A stretch of DNA of 54,121 bases, the filler included, from Asterionella formosa (taxonomy: Eukaryota): assembly GCA_002256025.1 (NCBI GenBank). It is 4 parts of 4 records of this genome, joined end to end, with 100 filler letters (N's around TTAATTAATTAA, not from the genome) between each part and the next. Parts side by side here need not be neighbours in the genome. Positions count along the whole stretch, not along the records: positions 13,570 to 27,021 come from NKIB01006670.1; 3 more parts are not named here. One strand, written 5' to 3'. Below the pieces are notes generated by a model. That model saw nothing but the letters and a program-made list of their open reading frames with translations. It ran no database searches and was not told where the DNA came from. Position 1 is the stretch's first letter; every line of letters begins with the position of its first letter. A program made the position numbers and the translations under genes. Of this stretch, positions 1 through 54,121 are shown piece after piece.

Positions 1-1491
1 CAGGTATGACGAAGAGCAAGATCGACCCTATGTTATTTATGCACCGGAACAAGGATGGACAAATTGATGGTCTACTTGATAATTACGTGGATGACGGTAT
101 TGTACGTGGGACTCCAAGTGCAGTGGAGTATATGAAAAATGTTATCAAGGAAGATTTCAATATTACCGAGCAGGGTATTCTACAGAAACACCTAGGAGTG
201 GAATATGCTTGGAAAGAGGACAAGTATGGTGAATACTGGGAGGTGCAGATGCAGAAATTTCGTATGCAACTTCTACATGAATACGAGAAGTTGACCGGTA
301 TGAAAATTAAGTCGTACGCAACGCCGGGCATACCAGGAAAGACATTGAACAAGAATGACGGTGAAGTTATTATGGAAGGAGAATATCGAAAAATTGTGGG
401 CAAGTTACTATGGTCTACAAAGAAGGATTCGCCGGACTGTGCGAATGCGGTTCGGGAACTATCGGTTCATTTAAGCTGCCCAGGTGAAGAACAATGGCAT
501 GCAGTGGCAAGAGTCATTGGTTACCTATCCAATATGGAGGATAGAGTTCTCAAGTTGCGTAAGCCAAAAGAGTTTAGAGTCATTGCCTACGTGGACAGTG
601 ACTGGGCAGCTAATAAGGTTAACAGGAAGAGCACGACTGGCTATCTTGTTACTATTGGTGGGGCACTTATCAGTTGGCAGTCGAAGGGACAACAAACGGT
701 TACGCTGTCCAGCACGGAAGCCGAGTATGTGGCGATGTCCCAGTGTGGACAAGAGATCAAGTTCATAGCAATGCTACCAGGTACTGAATGAGGTTACTGG
801 TGGTAAGGTCATGTTACCAAGTATCCAACAAGAAGACAATACAGGAGCTATTTTTATCGCGAAGAACCAGCAAATCGGAACCAGGACAAAACATATTGAT
901 ATTAAGTATCATCATGTAAAGGACATGATTGAGAATTAAGAATTGGAAGTCATTTTTATAAGGTCGGAAGATAATTTTGCGGACATTATGACCAAGAACG
1001 TGAAGGAACAGATTCATATGAGATTGTCCGAACCAGTTCAGAGTGGAACGATGTTACAGCCTCTTGAGCGTGGCAATGGGGAGGATGTCAAGAATATTAG
1101 CCCGAGTCACAAGGATTGTAGACTCGATTGTAATCGAACGAGTCGAATATTGCATTGCCACGTCAATCAGCTGTCTAACAAGATCAAAGATTGAAGATTT
1201 CTATGGAAATGTTAAGTGGAAACTCGAAGAGAGTCTTAGAACGACTTTGCAGGAAGCAAAGATGCATGGAAAGGAAACATTCAGTTTAGCTTATAATTTA
1301 ATTTGAGTTTTAGATTATCAACCGAGGAAAAAGTGTGTTAATTGACAGCAAGGTCAATTAGTCTATCTAGCAGGAAGGCTAGAAGCAGAGACAAGAGAGA
1401 AAGTAAGTGGTACTAGGTAGTACTACGATCACGTAAGAGTCTACGTGAAGAGAGACCCAGCCCGCGGGAAGGAGTACGGACCATTTCAACA
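1..1491 (+). mobile_element. 3' part of a Ty1/copia LTR retrotransposon (RT, RNase H, PPT, 3' LTR); inactivated
   Basis: RT YVDD motif. Copia RNase H motifs YVDSDWA..RKSTTG, SSTEAEY, EDNTGA, RTKHIDIKYH and ADIMTK. A 7-nt frameshifting insertion at 777-783 and an in-frame TAA at 937-939. Confidence 0.95.
1086..1491 (+). repeat. 3' LTR (406 bp, TG...CA) preceded by polypurine tract GGGGAGGA
   Basis: Starts TGTCAAG right after the purine tract and ends TTCAACA. Homology with the second copy (18612-19022) stops at this CA. Confidence 0.85.
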
Positions 1492-2493
1492 AGGGTGTAC
1501 AATGACACCCCGGAGAAATACCGGTAAGGGTACCTGCACCGTCTAGCGAATGCTCGTTTCTCAGCCTACATACACATATCTTTTGTGTATGCAGGTACAA
1601 GGGACCCTCTGCTATGTATTCTCATGCTCCATTCTATGATACCGGCAACAAAATACTGAGTATAGCTACGTAGATAGATCGTTGCTTGGATTCGACGAGT
1701 GCAGGCAGTCGAGTCGGCCATGTGCCGATTTCGAGGACAGCAGTTAGGAAACCAAATATTCAACTCGCATACCGGTATTTGCAAACGGACATGTGTACGG
1801 TATATGGTCTCGACTTCTGGCGCACATCTTCATTGATTTCAATATACGTAAAGGTTACTTTCGCATTGGTATTCTATTTATGTATTCCCACTCCAAGGAA
1901 TAGAAGTCTGTGTGGTGTGCCCGCCTCAGTCATTCTTGATCGTTCACCACATATCCATACATGATAATAAATATAACATGTATACTGGGAGACCGGTATC
2001 TCATCCAGTTTGTGCGAACTTGCTTCCACAGCAAAAAGCAAGAATTTTAGTTTCATGAGCCAGCGTATGAATACATCGAGTATTCACGCACCTTGGTTCC
2101 TGGTAGCAGAAACATAAGGGTGGGAGGTCCGACAGTCGTGATTTTGGTGCAGTCCGGCGTTGTTATCATCTCAACAACCACGTTATCCTTATGTACGTCC
2201 AATCTATGTATCAGCCAATAGATCCCGTTACCAGTGTATAATTGGCCTACATTTCGGTAACGTCGTCTCATTCCGTAAATCATCTATCCTTGAAATACAC
2301 AAGAAGCAGAGAAACGTCAGGTCGTCATCGATTGAATGAAGCATTGTCCTCCTAGCCTAGCAGCACTCTGATCTCATCAACTAGATAAGCAAGCAAACAA
2401 GCAAGCGGAGCCTTCCCGTTTCGATTGCGATAAAGCGGCAAACGACTGTCAAGAGGGATTCCATCATTGTCCCGCCTCGATCCTTTTGCAGAA

Positions 2494-5235
2494 ATGGACA
2501 CAATCGATGGTCCTCTCGCCACCTTCGCAGTCCCGATGTCAAAATCTCGACAATCATCACCTTCACATGAGTTCAAGGTCGCAAGCACCGCCTCGTCGAT
2601 AGAATCCCTTTCATCCGGTGACGGAAACCATCCATGGCGAACTACTGATAGCGGGAGTGTTTCACGTCTCTCGGACTCCGGAAGGCACTCAGTACGTAAC
2701 AGGTCAAACTTTACTGCCGACGGCTACGTTCTTCCCGCAAAGCATTCCTCTCCCTCTCGGATCCCATTCCCAGTGACACATTCGGCTTCCGATTGGAATG
2801 ATGAAGGTATTCCTTTCGATGAAACACCATTTGATGAGATGAATAGTGTCCAAAACCAAATGGCATGGAAGGGGGTCGTTTATGAAAATGATATTCCAGC
2901 GCTCTCGCCACTTGCTGCCTACTCAGACAGGAACTATTATTCCACGAAGAACCCAGAGAAACCATCGATAGATACACGAGTATACCTGAGCGAGACAGAT
3001 GAGGCGTTGGCTATTCCCATCCCTTCTACCATTACCCCGGAGAGGCTAAGCACTCGTGTTTACTTTAGCGAGACAGACGAGTCACTGGCTATGCAGGCAC
3101 CCCCCAAGACAAAGAGAGTGACGACTCGCCAAGAGAATCCCATCGGACAACATCCGCCCCGGTCGCCCGAGTCGTTTGCTTTTCCTCGTGATGAAAGTCC
3201 TGGCAAGACGAAACTCGAGCCCTCCGTGAGCGTGGCCAAAGCCGTGTTGGCCAAGTGGAAGGAAGAACCGGGATATCGCGACGATAGTTTTCACACTTCA
3301 GATTGTGATCCATATTTTGAGACCAACTTTGATCCCCCGGAAAGGCTCAAGGAAGATTACGAGGAGTTTGGCTTGACTCCTGGCAGCATCACGGAGGAAG
3401 GAAATCAACCTCTTGGTAGCGAGAAAGCAAATCAGCTGGTTTCGACCTTTAGATCAAGTGCGACTAATCCGTCGGACGACGACGATTCTCTTTTTGATTT
3501 CGGTGAAGAAACACGAAGACTATCCTCTCAACTTCCATTACCAAACATGACGCATGACACACAATCCGCTGTGCTTACGAGGAACGCTATCGCTGCAAAC
3601 CAACGCCGGGGCCGAAGGGGAAGGCGACATTCTAACGTGCAAGAAGATTCTGATGCTGATACTTCACTCGATGCTGATTACGGGGTCATCCGGCAGCGAT
3701 CGTCAAGCCTTCAAGCGAGAGCGCAAGAGGCTTTCAAAACAAGACTCCCTAGGGTGAAGGAAAAAGCGCAATCTAATCCAACGCAGCGAATGCCAAGCGG
3801 AAGTCCTAAAATGGTCAAGTTCGACCAAATGCAAGCAATTCATAATGTTTTCCCTGACGAGAACGATAAAACTGCTCCTGCGCTAAGTACTGAAGTCAAT
3901 GTTGATTGCATTAAAAGTATCGAGAGTGAAGTCGAAGACGCCATCAAAGATCTATTTTTTATAGGGGACGCAACATCAAACATACCTGGCCGTCGAAAGG
4001 TCAAGAACCAGTCTGCAATGGCAGATGACTCTCCGACAGTTCTCGCAGACGATTCCACTGTAAATGATTCCGTCACTTTGAACACCTTAAATACGCTGGA
4101 TGAGTCTACTCTTGACGGAACATCATTCGCCGACGTGACGTCAGAAAAGATCAGTGTTTCTGCCTCAAAGAATCCTTCATCCATTCAGGGCCAAGCATTA
4201 GTGGATGAGGACGCTAACACTTTTACTGCTATGTGGGGCATGGTCGAGGAATCAATCAATGTGATGGGCGCGGTTCTTGGTATTTCTCCGGCGTCTGAGG
4301 GGATAGGAAATGACGAAGTAAGAAATGAAGAAACAGAATCGGTTAGCCGAGAGTTACATCAATCAAGTTTGTCGGCAATCTATTCTCCTGTGATGGCGTT
4401 GTCGACAGAGCAGACTTCTTTTGACCTTTTCGACGTTTTCCGTCAGTCAGCGCCAAAAATCACTGACACGATCATTCTGAAACCAGGACCACATGATGAA
4501 GACAGTGCATCCCAATCAAATATCAAGTCCAAGTCAACAGTCAGTGGGAAATCGCTGGAGCAAGATTTACGTTTGAGCGAATTTGCTCTCCATACTGCAC
4601 GCTCCGTGCACTCTCTCAATGGTGTTAAATTTAATGAGGCAGAACATCCAAATGCAATCACCCAGATGGATTTTATCTATGTGAAGGTTGGTCTTCCCCT
4701 TGGAATTCTGTTCCAAGAAAATAGTGGTGGCTGCTGGGTTGCCAGGGTATTGGAGGATGGAAACGCTGAGAAAGCAAATGTGAAGGTCGGAGACCAACTT
4801 GGTGCAATTGATGGTGTCAGTGCAATCAAGATGACCGTTGACGACATTTGTAAAGCAGTTTCCCAGGCAGCAAACCCTAGTTCAATTGAGCTGACTTTCC
4901 TTCGGTACTCTGGGCCTCTTCGATCCTCAGAGCTTGTGACGTTTGACGAAGGATACGAACTCGAAGTCCCTCTAAGTAAGAACGAGACAGAGGAAGAATA
5001 TGCTCCTGAAGAAGTTTTGTCTCGCACAGCCACAGAACCTATAACCTGCGTGGCGATCCCTCCAACCATTGAGAAAGGGAAGGAAACTAAGCATCAAGAT
5101 TCTGTAGAAAGCAAGAAGAAATCAGGGAAGAAATTTACGGGCAAAGTAGAAGACAGGCAAAGTCAGACGCCGGAAGTAGCAGTTGACATTCAGAAGCGTG
5201 GCTTAGGTCGGCTGTTTTCCCGAAAGAAGAAATAA
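2494..5235 (+). CDS. Large, mostly disordered protein with a C-terminal PDZ domain
   Basis: 913-aa ORF from the first ATG. PDZ-like segment PLGILFQENSGGCWVARVLEDGNAEKANVKVGDQLGAIDGVS...IELTFLR. S/D/E-rich N-terminus and basic C-terminus. Confidence 0.85.
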   Translation: MDTIDGPLATFAVPMSKSRQSSPSHEFKVASTASSIESLSSGDGNHPWRTTDSGSVSRLSDSGRHSVRNRSNFTADGYVLPAKHSSPSRIPFPVTHSASDWNDEGIPFDETPFDEMNSVQNQMAWKGVVYENDIPALSPLAAYSDRNYYSTKNPEKPSIDTRVYLSETDEALAIPIPSTITPERLSTRVYFSETDESLAMQAPPKTKRVTTRQENPIGQHPPRSPESFAFPRDESPGKTKLEPSVSVAKAVLAKWKEEPGYRDDSFHTSDCDPYFETNFDPPERLKEDYEEFGLTPGSITEEGNQPLGSEKANQLVSTFRSSATNPSDDDDSLFDFGEETRRLSSQLPLPNMTHDTQSAVLTRNAIAANQRRGRRGRRHSNVQEDSDADTSLDADYGVIRQRSSSLQARAQEAFKTRLPRVKEKAQSNPTQRMPSGSPKMVKFDQMQAIHNVFPDENDKTAPALSTEVNVDCIKSIESEVEDAIKDLFFIGDATSNIPGRRKVKNQSAMADDSPTVLADDSTVNDSVTLNTLNTLDESTLDGTSFADVTSEKISVSASKNPSSIQGQALVDEDANTFTAMWGMVEESINVMGAVLGISPASEGIGNDEVRNEETESVSRELHQSSLSAIYSPVMALSTEQTSFDLFDVFRQSAPKITDTIILKPGPHDEDSASQSNIKSKSTVSGKSLEQDLRLSEFALHTARSVHSLNGVKFNEAEHPNAITQMDFIYVKVGLPLGILFQENSGGCWVARVLEDGNAEKANVKVGDQLGAIDGVSAIKMTVDDICKAVSQAANPSSIELTFLRYSGPLRSSELVTFDEGYELEVPLSKNETEEEYAPEEVLSRTATEPITCVAIPPTIEKGKETKHQDSVESKKKSGKKFTGKVEDRQSQTPEVAVDIQKRGLGRLFSRKKK

Positions 5236-5317
5236 TATCAGATTTCATGTTAGGTTTCTGTTCGACACTGTTATCTCTAAATAGTGTTATGTATCATTGT
5301 TCATATTTATCAACAAG

Positions 5318-6439
5318 CTAAAGATTATACATGCGTTGCATTGCCTCTATTTGAGTCACTATTGTATCAAAGTGTGGAACAGTCACCCCTAATCGCTCTG
5401 CTCGCTTTAGGGCTGCGCTAAAAAGATATCGCACTTCCATTTTTCTCCTTTCTACAAGGTCGAGCATAGTGCTGGTTCGATAGGGCCCCATAGCATCACT
5501 GAGGTCCATCATTTGCTTCTTTTCCGCTTCACCAAGGAAGAAAGACTCATCATATCCGTTCTTTGCTAGATCAGCGTTAGCAACTGCAATCGTTTCGTCC
5601 ATGATCACAAAAGCAAGTTTACGAAGGCCAGGGTCCTTCACTATGACATCAACTGTTATTCCTCCCATGGCGACACTAATGCCATTAAAAGGAAGATTCC
5701 AAACATTCTTTTTCCATCGTCCACGAAGCAAGGACACTTCCCAAGTAGTATCAACCCTTGTTGGTTCCCAAAGTTGTTGAAATGCCAGTTTGTGTTCCTC
5801 TTGCGTTGACAAAACCGACGACGCGGCGACTCCACCACTCAACAGCCCAGCATATGAATGATCAATACAACCAGGAGCAACTCTATTAGAGCATAGTAAA
5901 GCCATGCCACCATAGACAGCAGAACAACAGGATAGTTCAGATGAGTCCCCGTTCAGAGCCATTAGCAGGTCCTCCTCAATGAGCCCATTCATAATATTCA
6001 GCACCCGCGTGTTGTCATTCAGTAATGGACGAATCAGGCCGGGAATAGCTTCCAAGGCCGAGCTCTTTAGCGCAACAATTACCCAGTCGGCTTGTCCCAT
6101 GTCGGCTGTGTGTTCAAAAGCCTGCAGTTCATCTGCGGGAATGAAAATATCGCCGTGGACAGACGTTACTCGTAGGCCATCCTTCTTAACAGCTTGAAAA
6201 TTTTCTCCTCTCACGTGGAACTTGACGTTGTAACCAGCTTCCCAGAGTCTGGCTCCATAGTAGCCACCAACAGCACCAGAACCCACAACTGCTACAGTAA
6301 GACTGGACGGATTTCTCGTGTATAGAGCCGATTTGCAACGACCAGGACCATATTCAAGCTGGAGGGGCAGAAAGCCAGTTACGTTCGGAATGAGCAATAT
6401 GGAGCAGAACAAGTTTGAGAGGAGTATGTATTTCTTCAT
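5318..6439 (-). CDS. panE: 2-dehydropantoate 2-reductase (ketopantoate reductase, ApbA/PanE family), probably plastid-targeted
   Basis: Rossmann motif VAVVGSGAVGGYYG, plus ALKS, MNGL, RWKK..WN..FN and TSTMLDL..R.ME. N-terminal signal peptide ending VTG|F followed by a short transit-like segment. Confidence 0.9.
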   Translation of the reverse strand: MKKYILLSNLFCSILLIPNVTGFLPLQLEYGPGRCKSALYTRNPSSLTVAVVGSGAVGGYYGARLWEAGYNVKFHVRGENFQAVKKDGLRVTSVHGDIFIPADELQAFEHTADMGQADWVIVALKSSALEAIPGLIRPLLNDNTRVLNIMNGLIEEDLLMALNGDSSELSCCSAVYGGMALLCSNRVAPGCIDHSYAGLLSGGVAASSVLSTQEEHKLAFQQLWEPTRVDTTWEVSLLRGRWKKNVWNLPFNGISVAMGGITVDVIVKDPGLRKLAFVIMDETIAVANADLAKNGYDESFFLGEAEKKQMMDLSDAMGPYRTSTMLDLVERRKMEVRYLFSAALKRAERLGVTVPHFDTIVTQIEAMQRMYNL

Positions 6440-8014
6440 ATTTGAAGACGTGAAGCGAATGATGGGTTCATGAAAATTTGAAAAAGTTCAGCCATCCGAT
6501 GTGCCGGTACCAGGGGTACCTGGTACCACCTCAAAACTGAGAGTCATATAAAGTTTACCCCATGTATCGACTCGAACTATTTTAATCAAATTTCATAGTG
6601 ACAACAAATCACGTACTGGTACGCATGTTTAGCTAACTGTTGAACAGGCTCTCCGCTTTCATTGGGTCTGTTTAACTAGTAAAATAGCATCACAGAACCC
6701 GATCTCGATCAGCAATTCAAACAACACTACAAGCATAAATACGTAATATGCAGACGTGATTCCCATCTCTTCTCGATTGCACTACAGGATCTCCTGGAAT
6801 CCCGACTGAACAGAAAAATCAGGGTTTTGGAAAGGGCTAAATACATTTTTCTCGCATCCAAACAACAATCGCAGCCTAATGGAACAGGAATCTCTACACA
6901 CATATTTCCCCAGAAATTCAGGAGACAAGAACCAAGACACCAGCAATCCTGCCAAACACTTGTGTGTGGCCTACAAGAACCCACTACAAACAATCCACAC
7001 TACAAATCCAATTCCCAAGCTGTCAGGAACAACTTCTCAGCAACATGGACAGGACCCAAGACTGCAGCTACCGGTTTTTTAACCAATACTCCTACTTGAG
7101 GGAGTGACCACCAACACATCTTCCACCACGGCCCCACCTCACTATGGACCATGGAGCGCAAAAACGCTAAATCTAGAAATAGGCTAGGATAATGGCGCTA
7201 CAAAAATGATTGATATATAATGTTACAAATGATTTTATAGTATTTGCAAGGCTATCAGGGGGAAGTGTTTGTGTTTGTTCATGTATATACTTCATAGCCA
7301 TGAGGTTCATTCAGAAAATCTACTGGTATTCTTTTTTTGTAAGTTCACTAAGTTGCTGTCAACAAGTTTTAGTAATTGTCAGAAAAATCTAGTCGTTTTC
7401 AGGACATCTCAAGTCATTGTCAGCAAGTTTAAAACATAGAAACAAGGTAGGATTCCTACTAAGTGGATCCAAAGCTCGAAGACGGTTTCTTGAACCCATT
7501 CATCAGTCAGCAAATCCAAGTCGTGTTCAGAGACTGACTCTGGAAATCGTCATTCGTCAATAAGAGTATCGTTTTCCTAAATTACTTAAGGAATATTCTT
7601 TTCATCGAAAGGTGGCTTACCTTGTCCAGCAGGCATGAGATGATCCATTGGGAGTGCGTCGAAACTGGAAAGGTGCGCATTAAATGTGCAATACCGGACC
7701 TTCCTGGTGATGATGAGTTGCATTTCAGTTTTACCGGACAGTTCGACATTTATGTAGGTGAGATATGAACAGACTACATACAATGAATTCTACACACAAG
7801 TGTACCACAGGACGGAATCCATAATCCATTTGTATGCCATTCTTAAAAATACTGCAACAAATTATGAACATACAATGCATGTATAAAATCGCGCATGAAT
7901 TTGTACGGTTCACCCGATATACATAGTACACTCAATTCACCATGTGACTAGCAGTTGAGTTACTAGCTAGCAGTGCCAACGTTTTGCTATTTCAAGGTGG
8001 TGATTGATATGATG

Positions 8015-9010
8015 GCACATCATGACAATAAATAGCGATTCAGATCGAAATTTTTTGGCCTGCTAAGGTTTAACTGACACCAAAAAGTACAAAAAGTTCA
8101 AAATTTACTGTTTTGATTTGCTAGGTAATTAGGTCATCATGAAGAACAACTTGTATGAACAAGGACCAGCATGGAGAAGATCTACGGTCACAATGAAGAA
8201 GAAGAACTCATATGGTCTGGAAGTAAACAAGCAAAAACTAATTTGGGGTTTTCGTGCTGACAGATTATGTAAACAATCAATTCTACTTTAGTCAAGCGTT
8301 GTTTGACAAAGTATCACCATGACAAAGAATAATAATTCACATGGAAAGAGAAATTCAATTGGATCCAGTGAGCATTCAATCGAAAGCAAACACTTCGGTC
8401 AGGTTTGTGTCGAGTTGTTCGAATAGTGAATACATACTGTTTGTTTTACAGGATAATATATCATTATATGATGAAGACTAGTGATGATTCATATGGAAAC
8501 CAAAAATCGATTTGGGTCTACTTAGAGTTGAACCGAAAAAATTAGGTCTGTGTCGACTAGGTTTAAAACAGCTTTGTTGGGTTGGATAATCAAGGCTCAT
8601 ATCATGAAAGCTAATGGTTCATGTTGAGAGTGAGACTCGATTTGGGTCTGCTGAGAGGTCAAATCAATGAAACAGTTTAAACTGTGAATATATATGTTGT
8701 TTTGAGCACAATGAAAGACTTGCCTACAAATGCGGGATTACAAATGGGCCATATACCATACTATCCTTTTTGATTTGTAGGATAATTTCATAGTCATGAC
8801 GAAGGTTATTAATTCATGAATTTGAAACCAAGATATGGCGTAGGTCCACTGCCAGCCAGTTCAACTCGAGAAATGTAATACAGTGTGAGTTGCATCCACT
8901 TGTTAAAACGAAAACCAACATAGCTGGCATTGATCTGTTGATTCTATAATCATAACAAAAGATACTAACACATTTGGAGAGTGAAAATGTATTTGGGTTT
9001 GCTGACAGAA
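8015..9010. repeat. Highly degenerate tandem array (about 6-8 units, roughly 130-190 bp spacing)
   Basis: Recurring CATGA..(n)..TTCATATGG..AAA..ATTTGGGT(C/T)TGCTGA motif near 8191, 8318, 8470, 8603, 8794 and 8950. Confidence 0.5.
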
Positions 9011-9863
9011 TCATTAACAAAATCAAATTCTAATTGAGTGGAGTTTTGTTCGAGGAAGGGAATGTTGGAATGATAAGCTGTCAAACATACATTAAACATG
9101 GCTCTGCTGAGTAAAGCCAAATTCTGTGTGCCTGATGGAAGGAAGGGAAAGTTTTGTGACAAAAAGGAAATAATATAGTGGTAGCAAATCAAAAAAATAA
9201 AAGAATAAACATTTATTTTCATAATTTGAAACATGCTTCACTACTTAACTTGCTTAGCTTGTGCATTTCAACCTGCATCAACTATTCAATGACTTCCTGC
9301 AAGAAGGCCTACCAAGCGCAATAAGCATTTGCCAAAAGAATGATTAATGTGGGCAGCCATCAAGTCTTGCAGCAATGAAATGATGGAACGATGATGCCAT
9401 TGTGTATTAGTGTGTTGATCGTGATGCATGTCTCAAAATTCTTTCAAACACACTTGAAACTCACGAAAAAGGATTCCATAAATCAATTTTGCCTTTGGTA
9501 GTAGGATGATACTACGATCTATTACCGGGTACCAGGCGGTACCGGATAATCGTCTGTGAGAACTCCGTGAAGGTGATCTTCACTATAACTTCAACCGAAA
9601 TCACTAGCTTCAACGTGTTCGTCTTGATGCTTAACAGTTTGATCATTTTCTCAAATACCGGACGATTGCGGGTGGAGGAACACAGAATTCTGGTACTTTG
9701 TCCGGTCGAACTGAAGTAATGGCTGTTTCGCACAGAACCTCGTCCAGGTACCGGTACCACCAACCTATCTTAGTTAGTATAACCCTGTTTACCTAAATAT
9801 ATCTCGTCCATTTATTTTTGTCCAATATTGGACCGTAAGACTTCCTGTCCCTTCCAGCCCAAC

Positions 9864-11225
9864 ATGTCCGAGGTCTCATTGTTTCTTCAATCGACTATAG
9901 CTACGAGTGCATCCAACCTTGACTCGAGACGCTTCAGGAATCCATCCCTTGATAACAGAACAGAAAGTTGGACTGAAATCTGGGGTGTGCCTGATGAGAA
10001 ACCCGATGCTACCGAGGAGCAAGTCATCGCGGAGCAGCTTCGAACCGTTTACCCAAAACTCCCTATTACCTTGATTCAATTTAGGCCTGCTTGGATGGAG
10101 CAACTTGTGCTGAAAATCGCAAAGCTTCCATACGTCGTAGTAAATTCAAGTTACGCGGCTACAGAGTCGACAGGAAGTCTTCCATACCTCCGAGACTTGA
10201 CGGAAAACAAGGCACCAGCCTTGGTTGGGAGGTATCATCCTGTTAAAAACGGTCCCTCAGAAACGAATGCAGTCCTTGATTATCTGCAATCAGCACACAA
10301 CATCTGCTTGGATGGGACGCTCTCGGCTTCGCAGAAAGCTCAATCTCATCTCCTAAAGAGTTTGATACTTCATGAACTCCGACCACTGCTGGAAACCTTT
10401 CGTTTTGAGGACACTGATGCATGGGAACAAATTTACCGTCCTCAATATATTGATGCGTCTAAGGGACAAAATTATAACCAAGGGATCTTCTCTGTTGGTT
10501 CGTGGTGGCAAACGTGGTCGGTCCGAGCTGTGGCTCGAAAAGAGCTGTTGGCCAAGGGCTGGACGTTGCAAAAGGCCCAACGAATGGCTCGACCATGTTA
10601 TGCAACATTTGAGACTGCCTTGGAGCAACATAATCCGTATTTACTGGGTACCAAAACAGCATCTACCGTGGATTGCCTGCTGTTTGATCATTTAGCAGAA
10701 GCGCTTTGCAATGTCCACCTCGTCGTGATACTCGCAGACTTTCCAAGGTTGATTCAATTCTTTCAGCAACTGTATGAAACGCACTTTAGGTTGGAGAAAT
10801 GCGACACTGAAGAATGGAAACTTTGGAATCGTCAGGAGAATTTAATCAATTCTTTTCAAACACTTCCCATAGAGAAAAAGAAACAGAGTAGTGACCAACC
10901 TTTCACGAATGCATTAGAATTGATGCAGTCGCTTTCTGTTCATCAACACGATTTGCAAGAGGTGCTCACTGTCATGAAAGAAAAACGAGCCCTTGAAGCC
11001 AGGGCCATGCCTCGAAAAGCAATGTCAACGATATATCGATGGCGAATGGGCGACGACTTGTTTGAGGGCGCTAAGGACGAAGGAAACGAGGCTGAGAAGC
11101 AATCGCCACAAGAGAAGTGGCGAAAGGATCAAAAATACAGTGATGAGGTCTGGATATCAGCCGTAGTTGCCATTAGTCTGGCTGTGATCGGGAACGCTGC
11201 TATTAAAGGGAGCCAATCTGGGTAG
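9864..11225 (+). CDS. Metaxin/Sam37-like (GST-fold) mitochondrial outer-membrane protein
   Basis: LKIAKLPY..N...STGSLPYL N-domain. C-domain YLLGTKTASTVDCLLFDHLA...FPRL. C-terminal hydrophobic anchor VWISAVVAISLAVIG. First ATG at 9864. Confidence 0.75.
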   Translation: MSEVSLFLQSTIATSASNLDSRRFRNPSLDNRTESWTEIWGVPDEKPDATEEQVIAEQLRTVYPKLPITLIQFRPAWMEQLVLKIAKLPYVVVNSSYAATESTGSLPYLRDLTENKAPALVGRYHPVKNGPSETNAVLDYLQSAHNICLDGTLSASQKAQSHLLKSLILHELRPLLETFRFEDTDAWEQIYRPQYIDASKGQNYNQGIFSVGSWWQTWSVRAVARKELLAKGWTLQKAQRMARPCYATFETALEQHNPYLLGTKTASTVDCLLFDHLAEALCNVHLVVILADFPRLIQFFQQLYETHFRLEKCDTEEWKLWNRQENLINSFQTLPIEKKKQSSDQPFTNALELMQSLSVHQHDLQEVLTVMKEKRALEARAMPRKAMSTIYRWRMGDDLFEGAKDEGNEAEKQSPQEKWRKDQKYSDEVWISAVVAISLAVIGNAAIKGSQSG

Positions 11226-11260
11226 TCAACCGTGACCCACTATAGCTTAATTCTTTTTGT

Positions 11261-12149
11261 CTAATGGTCCAGCTTCATTCTCTTTAATGCATCCAAAAGT
11301 CCACCAGCATTGTCTCGTCTCTTGAAAATTTTTGTAAGCTTTGTTGTGCGCTTTCCGTCAGTTTGAACTAACTGGCCTGTGAAGTCGAATTCACCCTTCT
11401 GAGTGGGCTTGTTATCAAAGATAGAATGGGCCATGGGCGAATCATACTTCCTGTCAATATCTCCAATACGGAAAAATGCATGCTTGACCTTTACTTCTTT
11501 GGTTGCGGCAACTGTTTCATCTGTTTGTTCTGCTTCTTGCAAGGATTGCCCAATAAACGAGTCCATAATTGCCCTATCTTCGTCAGTTAGTCCCTTCAAG
11601 TTTGCCTTGACAAATTTTTCGTCTACTTCAAAAGAACCCTTTCCCAGAATCTTGTCCAGTGCGGCAATCACTCTAGTCCCCCCACGCTGTCGATAAGCAC
11701 AAGCAAAAAGTTAGCTCGATTTCTAAAAACTTCCATTCCGTCTACATGATGTAGCACCATGGTGTTGCATAGCATAGAAAGGGTGCACTTACCAATCGCA
11801 ACACAAGATGCAACGTAGCATCATCACCGACATTGTAGTCATCGAGAGTCTTGCCATCCTGTAGTTGCTGTCCACCAAAGATCAATCGTTGCTGTTCTGC
11901 AGGAATTCCTTCCTTTTCAGCAATCTTGGCCTTGACATCTTCAATTGACTCACCCTCTTCGACTTCGACAGATACGGTCTTTCCTGTCAATGTCTTGACA
12001 AATAGCTGCATGCCACCACGGACGGAAAAAATCGACTTGAGAGCTGATGGACTGACATGCGAGGGTTTGGTAACAAGAAAAGGAGATCTTCCATCGGCGA
12101 CGCCGGCAAGTGCTAACAAAAAGGTGAGGAAAGTAACGGAAAGCTTCAT
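11261..12149 (-). CDS. Periplastid (SELMA-type) ubiquitin precursor: signal peptide, transit-like peptide, ubiquitin and C-terminal extension; exons 12149-11793 and 11686-11261
   Basis: [24 protein letters not shown]...[16 protein letters not shown]...LHLVLRL. A GTAAG...CTAAC...CAG phase-0 intron (11792-11687) restores LRLRGG and joins the 11261-11671 ORF. K48 is Q and K63 is D. Confidence 0.85.
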
Positions 12150-12492
12150 TGTCACTAGTTTCTCTTTCTGCGCTTCTATTCAATTTAGCACTAGATCCTT
12201 TGCTGGGCAATTCTTGACTGCTTGACGAGCAATGTAAGAGTGATTGTCGTCGTTCCGTTTCTTCTTTCGTATTAGTATAAGTCTGTGAAATTGAAGAAGC
12301 GAGCGAGTGCAAAGCATACTATGCATACACAAGGGAACCTGGTACCTGGTACCTGGTACCAGGCACGTGGATACAATGTGGTAAAACGGTTCAACGTAGA
12401 TAGGTTGCATTGTATTCCACGTGTTGACTCAGTCCCGAGGAGTCGTGACTAATCAATGTCCGGAATGATACATGATACCAGGTGGTACATAA

Positions 12493-12586
12493 CTGCAAGT
12501 TGCGGTCATTTTGCTTAAACAAACATTTTAATCTAGGATAAAGATAGCTAAATCTTTAGTTTCAGCAAAATTACCGCAGCTTGCTG
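12493..12586 (+). mobile_element. ~94-bp MITE, copy 1 (23-bp imperfect TIRs CTGCAAGTTGCGGTCATTTTGCT)
   Basis: Ends are inverted repeats of each other. Similar copies at 12657-12751 (inverted) and 35201-35294. Confidence 0.75.
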
Positions 12587-12656
12587 GTGGTACCAGGTAC
12601 CAGGTAACACCAGTACTCTACATACAGCCTGGCAGTACGATAGACTACTGGTACTC

Positions 12657-12751
12657 CAGCAAGTTGCGTTATGTAATTGTGCTGAAAGTTAAATGCTTAT
12701 CTTTATCCGATATGAACTTGTTTATTTAAGCAAAATGACCGCAACTTGCAG
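12657..12751 (-). mobile_element. ~94-bp MITE, copy 2 (inverted relative to copy 1)
   Basis: Reverse complement aligns with copy 1. Carries a 4-nt TA-anchored insertion at 12670-12675. Confidence 0.7.
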
Positions 12752-13469
12752 CAACTGGCACTCCGAGGACGATAGTATCCCTGGTTACCTGTACTCAGTA
12801 CCAGTGACCTAGAGTCCGGCTGGTTGCAACAACCAGGTACTACCGGGTACACCAGCTAGCATATGGGAACAGAGTGATTACCAGTACCTGATACCCTGGT
12901 GGATACCGTATAGTACCTAAGAAAAAGTGCCATACCAGGGGTAACCTGGTACCAGTACTAAGTGTGAGGTACCGCCTGATATTTACAAAGTAACAGGTAC
13001 TGGTACCTGGTACTCCCTCTGTCCGGAAATACCATAGTTCCATCAATTCGCCGGCACCACCAGTGTCTTTACTGTTCGCATATGAAGGATTACATAGCAA
13101 ATATACCATAATTCTGCGTGAGGATTGGCTTACTCGAAAAAATGCGTTTTAATGAATTGCATATGGCTGGATGCACCCAAAAAGTAAACGAATTAACTTC
13201 GACACAATTACCGTCTCGTCCGTTTCGTCTTTCTCCATATGTAGTCTGTGTAGTACTAACTTTGTGGGTACTTAGCTGCAATATATAAATCGACCCATCA
13301 AATACTAGAATAGCGAGCCAGAAATACTAAGTAGAAGTAGCATAAATGGTTTTTGAATTCGGTGCTAAGTAAACGTGTCCCTTTCCCAGAATCCGGGTTC
13401 AAAATGCGGATCCAATCTCCGGGTTCAGCGGCAGTCGAGTTGCGCTTTTGCCGTGGGAGGGACGTAGGG

Positions 13470-13569
13470 NNNNNNNNNNNNNNNNNNNNNNNNNNNNNNN
13501 NNNNNNNNNNNNNTTAATTAATTAANNNNNNNNNNNNNNNNNNNNNNNNNNNNNNNNNNNNNNNNNNNN
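13470..13569. other. Artificial scaffold linker N44-TTAATTAATTAA-N44
   Basis: Identical 100-nt linker also at 27022-27121 and 40573-40672; contains stops in all six frames. Confidence 0.98.
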
Positions 13570-14537
13570 AAACTTCCCCAGGTAAGCACACCATTGTTTC
13601 CAGTTTCATATGCCAAAGTGCCCATTGTAAACTGACTATCATAATGCTCACTCACACCTTCATTGTTGTCATCTTCTTCCTCCTCGACAATTTCATATGA
13701 ATTATGAATGAGATTGCTGGGAAATAACAAGGCAAAGCTGCCATCAGCATTCAAGAGTTGAGTTTTAGTAGGACCACAATGATCAGGTGTCAATGTAGAC
13801 ACCATGGTTGCAGTTGATGGTTGAAAGAGGGACGAACCAGAAGTAGTATACATACTAGTAGTACTAGACTTAACTTCTAGTTTAGCACTTTGTTTTAGTT
13901 CATTCTTCACTTGGTTAACAGATATCCAAGGGAAAATGCATTGCTTAGCTGATACTGTCCTAGAAATAGCACCATAAGGCATTTTTCCACCATTGTTAGC
14001 CTTCTTAGCTTCTAGCTCCCTAATCACATTGTTAAGACAAATCTGAACACTGACCAACTCTTCAGGAGAGTCATGGTGTTGGTGTTGTGATGGGTGATGG
14101 GTGATTGTTGTGTGTTTGCATTTAATTTTTGTACTCATAATTCGGGCGCACCAGGAATTCCTATTTGGCGTTTTCCATTAATGAAATTATCTCTTTATTA
14201 TGGCGCACGAGCGAAAGCGCAATGCCGTCGTTGAATATTCTCATACCTGAATACGTATATAAAAGGTGATGCTTGCTCAATCGAGTGAACGTGAAAATAT
14301 CCAATTTTCGCAATTTCACGTCGACAGCAACCTTTGGACGATAATACCTAATTAACAATGTACACAATGCAACAATACAAGTACGAAAGTATTTACTCGC
14401 TATATAAATCTGAACAACTCGTTCGTGACAATAAATAGCGTATCTTGTAAACTAAGTTCAAACCGTGCGTTTACTCCGTTTAGCGGTGGCTTACAGTTCA
14501 AAAGTCGCCGTAGCGGTGGCTTACAGTTTTTAAGTGG
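13570..14537 (-). mobile_element. One end of a TA-flanked DNA transposon with an N-terminal transposase-like ORF (14138 to scaffold end)
   Basis: Minus-strand terminus TA|CCACTTAAAAACTGTAAGCC with a duplicated subterminal TAGCGGTGGCTTACAGTT. The same ~150-bp end recurs at 16339-16496. ORF segment MPYGAISRTV..IFPWISVNQVKN looks like an HTH of Tc1/pogo-type elements (inference). Confidence 0.5.
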
Positions 14538-16338
14538 TACCTTTGTTACTCACAACCCAGTGGTAAAATGCATACTCTACCAGTGAAAGAAAAGGCACAC
14601 CAAAAGAAACGAGATCATTGTCATATTGTCATGAATTTGTTATTGATGAGAATTCCAAATGGATCAACCCAAGTGTTGGCCAACACCATCTAGAATCAAG
14701 CAACAATGGCTATTGTGTATGTAGCCTATTAGTATTAGGCATACCCTAAATGTTGCTACAAATGTGTATAGTGTGTATGCTGCAACATGTTATGATTCAT
14801 AGAGTTTCCTACCAGGTAAGCCACTGTTATTTTACTCCATCGTCCGATTGAAAATATTGAAGTACCTGGTAATATAACAATCAAAACCTACTAAGTGTAT
14901 GTTAGAAGATGCACTCTAATTGACAAATATAAGCAATCAGTTTTGATTCAGTGTATTGAGCCATGAAGATTCTTGTTGCAGGGCGAGGGCATCCAGTGCA
15001 TATTTTTCTATCCATACATGAATATATTTCCCCAAACCATGATTATTTTCACTCCATTTATATTTCAAATTTTCTTTTCTTTTCACTTTACCTGTTATCA
15101 GCATGCTTAATACAGTATGCGTTTTACACTGCTTGCATCACCACAAAATTCTTCTGACACATATTGTAGTACTATTCAAAAGCACAATGATGTTGTACCC
15201 ACATTTAATGAAACTAAATTGATTCTATCAAAAGAATATTACTATTCTTGTCCATAACACAAATGTAAACAGAAGAAACTAAGCTAGTACTCGCACTGGT
15301 AAAACCATCTCTCACCATAGAAGGCGATGTATATTAACAGCTACACTATGATTGAATCAGGCCGTTTCAGCACCACCACTGCATCTACACAATATACAAC
15401 ACGCTACAAGCAGATGAAAGAGCTACAAGATTGACTAGAAACTCATGGTGATGGAGCAGAATGACCGAAATCCACCCAACTGCATCACTCATTAAATTGA
15501 ACAAGACTTTGGAGATGTCCATAAATCTACGTCAGATTCAACCAGACCGTTTCCATCCAACCACCGTACCTACATAGTACATAATGAACAACAAACAGAT
15601 GAAAGAGAAACAGTGGCCACGGCCACCAAAGAAGTGGGGATACAAAGAAACTCCTTAACCCAATTAAAATTCACAATCCAATTTTCAGGCTGAATTGAAC
15701 AGTGCAGTCAATGAGAATCAATCCATAATCAATTATACCACAAAAACGTTTTACCCCTACTCCTGTATGAGGAAGTGACTACCCACCCAAAATCTGACCA
15801 CCCACCTTTGTATGGGACATATAAAACAATGAAGACAACCCTAGAAAAAGACTAGTAAGAATGTGTCAATTAAAATGATTACTATGAATAAATTTATAGG
15901 GAATGATTTAGTGGTTTAGCACATTGCTTTTGATCTCCTGAGGTTGTGTGGTAATTCCATTCCCGCAATTTTTTCAAGAAGCAATTGTTGGATTCGACTA
16001 CCACACTCCTTACTGTCCCGCACTGTCCTGCTTGGTGTGCAAGAAATAGTGGGTTGCCTCCCTACGTCAAGCAGCTTGTGCCGCCTTGTTCCTAGGCGGT
16101 CGGAGTTTCCCCTAGTAGCGCTGCGGCTAAGATGATCATCCTTCGCAAATGGTGGTTGGGGACTCACCTAGTAAACTAGCAAAACCAAGGAAGCACAGGT
16201 CTTGTTGGCAGGTAGTGGAAAAACTTGCCTATAGAAATAGGGGACTGCGAATGGGCTATAAAACATCCTAAATTTTATTCTTGTCCATATGCACGAATAG
16301 AAAAGGCGATTCCAGCTCAATAGAGTGCCATAATGAGT

Positions 16339-16496
16339 AATTAACAACTTGCACAATGCAACAATACAAGTATGTAAGTAATTACTTGCTATATAAATCT
16401 GAACAACTAGTTCATGACAATAATGAACAAATCATGCAAACTAAGTTGAAACCATGTGTTTACTCCTTTTGGTAGTGGCTTACAATTTTTAATTGG
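16339..16496 (-). mobile_element. Second copy of the same transposon end, overlapping the sulfotransferase stop codon
   Basis: Direct similarity to 14350-14537 (CACAATGCAACAATACAAGTA...GCTATATAAATCTGAACAACT...GTGGCTTACA.TTTTTAA.TGG|TA). Confidence 0.7.
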
Positions 16497-18219
16497 TACT
16501 ACTTATGAAGTCGTAGCCAAACTCTCGAAAATCATTGGCATAGGCCATTTCAATCAACTGAATCACAGCTGGGGATAAATCCTGGACACCTAGATTCTTG
16601 ATGGACTTGCGTACATGGTTGCTTGATTTCGGTGGCAATGTTAGATTTAAGTTGTACATTGCCATCAACTCGTCAAAGTCCTTATTCAACTGTTCAAACT
16701 TGAGTACATGATGAATCATCTTTTTCTCGCCTTCATAAACATAGTCATATTGAGGAATATAATGACCAGCTGCACTCAAGTACCGTGGGGAACCTGTCAC
16801 ATTCATACGAATGTCTCCTTTTGTAGCATTGGATAGATAACTCTTGATATGTTTACTAATCCAAGCGTTTAGGTCTGAAGCAGTTACATTCATCGTTTTA
16901 GTCGTGTTTGTTGTTCTGGTGCTACTTGTCACGTATTGCCAGACGTAGAAAAACTCTGAAATGATTCGATCGTATGGATTTCTCACAACACAAAATAATT
17001 TGGCATTTTGGTAGGGATTGTTAGGGAAGATTGGTAATTCAAAGTATTGAGGTGGCAAATGCCAATGAGGGCATGTATGAATGGGTATGCCATACAATAG
17101 TGTCCATGGTCCCACACCAGGACAAAGCGTATTATTTTCAGATATTTCAGCAGCAGTCCTTGGTGGTGAAAAATGACAAATGGACCATCGAATGCCAGCC
17201 TTGGCGGCAACGGATTCAATAATGGTACCTCCAGTTTTCGGGATGTGAACAAACTCGAGTCGGGGAGGATGCGTCTCATTGAGAGATGGAGGTTCTTCAT
17301 TTCTGGTTGGACTCAACATCGGATAGGCAAAGGCTGTAAAGTCTTTTGCATAAAGTTCCTCAATGATATGGAGTGTCGTAATATCTAGATCATCCTTGGT
17401 AAACCATGTATTGTTCCGAACCGTATTGATTTCAGGCAATTCAATCTCATGTAACCCATAATTACTCATGAGCATGGGAAACGTTTCACTCAAATTTTCC
17501 ACTTTTAAGGTATAATTGACAACCTGTTCGCCGTTATTGAATACATAGTCCACTTGAGGCACAAGCAATCCTTCCTTTGACCAAAATTCTGACGAGTTTT
17601 GCTCCATCTTGCTCCTTTTGCTCAACTCAATCTGTAGCCAGTGATTCATGTGTTCTTTCGTCAGTTCCTCCCCTTCGTTTAGACGTAACAATAGTTTGCC
17701 GAGTACTTGATAGACTTGAATCATGCGATCATAGGGATTCATGACAACCACAAAGGTATCAGCATTGTAATATGGATTATGAATTGGGTCATTCTGAAAA
17801 TAATGAGGCGGCCACTTCCAAGTTGGAATTTTCATGACTTTTGTGTTATTTGTCTTGTTCCCGTCATGGCCTTGTCCACCGTATGTGATGTTTTTGTACA
17901 TTCCCCATTGAATCCCAGTTTTTCTTGCTGCTGCTTCAATTAACATATGTGAAATAGTAGCACTAGGAATATGTATAAATTCAAGCCGTCTTCGCTCATC
18001 GCCATCTCCGCTACTACTATTTCTATCAGTATTGTTATTATTCGGTGTCAGTGTCCACTTACTCTGTATTTGTGGTTCTAATTCTGATACTGTTTCTGGC
18101 TGGCTGAATAGTTCTTGTTGCTCATCACCCATTAGGAGTGATGACATTCGGGACATGCGGTAAACAAACATTAGTACGACGACAACAATGGTTTTGCTGT
18201 TGCATATAAATCTCTTCAT
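16489..18219 (-). CDS. Type II membrane sulfotransferase (Sulfotransfer_2-like) with two tandem domains, the first degenerate
   Basis: Domain 2 has LEFVHIPKTGGT and VVRNPYDRIIS (5'- and 3'-PAPS motifs). Domain 1 has LEFIHIPSATIS and VVMNPYDR. N-terminal TM IVVVVLMFVY and many N-x-S/T sites. Confidence 0.9.
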   Translation of the reverse strand: MKRFICNSKTIVVVVLMFVYRMSRMSSLLMGDEQQELFSQPETVSELEPQIQSKWTLTPNNNNTDRNSSSGDGDERRRLEFIHIPSATISHMLIEAAARKTGIQWGMYKNITYGGQGHDGNKTNNTKVMKIPTWKWPPHYFQNDPIHNPYYNADTFVVVMNPYDRMIQVYQVLGKLLLRLNEGEELTKEHMNHWLQIELSKRSKMEQNSSEFWSKEGLLVPQVDYVFNNGEQVVNYTLKVENLSETFPMLMSNYGLHEIELPEINTVRNNTWFTKDDLDITTLHIIEELYAKDFTAFAYPMLSPTRNEEPPSLNETHPPRLEFVHIPKTGGTIIESVAAKAGIRWSICHFSPPRTAAEISENNTLCPGVGPWTLLYGIPIHTCPHWHLPPQYFELPIFPNNPYQNAKLFCVVRNPYDRIISEFFYVWQYVTSSTRTTNTTKTMNVTASDLNAWISKHIKSYLSNATKGDIRMNVTGSPRYLSAAGHYIPQYDYVYEGEKKMIHHVLKFEQLNKDFDELMAMYNLNLTLPPKSSNHVRKSIKNLGVQDLSPAVIQLIEMAYANDFREFGYDFISSTN

Positions 18220-18611
18220 CTTGCCACTGGAGAATAAATAGTATAGTAGTACCGGTGGTTCCAAGTTGTAACAATACTAAAACCTCAAATCAGAATCTCT
18301 CCTTCCGAGATTTGCTTTACTGCATAAAATACCGATTACCTAATATGATCATTGCTGCTTTTTGTTCATCGTCTTCCTCTATCAATATATAAACGAACAA
18401 AAATCACAATGAGTACAAGAAATGTGGAAGGAAATGAGTAGATAGCCGAGCCCATGAGCAATGTCCATTTGCGTACCCGCACGTGCTACGACAAGCCAAG
18501 CACGATGGAAACAGTGGACACTACCCGGAGAGCTCGAAGAAAAGGCGATGCAAGACGATGTAGTTGCCTGTCGAGTACACCCCCACGGAGGTGGTGCAGA
18601 CTCAGCAGATA

Positions 18612-19333
18612 TGTTAAAAAGGTCTGTACTCCTTCCCGCGGCCTGGGTCTCTCTCGTCACGTAGGCTCTCACGTGCTCGTAGTACTACCTAGTACCACTT
18701 ACTTTCTCGCTGCTCTCCTGCTTCTAGCCTTCCTGCTGGATAAACTAATTGACCTTCCTGTCAACTAACTCACTGTTTCCTTAATTGATAATCTAAACTC
18801 AAATTAAATTATAAGCTAAACTAATTGTTTCCTTTCCATGCATCTTTGCTTCCCACAAAGTCGTTCTAAGACTCCCTCCCTCAAATTTCCACTTAACATT
18901 TCCATAGAAATCTTCAATCTTTGATCTCATTTGATAGCCAATTGACGTGGCAATGCAAGATTCGACTCGTTGGATTACAATCGCGTCCACAATCTTTGTG
19001 ACTTGAGCTAATATTCTTGACATCCTTGCCATTGCTGCCGTGCTCAACAAGAGGCTGTAACATTGTTCCACTCTGAATTGGTTTGGACAATCTTGTGTGA
19101 ATCTGGTGTTCCTTCATGTTCTTAGCCATTATGTCTGCAAAGTTATCTTTCGACCTTATAAAAATGACCTCCAATTCTTCATCCTCAATTATGTCCTTTA
19201 CATGATGATACTTAGCTAATATCAATGTGTTTTGTCCTGGTTCCGATTTGCTGATTCTTCTTGATAAAAATAGCTCCCCTATTGTCTTCTTGTAGGATAC
19301 TAGTAGTACTTGGTAAAATGACCTTACCACCAG
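18612..19333 (-). mobile_element. Second, more decayed copy of the copia 3' end (RNase H tail and LTR 18612-19022)
   Basis: Reverse complement aligns with about 797-1491. Several frameshifts and a mutated PPT. Confidence 0.9.
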
Positions 19334-20439
19334 GACGGAAGGGTGAAACAAAAAGAAGCGCGGATGTTGGACAAGGTGTTGAGCAGAATGTTTTTAATAA
19401 TATACATGATGGAGAAAAGAAGAGAGAGAGAGAATGAGGAAAGAAGAAAAGGATGGACGCCAAGGATGTTGAGCGACTTGACGAGCGACACATGAAGTGG
19501 ATCCCATCAGAATTGAGAAGCTGTTCAAATGAGTAATTTAAAACACACATCTGTGTCCTTGATTCTGGGATAACTTTCTGCAAGGCCATATATGTCTATG
19601 ATCTGACATCCTACTAGTAGTGAACTACAATACAATGAAGCAAACAAGAGGCAAGCAACAAAAATAACTATCATGAACGAAAACAACAGATAAAGTTTAT
19701 ATAATACCTTTTGCGGGTAAGTGAGTGGTGGGCAACAAAAGACAATCAATAATAGTAATCCCTAGTAAGTAGATCTTCAGGTTGGTGCAACCAGCTAGTA
19801 TTGTTGTTATCATCTTCCTTTTTGATGAGAACTGGTGGAAGTGTCTAAGTAATTTGTGGTGTCTTTAAGTATTTTTAGGAGCAATATAAGGGCACAGTAG
19901 ATTTTTCGGCGCATCAATTTTAGGTTTGAGCAGGGACCATCAAGCAATGTAAGGAGTATGACTGGGTGCATCCTGAAGCCACCATAGCTCCCAATTCAAC
20001 TTAATTTTAGCTTAAGTAAAATTTTGTAAATAAATAACATACATATTAATAAATTGTATGTATTCATTTAAATAATTTTTCATCTGATCTCGTTGTTGTC
20101 ATGGTTGTGTTCATTCATGATGAACCTGATATCGAAGTCCATTTCACAGCAATGATTGTGAAATCGTTGTAGTAGCTTAATTATAACCGCTATAGGACCG
20201 TTATTAAGGCTATCCTGTACAGTTTCAACTCCAGATTGCCCATTGTCAAGCTCAAGAGCTTCTGCACGTGAATTGGTTGGTCATGTAGGGGCGGATTTGC
20301 CTTGCATTTGCCTTGCTAAACACTACATTGATCATATTGTAGATCAAACCAACGGAAAACAAAATGATTATGACGCTGGATATGTTGGGGGCAGGGGGGG
20401 GGGGGGGGGGGGAAAAATTTNNNNNNNNNNCCCCCCACC

Positions 20440-20480
<41 letters not shown>

Positions 20481-20494
20481 ACCCCCCCCCCCCC

Positions 20495-20530
<36 letters not shown>

Positions 20531-20968
20531 CGGAATAAAATTTCATAGTATGTCAATTCTCCACATCTAATCGCACTTGGGCCTTCGAGAAACGATTGAT
20601 ACTACTTTTCCATATTACTCCAGTGTTGTGATTCAACAAGTATTTGCATATTCTAGGGATGTAGTTCATTAACAATGAATTTGACAACAATGGCAGTCAT
20701 GATTTCAAGATGCCATGAAGTCCATGAAGTCCTTTTATCAACTCTTTTATGATTGTCAATTAATGGATTGTCTTTCAATTCAAAGGAATCATCTTCATTC
20801 CTTTAAATACATATTCAGAGAGAGGGGGGGGGGGGGGGAATGAGGAAAAAAAAAAAAAAAAAAAAAAAAAATTAAAAAAAAAAAAAAAANNNNNNNNNCC
20901 CCCCCTCCCCCCCCCCCCCCCCCCCCTCCCCCCCTCCCCCCCCCCCCCCCCCCCCCCCCTCCCCCCCC

Positions 20969-21006
<38 letters not shown>

Positions 21007-21527
21007 GTGGAAATACATTTCACAATACAGCTAATGTGATAACTTGCAGTGGTAGTGGAAAACAAAAAGCCAAGTCAAATACTTCAAGCAGAGGAATAGG
21101 CAGGACATCCTTTCTGTCTAACAAAACACAGGTTCAATATCATATGGAAGATAATTGAAATTTTCTTAATGACGTCATTATTTGTTGGTGTGTTTCATCA
21201 TTTCTCATCACTCATTCTTGTAACAGCTATAGATGCCTTCATTGAAAGATTTCAACTGTTTTAGATCTTTCCTGGATAACTTACCTGCCATTTTGGAATT
21301 GGTGCTCCATTACCAAATCATTTTTTGTGAATCATCTTCTCAGCAGGAGAATAAGATGCGGGATTGTTGTAATAGTATCGCAAAAATCACAATACCTAGT
21401 AGCAATGACAGGATAGCACATTCTTACAAATTATTGCTAAAAACGATTCCGCAGTAAAGGTTGCTTAAGATGTCGAGTGCGGGCCAAATTTGATCGGATT
21501 TTTGGTTAACTTGCAAGACCCATGCAT

Positions 21528-24500
21528 TTAGTTTCCAGGTCTCATCTTGGGAAGGATTCTGGCCTGATGTTTGAGCAGAGAATCAAGTTCCTTGGACTTT
21601 CCATTCACATAGGCTTCAAGCTTTTGGCGCAAGCTACGTAGATTTCCAGGACGTGAACCCATAGCAGTTTGACTACCTTCGTCAAGGTTCAAAAGGGTAT
21701 CGAACAATTCAGACCAAAGCTCCTTCTGCCAGTACCGTCGGAGCGCTTTTCGAGGCTTCCAATGTCGGTTTCTCCCCTGTTCAATCTCCATGTGAATTCC
21801 GAATAGGAGCACATGTGCGGAAGCACAGATTCCAAATGTATCTATATCAAATGACCAACCATATCCTTTTCGCATTGCCACACATGCCATATCCTCAGTT
21901 GTGGCTTCTCCAAATAATTTAACGTTCATGACGTCAACTCCATTCTTCGTGCACATTTCCATGTCGACGGATCGTCCAAAATCGACAAGCATCAAGTCCG
22001 ACGCTTCCAGTATCGATCCGCATCCATCAAAAGCGGTCTGCGATGCCATCAGTACCCAATTATCTGGTTTTGCATCGCAATGAAGAATCTTACCATGCCA
22101 GTGAAGAGTCTCAATGTGTTTCAGCATTCGTGACGTGTAGTGTATGGCGATAAGTTCCGGAACAGGACATCCTTCACATGTTTTGTACACATTGACAATA
22201 TCAACAAGATTCATTCCAGTTGAGGATCCTGCTGTCATTCCAAGCAGGCCGCCGTCTGATAAAGAGACAAACGAGAGTGGAAGCGGAAACGGAAAGGGGG
22301 ACGATGCTGTTCTAGGGTAATGCAGACTGACTCGTTCCTCCAGTTTCCTCATAACCTCATATTCCCAAGCTAGACAATCAGTTGGAGATTGTGCTTTGAC
22401 GGCAACGATACCACCTTCATTAGGATTGCAATCTTGATGATCTGTTTCTAGCATGATAACTACGCCGTATGATCCGCGCCCAAGTTCATGCTTGATCACT
22501 CCACACTTGTTGCCGACGCTGATTTCCGACCCTTGAGTAGACGTTTTCTTTTTCAATGCTTGGGGCATAGATTGGGTCGGCATGTCTCGCACGGTACCCT
22601 TGGTTGAAAGAAGCGTTCCCAAATCCATTTCTTCGGATTCTCTTGAGAAAGGACGACGATTGGAGCTTTTTCGGGCCTCCTGATCAAGTTTTCGAAGAGA
22701 ATTTCGGATGTCATCTTTGTGCAAGGCAGTGTATTCAACTGCACTACCCGTCTTCATCATACTTATGTCCACTGTAGGCGATTGTTGGTGACTCATCCGA
22801 CAGACGTCTTCTGGGATGATCTGCGAAATGTCTCCAAAGGCAGGAGAATAGCCAGTTAATACATCCCCAGTATCTCCTACTTTATATTTTTCGAAACCGT
22901 CGATCTGTATAGCAATATCAAGAGTATGAGTGAAAGAAACAGTACAATAGACAGTCAATAGCTTGCGTATGCTTACATCGAGGTCATCATCAAGGTGAAT
23001 GCATAAGTCTGTTTTGACGGGTTGCATGCCCGGAATGGAACACATTGATGATGTTGGCCGCTTCTTCGTACCAACGTCGCGAAGCACATCCATAGCTTCC
23101 CCGAAAATAGAAAGAGAAGCCGTGTCCCCTGCACCATCCGACCCTTCGTCCCCATCAATGTCACTGTCAGCTTCGTCATGTTCATGGTATATAGTGAATG
23201 GAATCTTCGCTGAAACAGGCTGATTCGCATCTAACCGCCTGAGCGATGCATCATTATGGTTGCCATAAAAAATAGAAAAACCTTTGGCAGTAGCTGCTGG
23301 TTTCTTATCTGACCGGTCGTCGCTGTCCTCGAAAATGGAAAATCCAATGCCCGTCGAAGGTGGTTGCTTGTCACGAGGAATTTCTGAAGAATCCTTGGCT
23401 ACTGGTTTTGACTCTTCTTCATAAGATTGGTCAGCAAAAATCTCGAACCCTGGATCACAAATTGGTGCAGGTTGAATGGCCAACATACGGCAGTCATCAT
23501 CACCTTCTACTGCTCTGAGCACAGAATTTCCGAAGCTCCGCGAAAAATTCGTCCTAGCGTGAGGATTCCCGACACGATTTGCGTTTTCATCGTTCCCTTC
23601 TTGAATCAAGGAATTGTTTAATCCGCATTGCTCCCCGTCGTCGATTAGGCCATGAATCAAGGAGAAAGTTGCTGTTTCGTTATCACTATTGACATCGCTG
23701 TTTAGACGAGCACGCTGCGCTATGGGGGCATCATCGTCTTCTAATCCCATGGCTGGACTTGAAAACATCATGCTGAGCTCCTTCATAGCGAGCTTGGTAT
23801 TGATCGTTTCTTCTTCCTTGGCCACAGCAACTCCGACAGCATCTCGTTCGTTAATGGTGGAACTCGCTGTAGAAGCGTTGAAAATAAAGCTATTACTCTG
23901 ACTATCGACGCTAACGTTCAAGGAAAAGAGCACTCGACGAGAGGGAATTACAGGAGTGGTGACATCATTGGATCTTTCGTCTTCCTCTTCCATTTCAACA
24001 TCTTCAATGGAATCCTCATCCATTCGACTCTCATCCTTGACAAGTAAATTGAAATTCTCAGATTCGTTAGTGAGTATGTAGAATCTTGCCAGCATTCTTC
24101 TTTCTTCGAAACACTGTTCTTGCCCAGATGCATCATTGGCAAGCAGTTTTTTGTTGAAGCCACAGCTAATGGATGCCTTTGGTTTTGAGTCAGTGACTTC
24201 CTTGGGCTCGGGTGCTGGTAGCTTTGATGGATCGCGAATGTATTTCATGGGATCTTTCGTTAGTTTCTCTGCCATGGCTTCTTCTGTGCGCTCCCTAAAT
24301 GCACGATCTCGATCCCGCCGCAATCGATCAAAGTGAGCTTGTTCCTGTGACCGTGTTTGTATTTGTCGATCGGCACATTCTGCGTCTATGTGCACGGCAA
24401 AAGAGAGCGGTCTCGGGTCTTGTGTGACAGGCACTCCATATCTAGTTGCGTATGCACCTCGTTCATTCCATGCTTCAGCTGCTCTTTTATTCTCTTGGTT

Positions 24501-25484
24501 GCGCTCAGCTTCAGTCTCCAACTCACGATTGTACTCCTTACCACGGGACTGGTCCAAGTCATATCCATTGCCCTGATGATTTTGGTTGTCATTTTCGTCA
24601 ACAAAGATTTGGAATCTGCTGCCTAGTGCATTTGAAGCGCCCTCGTTCTCGCCTTGTGGTTTCGTCCTCAGATTTTTTTCTTGAAAGGTACTCAAGCTTT
24701 GATCCCCTGGTGGCTGCAGTCCTTGCTGTGTCCCTCTATCTGGTCTCGTGCGCCTATCATTCCGCCGGACTCGTTCCTCATCCAATCCCGCCAGTGTAGC
24801 CCTCCCATGTTTCTTCTCTGACCCTTCCTGTTCTTCATCGTGCTGCTTTGAAGTGTTTAGCCAATGCCGACTCATTCTTCTTTGGAATTGCTTGTGCCGT
24901 TGCTGCAGCACCTTCAATGGCGCTGCTTCCTTCGCCAGTCCCTTGAGGTATACCTTCTCTGCAAAGGCATAATCCCCCTTGTTCTCAGCTACCCACGCCC
25001 ACGCAATCCAAAAGAGCGCGGTTTCATTTCCCACCTGCTGTGAGTGCAAGTATTTGAATACGTCACCTGGGAACTGCGTCTTGTCTGCGTAAGTGACGCA
25101 GACTCGAATGAACCGAACATCATTGGAATATCTGATATCGCCCAACAGAGCTCGAGTGCATCGTTCCATGAGCAGGAATTGCTCGTGTGTATTTGCTGGA
25201 AATGTCTCCTGATGGAACCTTATGTAGGCGAGCCAGTGGATCAATGGATCATTATTGTTTGCTTCCGACTTCGCTGTTCCAGTGTCGTCTTCTGATGATT
25301 GCAGCAGCAAGCGCTCGTAATGCTGAATCATTTGCTGTTGTTGTTTGTATTCCTCTTCAGAGGATGTTTCCTTATTGCGCTTCTTCTTCTCTGTCAACGT
25401 CGACACATTGCGTCCTCGTTGGAGCGGAGCTGTGTTTTCCTTGGAGAGCTCCCAGTGCGGTCCAGCATCATCCCCCGACGACAT
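21528..25484 (-). CDS. BUB1: Spindle checkpoint kinase Bub1/BubR1 (Mad3-Bub1); probable 72-nt intron 22976-22905
   Basis: N-terminal WELSKEN.APL.RGR KEN box and TPR domain, GLEBS-like EQCFEERR and CD1-like TINTKLAMKELSMMFS. Kinase motifs LGRGSYG, VAVK, HCDAKPDN and DFG, followed by RRYWQ..LW. Confidence 0.93.
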   Translation of the reverse strand: MSSGDDAGPHWELSKENTAPLQRGRNVSTLTEKKKRNKETSSEEEYKQQQQMIQHYERLLLQSSEDDTGTAKSEANNNDPLIHWLAYIRFHQETFPANTHEQFLLMERCTRALLGDIRYSNDVRFIRVCVTYADKTQFPGDVFKYLHSQQVGNETALFWIAWAWVAENKGDYAFAEKVYLKGLAKEAAPLKVLQQRHKQFQRRMSRHWLNTSKQHDEEQEGSEKKHGRATLAGLDEERVRRNDRRTRPDRGTQQGLQPPGDQSLSTFQEKNLRTKPQGENEGASNALGSRFQIFVDENDNQNHQGNGYDLDQSRGKEYNRELETEAERNQENKRAAEAWNERGAYATRYGVPVTQDPRPLSFAVHIDAECADRQIQTRSQEQAHFDRLRRDRDRAFRERTEEAMAEKLTKDPMKYIRDPSKLPAPEPKEVTDSKPKASISCGFNKKLLANDASGQEQCFEERRMLARFYILTNESENFNLLVKDESRMDEDSIEDVEMEEEDERSNDVTTPVIPSRRVLFSLNVSVDSQSNSFIFNASTASSTINERDAVGVAVAKEEETINTKLAMKELSMMFSSPAMGLEDDDAPIAQRARLNSDVNSDNETATFSLIHGLIDDGEQCGLNNSLIQEGNDENANRVGNPHARTNFSRSFGNSVLRAVEGDDDCRMLAIQPAPICDPGFEIFADQSYEEESKPVAKDSSEIPRDKQPPSTGIGFSIFEDSDDRSDKKPAATAKGFSIFYGNHNDASLRRLDANQPVSAKIPFTIYHEHDEADSDIDGDEGSDGAGDTASLSIFGEAMDVLRDVGTKKRPTSSMCSIPGMQPVKTDLCIHLDDDLDVSIRKLLTVYCTVSFTHTLDIAIQIDGFEKYKVGDTGDVLTGYSPAFGDISQIIPEDVCRMSHQQSPTVDISMMKTGSAVEYTALHKDDIRNSLRKLDQEARKSSNRRPFSRESEEMDLGTLLSTKGTVRDMPTQSMPQALKKKTSTQGSEISVGNKCGVIKHELGRGSYGVVIMLETDHQDCNPNEGGIVAVKAQSPTDCLAWEYEVMRKLEERVSLHYPRTASSPFPFPLPLSFVSLSDGGLLGMTAGSSTGMNLVDIVNVYKTCEGCPVPELIAIHYTSRMLKHIETLHWHGKILHCDAKPDNWVLMASQTAFDGCGSILEASDLMLVDFGRSVDMEMCTKNGVDVMNVKLFGEATTEDMACVAMRKGYGWSFDIDTFGICASAHVLLFGIHMEIEQGRNRHWKPRKALRRYWQKELWSELFDTLLNLDEGSQTAMGSRPGNLRSLRQKLEAYVNGKSKELDSLLKHQARILPKMRPGN

Positions 25485-26111
25485 GGTTCTTCGTAAAATT
25501 CTCTAAGTAATAGTAGACCTGTTTGATCGAGACTATAAAATGAATATCCGCAGCAGGCGCTTCCGGTAGTTGTTCAGTTGGAATTTGAATTGAATGATTT
25601 GTCTTCAGTATTGAAGATAATTATAAACCGTCAATATAGCCGACAGGAGACGAGCTCACATTTTTATATCCATACCGGTATATGCCAGCACACATATACC
25701 GGTATTCTATTGGACTTTCGACCGTGGTGTGTTTATGTTATCAAAACCAGGTAGTAAGGAGAGTAGTTTACCATGACTACGGTAAATACCAGTACAAGGT
25801 AGGAGGAGTGCGACCAGTTGCCAGGGTGGTGCCTGCCAGTAGTGTTGGTATCCTGGCTCCTGCTGCCCCCAACAAAGACACGACATGCTACGGTAGTATG
25901 CTCTGTTCAAAACCGCGCTATTTAATGATAATAAAGAGCATCCCACCGTTTGATCGACAAAGAAATACCAAAGCCAGCAATTGCGGTAGTCGAAAATAGT
26001 ATCATTACACGTCACTTAGTCGAGAAATTTTTTATCAATTAATAATAATATGCATGTATTCTTATTTAATCGAAACTTTCATATTTTTGTTCATATGATA
26101 CAGCATCAATC

Positions 26112-26278
26112 TGTTAATATCTGCATATGATGCTCCATACATGCGCCGTACAAACCATACCGGCGCAGCCACCAGATTAGGTACATGCGTGAGTGCTAAC
26201 AACGATGTACTTGGAACAGCAATAGAATAGTCATAATATTGTAGTTCACCTTTATTCACGATAAGGTTCCCCTCAACA
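26112..26278 (+). repeat. Candidate 5' LTR (167 bp, TGTT...AACA)
   Basis: Inverted TGTT/AACA termini about 150 bp upstream of a gag-like ORF, with a self-complementary PBS directly after the CA. The left boundary cannot be confirmed without the 3' LTR. Confidence 0.6.
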
Positions 26279-26425
26279 GAACTACAATATCTGTTCTTTC
26301 TCTCTTGTCCGCACCTGCGAAGTTGCGGGTCTTGTCGACAGTGCAAACCAGCACTGGTCTCAACAATCAACCGTCCAGCACTGCTTGCCCGTTCGCTGTC
26401 CCTGTCTCTCAGGCCTTCTTCCACC

Positions 26426-27021
26426 ATGACGACTCCAATCGTTTCTGCTGTTTTCCCATTCCCTCATCCGCTCTTGACGCCAATCGAGGGCAAACCTACA
26501 GCCTTCACTGTAACCCGCCTTCGCAAGGAACTCTTTGCCAACGCTCGCTCTGTCCACTGTACCAGTGGTGGTGGTGCCAATGGTTTCCTTGGTATTGTCA
26601 TGGCTGCTGCTCCTTATCTCTTACGTGCCGGTGAACCCTTTGTACCGCCCGAACATCCCGGCATCCAGCCGCCACACAGTGCTACTGCAACACAGTCCCA
26701 AATCACTGCTGCCAACCGTCTCTTTGACACCTCCCTTGACGCATTCCGCCGTTACTCCCAAATCCGTGAAATTCTCCGACAACAAATTCTAACAGCCATT
26801 GACCCAACCTACTACAACGTTCTGGAAGATGCTACATTTGGATATGCAGACATCACTGTTCTGACCTTACTTGCTCACTTAGAATCTACATATGCAACAT
26901 TGAGTGCGGATGATTTGGAACTCAATCGCATGCACTTGGCCGATGCTTGGACACCAGAGGAACCTATTGAGCATTTATGGATCCGCATCAAACATCTTCG
27001 TGCCATTGCTGATGCTGGTGG
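26426..27021 (+). mobile_element. Gag N-terminus of a diatom Ty1/copia (CoDi-like) retrotransposon, cut by the scaffold end
   Basis: FPHP.LTPIEGKPT...LRKELFANARSV...GGGANGFLG..M, LED.TFGYADIT...LL.HL..TY and W.P.EPIE.L: motifs I recall from diatom copia gag proteins. ORF is uninterrupted up to the gap. Confidence 0.75.
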
Positions 27022-27121
27022 NNNNNNNNNNNNNNNNNNNNNNNNNNNNNNNNNNNNNNNNNNNNTTAATTAATTAANNNNNNNNNNNNNNNNNNNNNNN
27101 NNNNNNNNNNNNNNNNNNNNN
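27022..27121. other. Artificial scaffold linker
   Basis: N44-TTAATTAATTAA-N44. Confidence 0.98.
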
Positions 27122-27266
27122 GGACTCTACTATGTACAATCCTATATGCAGACTAACAAGTACCGGTAGTACACAGCATGTAAACTACATTGATGCCGAT
27201 CAGAATAGTAAAACTGCTTTTTCTTCGCAAATGCCTACTCCTTTTAATAAAGTCTACAAATGGAAA

Positions 27267-28337
27267 ATGACGACAACGAAAGATTCCTTGGTCTTAACAA
27301 GAAAATCCTGCCTGCTCCTGCTCACCCTTCTCAGTACCTGGACGCTTACTGCTAGCTTCCAACCATTTTCAACAGTGAAATCAATTGCCAATCATGGACG
27401 CGCGGATACCAAGCTACTGTTACCATTTCAGAGAAAGGTCCAAGTTGCAAATGCCCTAGAAGTGGTGACACCTGACAATGAGGCCACGAAGAAACTGCAA
27501 ATGACCAAGGCTTACAACGTGTGTTCCATAATCTTGGGAGTCACATCGACTGTCATTCTCTTTATGACAGATAAGACCCAGAATCGTTTGCTTGGGAAGA
27601 AAGTGGCCGGTGCCGTTGGATTCGCACTGGCTTCTGGCGTGTCATACATTCTTGCTGGCGCCAACGATCATGGTAGACTTGGTAGTGATACGTACAAGCG
27701 TCTAAATATTGGACTGTTTGGATTTTCGTCTCTGGGACTTCTTGGTTTGCCCGGAGAGGCTGGCTTTTTGCCAAACTTTGAATCCTTTGTTGTCGTCCTG
27801 TCGGCAATGACTGTTGTTAAGGTTTTTGTTGGCATTGTTGCGTTTAAAGGGTGGAAACGAGGAATCTCCAGTCAAACCTCGATGCTCATTGAATTATTTG
27901 AGGGTTCCCGGTCAACAGCGAAAGGGCTATGGTTCACCAAGAAACGAGGCGCTGCATACCGAAACCCACTTCTCCTTGTGATCGCGGGACTTTTCTCTTC
28001 CTTTTTCGAAGCATGTTTCTTCCTCAACAATAAAATGCCTGTCCTTGATACAAGTCTGTGGTGGGCTGCTATCGGTCGGCTCTTCTTGATCACTACCATG
28101 ATGTACAGCTTAAAAGATGCGGCGGAGCGAGAACGGCTGGCGGGAACAACATTTATTCAGTTGAACTTTATGATGTTCATGTGGCTCTTCACTGTCGGAA
28201 TTGCTCAAGGTCTCAGTGTAGATGAACCATTTATGCTCACTAAGGCGAGTCTACTTCCACTTTCCATGCCATTCTTAATCGAAACTGGTCGCTATCAAAC
28301 TGAGAAAAACAACAATGACAAAGCTACGAAGAAGTAG
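27267..28337 (+). CDS. Multi-pass membrane protein of unknown function, probably plastid-targeted
   Basis: Signal peptide ending LTAS|FQPF (ASAFAP-like) and about 8 hydrophobic segments. Internal two-fold repeat (GRLGSDTYKRLNIGL / ERLAGTTFIQLNFMM). The ORF opens at 27132, but Met46 fits the presequence. Confidence 0.75.
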   Translation: MTTTKDSLVLTRKSCLLLLTLLSTWTLTASFQPFSTVKSIANHGRADTKLLLPFQRKVQVANALEVVTPDNEATKKLQMTKAYNVCSIILGVTSTVILFMTDKTQNRLLGKKVAGAVGFALASGVSYILAGANDHGRLGSDTYKRLNIGLFGFSSLGLLGLPGEAGFLPNFESFVVVLSAMTVVKVFVGIVAFKGWKRGISSQTSMLIELFEGSRSTAKGLWFTKKRGAAYRNPLLLVIAGLFSSFFEACFFLNNKMPVLDTSLWWAAIGRLFLITTMMYSLKDAAERERLAGTTFIQLNFMMFMWLFTVGIAQGLSVDEPFMLTKASLLPLSMPFLIETGRYQTEKNNNDKATKK

Positions 28338-28631
28338 TTAGCATGAGAAAGTGGCAATTGAATCAGAAATACCGGTACTCGTTTAATTTAGGGTATTTCC
28401 AACTCAGCTAAATTATGATGTTTGGTACACTTCACATTTTCTACTTTCGTTCAATCAACTCTCTGGTCCAGGTCCGTCCATTCAACGTCGTGACAAAACC
28501 AAAGGCGTCCTGCAGCCTTGTCTGTCTGCTTTCATATTCCTCGCGATTTCCCCAACACATCCACTAACATTATTAAAAGATCTCGGATGATGGCTTTTTC
28601 TTTCCATTTCCATCAATGAAAACATGCCACT

Positions 28632-30367
28632 TTAGGCTCTTTGGTCGATTCGAACTTCCAAATCACGCCCATCGAGGTCAACCCCATTGAGCTTCTGGAC
28701 AGCTTCTTCGGCAGCAGCGGCGGAGCTCATGCGAACAGTAGCAACTCCTTTTTTGCGACCTCCAGGGCCTTCCATAACATTGACATGCTCGACCTCACCA
28801 CACTGACGGAAATGGTCCTTCAAGCTCTGCCAGTTAGTATCAAATGAAAGGTTGCTGACAAAGAGCTGTGTACCACTTTCACCGCGTGACTCACGAGGTT
28901 GGCCACGACCAGTCCCTCCACGGCCACCACTACGGCCTCCACCACGACCTCCTCCACGACCTCCACCTCCTTGTGCTCGATCCTCGCGAACGTACAAGGG
29001 TCGGTTGTTCAATTCGGAATTTTGCAATTCACGAATGGCCCTTGCCGCTTCCTTTGGGTGTTGGTAGACAACAATACCACATCCGATCGAACGTCCGTCA
29101 GGACCAGTCAAGATAGTCGCATTGTCTACATTCCCAGCAGCTCTCATGTGATCTTTGAGATCCTGCCAGCTCGTTTCATAGGACAAGTTCCAGACATAGA
29201 CGGATGTGCCCTTGGCATCTCCACCTCCACGGCCTCCTCCTCCACCAGCAGCAGCAGCACTGCCAGTTCCATGAAAGGTCCCACTTGAGGTCTCACGGTC
29301 TTCACGCACAAAAATCATGCGTCCCTTCAACTCAGTATCAGTCAATGTTGTAATTGCCTCGCGTGCTTCATCTGGGGTTGCATATTCCACAATTCCACAT
29401 CCCTTGGAACGACCATTCGCTTCCGTGATAACTTCCGCGTGAACAACCTCGCCTGCCTCTCTCATATGATCCTTCAAATCTTGCCAGGCGACATCCCAAC
29501 TCAAGTTGCCTACATAGCAACGACGCGACTGTGCCTGGTCATCGGATCCAAATCGATTGGCAGCTCCTCCAGGTCCAGCAGAAGGTGATCCGGTAGATGC
29601 GACAGATCCACCACGTTCTTCACGATCCTCTCTGACAAAAATTTGCCTTCCGTTCAATTCCGTGTCATTCAAAGTGAGGACGGCTTTTTGCGCAGTTTCT
29701 GGATTAGCAAATTCAACTATTCCACATCCCTTGGACCGACCATCTGGTCCTGTCATGACATCGGCCCTTGTGACATCTAGACCAGCTTCCTTCATGTGAT
29801 CCTTCAAATCTTGCCAAGACACATCCCAGGCCAAGTTGCCCACATAGACTCGGCAATTCCTGGCTTCGGAGGTAGGTCCCTTGTTGGTAGGAGTAAAGCG
29901 TCGATTAGTACGGCCAGCTGCAGCTGTCGTGAAGGATCCGGCAGCGACAGTTTCTCCCTGTGGTGGTGGTGTTGCTTCTGGCTCATTGGAGGAGGGTCCT
30001 TCTGCTGCAATTGTTGTATCGACAGCATCTGCGGGTTTCTCAGTCTCCGCTACTGGGGTCGTCTCGACCACAGGCTCCTCCTGCTTGACCTCTTCCGTTT
30101 TAGATTCCTCCTGATGAAATGTACAGTCGCGCAAAGTAGTGAGTGAGGGAGCAAGTGCGATGCACACATGAATAGCATCATGTTGCTAGCTAATACAAAT
30201 AAATAGGTAGATTCATTGCTGCACGGCGAGGCATCTCCAGCAGGAGCACACATTCTACAGCGAGCGTTGCTGCAGCTCCCCTGACAAGTACGTCGCACGT
30301 GCCTTCTTCTGGTACCAGTGCCGGTCCATGCAATACAACGATGGAACACGCAAAGCCTTACCGACAT
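28632..30367 (-). CDS. Gbp2/Hrb1/hnRNP M-like protein with four RRMs and RGG tracts; exons 30367-30362 and 30110-28632
   Basis: Four RRMs with the WQ(D/S)LKDH signature and GRSKGCGIVE RNP1, plus RGG linkers. ATGTCG|GTAAGG donor and CATCAG| acceptor give MSEESKTEE. Confidence 0.88.
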
Positions 30368-31302
30368 GGTGCTCTCCTGCTTCTGCCTTGTTATATTTTG
30401 TTGGATGGTGGAGCGAGTTGTGATGGATGCTCATGAGCGAGAGTTTCATGCTAAACGGTCGGTACCTGGGAGTCCAGCAAAATAGCAAGTGGTGCCTGAT
30501 GGTACCAGGTACCAGGGTACCGTACTGTGTTTATTGCTGTACTGGTGGTACCTAGTACATACCATGTAAAAGAAAATTATCGCATCCACCGGACAAAACT
30601 GCCGCATAACAAGTCTAATTTACACGAGTGATTTTGTGGCAGAACATACCCCAAGCAATAGTGGTGCTGACAAAAGTACGCACTGTGCGCGCTCGGTCGC
30701 GTGCAAGTCTCGCCTGGTGTACAGTGCACGACACTGACATATGTAAAAGGTACCAGTACCCGGTGCTGTACCAACCTGCTACCTGGTACCGGTACCTGAT
30801 ACCAGGTACCACCGTAATATACTACTGTAGAGGTGGTGAGTACCAGGGCATCCGGCAACCACGTACTTGGTACTGCAAAGATGTAGTCTAACGCTTTTTG
30901 AGGAGGACTGGTACTGGTAACAGGTACTCCTGCGGAACGGTTATCAAGATATTTAGCAGAGTCCTTGCCGAAATACAAAAAGTGTTAAACCGGACCTTCC
31001 TCTGGTTGTACCAGGTACCAGGTATGTCGCATCGGTACATAGGCTACAGAATACAATGTATATACAGTAAGATATACTTCCGCTTAGATAAGACCTACCG
31101 GGACTGTGGGGACTACATGTTTTTATTCTTAGATTCAGTAAATAACCGGTACCAAGTAGTTCCATCATTGTCCCAGTGGTGGAAAATTCCTGAAAAGCGC
31201 GGATTAATCAACTGCTGTTACCGGTACTACAGATCACAAACAGACAGTGCGGTCCTCCTTTGCACTACCCGGTAACTGAAACTGTTGTCATCCACCACCA
31301 CC

Positions 31303-32791
31303 ATGTCGACATTCCTTAGTTCTCGTCTCATTGCTCGTCATTCCACACAAAGGTTGCTGACAACCATCATTCGATCCTCCTCGTCCACTCCCTGGACGAC
31401 CGAGGAAACAACGACTCAAACGTCGTTCCGATATTGGAAACTACGCAAAGACGATGGCCGCATGCAGCGTCCTATCTTCGTTGCTGCCACTCGTCAGCAC
31501 GTGGGAAAAACGACAGTCTCGCTCGCTCTCATGAGTGGGCTCAAGAAACGGTTTGACAAGGTGGGATTCTTAAAGCCGGTGGGACAACAGCATGTTACCG
31601 TCTTTTCCAACAATCAGAATGCGTCTATACGCGTCGACAAGGACGTGTGTCTTGTCAGAGAACACTTTCGGCTGGATCATATTGACTACGAACACATGTC
31701 GCCAGTCATTATTCCACAAGGATACACCAAACAATACGTCGATGGAGAAATCTCCTATGACAAACAGCTTCAAGACGTGGAAGGTGCCATGCAGCATGTA
31801 ACTGATGCCAGCGATGTCGTCATGTGTGAAGGAACAGGCCATTGTGCGGTTGGGAGCATTGTCAATGTTAACAATGCTAAGATTGCCAGTGTCATCGGGG
31901 CTGATATGATCTTGATTGCCAATGGAGGGTTGGGGAGCGCCTTTGATGAATTGGAGTTGAATAGAATCTTGTGTCAGCACTATAATGTCAGAATTGCCGG
32001 GGTCATTATCAACAAGGTGCGAAGTGACAAGTATGAGCAGACAAAGCACTATTTGAGCAAGGCGATGAAGAAGGCATGGGGTATCCCGTTACTAGGTGAG
32101 TACATATCATGGCATGTAGCAGTGGAGACCTACTACACATTCTATTTGTCGTTCCGCTTGTATCTCAATCTTCCTCACCATACATTTATATCAACAACAA
32201 ATCCTTGAAGGCTGCATCCCAGACCGTCCCTTCCTCGGTTGTCCTGCACTCGCAGACTTGGAATCACTGTTTGGCTCCAAACTCATTTCAGGCAAAGAAT
32301 ATCGATTTAGACATTACTCCATTAGCGACATTAATGTCGTTACAACATCCTTGTCACCGTTTTTGCAGAATATACGGGAAAAGCCAAGTCGAACACTTTA
32401 CATTTGTCATATTACGAGAGATGATTTGATTTTGGGGTTCATGGGAGAATACAACCGTCGTCGACATGAAAATGAAAAACCATTTGAAGCGGCTTTATTA
32501 ATTTGTGGTCGGGCCGAGAAGTATAGCCTGTCGCGAGAAATTACAGAAATGATGGAAGGCATGGAAGGAGCACCAATGATGGTTGTGGAATTGTCTACTC
32601 ATGAAACTATGACAAGGATTAACAATTTCACTCCCAAACTCAATATTGAAGATACGAATCGAGTCAAGGTTGCTATTGAGCATTATGAGCCATATATTGA
32701 TTTTGATGAGCTCCTGCGACGAACAAGCAGTGATAATTCGAGTTTCAATGATCCTACCAGCATCAGTTTTGATGAGCTTCGGAGAATGTAA
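31303..32791 (+). CDS. Stand-alone phosphotransacetylase N-terminal (BioD-like/AAA_26 and DRTGG-like) protein, probably mitochondrial; exons 31303-32095 and 32211-32791
   Basis: IFVAATRQHVGKTT P-loop, GFLKPVGQ, CEGTGH and GVIINKV. Intron GTGAG...GAAG restores PLLGCIPDRPFL. R/S/T-rich, acid-free N-terminus. Confidence 0.85.
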
Positions 32792-33223
32792 CAATGCCAG
32801 GCCACTGGCAAATATTTGAATAGCTACATACATACATAAAGAATTTGGGCCACGTATACAATAATATTTGTTGCTTGCTGAGCATTTTCTACATCTCCCC
32901 ACTCTTTCTCTGCATTGTTGTATTGCAACTTGATTGCAAACCTCCTTGACTTGGTTATATTCATCTAAACCATCAGTCTGGATGTATAAGCCTCTGAATG
33001 ATGGAAAACAAGTTTGCATACATGAATGTGCCCAGACGTAAACTTAGGTTTTCAGAAAAATGTGCAATATTAAAATTTTTTATGTGATCCAGGGTACCCG
33101 GTATGTACTGGGATTGGAAGTAAAATCTTTTCATTGGATAACGAGTCATGCCTAGAGCAGTCATGGTACCAGGTACAAAGCTCTCAAGTAAATAGTGTTT
33201 GATGATATCATAATGCACTGCTT

Positions 33224-34501
33224 CTAAAACTTCATATCAGAAGGAAGATCAGTAACAAACATGTAGCCAGCAGAGTGAGTAATAGCGAAAGGAACCTTGC
33301 TATCAATAAGGACCGCCTGCGGAGTAACACCACAAGCATGAAAGACCGCGACTTCGTCATCCTTAATATCAATTGCATCACCCCAGTCAGGATTTTCCAT
33401 GTTGGTGATCCCGATTGCACCGGGGTTCCCGACACAAATAGGCCCGCCGTGAGCATGTGGAAATGCATTGGTGATTTCAACTTCCTTGGCGACTGAAATG
33501 GCTTTGATAGGCTTCATCGATACGACCATGTTTCCCTTGAGAGATCCCGCTGAGCGGCAAGGGATTGTTGTTCGATACATGGGTACATTCTTGCCTTCTT
33601 CCGCACTTCGGAGCGGAATCTTAGCCTTGAGCAAGGCCCCATCATACGAAAAAGAACATCCAATCAAAAAGGCAACCGAATTCTCGGGCCACACTTCGGT
33701 TACATCCGTAACCTCTTTCTCTAGCTTCCCATTTCTGTAAATGGCGTACTTGGGCACGTCAGTGCGGAGATCTGCACCCTTGGCAACTCCATTGGGATGT
33801 GGAGATCCAACGTCGCATACTTCAATGAGGGGACAGGACTTTGGATTGCGCTGACAAAAGAGCAAAAAATCAAATGCAAAAGGTCCTTGAGGTAATACAA
33901 CGAGATTGCATTGCAAGAAACCAGGACAAATCCCATTTGTTGGAGACACAAAGTCTCCGCTTCGGACGAGTTGACGGAACTCTTGCGAAGGAAGATGCGA
34001 TGCAATTTGAGGCGCTCCGTGCCATGAGAGTTTTGCTTCTTGTTCTTTTTGCGGCTGGTAAGATGGTGAGCATAATGAATCGTTATCTTGGGGTTGAAAA
34101 CTCAATTCCGAATCTCCAATAATATCACACTCTTTATTTCGGTTTGCTGCAACACAAGGTTCTCGTTTCGCGTCAACATTGAGATGAGTAGCTAACGCTG
34201 ATTGGAGTTCCAGCAACTCGGTGCTAGTAAATGTGTTTGCTGGTGATCCTTCTTGAGGTTGGCAAGCAGGCAGGGCCGCACGTAGAACCTCCATGCGAGC
34301 GTCGTTCGAGTCGCTTTTGCTCATTTCCCGAGGACTCTCGTTTGATGTTGTCAACTTCGACAGTCGTGTTCGTGAAGGTCTCAATGGATGGTTGTGCGAC
34401 AGAGTTTGTTTCTGTTGTTGAGCGGAAGAGAGTGGAAGCCCTAAGTGGAACGAATGGATGGAAGCAATCAATAAACTGACAATGGCTAGTGAAAAATGCA
34501 T
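33224..34501 (-). CDS. DUF1445 / D-glutamate cyclase-like putative hydro-lyase with bipartite presequence
   Basis: GFLQCNLVVLP, FLLFCQRNPKSCPL, ADLRTDVPKY, FLIGCSFS, NVPMYRT, AHGGPI, ACGVTPQ and ITHSAGYMFVTD. Signal peptide ending IHS|F. Confidence 0.88.
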   Translation of the reverse strand: MHFSLAIVSLLIASIHSFHLGLPLSSAQQQKQTLSHNHPLRPSRTRLSKLTTSNESPREMSKSDSNDARMEVLRAALPACQPQEGSPANTFTSTELLELQSALATHLNVDAKREPCVAANRNKECDIIGDSELSFQPQDNDSLCSPSYQPQKEQEAKLSWHGAPQIASHLPSQEFRQLVRSGDFVSPTNGICPGFLQCNLVVLPQGPFAFDFLLFCQRNPKSCPLIEVCDVGSPHPNGVAKGADLRTDVPKYAIYRNGKLEKEVTDVTEVWPENSVAFLIGCSFSYDGALLKAKIPLRSAEEGKNVPMYRTTIPCRSAGSLKGNMVVSMKPIKAISVAKEVEITNAFPHAHGGPICVGNPGAIGITNMENPDWGDAIDIKDDEVAVFHACGVTPQAVLIDSKVPFAITHSAGYMFVTDLPSDMKF

Positions 34502-35200
34502 CAATTGTATGTAAGATGCAGCAATTTATACCACTGGTTGGAGAAACTGAAAAAAGTGTGATTCAACTCCAACTATTTTCGACGAACTATTTTCTCTAAT
34601 GGTACCGTGAAGAAATATTCTGTCTTTGAAATCAAAAAGTGAGACCTCTCAGAGTTGACGCCCGTGGCCAACTGTACCAGCCACTTTGCTTTGCTTGTTA
34701 CGTCCTCGTGCCGTCAAGCACTGTACCTGCTACCGGGTATACTACATACCGGGAATGGGGACTACAAACGGCACTCTCTGATTTTTCAGACACACAGCAA
34801 ATCAAGCGAAAGGAGCAACATTTCAATACCAGTGCAATAGCTGCAACAAAAAGCGTGTGCATGACATGAATCATACTGAGGATAGCATCGTTTCGTACGT
34901 AATTACCGGTACCAACTTTTGGTACGACAGTACAAAAGCCATCGTACATACGTACATTTACGCAGCTCGATATATTGGACATGCATACAACTACTTGTTC
35001 TACTCAGAATTCGACGATACGCAGGCACTCTATATTCTTTTCCAAGGAAATTTCATGTTTGGTCTTAACTGGATAGGACAGCACCACCAGTACCAGTACC
35101 TGGTACCAGGTACCAGGTTCTCAGGAATATCAGGCACCCACCCAATACATACCGGAACTGTAAAATACCTTATCTTTTGCCAAGTACCAGAACCAGGTAC

Positions 35201-35294
35201 CAGCAAGTTGCGGTCATTTTGCTTAAACTAACATTTTAATCTTGGACAAAGATAACTAAATCTTTAATTTCAGCAAAATTACCGCAACTTGCAG
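35201..35294 (+). mobile_element. ~94-bp MITE, copy 3
   Basis: Close match to 12493-12586 on a different scaffold, with TIRs intact. Confidence 0.75.
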
Positions 35295-35724
35295 GTATTC
35301 CAGGGTGCCAGTCACCAGGAGTGACTCGTTCGACCTATTTCACTGCGAATCAGCCAACATGAATGACAGCAACACAACAAATCTTAGGGAGAACGTTGAT
35401 AATCCCGAGCGACGGTCTCTAATATTTGAGAGTGCTGGTGATCGACAGGAAGATTTTCGCCACCAGTATCAATAGCGAACAGAGAAGTATCGCGAGACTT
35501 GTACCACAGTCTGGTCTGGCGTATTACTGCACCTCAAACAATATACAAAGCTCAATTGTGTAGAGCATCGGAGCGTTTGTAGGCTTGGCCGGCAGGTACT
35601 AGACAATCAACACGTGGTAATTCGAATCGCATTCAGGGAATACCTACTTGACAAGAATCGTCATTATTAAAATCAAGGATCAAGGCAACCTCCCGTGACA
35701 AAGCACAAAACATCAGGCATTACT

Positions 35725-36327
35725 ATGGTTAGCGATAACACAAAGATTGGAACGGGTTTGCTCTTTCTGGTAAGTTGAACGACGATGTGATGATGCAAAT
35801 CCCTCACAACGGCCATTATGAGTCATTCAGCCGCGAGGCACTCATTATTTTCTATTCTTCTTTCCAGGGGGTTGTCTTTCTCATCCTAGGAGTCCTTTTT
35901 TTCTTCGATTCAGCTTTGTTGGCCCTTGGAGATCTGTTATTTCTGACTGGATTGACTCTTACAATCGGTACGTTCAATTTTCAGAAATTCAGATATCCAA
36001 TGTCCTTGCCATATATTTTTATGTTTGTATATCTAACTCTATATTATTTTAGGATTCTCCCGCACCGTCCGATTCTTTTCGCGACGTGATCGATTGAGAG
36101 GGATCATTTCTTTCTTTTTGGGTATTGTCTTGGTCATGTTGAGATGGCCCATTTTTGGAATGACTTGCCAGCTCTATGGATTGATTTACCTTTTTGGTCA
36201 ATTCTTCCCAATAGCAGCGGAGTCAATGAAGGATATCCCGGTCATTGGAAAGATCTTTACAACGCCAGCCGTCGAACAATTCTTTAATTCATTTGGAGGC
36301 AGTGGAAATCGACGAGCGCCTGTGTAG
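35725..36327 (+). CDS. GOT1: Got1-family vesicle transport protein; exons 35725-35769, 35868-35967 and 36053-36327
   Basis: Spliced product [57 protein letters not shown]...LRG...WPIFG...LFGQFFP, with two canonical GT-AG introns. Confidence 0.92.
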
Positions 36328-36578
36328 AACTGCACGAATGACATGCAAGCATCATGATTTTTTTCATATTGTTTGGAATTATGTGTGCGTGAGTGATGAC
36401 GATGAAAATCAGACTCAAATGTATCAATTTCTTTATGTAAAGATGCAAAAGGAACTATGGAGAATTAAGAGGGAGAGTCCCACATTTCCCAATGAATGTC
36501 ATTACTACACGTTTATCACATTGCATCGTCATTAACATATGGCACAACTAAGTGAATTATTTTTACACCACTCCAATT

Positions 36579-36878
36579 CTATTTCTGATTTGCCGTTATT
36601 CCTTGAAGCTTGATGCAGATTTCTTTCAGCTCATCCTCAATTTTTGTTAATTGAATTTGAATTAATTCAATAGATTGATCTTTCCCAAAATTAAAAAACG
36701 ACGCATTAGTGGAAGCAACCCAGCCTCCGTCATTTGCAGAAACGTCGTCCAGAGCTATTTTGAGATCACGTCGTTGTTTCGCCAGGACATCCAATCGTTC
36801 TCGATCTGCTTCTATTTCGACAATTATCTTTTGTTGAGCAATTGCAATTGCCATTGCGGTAGGGGCAGGAGTATCCAT
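36579..36878 (-). CDS. Small prefoldin-like coiled-coil protein (PDRG1-like)
   Basis: 99 aa in a helix / beta-hairpin (WVASTNASFFNF) / helix arrangement typical of beta-prefoldins; convergent with GOT1. Confidence 0.5.
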   Translation of the reverse strand: MDTPAPTAMAIAIAQQKIIVEIEADRERLDVLAKQRRDLKIALDDVSANDGGWVASTNASFFNFGKDQSIELIQIQLTKIEDELKEICIKLQGITANQK

Positions 36879-37276
36879 TTCAATTTCTTCGCAGACAGCT
36901 GGCTAGATGTCTTTAACTTTACTTATAGGAAAAAGAATTAGCTTAGCGATGGCTTATATCAGCCAGTTAAGAACTTATTCCTTGCGTGGCTCTGCCTGCT
37001 ACTCCAGTAGTGGTACCAGGTACCAGCACAATAAAAATATAACTTTTGGGTTATGCAAATGTTAATGAAGGTACATACCACGATTATTATGTGCAGTTTC
37101 ATAGTGTTTGTTTCAAACAAGGCAGAGTTACAAGTAATCTATCGTCGAACTCCGAAGTACCGGGTGCATGATAATGGTACTGGTACCAGTAAAAAACTGC
37201 CATGACCCATTGAGAATATTTTTGAACTGCCGTGACCCATTGAACGCAGAATAACACGTTTTGCACTCGAAACTTA

Positions 37277-38845
37277 GGGTCGTTCTTATCATTGCGAATT
37301 TGCTGTATCATTTCCGGGGTGCGGGCAAAAAGTGACGGTTGGTATCAAAACACGGTATCAGCAACGGTAACTTGATGGTATCAATTTTGTATCATTGATA
37401 CAAAATTGATACCTTTTTTTGCCCCCTCCTAAAACGGTATCAGTGATACTGACGTTTTCACGCGGGTATCATTTCCATTGTCACTACCGGTAATAAAATA
37501 ACCAAAAATACGCCTGCAGGGCAGTACTTTTCCTTACATCTACATGAAATATACAAAAATTATTATGGTGTGGATCAAAGAAGAACCATACAATCATTAT
37601 AGCGGCCGTGTGTGGCAATGTTCAGCCACAACACCAAAGAACGACAACCACAGAGTCAAGAATTGAAAAGATTGAGTCTTGTGCATAGAGACATACCCGG
37701 TATCTAATTACAGGTACCAGTACGTGGTACTGATATTCGGGAATTCATAACAAAGTACTAGGCAATAGAATACGAAAATGATCACGTGACTACGACATAT
37801 ACTAGCTGTGCAAATATTTACTAAGTTGAAACACATAGAGATTCCTGATTCCTGATCAGGTTATGAGTGTCAATATATTTTCGCCTCTAGTGACCTGATT
37901 AGGAACATGTACCACAATCCACTAGATGATTGATTCAAGATTACATGGTTAAATATCGCGTGTAAAATGCCACAGTTGAGAGAGGAACTTTCAGGAGAAG
38001 TTCTCTCTAACCTGTTAAATGGACTCCAGAAGACGATCAGACCTAGAAGCCAAATCAATAAATGATTGACTAGACAATTATAGATATGTCCGCAACATCA
38101 AGGAACATTAAAGAAGCAAACTAGATATGATCGAGTTTTGATTAACAGGATCATTCTGTAAGCAGTCTTCGATCAAACAGCATCTGGCCTAAGTTGAGAC
38201 AGGCCAAGATTAAGACAAATGTGTATTTAGGAAGAGGATGTAGTTTATTCTCAGTTCAAGTTGGGAACACAAATGAACCTCGCCTCCGAAGATCACCTCT
38301 ATTTTGAAACATGCATGAGCTTGGAAGTTTCAAAATCATACATTCAAATTTACATTTACATTAAGCTCACTCTTTTATAAAAACAATTATTAGCAAACAA
38401 AGTAAAACAAACAAATTGTGTAGAAACATTTTTCTAGCAAATTTTACTGCGTGAGAGCTACAGATACGTAGCATCTACCAACTTACTACCGGTACATTCT
38501 ACTATCACTCGTCCAGCACGTTCTAGGCAATAGAATACGAAAATGATACAACAAATACCTGTGCAAATACCATTGACTATAGTAGTCCATACACATAATT
38601 CGCGTAGATTTCTTGCATGGTTTGAGGACTGGTTTGGTACCATTATGTACAGGTAGTCTAGTCTGGAAGGAAAAGCACATGTTTGTAGCCAGCCCGTAAC
38701 TGTTGAATTTTCGTGATACTTTTTGATGATACAATTTTATTTTTATTTTTGTGGAGAATGGATTTTTTCGTTTTAAATCGAGTAGCCATTGCATGATACT
38801 TTTTCAAAAGATATGATACCAAATCGAAAATGATAAGAACGACCC
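37277..38845. mobile_element. Non-autonomous PIF/Harbinger-like element (1569 bp)
   Basis: Perfect 17-bp TIR GGGTCGTTCTTATCATT, extending imperfectly. TTA on both flanks (37274-37276 and 38846-38848). Many subterminal GGTATCA/TGATAC motifs. Confidence 0.8.
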
Positions 38846-38849
38846 TTAA

Positions 38850-40101
38850 GGTTGCTGCATTTGAACCCCTAGGCAAAAATTAAAATATTGCTTAGGGTTG
38901 CGAAAATTCCCTGGAATTAAGAATTTAATTAGCTATTCTTGAATGACGTGATTCCATTTGAAATAATTAAATAAGTGGAAATTCGCGCGTACGTACATAG
39001 ATTCCTTTTCGAATTCGCTAAATATATATGTAAACATTCTCCATCACTGAATGTATATATACATATAATACGATCAACATATGTGTGTCAGAGAATCAAG
39101 CTGGCAGCATGGCAAATATCGCTGATGACTATACTGGTAAGAAAAAAAAGCAACAATCAACCATGAGCGAAATTACACATCATCATCACAACAATTCATG
39201 CTGCACGATTTGAAGCTGTCAAACAAGAAAGGTACGACAATAAAACTGGAAAGACTTACAGCTCTGGGGTGGCTTTATTAGAAGACCAAGATCAGGAGGC
39301 CACAACAAAGAATGCAAATGCGCAATGCAAACATTGCGGCCGGAATGATCATCAGAGAAAAAGCAGCACACTCTGTCCATTCTTTCAAGGCAAAGCGAAT
39401 CATAGTACCGGTACTGGTATTACATGTGCATCCAGTGTGGCCGGCGTAAGTTTGCAACGCCCTGCAGATCAGGCAAATCAAATGGACGTAAGTAATTCAT
39501 GTTGACCAATCATATTGTATATGTGGAAGCGGGCACTTACAATGGAATTTGTTGGACAGGAGATTTTAGTACTAAAAATTCCGGCACACGACTACTATTC
39601 CGATGATGACGTTTTGGCTCATAGTAATTCTGATTCCGATATTTTGGCGACCGTAGAAAAGGCCGATTTTGTCGAGTTTTTGGACGACGATAGCTCAACG
39701 TTGGCTGGGTCTGAAGACGATTTAGATACATAGGTAACCTTCAAATAGCATCAGTATATAACTTCTGGCGAGAAACTGCAGAAAGGAACTTCGGTTTTTT
39801 TACTATGCCAAATAAACAGATTTCCCCCGAAATTTCGAGTCTTTTTAGCCTAGTTAAAAAACCGAAGTTCCTTTCTGCAGTTTCTGACCAGATCCTATAT
39901 ACTGACGATATATAGAGTGAACCTACACCCCTACTTTGTCCGAAGACTGTATTTAAGCATATGGAAAGGGTGTGTATTGGTGAAAGCTCCGTTGAGCGTT
40001 ATACATATTTAAATTGTATGTGAAAAGTACGTGTTTGATTAGTCTGACTGAATATTATTTTTTTAACCCTACCTCGAGCTAGGGGTTCAAATGCAGCAAC
40101 C
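38850..40101 (+). mobile_element. TTAA-flanked TIR element (1252 bp), Kolobok-like, carrying a spliced C-terminal transposase remnant (about 39190-39733)
   Basis: Perfect 23-bp TIR GGTTGCTGCATTTGAACCCCTAG with TTAA on both sides. RR...YY ends rather than the piggyBac CCC. Remnant KTGKTYSSG, zinc knuckle CKHCGRNDH...C, an intron (GTAAG at about 39488) and an acidic tail. Confidence 0.75.
39731..39925. repeat. Long inverted repeat (~74-bp arms, ~46-bp spacer)
   Basis: AGAAACTGCAGAAAGGAACTTCGGTTTTTT pairs perfectly with AAAAAACCGAAGTTCCTTTCTGCAGTTTCT, and the arms extend imperfectly to TAGGT/ACCTA. Confidence 0.85.
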
Positions 40102-40352
40102 TTAAATACCGGTAAATGTAAATTTTGAGAGTTCTGGCTCCTTCCCGAGCATACGGTATAGGCTACCGGTAGTCAGCTATGTAATTAGTTTGAGATTTGC
40201 GTCACGCACATCCCCCTGTTGATTGTCTTTTGCGATTGAATAACGGTTGATTCTGGCAAAATAAGTTCTGAGGCCAGCTTGCAATAACATTGTGTGCTTG
40301 TGGAAGCAAAGAATTTTTTATAGCAGGAATTATCTCATCACATTTATATTTT

Positions 40353-40510
40353 TTTAGATGGCCAGACCTGTACTTGTATTGATGCTAGGCAAATCGGTCA
40401 CTATCCTCTAAAAGGTTGTAGGAGGCATACTTTTTATGATGGCCAGACCTGTACTATTTGCAGGAAAGCTAGGCAAATTTGTCACTTTCCTCTAACTGAT
40501 AGGAGGTAAG
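40353..40510 (+). repeat. Two ~82-bp direct repeats
   Basis: GATGGCCAGACCTGTACT...GCTAGGCAAAT..GTCACT.TCCTCTAA...TAGGAGG occurs twice; translation resembles a decayed CxxC..H knuckle. Confidence 0.65.
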
Positions 40511-40572
40511 TGTGTGATTCCATATGTGTGGCTGGTATAGTACTCTCATTATCATCTAACCTAGTATGTGAC

Positions 40573-40672
40573 NNNNNNNNNNNNNNNNNNNNNNNNNNNN
40601 NNNNNNNNNNNNNNNNTTAATTAATTAANNNNNNNNNNNNNNNNNNNNNNNNNNNNNNNNNNNNNNNNNNNN
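40573..40672. other. Artificial scaffold linker
   Basis: N44-TTAATTAATTAA-N44. Confidence 0.98.
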
Positions 40673-43092
40673 GTGGGTTTGCTGTTGATTCGCTTTTACA
40701 TAGATGTGATGTAGGAGTAGAATTTTCGTTTTAGAGACCTCTCCGGTCGTATTGAGACGCTGCTGGCTGGCACCGGTACCCCCCGGTACGGTACCAGGTA
40801 CCTGGTTCCTGGTACCAGGTATCCTACTAGGGTACTGTTTCATAGGAACTGGCTCCTGTGTTCTACCATGCTGGTATGTACCGGGGGAGTTGCTTGCGGT
40901 AAAAGAAGGTTCTTGCTATGATGATGGATGAGGACCGCAACTTCGTTGGTATCTGGTACCTGGTTCCCTTACTCAGGACAGAAATCCGGCCAAAGTTGAA
41001 ACCCATTCGACCACTAAAGAATCCTGATTCCAGATCAGGTGATGAGTGCATCAACTTTTCCTCTATAAAAAGGGAATAGCAGCATTCTGGCTAGAAACAC
41101 CTACAACAAACAATTTGCTGGTTAATTTAAACAAACACAGTTAAGACCATATAATGAATGCAAAAAATTGAGGAGGGATGTGCCAAAACTGTCATTATCA
41201 TATCTGCCTCCTCAGCACTAGAGTGAATAGCATTACCAATACGAAGTTGTATATGGAACTAGATATACCAAAATTACTGCAACTGTGTCAAGGTTCTTTA
41301 TCCCAGAAATCTTCTCATTGTTTACATGCATGACATATTTACTAAATAGTGCAAACGATATATGATATATATAACAGGCATGTTCTATCAAAAGTAGAGA
41401 AATTATTGGAACAGTCAATAAAAGTATCAACAACAATTCTTGTTGTTGTTATATTTGTTTTGTGTGAAAGTATAACCTATCTCAAAATGATTTCTTTCTA
41501 TATTAAATCTCACCACTCAGCAATTTCAGGCTGGCTAGGACAATGGCGTGAAAACGAAGAACATTCTGGCAACATAGTAAGAAAATATATAATAAGAAGG
41601 GCAACTGTAGCTAGGAGGAAGAGGCCTGCTTGTCGAACGAGATTCGTTTTCCTTGTTGGCTCACCAGAGCATGCAGTTATGTCTCAAGACTGTAACTACA
41701 GAAAGGGAAGATAACAGAGAAGAAGAAAAAGACTGAGAAGAGCGGAGAACATTAGAGAGTAGTAGCTACTAGGAACCCCCCATGTCGTCGAAAAGGCATT
41801 TTTCGGAAAGCAAGCAAGTGGAGTACTTATTAGCTAGTAGTCAATGACAACCGTGTCTCTTCGACTCCAATATTGGCGTTGCTCTTGGTGTTGATGTTGA
41901 TTAGTGGCTGCCAATATTTTTTTGGAATATCTAATTTTATTATAATGAAGCAACAATCAAATCTACAAATCATTGAGTAGCTAAGTGGGAAATGTCAGGA
42001 CCTGCAAATAATTTTGGTGGCACCCATCTTCAATTTATTTGTCCTGGTCAACCAATGTGCAGTTACTCTGTTGCTGTGTACTTATTGGTGCATATGTTTC
42101 CGAAACACCCCAAAAGAAAATTCTTGATTCTCTTCTCTGTTTCGTGATGTCATTCTCACTGCGTGCACCAGGTAATACTTACTTTACGTTGGTATTCACG
42201 ACTAGCTAATAAAATAATAACATTCAGAACCTGGAGCATTCTATAGAAAGCCGAGCTATATATGACCGGTTTTTAAATTCAAATTTTTTACATTTCTTCT
42301 TTCTATGCCATGATGGGTGGTGGTTAGCTATATTGGCTTCTACATCATGCTTCCATACTAAACAATGGTCACTAGGTATTGTTCCACAAACGAGCTTCCA
42401 GACTCTTCTTCCATATTACGTTTTCGACATGGAACACATCATACATACAACAAACCTTGTATATACTTTGTACATTTCTTATACAGAGCAGCGTTACATA
42501 TTATAAATGCTTGGTATACTACATACTACTGGGTACTACCAGTACTGCCTTGCATGTGTGTTTGTACAGCTGCCTGTGGTATGGGGTCGATGAGGAGACA
42601 GCAACTCCATCTTGACCATGACGAAATTATGGATTTGAATATCTTCACAAATATTGACGATGAAGGATTTCTATTTCGCAAGTGTATGTAGACTAGCATA
42701 GACGAGATTATCGTTCAATAATAATAATTTTTGCACGAGTATTGACAACAAAAAGTTGAAATCGGCGCTGAAAGTTGTTTTTGGTCGTCATTCGCTCAGT
42801 TTTGAAGATATGACCAAAAACGAGACAGTTTTGATTCCGCGGTGATTAGCTTGATAACTTTGATTAGGTAAGGTTTTCTATGTTTTGTAGAAATAGATGA
42901 GAAAACTTGAGCGACAGTATTCTCGGAGAGGGTGCAACATTTCAAGATGCAAGAAATTTTGTAGTGATTTTCATCTTCACACTAATTGTCGTGGTCCATA
43001 TTTCTATGGATCTATGTTTACATGGTATGTAATGTAATAGTTTATCATGTACACAATTACTGCTATATACCGGTAGTAGAGTACACGATAAT

Positions 43093-45337
43093 CATGAGTG
43101 CCTCCCAAACCCCCAAGAACCTGTTGTCTGATCGGAACGAAGATGAAGACCTTTCTCTGGACACGAGTGATCTATCTTCCGTATTGAAGGGTAATTACGC
43201 TGGTGAAATTGTCCAGTTTGTATGCTACACAAAGGCCAAAGTGTTGGTCAATGTGTATGACAGGGTCTCCAATAGTATATCAGTTCTCGACCATGCCCGG
43301 AAGCTTTGTTGGCTTTCTGAAATCATGAAAATCGTTCCTTGGGACAATACTTCTCCTTTACCTGAATAATTTGAATCCGTTTGCAGGATGAGGTCTGGAT
43401 TAAGATCAAGATTGATCAGATTACCACACAGTTTCTTGATGCTTGTGGTCTAAATCACGAATCGCCCATTCTTCTCGATTATTTTCATGATCGTCTGTAT
43501 GCCGCACAACTTGAGTGTACAGAAGTAAGCAATCGCGCATTAGCCGCAACGCTTGCTTCAGACGAGCAGAATAGACATAACAATTATTAGTACTACTACT
43601 ATGGAATTGAATACCTCTTTGTTTGTAGTCAATAAATAATATTATCAAAATATTATACTATATTGGTAGGCTATGTATTTTCAATGCATTCTACTCACCC
43701 CGATAAAGAATATCTAATTCTAGTAGTCACACTCAGATAATTTAATTCCTTTTGTCCAGTTACTTATGTAGTCATATACCTATAATATTACTGGTACCTG
43801 GTACTGGGGTATACTGGGCGGTATGTGTGTTCCTTGTAACAACTGTTTATGGCCACATTAAAAGTTTTGCTATTGTTTTATGTCGCAATTGTGTAGAATG
43901 TAATTGCTTATTGATTCGTGTATACCAGTGTGGCCAGTGGTGCAGAATCGCCGGTAATAGTGATGTGGTATTCCATGTTGCTGCTCACCACCCACATACA
44001 ACGTTTTCATGCAACATTTTTTACCAAAAACCGACAATGGTTGTCTCGGAAAGCTTACTGCCACCTGACTTGGGAAAGATAAAGATATCTCGAGTGTTCC
44101 AGTCCCGCCCACTTCGTGAAAACGCCAATCGTTTTGTCATTAAGCGGAACCTTCTAGTGTTGCTAGATGAAAATAAGGAGAACTCGGACCATAAGTTACT
44201 TCGCTTTTTCCTACAAGGTCACCTCCGAGCCAACGAGAATGTGGCTTCGGATGTGGATAAAATACTTCCCATCATGTTGGAAAGAATGGAGAAAATCAGG
44301 TCATTATCAGTGATTAAAAAGGCGGAAAGAAGGTGGGATGGCATGTACTTGTCATAACGCCTCACAAATGTGAAGCGCTATGAAGTTCTTCAAAGACGAT
44401 TCCTGGCCCTCATTCAAATGTCGCCGCATTGATCGATGATCTCCGCTTCTTTCTTGAAAAATTGCTGAAGCCATGAAAGCTGTGTCTTATATCATGGAAG
44501 ATGATACAATGCTCCAGATTTCTGGTGTTCCACCTGAAAAGGTATTTGTGTTGAACTTGTCCTTTCTGCCAGACACCTTTTTTTCTACCAAAAACTGTCC
44601 TTTCCTGGACATCGGCCAACAACAGATTTGACCTCTTTCCATACAAAGAGGATCCATGCTGAATGCTACAGGCAGATGACAGGCGGGACAATGTCGTTGG
44701 TTGCCTCTGGCCCATTCACGGACAAAATGAAGATCTTGGACCCCACATCACATGACAGCCAATGTGAACCACTTTTGGAAAATGTTCTTGTCAATGGTCA
44801 TTCCCGGTTCTGTCATGCAGTCCCCATTTGAAGCAGGCAACGCAACCAATTTCAGGAAAGGTATGCCACATACCTGTACATTGTTGAACAAACACTAATG
44901 TCAATTTGTCAATGGTCCATCAAGAACAACATTTTGACAACCAGCATACAGAACTGGTAATCAATGATGTTGACATGTGCCTTCGTTGGGTATTGGATAT
45001 GTCCCTTGGTTCTGGTGGGTTCTCCATAAATGTCTGGGATGGAGAGTCATTTGACTGTAACTTTGACTTAGATAGAAAAGGTAAAGCAGACGAGAATCAA
45101 CATGCGATGTTACTTTGCATTCCTTTCAAGTACATATTTTTAATGCAGGGTGATACAGTTCATGCAGGTGCTATGAACAATCACCTCACCAATGGAGCTT
45201 TGAGACTTCATTCCTATGTCTGTACTTGTTGCCTGGCGGTTCCACTCCCGAGAAAAACTCAGTTAAAATCAGGAAACAAGCTGGGAATGCCATTAACACA
45301 AAGGCATATGGAACGAATCGTATCCCTCTATCTCTAG
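43093..45337 (+). pseudogene. Fragmented gene ending in a 2OG-Fe(II) oxygenase/cupin-like domain
   Basis: A chain of short same-strand ORFs broken by stops and frameshifts. The last has QHFD (HxD), GDTVHAG and LRLH in the order expected for the DSBH fold. Confidence 0.4.
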
Positions 45338-45429
45338 TTTCATTTTTCCTTGATTCTTATTGAAAAGGATAGTAAATTTATAATTAATATTCATTAGTTA
45401 ATAGTAAGTTGTTAATACCAGTTGCATTA

Positions 45430-46070
45430 CAATTGAGAGAAAGCGGTTTCAAGATGTCAAGACAGGATTGACCTTCTTGAGAACATCTCCAATTCAATTG
45501 GCCTCATCAACACCAATTGAATTGGCATTGACATGAATTTAATTGCCTCAAAAATAAATTCAAGTCTGTCAAGCAATCAATCCAGTATTGACCATGAAGG
45601 GGTAATGGCCTTTGCACCATCATCACCAATTGAATTGGCATTGAGATCAAGTGTACTCACAACAGTATCGACCTTGAAGACCTGTGTTGATATTGACCTT
45701 GATAGGTTAATGGCCTTTGCACCGTCATCACCAACTGAAATGGCATTGAGATCAAGTGTAGTCATGACAGTGGTATCTACCTTGAAGACCTGTGTTGATG
45801 GCCTTGGCGCCATCAAGACCAATAGGATTAAAATCGAAAGCAACTGTAGTCAATTTAGCATTGACCTTGATAGCCTCTACAATATCCTTGGCGCCGACAA
45901 CATCAATTGAATTCTTCTTTGGTACATTAAGTTTCGCCGCAATGCTGCTCAAACTAGCCGAAAATTTGAGCGCATGCCATTTCTACGCAGCACCGGTATT
46001 TCGATTCGAATAACGACACCGGTCTATTACGTTCGTTTTCGTACAAAGCCTCTCCATCAGCCGCCGCCAT
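45430..46070 (-). pseudogene. Ribonuclease-inhibitor-type (NLRC3-like) LRR pseudogene
   Basis: Repeats TTLDLNAISVGDDGAKAI, STLDLNANSIGDDGAKAI, TTVAFDFNPIGLDGAKAI and NSIDVVGAKDIVEAIKVN lie in different frames with stops. Confidence 0.8.
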
Positions 46071-46329
46071 GGCTATAGTTAGTATGTTCGAACAGCATAA
46101 AGGATGTTCCGTTACGGTTTCGATACCGGTACCCACGTTGAGATTGATCGTCGTGAGTAAATTACGTGGAATTACTACAGAACATTTTCTACACATGCAG
46201 CGACATGAAACAATAGCAAAAACAGCAAGGCGTGTTACCGTAATTTGTACCGGTACCCACATTGATACACCGCCAAGCAAGGAATGTTTGTGTTGATATA
46301 GAGGAGAAACTATAGTTGATAATAAAATT

Positions 46330-49300
46330 TTAAAGTATGCATTTATGAGCCTCGACTATTGTGGAATTCTTTGGGTCGCACCGGGACGCGTAGCGCCCGG
46401 TATGAAAGAGGAAACTAGATAGGCGGAGAAGTAGGGCGTCGAGTAGCATTGCGTAATGTTAGAAATTGGCATATGGTACCCTGGCGGCAATGGTCCTGGC
46501 GATGGAGTAAGAGTAGACTGTAGTGCCCGGCTTTGTATATGTCTGACCAGGCTTCCATGGAGGAGGAGTGGAGGAGCCGGAAGGAAAGAGGTATACCAAA
46601 TAAATAGCCTCGCTCATCTGCAGGGACTGTATGTTGCAATCCATAGGCTAATTTGTTTGATGTCTGCCATAAGACGGCATGTGAATTTGGTGCGTGTACT
46701 GAGGAGAGTTGCTCCATGAACAAATGAGTTTCGTTCTGTCCACCGATCCATAGCATAGACTCGGAGACTACTTAAGAGAGGACAGGAGGTCTATTGAGCA
46801 GCGCTAGCTAAAATGAGATTCTGGATGCCTTTGTGATTGGTAAATAGACATGGTGGCTCCCAGGCTAGGGCCAGGTGACTGGCCGCGGAGTGCATGATTC
46901 CAGCCGATTGTGGTTTGGTGGTTGAAAGCGGTAAAAGCAGAGACCGCTATAGCATCTGAAGGAGTAAGATCTGCAAAGGGCCAGAGAGGAGAGGGATCTC
47001 CATTTTCCCAGGCCTGGATTCCAAATTCTAGAGCAAGCAAAAGCCAGGATTTCTGGTGTCTTGAGTTTGATTTTAATGTGAGAGATTAGTAGTGCTGCCC
47101 ATTTGGTAGATCGAAAAACCTGGGAATATGAGCCAGTCAGCACATCATGGTCGTGGGTTTCAGAGACCAGATTGCAGCGGGGACGCACATAAGGGAGAGG
47201 AAACTTGGTTCCGATGAAATAAAGAGCAGTTGACTGGCCATTGACCATTGGTGAGCGAGTTTGAACATGGCTAGGTGGTGACCATGAGAAAGATGACGAG
47301 TGGCGCGAGAAGAAGATGTCCAGTTGATGGAACAACTAATTTCTGGCGACCAGCCAAATTTGTTCTTAAAGTACTGGAAGTGTCGGGGTTGATAGTATGT
47401 ATTCGTATTAGTAGAGACCATGTTGGAGGCGACTGATTGGGAATGGATGGAAAGTGTAGCATAGACTGAGTGGATGTGTGTTGGAGAGTAGACATTGGGC
47501 ATTGCTGATATGCGGCATGGTTGAGATGATCAGACTGAATGTTGAGTTTGGCGGGAAGATTTAGGGTGTGGTAGGGGTGCCCCTCATCCTGATGACCCTT
47601 GACATGAACTACGGCAAAATCGACCGGAATAGATTTAAGGACTCACTGTGTGGTGGTGTGAACCAGGTCCCAGTCGGGTCGAAGGCAGTGCCTAATGGAG
47701 TAATGAGTCTGCGCCATCCTCTTGAGCAATGCAAGATTATCAACATGTGCTCAAACAATATACGGGGATGCTGGTGAGAGGAGATCAAAGTACGTTAAGA
47801 GGGCATGGAGGGCATAGACTGAACCTAGAAGCCCTGCTGCTTCTGCACGAAAGGAAGTGAGAGGAGTTGCTGTAGGTGTGATGGTATTCATGCCCCGGAG
47901 TTGAATTGTGCTGGAGAGCGGCCATGAATGATCCATGAGAAGGAACCATTGGGGTGCCGTATGGAGCCGTCAGTGGCGATTTCAAATGAATTTGATTTGA
48001 TATCTGTGAGTAAGGGGGAAATGTTGGGGGGAATGAATAGATCACCAATATAGTATCTTTACACCACAGGGAGAGTGTGAAGGTACTCTTTGAAAGAGAG
48101 TGGGTGCAAGACTGGGGTCATGTTGTTGGAGGGCAGCCAAGAGTGGAAGGTCAATATTTGAGGGTGTGGAAGCCAAGAGGAGACTGTAATAGGAATAGTT
48201 TGGCAAAGAAGAAGGGAAGTAGCGAAATGATTGGAATGGGGAGTAAACCGAAACCGTGTATTGCGGTGGTAAGGGGAGTGAAGAAGAGATGCTCATTGTG
48301 CACTCGACAATAAAGAGTAAAGGTAACCAGATCATAATGGGTTTGCCAGAGTTGGTGGGATGGGCTATGTGGTAGCCAGGAAGTTAAACGGCAGTGGGAG
48401 TGGAGATGAGGGGAACTTGTTTTGATAGTGAATAATTTGGAAAGTGTGAGACGCCATATGGTCCAGCTCTGCTGAGGACATGGATGCTCCTGCTTTGGCC
48501 ATGATAAAACAGATGATTGAGAGCCTTTGAAACCGTTCCAGAATGATTTTTTCCATGATGTTTCCAGTGCTATCCACGATTTCGGATTAAGTCAGCACTT
48601 GAAGATAAAGTCGGCAGCGGTTGAATTTTATTAATTCTGAAGTTGAAAGCATTTTGGAGTGAGCATGAGCAGCCACTCGGGGCATTAAATGACAGTCATT
48701 GAGACGGTCTAGTGGGAGTACGCAAGGCTCATAAAGGTGAAGTAGCCCAGAGGCTTCGGTTAGAAAATCCCAAGTTGTTGTTAACCATGTTGATTCTATA
48801 TACTTCGATACTTGGTGGAAGGAGTATGTAATGGGAGGATTATGAAAGAGTAAGTGAAGTTGGAGAGTATCCATAGTGATGCATAAAAGAGCGCCAACAT
48901 TTTCTTGTGCGCACAAGTGGCCAAGGAGATAGGTAAGATGATTAGTGCCTTGTTTAACCCGGATTTCAGTGAAGTTAAAGCCACTGTAAAGAATGGGGGG
49001 CAAAGATTATACTAGCACAGGAGGAGGTTTTGTGCAGGCTAGTCCCATTTTTGTGAGAAACACGCCTGTATACTAGGGGCGAAGATTATTTTACGCCTGT
49101 ATACTAGGGGCAAAGATTATAGCACGGGAGGTTGTGTGGGCTAGTCCCATTTTTATGAGAAACACGCCTGAATAAACGCGTTGATGAGTGGAACATTGTT
49201 CTCTGGAGAATGATGTGACTGCTAGTGGATAGTCTATGGCTGGACTCCACATCGCACAAAAGGCAGTGAAGACCTCAGTGCAAGTAAGTGGTGCTTTCGA

Positions 49301-52130
49301 GATATTAGCGACCCATTTAATGGCTTGATCATACCTGAATTGGAATTCTTGGTGAAAAGTTCCATCTGGAGCAGCGCGAACCCCCAATGAGTGGCAGCCA
49401 ATAGAGCTTTCTATGCGTGGAATGGAGTGAAGAGCCCATGAACGTCCAGAGGTCACTGTGAGTGTCACTGAGCGAAGGGTCGGATGCATTTGAGCGTAAA
49501 GTTGGAGACCCGTTTTGGTCCTCTTGAAAAGAGGAGACATTCCCAGTGTTGAGCGACTGTGTTCATGGTGCTTACTAATAGGTTGAAGCCAGATGAGGTG
49601 TCTGAGGTAAGCCAGAGATCAGTGTTGTCTACAAAGGTTTCTCCTGGGCGAGAGCTTGTGAGAATGCGTTGTAGACAATGTGCTGAGAAACCCGGCGGAG
49701 AGGAGAGTGAGGAGAGTGCCTGCAATAAAGCATTACTGACACACATCCAGATGCAGGGGGCGGTGCCACTCCCTTGTAGAACTCCAAGAATGAGAAGATT
49801 AGCACTGGTGGAGAAATATGCTGATGAGACTCCATATGTGGTGTGCACATAAAAGTGCATAGCTAGAATAACCGTGAGCATACATCTGGCCACAGAGCGA
49901 AGAGGGAATGCCAAATCACTCAGTCGCCATTAGGCCAATAGATGGGATCACTCTGTCATAGCAGGCCTTGGCATCATTATTAAATACTACTGCCGTGGTC
50001 CGGCGAAGGCGAATATAATCATAGGAGACTACTTTAAGAAGAAGTACGCTGGCTGAGGCAGCTTGCACCTGGTAAGTTTCCAAAGTTCCACCAGGTGAGG
50101 GCCTCATGAGAAAGGGCATGATACACCAAGCATCTGCCCCAGAGAATTAAGGCGAAAGGCCAAGTTCATATCAGCCTCTAGAAGTTGGATTACTCTGAGA
50201 TGAGTGATAAGAGGATTACCTGCATCTTTTTCTTACAAATTTGAATGGCAGTTGTCCAGCGAAGAGGGGCAAAACCTAGTCGAAAGGGGAGGCTAATCAT
50301 AAAGGCTAGCAGAGTGGAGATCCGATCGTCACGGGCGAGAACCTTGTAGTGAGTGAGGTGGTGTCCAGAGGGACTGGGTGCTGTAATTTCTGGCAATTTG
50401 CGGAAGCTTTGCTGGAAATAGTCCATTGAGATGGAAATATCAATTGGGTCATTACCTCTGAGAGAGTCTGGAATGGACATGGTTCTAAGGAATAAACCAA
50501 CTTCATCAAGTGGGTCGATTTCAGAAGTATAAAAATCGCCCAAGAGAATGGAGTCAGTTTGAGCATTGCATTCAAATGGGAATGAACAAGCTGAGGGAGT
50601 TCACCGGGAGATGGAGTAACTTGGCTGAAAAGTTTGGTATTTTGGTCTAAGATGGCATCAAATAAAGCAGTTGGGTCTGACAAGGATGTTGTTTGACTTT
50701 TTGGAAGGCAGGCCTTCAGAGAGAAGAGGTACCTCCACTCTTTGTAGTGTACAATAGCGCACCTCCTTTGCATGCTTGCGGAGTTTGTGGAAGGTCTGTC
50801 GCAACTCCTCAGCTTTCAATATGTTATTCAGGGCAATTTCAGCAGAAGTATCTGAGTCACGAGAAGCTTGGAAAGCGCGGTCTTCCAAATGGGTAGCTCT
50901 AAGGGCTGTGGATTGGGCCTGGCAGGCATCCAAAGCTAATCGAGCAGCTTTAAGACAGTTCAGCGTATATGAAAGATTATGTTGGCTCTGGATGAGGGCT
51001 GGAGCAGCTGGGTGGGTAAGAAGAGATGGAGTTGGAATGCTGGCTAGATAATCTCCAAATCTACGACAGTCAGACGATGAGCAGTGTTTCCAGAACATGT
51101 AGTCTTGACCTCTTCTCATTAAGGTAGGTGGCTGACCATGGATAGCCATAAGATTTGTGTGCAGACCGCTTCTCAGCATGAAGTAGAGCAGCGGTGAGAT
51201 TGCGATCGATCGATTCATATAAGGGCTGAATGATGGACAGTGAGGTAGTGGGTGATGCAAGTGTGACCAGATGTTCATAGCGGGAGAAGACTCTATGATG
51301 GGAGTGGAGGTATTCATGGACATATTCCAAGTAGCTGGTGCACTGATTATTACTTCGAAGTCGAAGTAGATGCCGGCTAGGAGTGGTGGGGTCAGTGGAG
51401 CAATCTTGGAAGAGAGCATGTTCATCGAGGTCTACATAAAGCGCGCGATGGTCGCTGAATGCCCTTTAGTGAAAGCTTAAGATACCGTCATGGCGGACTG
51501 CTGAAAGAAAGAATTTAGTGCCATGAATAAAGTCTATGAGACAACCTCTGGAGGATGTTGAGGCAACTTCAGGGATGTTGCGGGAGTCCAAAAGATTGTG
51601 TAAAGAGCAGGCTCGGAGTAATTGCACCATGTCTGGATCTGTGTGAAGAAAGTTGGCATCCCATATGAGTAAGACCTCATGATCAGCCTTGAGAAGAGTT
51701 TGAATGAAGGTTTGAAGAGAGTTAAGCATTGAGAGACAAGGGTTAGGAGACAGAATGCTGCTGTGCTGAATGAGATAGGACCTTTGGTGTTCATATGCTG
51801 TGAGAGGGCCCAAGCATTGGTTTTGACGCACCCTATACCTAGTAGGCTGTCATGAATGTGAGACGGTGATGATTCAAGGAACGTAATGTTTGAAAACTCC
51901 AACGCCCAAGAGGGTCACTCCCTGAGTCGAGAACCCTGCCACTGCTCCTACCAGTGACTAGTTGTAGAGTACTGTCTGCCTGTGATACTGATGTGAATGG
52001 AACAGAGTGTGGGGTATGAGCAGTGGTAGCAAGGCAACTGTAAGGCCATCGAGTTTTGAGGGAAGAAGATATGGATTGATGAATCTGATGATGGGACCAA
52101 TTGATATTGGTTTCAGAGAGGCCTATTATT
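46330..52130 (-). mobile_element. Decayed non-LTR retrotransposon (APE-RT-RNase H; Ambal-like), 5'-truncated
   Basis: APE: GLSETNINW, DPLGRWS, WDAN, IDFI and SDHRALYVD. RT: NDAKACYDR, GVLQGSGTAPCIW, FVDNTD and LGVRAAPDG. RNase H: SFRAEAAG. C-terminal IGWNHALRG. Many frameshifts. Confidence 0.92.
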
Positions 52131-52659
52131 GTGGGACAGAGAGAGACGCCGTTTCCGGCACTTTTTCGAATTTATGTCTAAAGTGACGTATTTATGCTAC
52201 TTAAAAAAAATATTATGTTACTTTTTTGAAATATTGTTTTACTTGTTCCCTAATTTATTGGGGTTAAAGAAAAATTTATTTCACTTATCGAATAATTATG
52301 TGATCACACCAATAATTTTGTGTGTTCGTGACAATATATGTTGACCAACTAGCCATTGCGACATTATAAAAGCGAAATTATGCTGCTCCGCTACAATATT
52401 ATGCTTTCACCATATAATGAGCGAAAGAGTCGCCAATTCCGATTCAGTTATTATTTTTTCTGCTCCGACATATTTCTTTGATCTCAACTGGCAAATAATA
52501 ACACATGCAATACGAAGATTCACACAGTAGAATTCAGCACACGTATTAGTTTTTGATGTTGTAGACACATTGTTTATTCATTGTTGATTGTAGAGATAAC
52601 AATAGCCTGCCAGATTAGAAATAAAGCACTGTTGGTCTTCGTTGAGCGTCGTTGAGCAT

Positions 52660-53490
52660 TACATGTAATGTCTCCGTAGTGAATCGAAATTGAGATGTGC
52701 CACAATGGCCTTCTCCGTTTCGGAGCAGCTACAAAAAGTCTACAGCGATAACTCTAGCAAGTACAATATAGAAAAAGAAGGAAAGGATGAGTAGCTGACA
52801 ACAATTGAATCCGTAAATTCGTTAAGAAACAGCTGTTGCATATTTCAACCTTGCATGTCGCCGTAGTGAGTCAAAATTGAGATGTGCCGCAATGGCCTTC
52901 TCCGTTTCGGAGCAGCTACAAATAGTCTACAGCGATAACTCTAGCAAGTACAATATAGAAAAAGAAGGAAAGGATGAGTAGCTGACAACAATTGAATTCG
53001 TAAATTCGTTAAGAAACAGCTGTTGCATATTTTTAATATTCAATGCATGTTGCCATAGTGAGTCGAAATTGAGATGTGCCGCAATGGCCGTCTCCTTTTT
53101 GGAGCGGCTACAAATAGTATACAGCGATAACTCTAGCAAGTTTAAAATAGAAAAAGAAGCAAAGGATGAGCAGCTGTCATCAAATGATTTCGTAAAATTG
53201 TTTAGAAACAGCTGTTGCATATTTTAACATTCAATGCATGTCGCTGTCGTGAGTCGAAATTGAGATGTGCCATAATGTCCTTCTCCGGTTTGGACCAGAT
53301 AGCAACAGTCTGAAGCGATAACTTTAGCAAGCAAAATATGGAAAAGATGCAAAGGATGAGTAGATGACAACAATTAAATTCGTAAATTCGTTAAGAAACA
53401 GCTGTTGCATATTTTAACATTCATTCTATGTCGCCATAGTGAGTCAAAATTGAGATGTGCCGCAATGACATTCTCCTTTTCCGATCGGCT
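52660..53490. repeat. Tandem array of ~190-bp units (about 4.4 copies), with diverged units continuing to 54121
   Basis: AAATTGAGATGTGCC recurs near 52687, 52874, 53066, 53257 and 53447, with a degenerate copy near 53816. 53849-53930 matches 54039-54121 at the same period. Confidence 0.9.
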
Positions 53491-54121
53491 AGATTACATC
53501 TATATTGATAAATGTAGCAATAACAAATTGGTCACAAAGGCAAGGGCCAAGGAGATGAGGACTATTAACTTCATTGAATTCAACCACTCCATAGCTAACC
53601 TGTATTTTTCGCAATATTTCGCGCTTTTTCTGTACACCACCAGTCAATGCGCACCAATAATATTTGCTGATGTCTGATTTGACCAATAAAACTCTTAGCA
53701 GTTTAGTAGATGGATGCAATTTGGTATGAAAATAATAGCTTTGAGTTTTGGTGTGTCCCTGCTGATGTACTAACTATCATCACGGCATACTAGCACATCC
53801 TCTGGTAGTGAATCAAAAATGAGAAGTGCCACAATCGCCATCTAGCTACACATCCTGATGCCTCCTCTGATCAAAATATGTTCATTATGAGTATTTCGAC
53901 TTTTGACTTGATGGCATTGATCTTTTGTACATCGAATGCTATGCTGGATAGAAATCGGCCTTAATTTGGTGGAGAAAGATGGTTTGGAATTTTGGTTGCC
54001 ACAGCACTGATGATCAGTCCACAAGCACAGCAAATTTACACATCCTGACGTCTCCTTTGATCAATATATGTTTGTTCTGAGAATATCGACGTTCAAAATG
54101 ACAGCATTGATCTCATGTACA

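Follow-up and report, generated by a model that had tools for sequence, protein, structure and literature searches.

The primer with which Tf1 starts its reverse transcription is 11 nt long and arises by an RNase H cut. Self-priming is described as established for Tf1 and as proposed for Tj1 and the Tf1/sushi group, all of which are Ty3/gypsy elements (PMC4600332). Within Ty1/copia, Neumann et al. 2019 (PMC6317226) report self-priming as a prediction for the plant lineage TAR, with Houba and Osr-1. The picture of copia as a purely tRNA-primed superfamily, which the first-pass annotation of the present locus had stated, is out of date in the light of this published description, and self-priming in a copia element is therefore, in principle, no novelty. 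PMC3601003 raises the possibility that hairpin self-priming is an old or a recurrent trait of LTR elements.

Copia elements dominate diatom genomes, and the diatom CoDi elements of Maumus et al. 2009 are described as 5.2-8.1 kb long, with the domain order PR-IN-RT-RH and LTRs from 153 bp upwards; one or no stop codon lies between gag and pol, TG/CA ends are absent in some families, and the 163-bp LTR of Blackbeard, an element that responds to nitrate limitation by induction, alone drives transcription of a reporter (PMC2806351). The main text of that paper is silent on primer binding, priming, tRNA, polypurine and hairpin; the only "PBS" in it is a wash buffer. The fungal GalEa branch of copia is reported to group with the CoDi elements (PMC5445492). 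Here we describe a copia element of the diatom type in which the predicted primer binding site (PBS) is the complement of a segment of its own LTR.

The element and its limits

The window (the whole stretch of DNA that was analyzed, 54,121 nt) is made of four pieces of about 13.45 kb each, with linkers of the form N44-TTAATTAATTAA-N44 at 13470-13569, 27022-27121 and 40573-40672; genomic adjacency of the pieces on either side of a linker is not implied. A Ty1/copia LTR retrotransposon of the diatom type has its 5' end at positions 26112-27021, with LTR, PBS, leader and the start of gag (Table 1). The element ends at 27021 because the piece joins there and not for any biological reason, and the remaining gag, pol and the 3' LTR lie outside the window. 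The gag fragment is 98% identical to a full gag of 362 aa (P0001) and matches no Pfam family.

Table 1. Features of the element, with positions counted along the window.
Feature	Position	Strand	Remarks
5' LTR	26112..26278	+	167 bp, TGTTAA...TCAACA; limits from homology start and contig divergence
U3	26112..26230	+	counterpart in the 3' LTR encodes the last Pol residues and a TAG stop (equivalent to 26228-26230)
Initiator-like TCATA(A)	26231..26235	+	conserved in relatives; fits diatom Inr-like consensus
Self-primer arm (predicted)	26236..26247	+	perfect complement of 26279-26290; covaries with PBS in relatives
Spacer, 31 nt	26248..26278	+	predicted rest of R plus U5; small hairpin at 26248-26267
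PBS (predicted)	26279..26290	+	adjoins LTR; not TGG-initiated
5' untranslated leader	26291..26425	+	
gag, first 198 codons	26426..27021	+	cut at piece join 27022

Three other features of the window were annotated. On the minus strand, a 1318-aa ORF at 21528-25484 matches Mad3/BUB1 homology region 1 (E 1e-27) and, weakly, a protein kinase; judged from these matches it is a BUB1-type spindle checkpoint kinase gene, and it starts some 630 nt upstream of the LTR. Another minus-strand ORF (28632-30167, 511 aa) contains internal direct repeats of about 320-330 nt; by eye its product appears rich in glycine and arginine and seems to hold several RNA-binding repeats. At 52668-53605 a unit of about 190 nt is present five times in tandem, the copies having 61-100% identity to the reference copy.

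The segments ATATTGTAGTTC (26236-26247) and GAACTACAATAT (26279-26290) are complementary at 12 of 12 positions around a loop of 31 nt, i.e. the self-complementarity between LTR interior and post-LTR sequence noticed at first pass is a perfect inverted repeat. CA stands at 26277-26278 and TCA at 26231-26233, and the claimed lack of a TGG after the LTR is borne out in this copy. The stem-loop that had been seen within the spacer is present, but in an imperfect form: ACCTTTAT and ATAAGGT form 7 pairs and leave one T bulged, and 5 of these pairs recur in the minimum-energy fold of the RNA. Outside one low-complexity repeat, the only perfect stems of at least 11 bp with loops of 15-45 nt in the 54 kb are those at 12958/12997 and 26236/26279. 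The RNA fold of 26233-26293 has an energy of -15.2 kcal/mol (z -5.2), and none of 200 shuffles is as good. In the public run X1, 7 LTR positions vary at a share of at least 10%, none of them among the 24 arm positions.

The 5' limit of the LTR follows from DNA comparison, in which homology to the related contigs L001, L002, L003 and L021 begins at 26111/26112; identity to the element at 26112-27021 is 98-99% in the first three and 84% in L021. Four different sequences stand upstream of TGTTAATATC, namely three flanks (this window, L003 and L021) and an internal sequence ending in GGTGAGGGTG (L001 and L002). A second LTR start is seen in L003, 5418 nt downstream from the first, and the contig ends after only 55 nt of this 3' LTR. 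For the 3' edge, contigs (not reads) of four public runs (X1, X3, X15 and X18) were aligned to 25900-27021. Right after 26278, 17 contigs of X1 and 4 of X18 turn to unlike sequence, with a consensus agreement of 0.45 and 0.6, respectively, that reflects many different continuations; one more contig diverges at 26279. Divergence upstream of 26112 was seen in 26 contigs of X1, 1 of X3, 1 of X15 and 8 of X18. Because of the homology edge on the 5' side and the contig divergence after 26278, the LTR is placed at 26112-26278 (167 bp, TGTT...AACA). Both limits proposed in the first-pass annotation therefore hold, with differing upstream sequences and diverging contigs at either edge. Word depth in X1, which is a poor measure, is about two-fold over 26128-26279 and agrees with these limits.

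The polypurine tract (PPT)-like GGTGAGGGTG adjoins the LTR start in L001 and L002. Followed by TGTTGA, it was found in 31 of 41 rows examined, and it is missing where the LTR meets flanking sequence or where the contig is too short. Judged from the PPT-TGTTGA positions, the LTRs of the relatives are roughly 120-270 bp long. One contig from an RNA library (X15 record 9), which runs through pol, PPT, LTR, PBS and gag, was set aside, since a DNA origin or assembly through R is possible.

Family members and copia identity

The gag family is very large: 2929 cluster representatives match at E <=0.001, and almost all of them measure 340-400 aa. Scanning contigs of aquatic metagenomes with the gag alignment yielded 48 related loci, whose gag identity to the query goes down to about 33%. 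The nearest Atlas cluster of the gag is 89% Eukaryota, with Bacillariophyta as the commonest phylum among the only 9 members for which the phylum is known.

The pol ORF of L001 (657-4556, 1299 aa from the first ATG) matches SH3_retrovirus, the integrase C-terminal domain, at residues 367-423 and RVT_2 at residues 836-952. It extends 119 nt into the LTR (LTR start at L001:4438), and its stop lies immediately ahead of TCATAA. RVT_2 is the sole reverse transcriptase (RT) family matched, in 8 of the 10 pols scanned; its gathering score of 31.6 bits is passed only by L025 (36.9), and the family of this element scores 20.9 bits (E 3e-4). SH3_retrovirus was matched in 5 of the 10, and in all four pols that match both (L001, L002, L013 and L028) the integrase domain precedes RVT_2. 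The pol of L012, one of the ten, has no Pfam match, and the pol profile gave no match to PDB sequences. The eight-pol consensus has DSGS first, followed by a D..D..E-like block, VVDD and the DAS/TDN blocks, which we take to be protease, integrase-like, RT and RNase H, in that order. Integrase before RT together with an RVT_2-type RT means a copia and not a gypsy layout, and the copia assignment made at first pass is thereby confirmed in full-length family members.

Gag and pol lie on a single contig in 14 relatives (L002, L003, L008, L011, L013, L014, L018, L019, L025, L029, L030, L031, L032 and L037), and in all 14 the two share the same frame with a single stop between them, TGA in 13 and TAG in 1 (e.g. 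L003:1522-1524). A G-rich block, GAGGGGAG or similar, is conserved 5-6 nt past the gag stop. Gag-Pol is probably made via stop-codon read-through.

The contigs L001, L002, L008, L018, L019, L025, L026 and L037 represent one unit of 5.3-5.6 kb in circularly permuted form, and most of them overlap at their ends by 78-739 nt with 97-100% identity. Either the two LTRs were collapsed into one during assembly, or the contigs stem from genuine one-LTR circles or from tandem copies.

Conservation of the predicted primer arm and PBS

The region upstream of gag was searched in all 48 loci. Seven (L004, L017, L024, L033, L035, L040 and L045) were left out for too little upstream sequence, and 41 were assessable. 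The same geometry is present in 40 of these 41: 38 have a perfect stem of 9-15 bp with a loop of 20-36 nt, and two have a stem with one mismatch (L022, 11/12; L048, 12/13). The remaining one, L006, keeps the spacer next to a non-complementary 3' arm. Our assumption is that L006, L022 and L048 may be decayed copies. L014 has a longer leader, with its stem at L014:5751-5806. Among 30 distinct sequences, the dinucleotide ahead of the 3' arm is CA in 15 and TA in 15. About 20 different PBS sequences occur, each of them matched by its own LTR, and none begins with TGG among the relatives compared.

For 29 distinct hairpin regions RNAalifold predicts one helix, with compensatory double changes in 10 of its 11 pairs. 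Of the 314 alignment cells 97.5% pair, and the few unpaired outer cells in the family of this element are due to a MAFFT gap inside the arm. Double changes affect 58 cells versus 11.9 +/- 2.8 in shuffles, none of 500 shuffles reaching the observed number. Sliding the partner by 1-3 columns, a control in which relatedness is preserved, lowers the share of paired cells to only 26-40%. The 314 cells contain no G-U pair, and one-sided changes of this kind are absent. Compensatory changes in relatives, for which the first-pass annotation had called, are thus found even at large distance, and complementarity is conserved across the roughly 20 PBS variants. The lack of G-U pairs is better explained by templated copying from primer to PBS than by selection on RNA pairing alone. 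The minimum-energy RNA structure contains the helix in each of 20 distinct relatives folded (z -3.0 to -7.4). The related loci, 194 kb in total, contain 61 perfect stems of at least 9 bp, 40 of which are of the LTR-end type; CATAA stands upstream of none of the 9 stems looked at from the 21 others.

In L034, a 32-kb contig with flanks, the direct repeat between the 5' and 3' ends stops one base ahead of the 3' arm. This repeat (9827-9875 / 16937-16985), the only direct repeat of this decayed element copy, is no more than 49 nt long, begins 5 nt ahead of CATAA and stops at the LTR end; its 3' occurrence has an ORF running through it and no recognizable U3 or PPT.

Between families that are about 50% identical in gag (L005, L007, L008, L009 and L012), the 31-nt spacer (ACCTTTAT...AAGGT.CCCCTCAA.A) is better conserved than the arms. 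One possibility is that the spacer itself contains a signal that acts in strand transfer, in positioning the cleavage or in forming the 3' end. The inner spacer hairpin was rejected as a general second conserved element, as it is kept only in closer families.

CATAA precedes the arm in 29 of 29 aligned rows, where all its positions but two are invariant, the C and the second A being nearly so. In the 20 distinct relatives measured (19 by script, L023 by eye) the perfect stem starts 2-8 nt after the A of CA. The initiator-like TCA that had been pointed out at 26231-26233 belongs to this conserved CATAA beside the primer arm. TCATAA fits TCAH+1W, the diatom initiator-like consensus given by Kadono et al. 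(PMC4686930). Going by this motif, the transcript would start at A26233 or T26234, which would put the arm right at the 5' terminus of the transcript, as is the case in Tf1. The contigs of the four runs show no place at which molecules begin or end; a pair of short X18 contigs from RNA, one ending at 26234 and one beginning at 26226, was rejected as evidence of the transcript start.

Discussion

Our analysis identifies Tf1-like self-priming, the reading put forward at first pass and supported here, as the best explanation of the primer arm and the PBS, and we consider it probable. Transcript start, RNase H cleavage, priming and the length of R are what we infer within this model. Transcription would begin from the TCATAA initiator inside the LTR, at about 26233/26234, and the arm at 26236-26247 would lie within the first 15 or so bases of the RNA. 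The arm would then fold back over the 31-nt spacer onto the PBS at 26279-26290, directly past the terminal CA of the LTR, and the RNase H of the element would cut after C26247. The freed 3'-OH, paired with G26279, would prime minus-strand synthesis, so that the first base to be copied would be the last base of the LTR. Minus-strand strong-stop DNA, with 26248-26278 as its template, would be only 31 nt long; the cut after 26247 and a strong-stop DNA of this length are the predictions of the model. The plus strand would later copy the RNA primer and the PBS would be rewritten from the arm, and because of this rewriting Watson-Crick complementarity would stay perfect, with no G-U pairs, even as the sequence drifts. 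Once the primer is removed, the first strand transfer would have at most 31 nt of homology to work with, and in some relatives 20 nt, a length that is short and not implausible.

A helix as strongly conserved as this one might also be a structure of the leader RNA that serves packaging, dimerization, translation control or presentation of the priming site, with some other primer in use, and self-priming itself is a prediction. Retroviral leaders pair U5 with sequences around the PBS, and it is on this that such a reading draws. Rous sarcoma virus is mentioned in connection with U5-PBS leader pairing in PMC5445492. We nevertheless regard a pure leader structure as rather unlikely. The 3' arm sits exactly where a PBS must sit, at the first base past the LTR, and no other conserved PBS candidate is found downstream of it. 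Not a single G-U among 314 cells is unusual for a helix that is kept only by selection on RNA folding, and with about 20 sequences at the PBS position no shared cellular primer could match. Priming by a host tRNA or a 5' tRNA fragment, which the LTR arm would mimic or compete with, is very improbable in our view. What recommends it is the frequent core GTAGCTC / GAGCTAC, which presumably is similar to positions 7-13 of many tRNAs, where the acceptor stem meets the D arm. Half-tRNA primers are also described for copia lineages (PMC6317226). The arms, however, end in TTC, CTC or GTA and not in CCA, and the variants in L010, L023 and L030 share little with this core. The distal halves of the arms are A/T-rich, whereas the 5' ends of tRNAs are G/C-rich. 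Moreover, each PBS matches its own LTR over 9-15 nt, in about 20 variants. Rfam searches of 25900-26600 with E up to 10 gave four matches at chance level (best E 1.4), none of them a tRNA, and neither the window nor 7 long related loci contain a tRNA gene predicted by ARAGORN.

Strict Watson-Crick pairing without G-U would be equally expected of a DNA hairpin, and the inverted repeat might thus work at the DNA level, either as a hairpin in strong-stop DNA or as an integrase signal. To this we attach only the slightest probability: the partner arm adjoins the 5' LTR only and the arm in the 3' LTR is followed by unrelated flank, hence integrated ends cannot use the repeat, and a hairpin in plus-strand strong-stop DNA would presumably be an obstacle to the second strand transfer. 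That the inverted repeat arose by chance in a decayed element has a probability close to nil. The single 12-bp stem in 54 kb is, taken by itself, improbable only to a modest degree (20 block-shuffled stretches have a mean of 0.25 such stems of at least 11 bp), but chance is refuted by the comparative data, with the same geometry built from different sequences in 40 of 41 relatives.

Self-priming, with the first 12-15 bases of the transcript, immediately at the initiator, as primer, may even be the general mode of replication in a very large diatom/stramenopile copia clade, a proposition to which we give even chances. If it holds across the clade, strong-stop DNA would be only 20-36 nt long and the PBS would drift freely, being rewritten in every cycle. 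Strong-stop DNA of this size would be among the shortest known to us. Such a breadth would also add weight to the view of hairpin self-priming as old or recurrent. The literature searched contains no link between diatom copia elements and self-priming, and other papers or closed supplements may have one. Self-priming across a large and ecologically important clade appears undescribed, and the class of mechanism is already known.

The consequences would be both practical and biological. An LTRdigest filter on a tRNA-type PBS is described in one diatom genome paper (PMC7466962). Filters of this kind would discard self-primed elements, and the copia content of diatoms may therefore be undercounted. 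If our reading is true, defenses or regulation acting via the tRNA primer site would miss such elements, which would be free from tRNA supply and from silencing based on tRNA fragments. The clade would also provide a second, independent and very compact natural system beside Tf1 for the making of a primer from genomic RNA by RT and RNase H.

Comparison with known systems

The CoDi elements resemble ours by their published description (PMC2806351): the unit here is about 5.4 kb, the LTR has 167 bp, an in-frame stop is present and some relatives have TA ends. The TAR lineage shares with our element the Ty1/copia membership and an in silico prediction of self-priming in place of a tRNA PBS, a likeness that is drawn from the published description (PMC6317226); in contrast to ours, the TAR elements are found in land plants. 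GalEa is likewise described as lacking a tRNA-type PBS and as having a conserved hairpin that begins at the LTR end (PMC5445492). In the same description, both arms of this Conserved Hairpin Site lie downstream of the LTR, a fixed A/A mismatch is present and the sequence is nearly fixed, and the authors report no complement of the hairpin within the LTR. At our locus and in its relatives, by contrast, the upstream arm lies inside the LTR, the stems are perfect and the sequences vary freely.

In Tf1/Tf2 of Schizosaccharomyces pombe and Tj1 of S. japonicus, as in our element, the PBS directly follows the 5' LTR. Its complement there is a 5' segment of the same element's mRNA from inside the LTR, a position that is predicted for the primer arm of our element, and the Tf1/sushi elements are described as needing no tRNA (PMC4600332, PMC5445492); the same is proposed here. 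In contrast to the PR-RT-RH-IN order of the Tf1/sushi lineage, IN precedes RT in our element, which has the order PR-IN-RT-RH, an RVT_2-type RT and an unrelated gag family without a Pfam match. The hosts are diatom-like here and fungi or vertebrates in Tf1/sushi. The distance between primer and PBS of only 20-36 nt also sets our elements, whose mechanism is read from sequences, apart from Tf1/sushi. Our element would work like Tf1, and it stands outside the Tf1 lineage.
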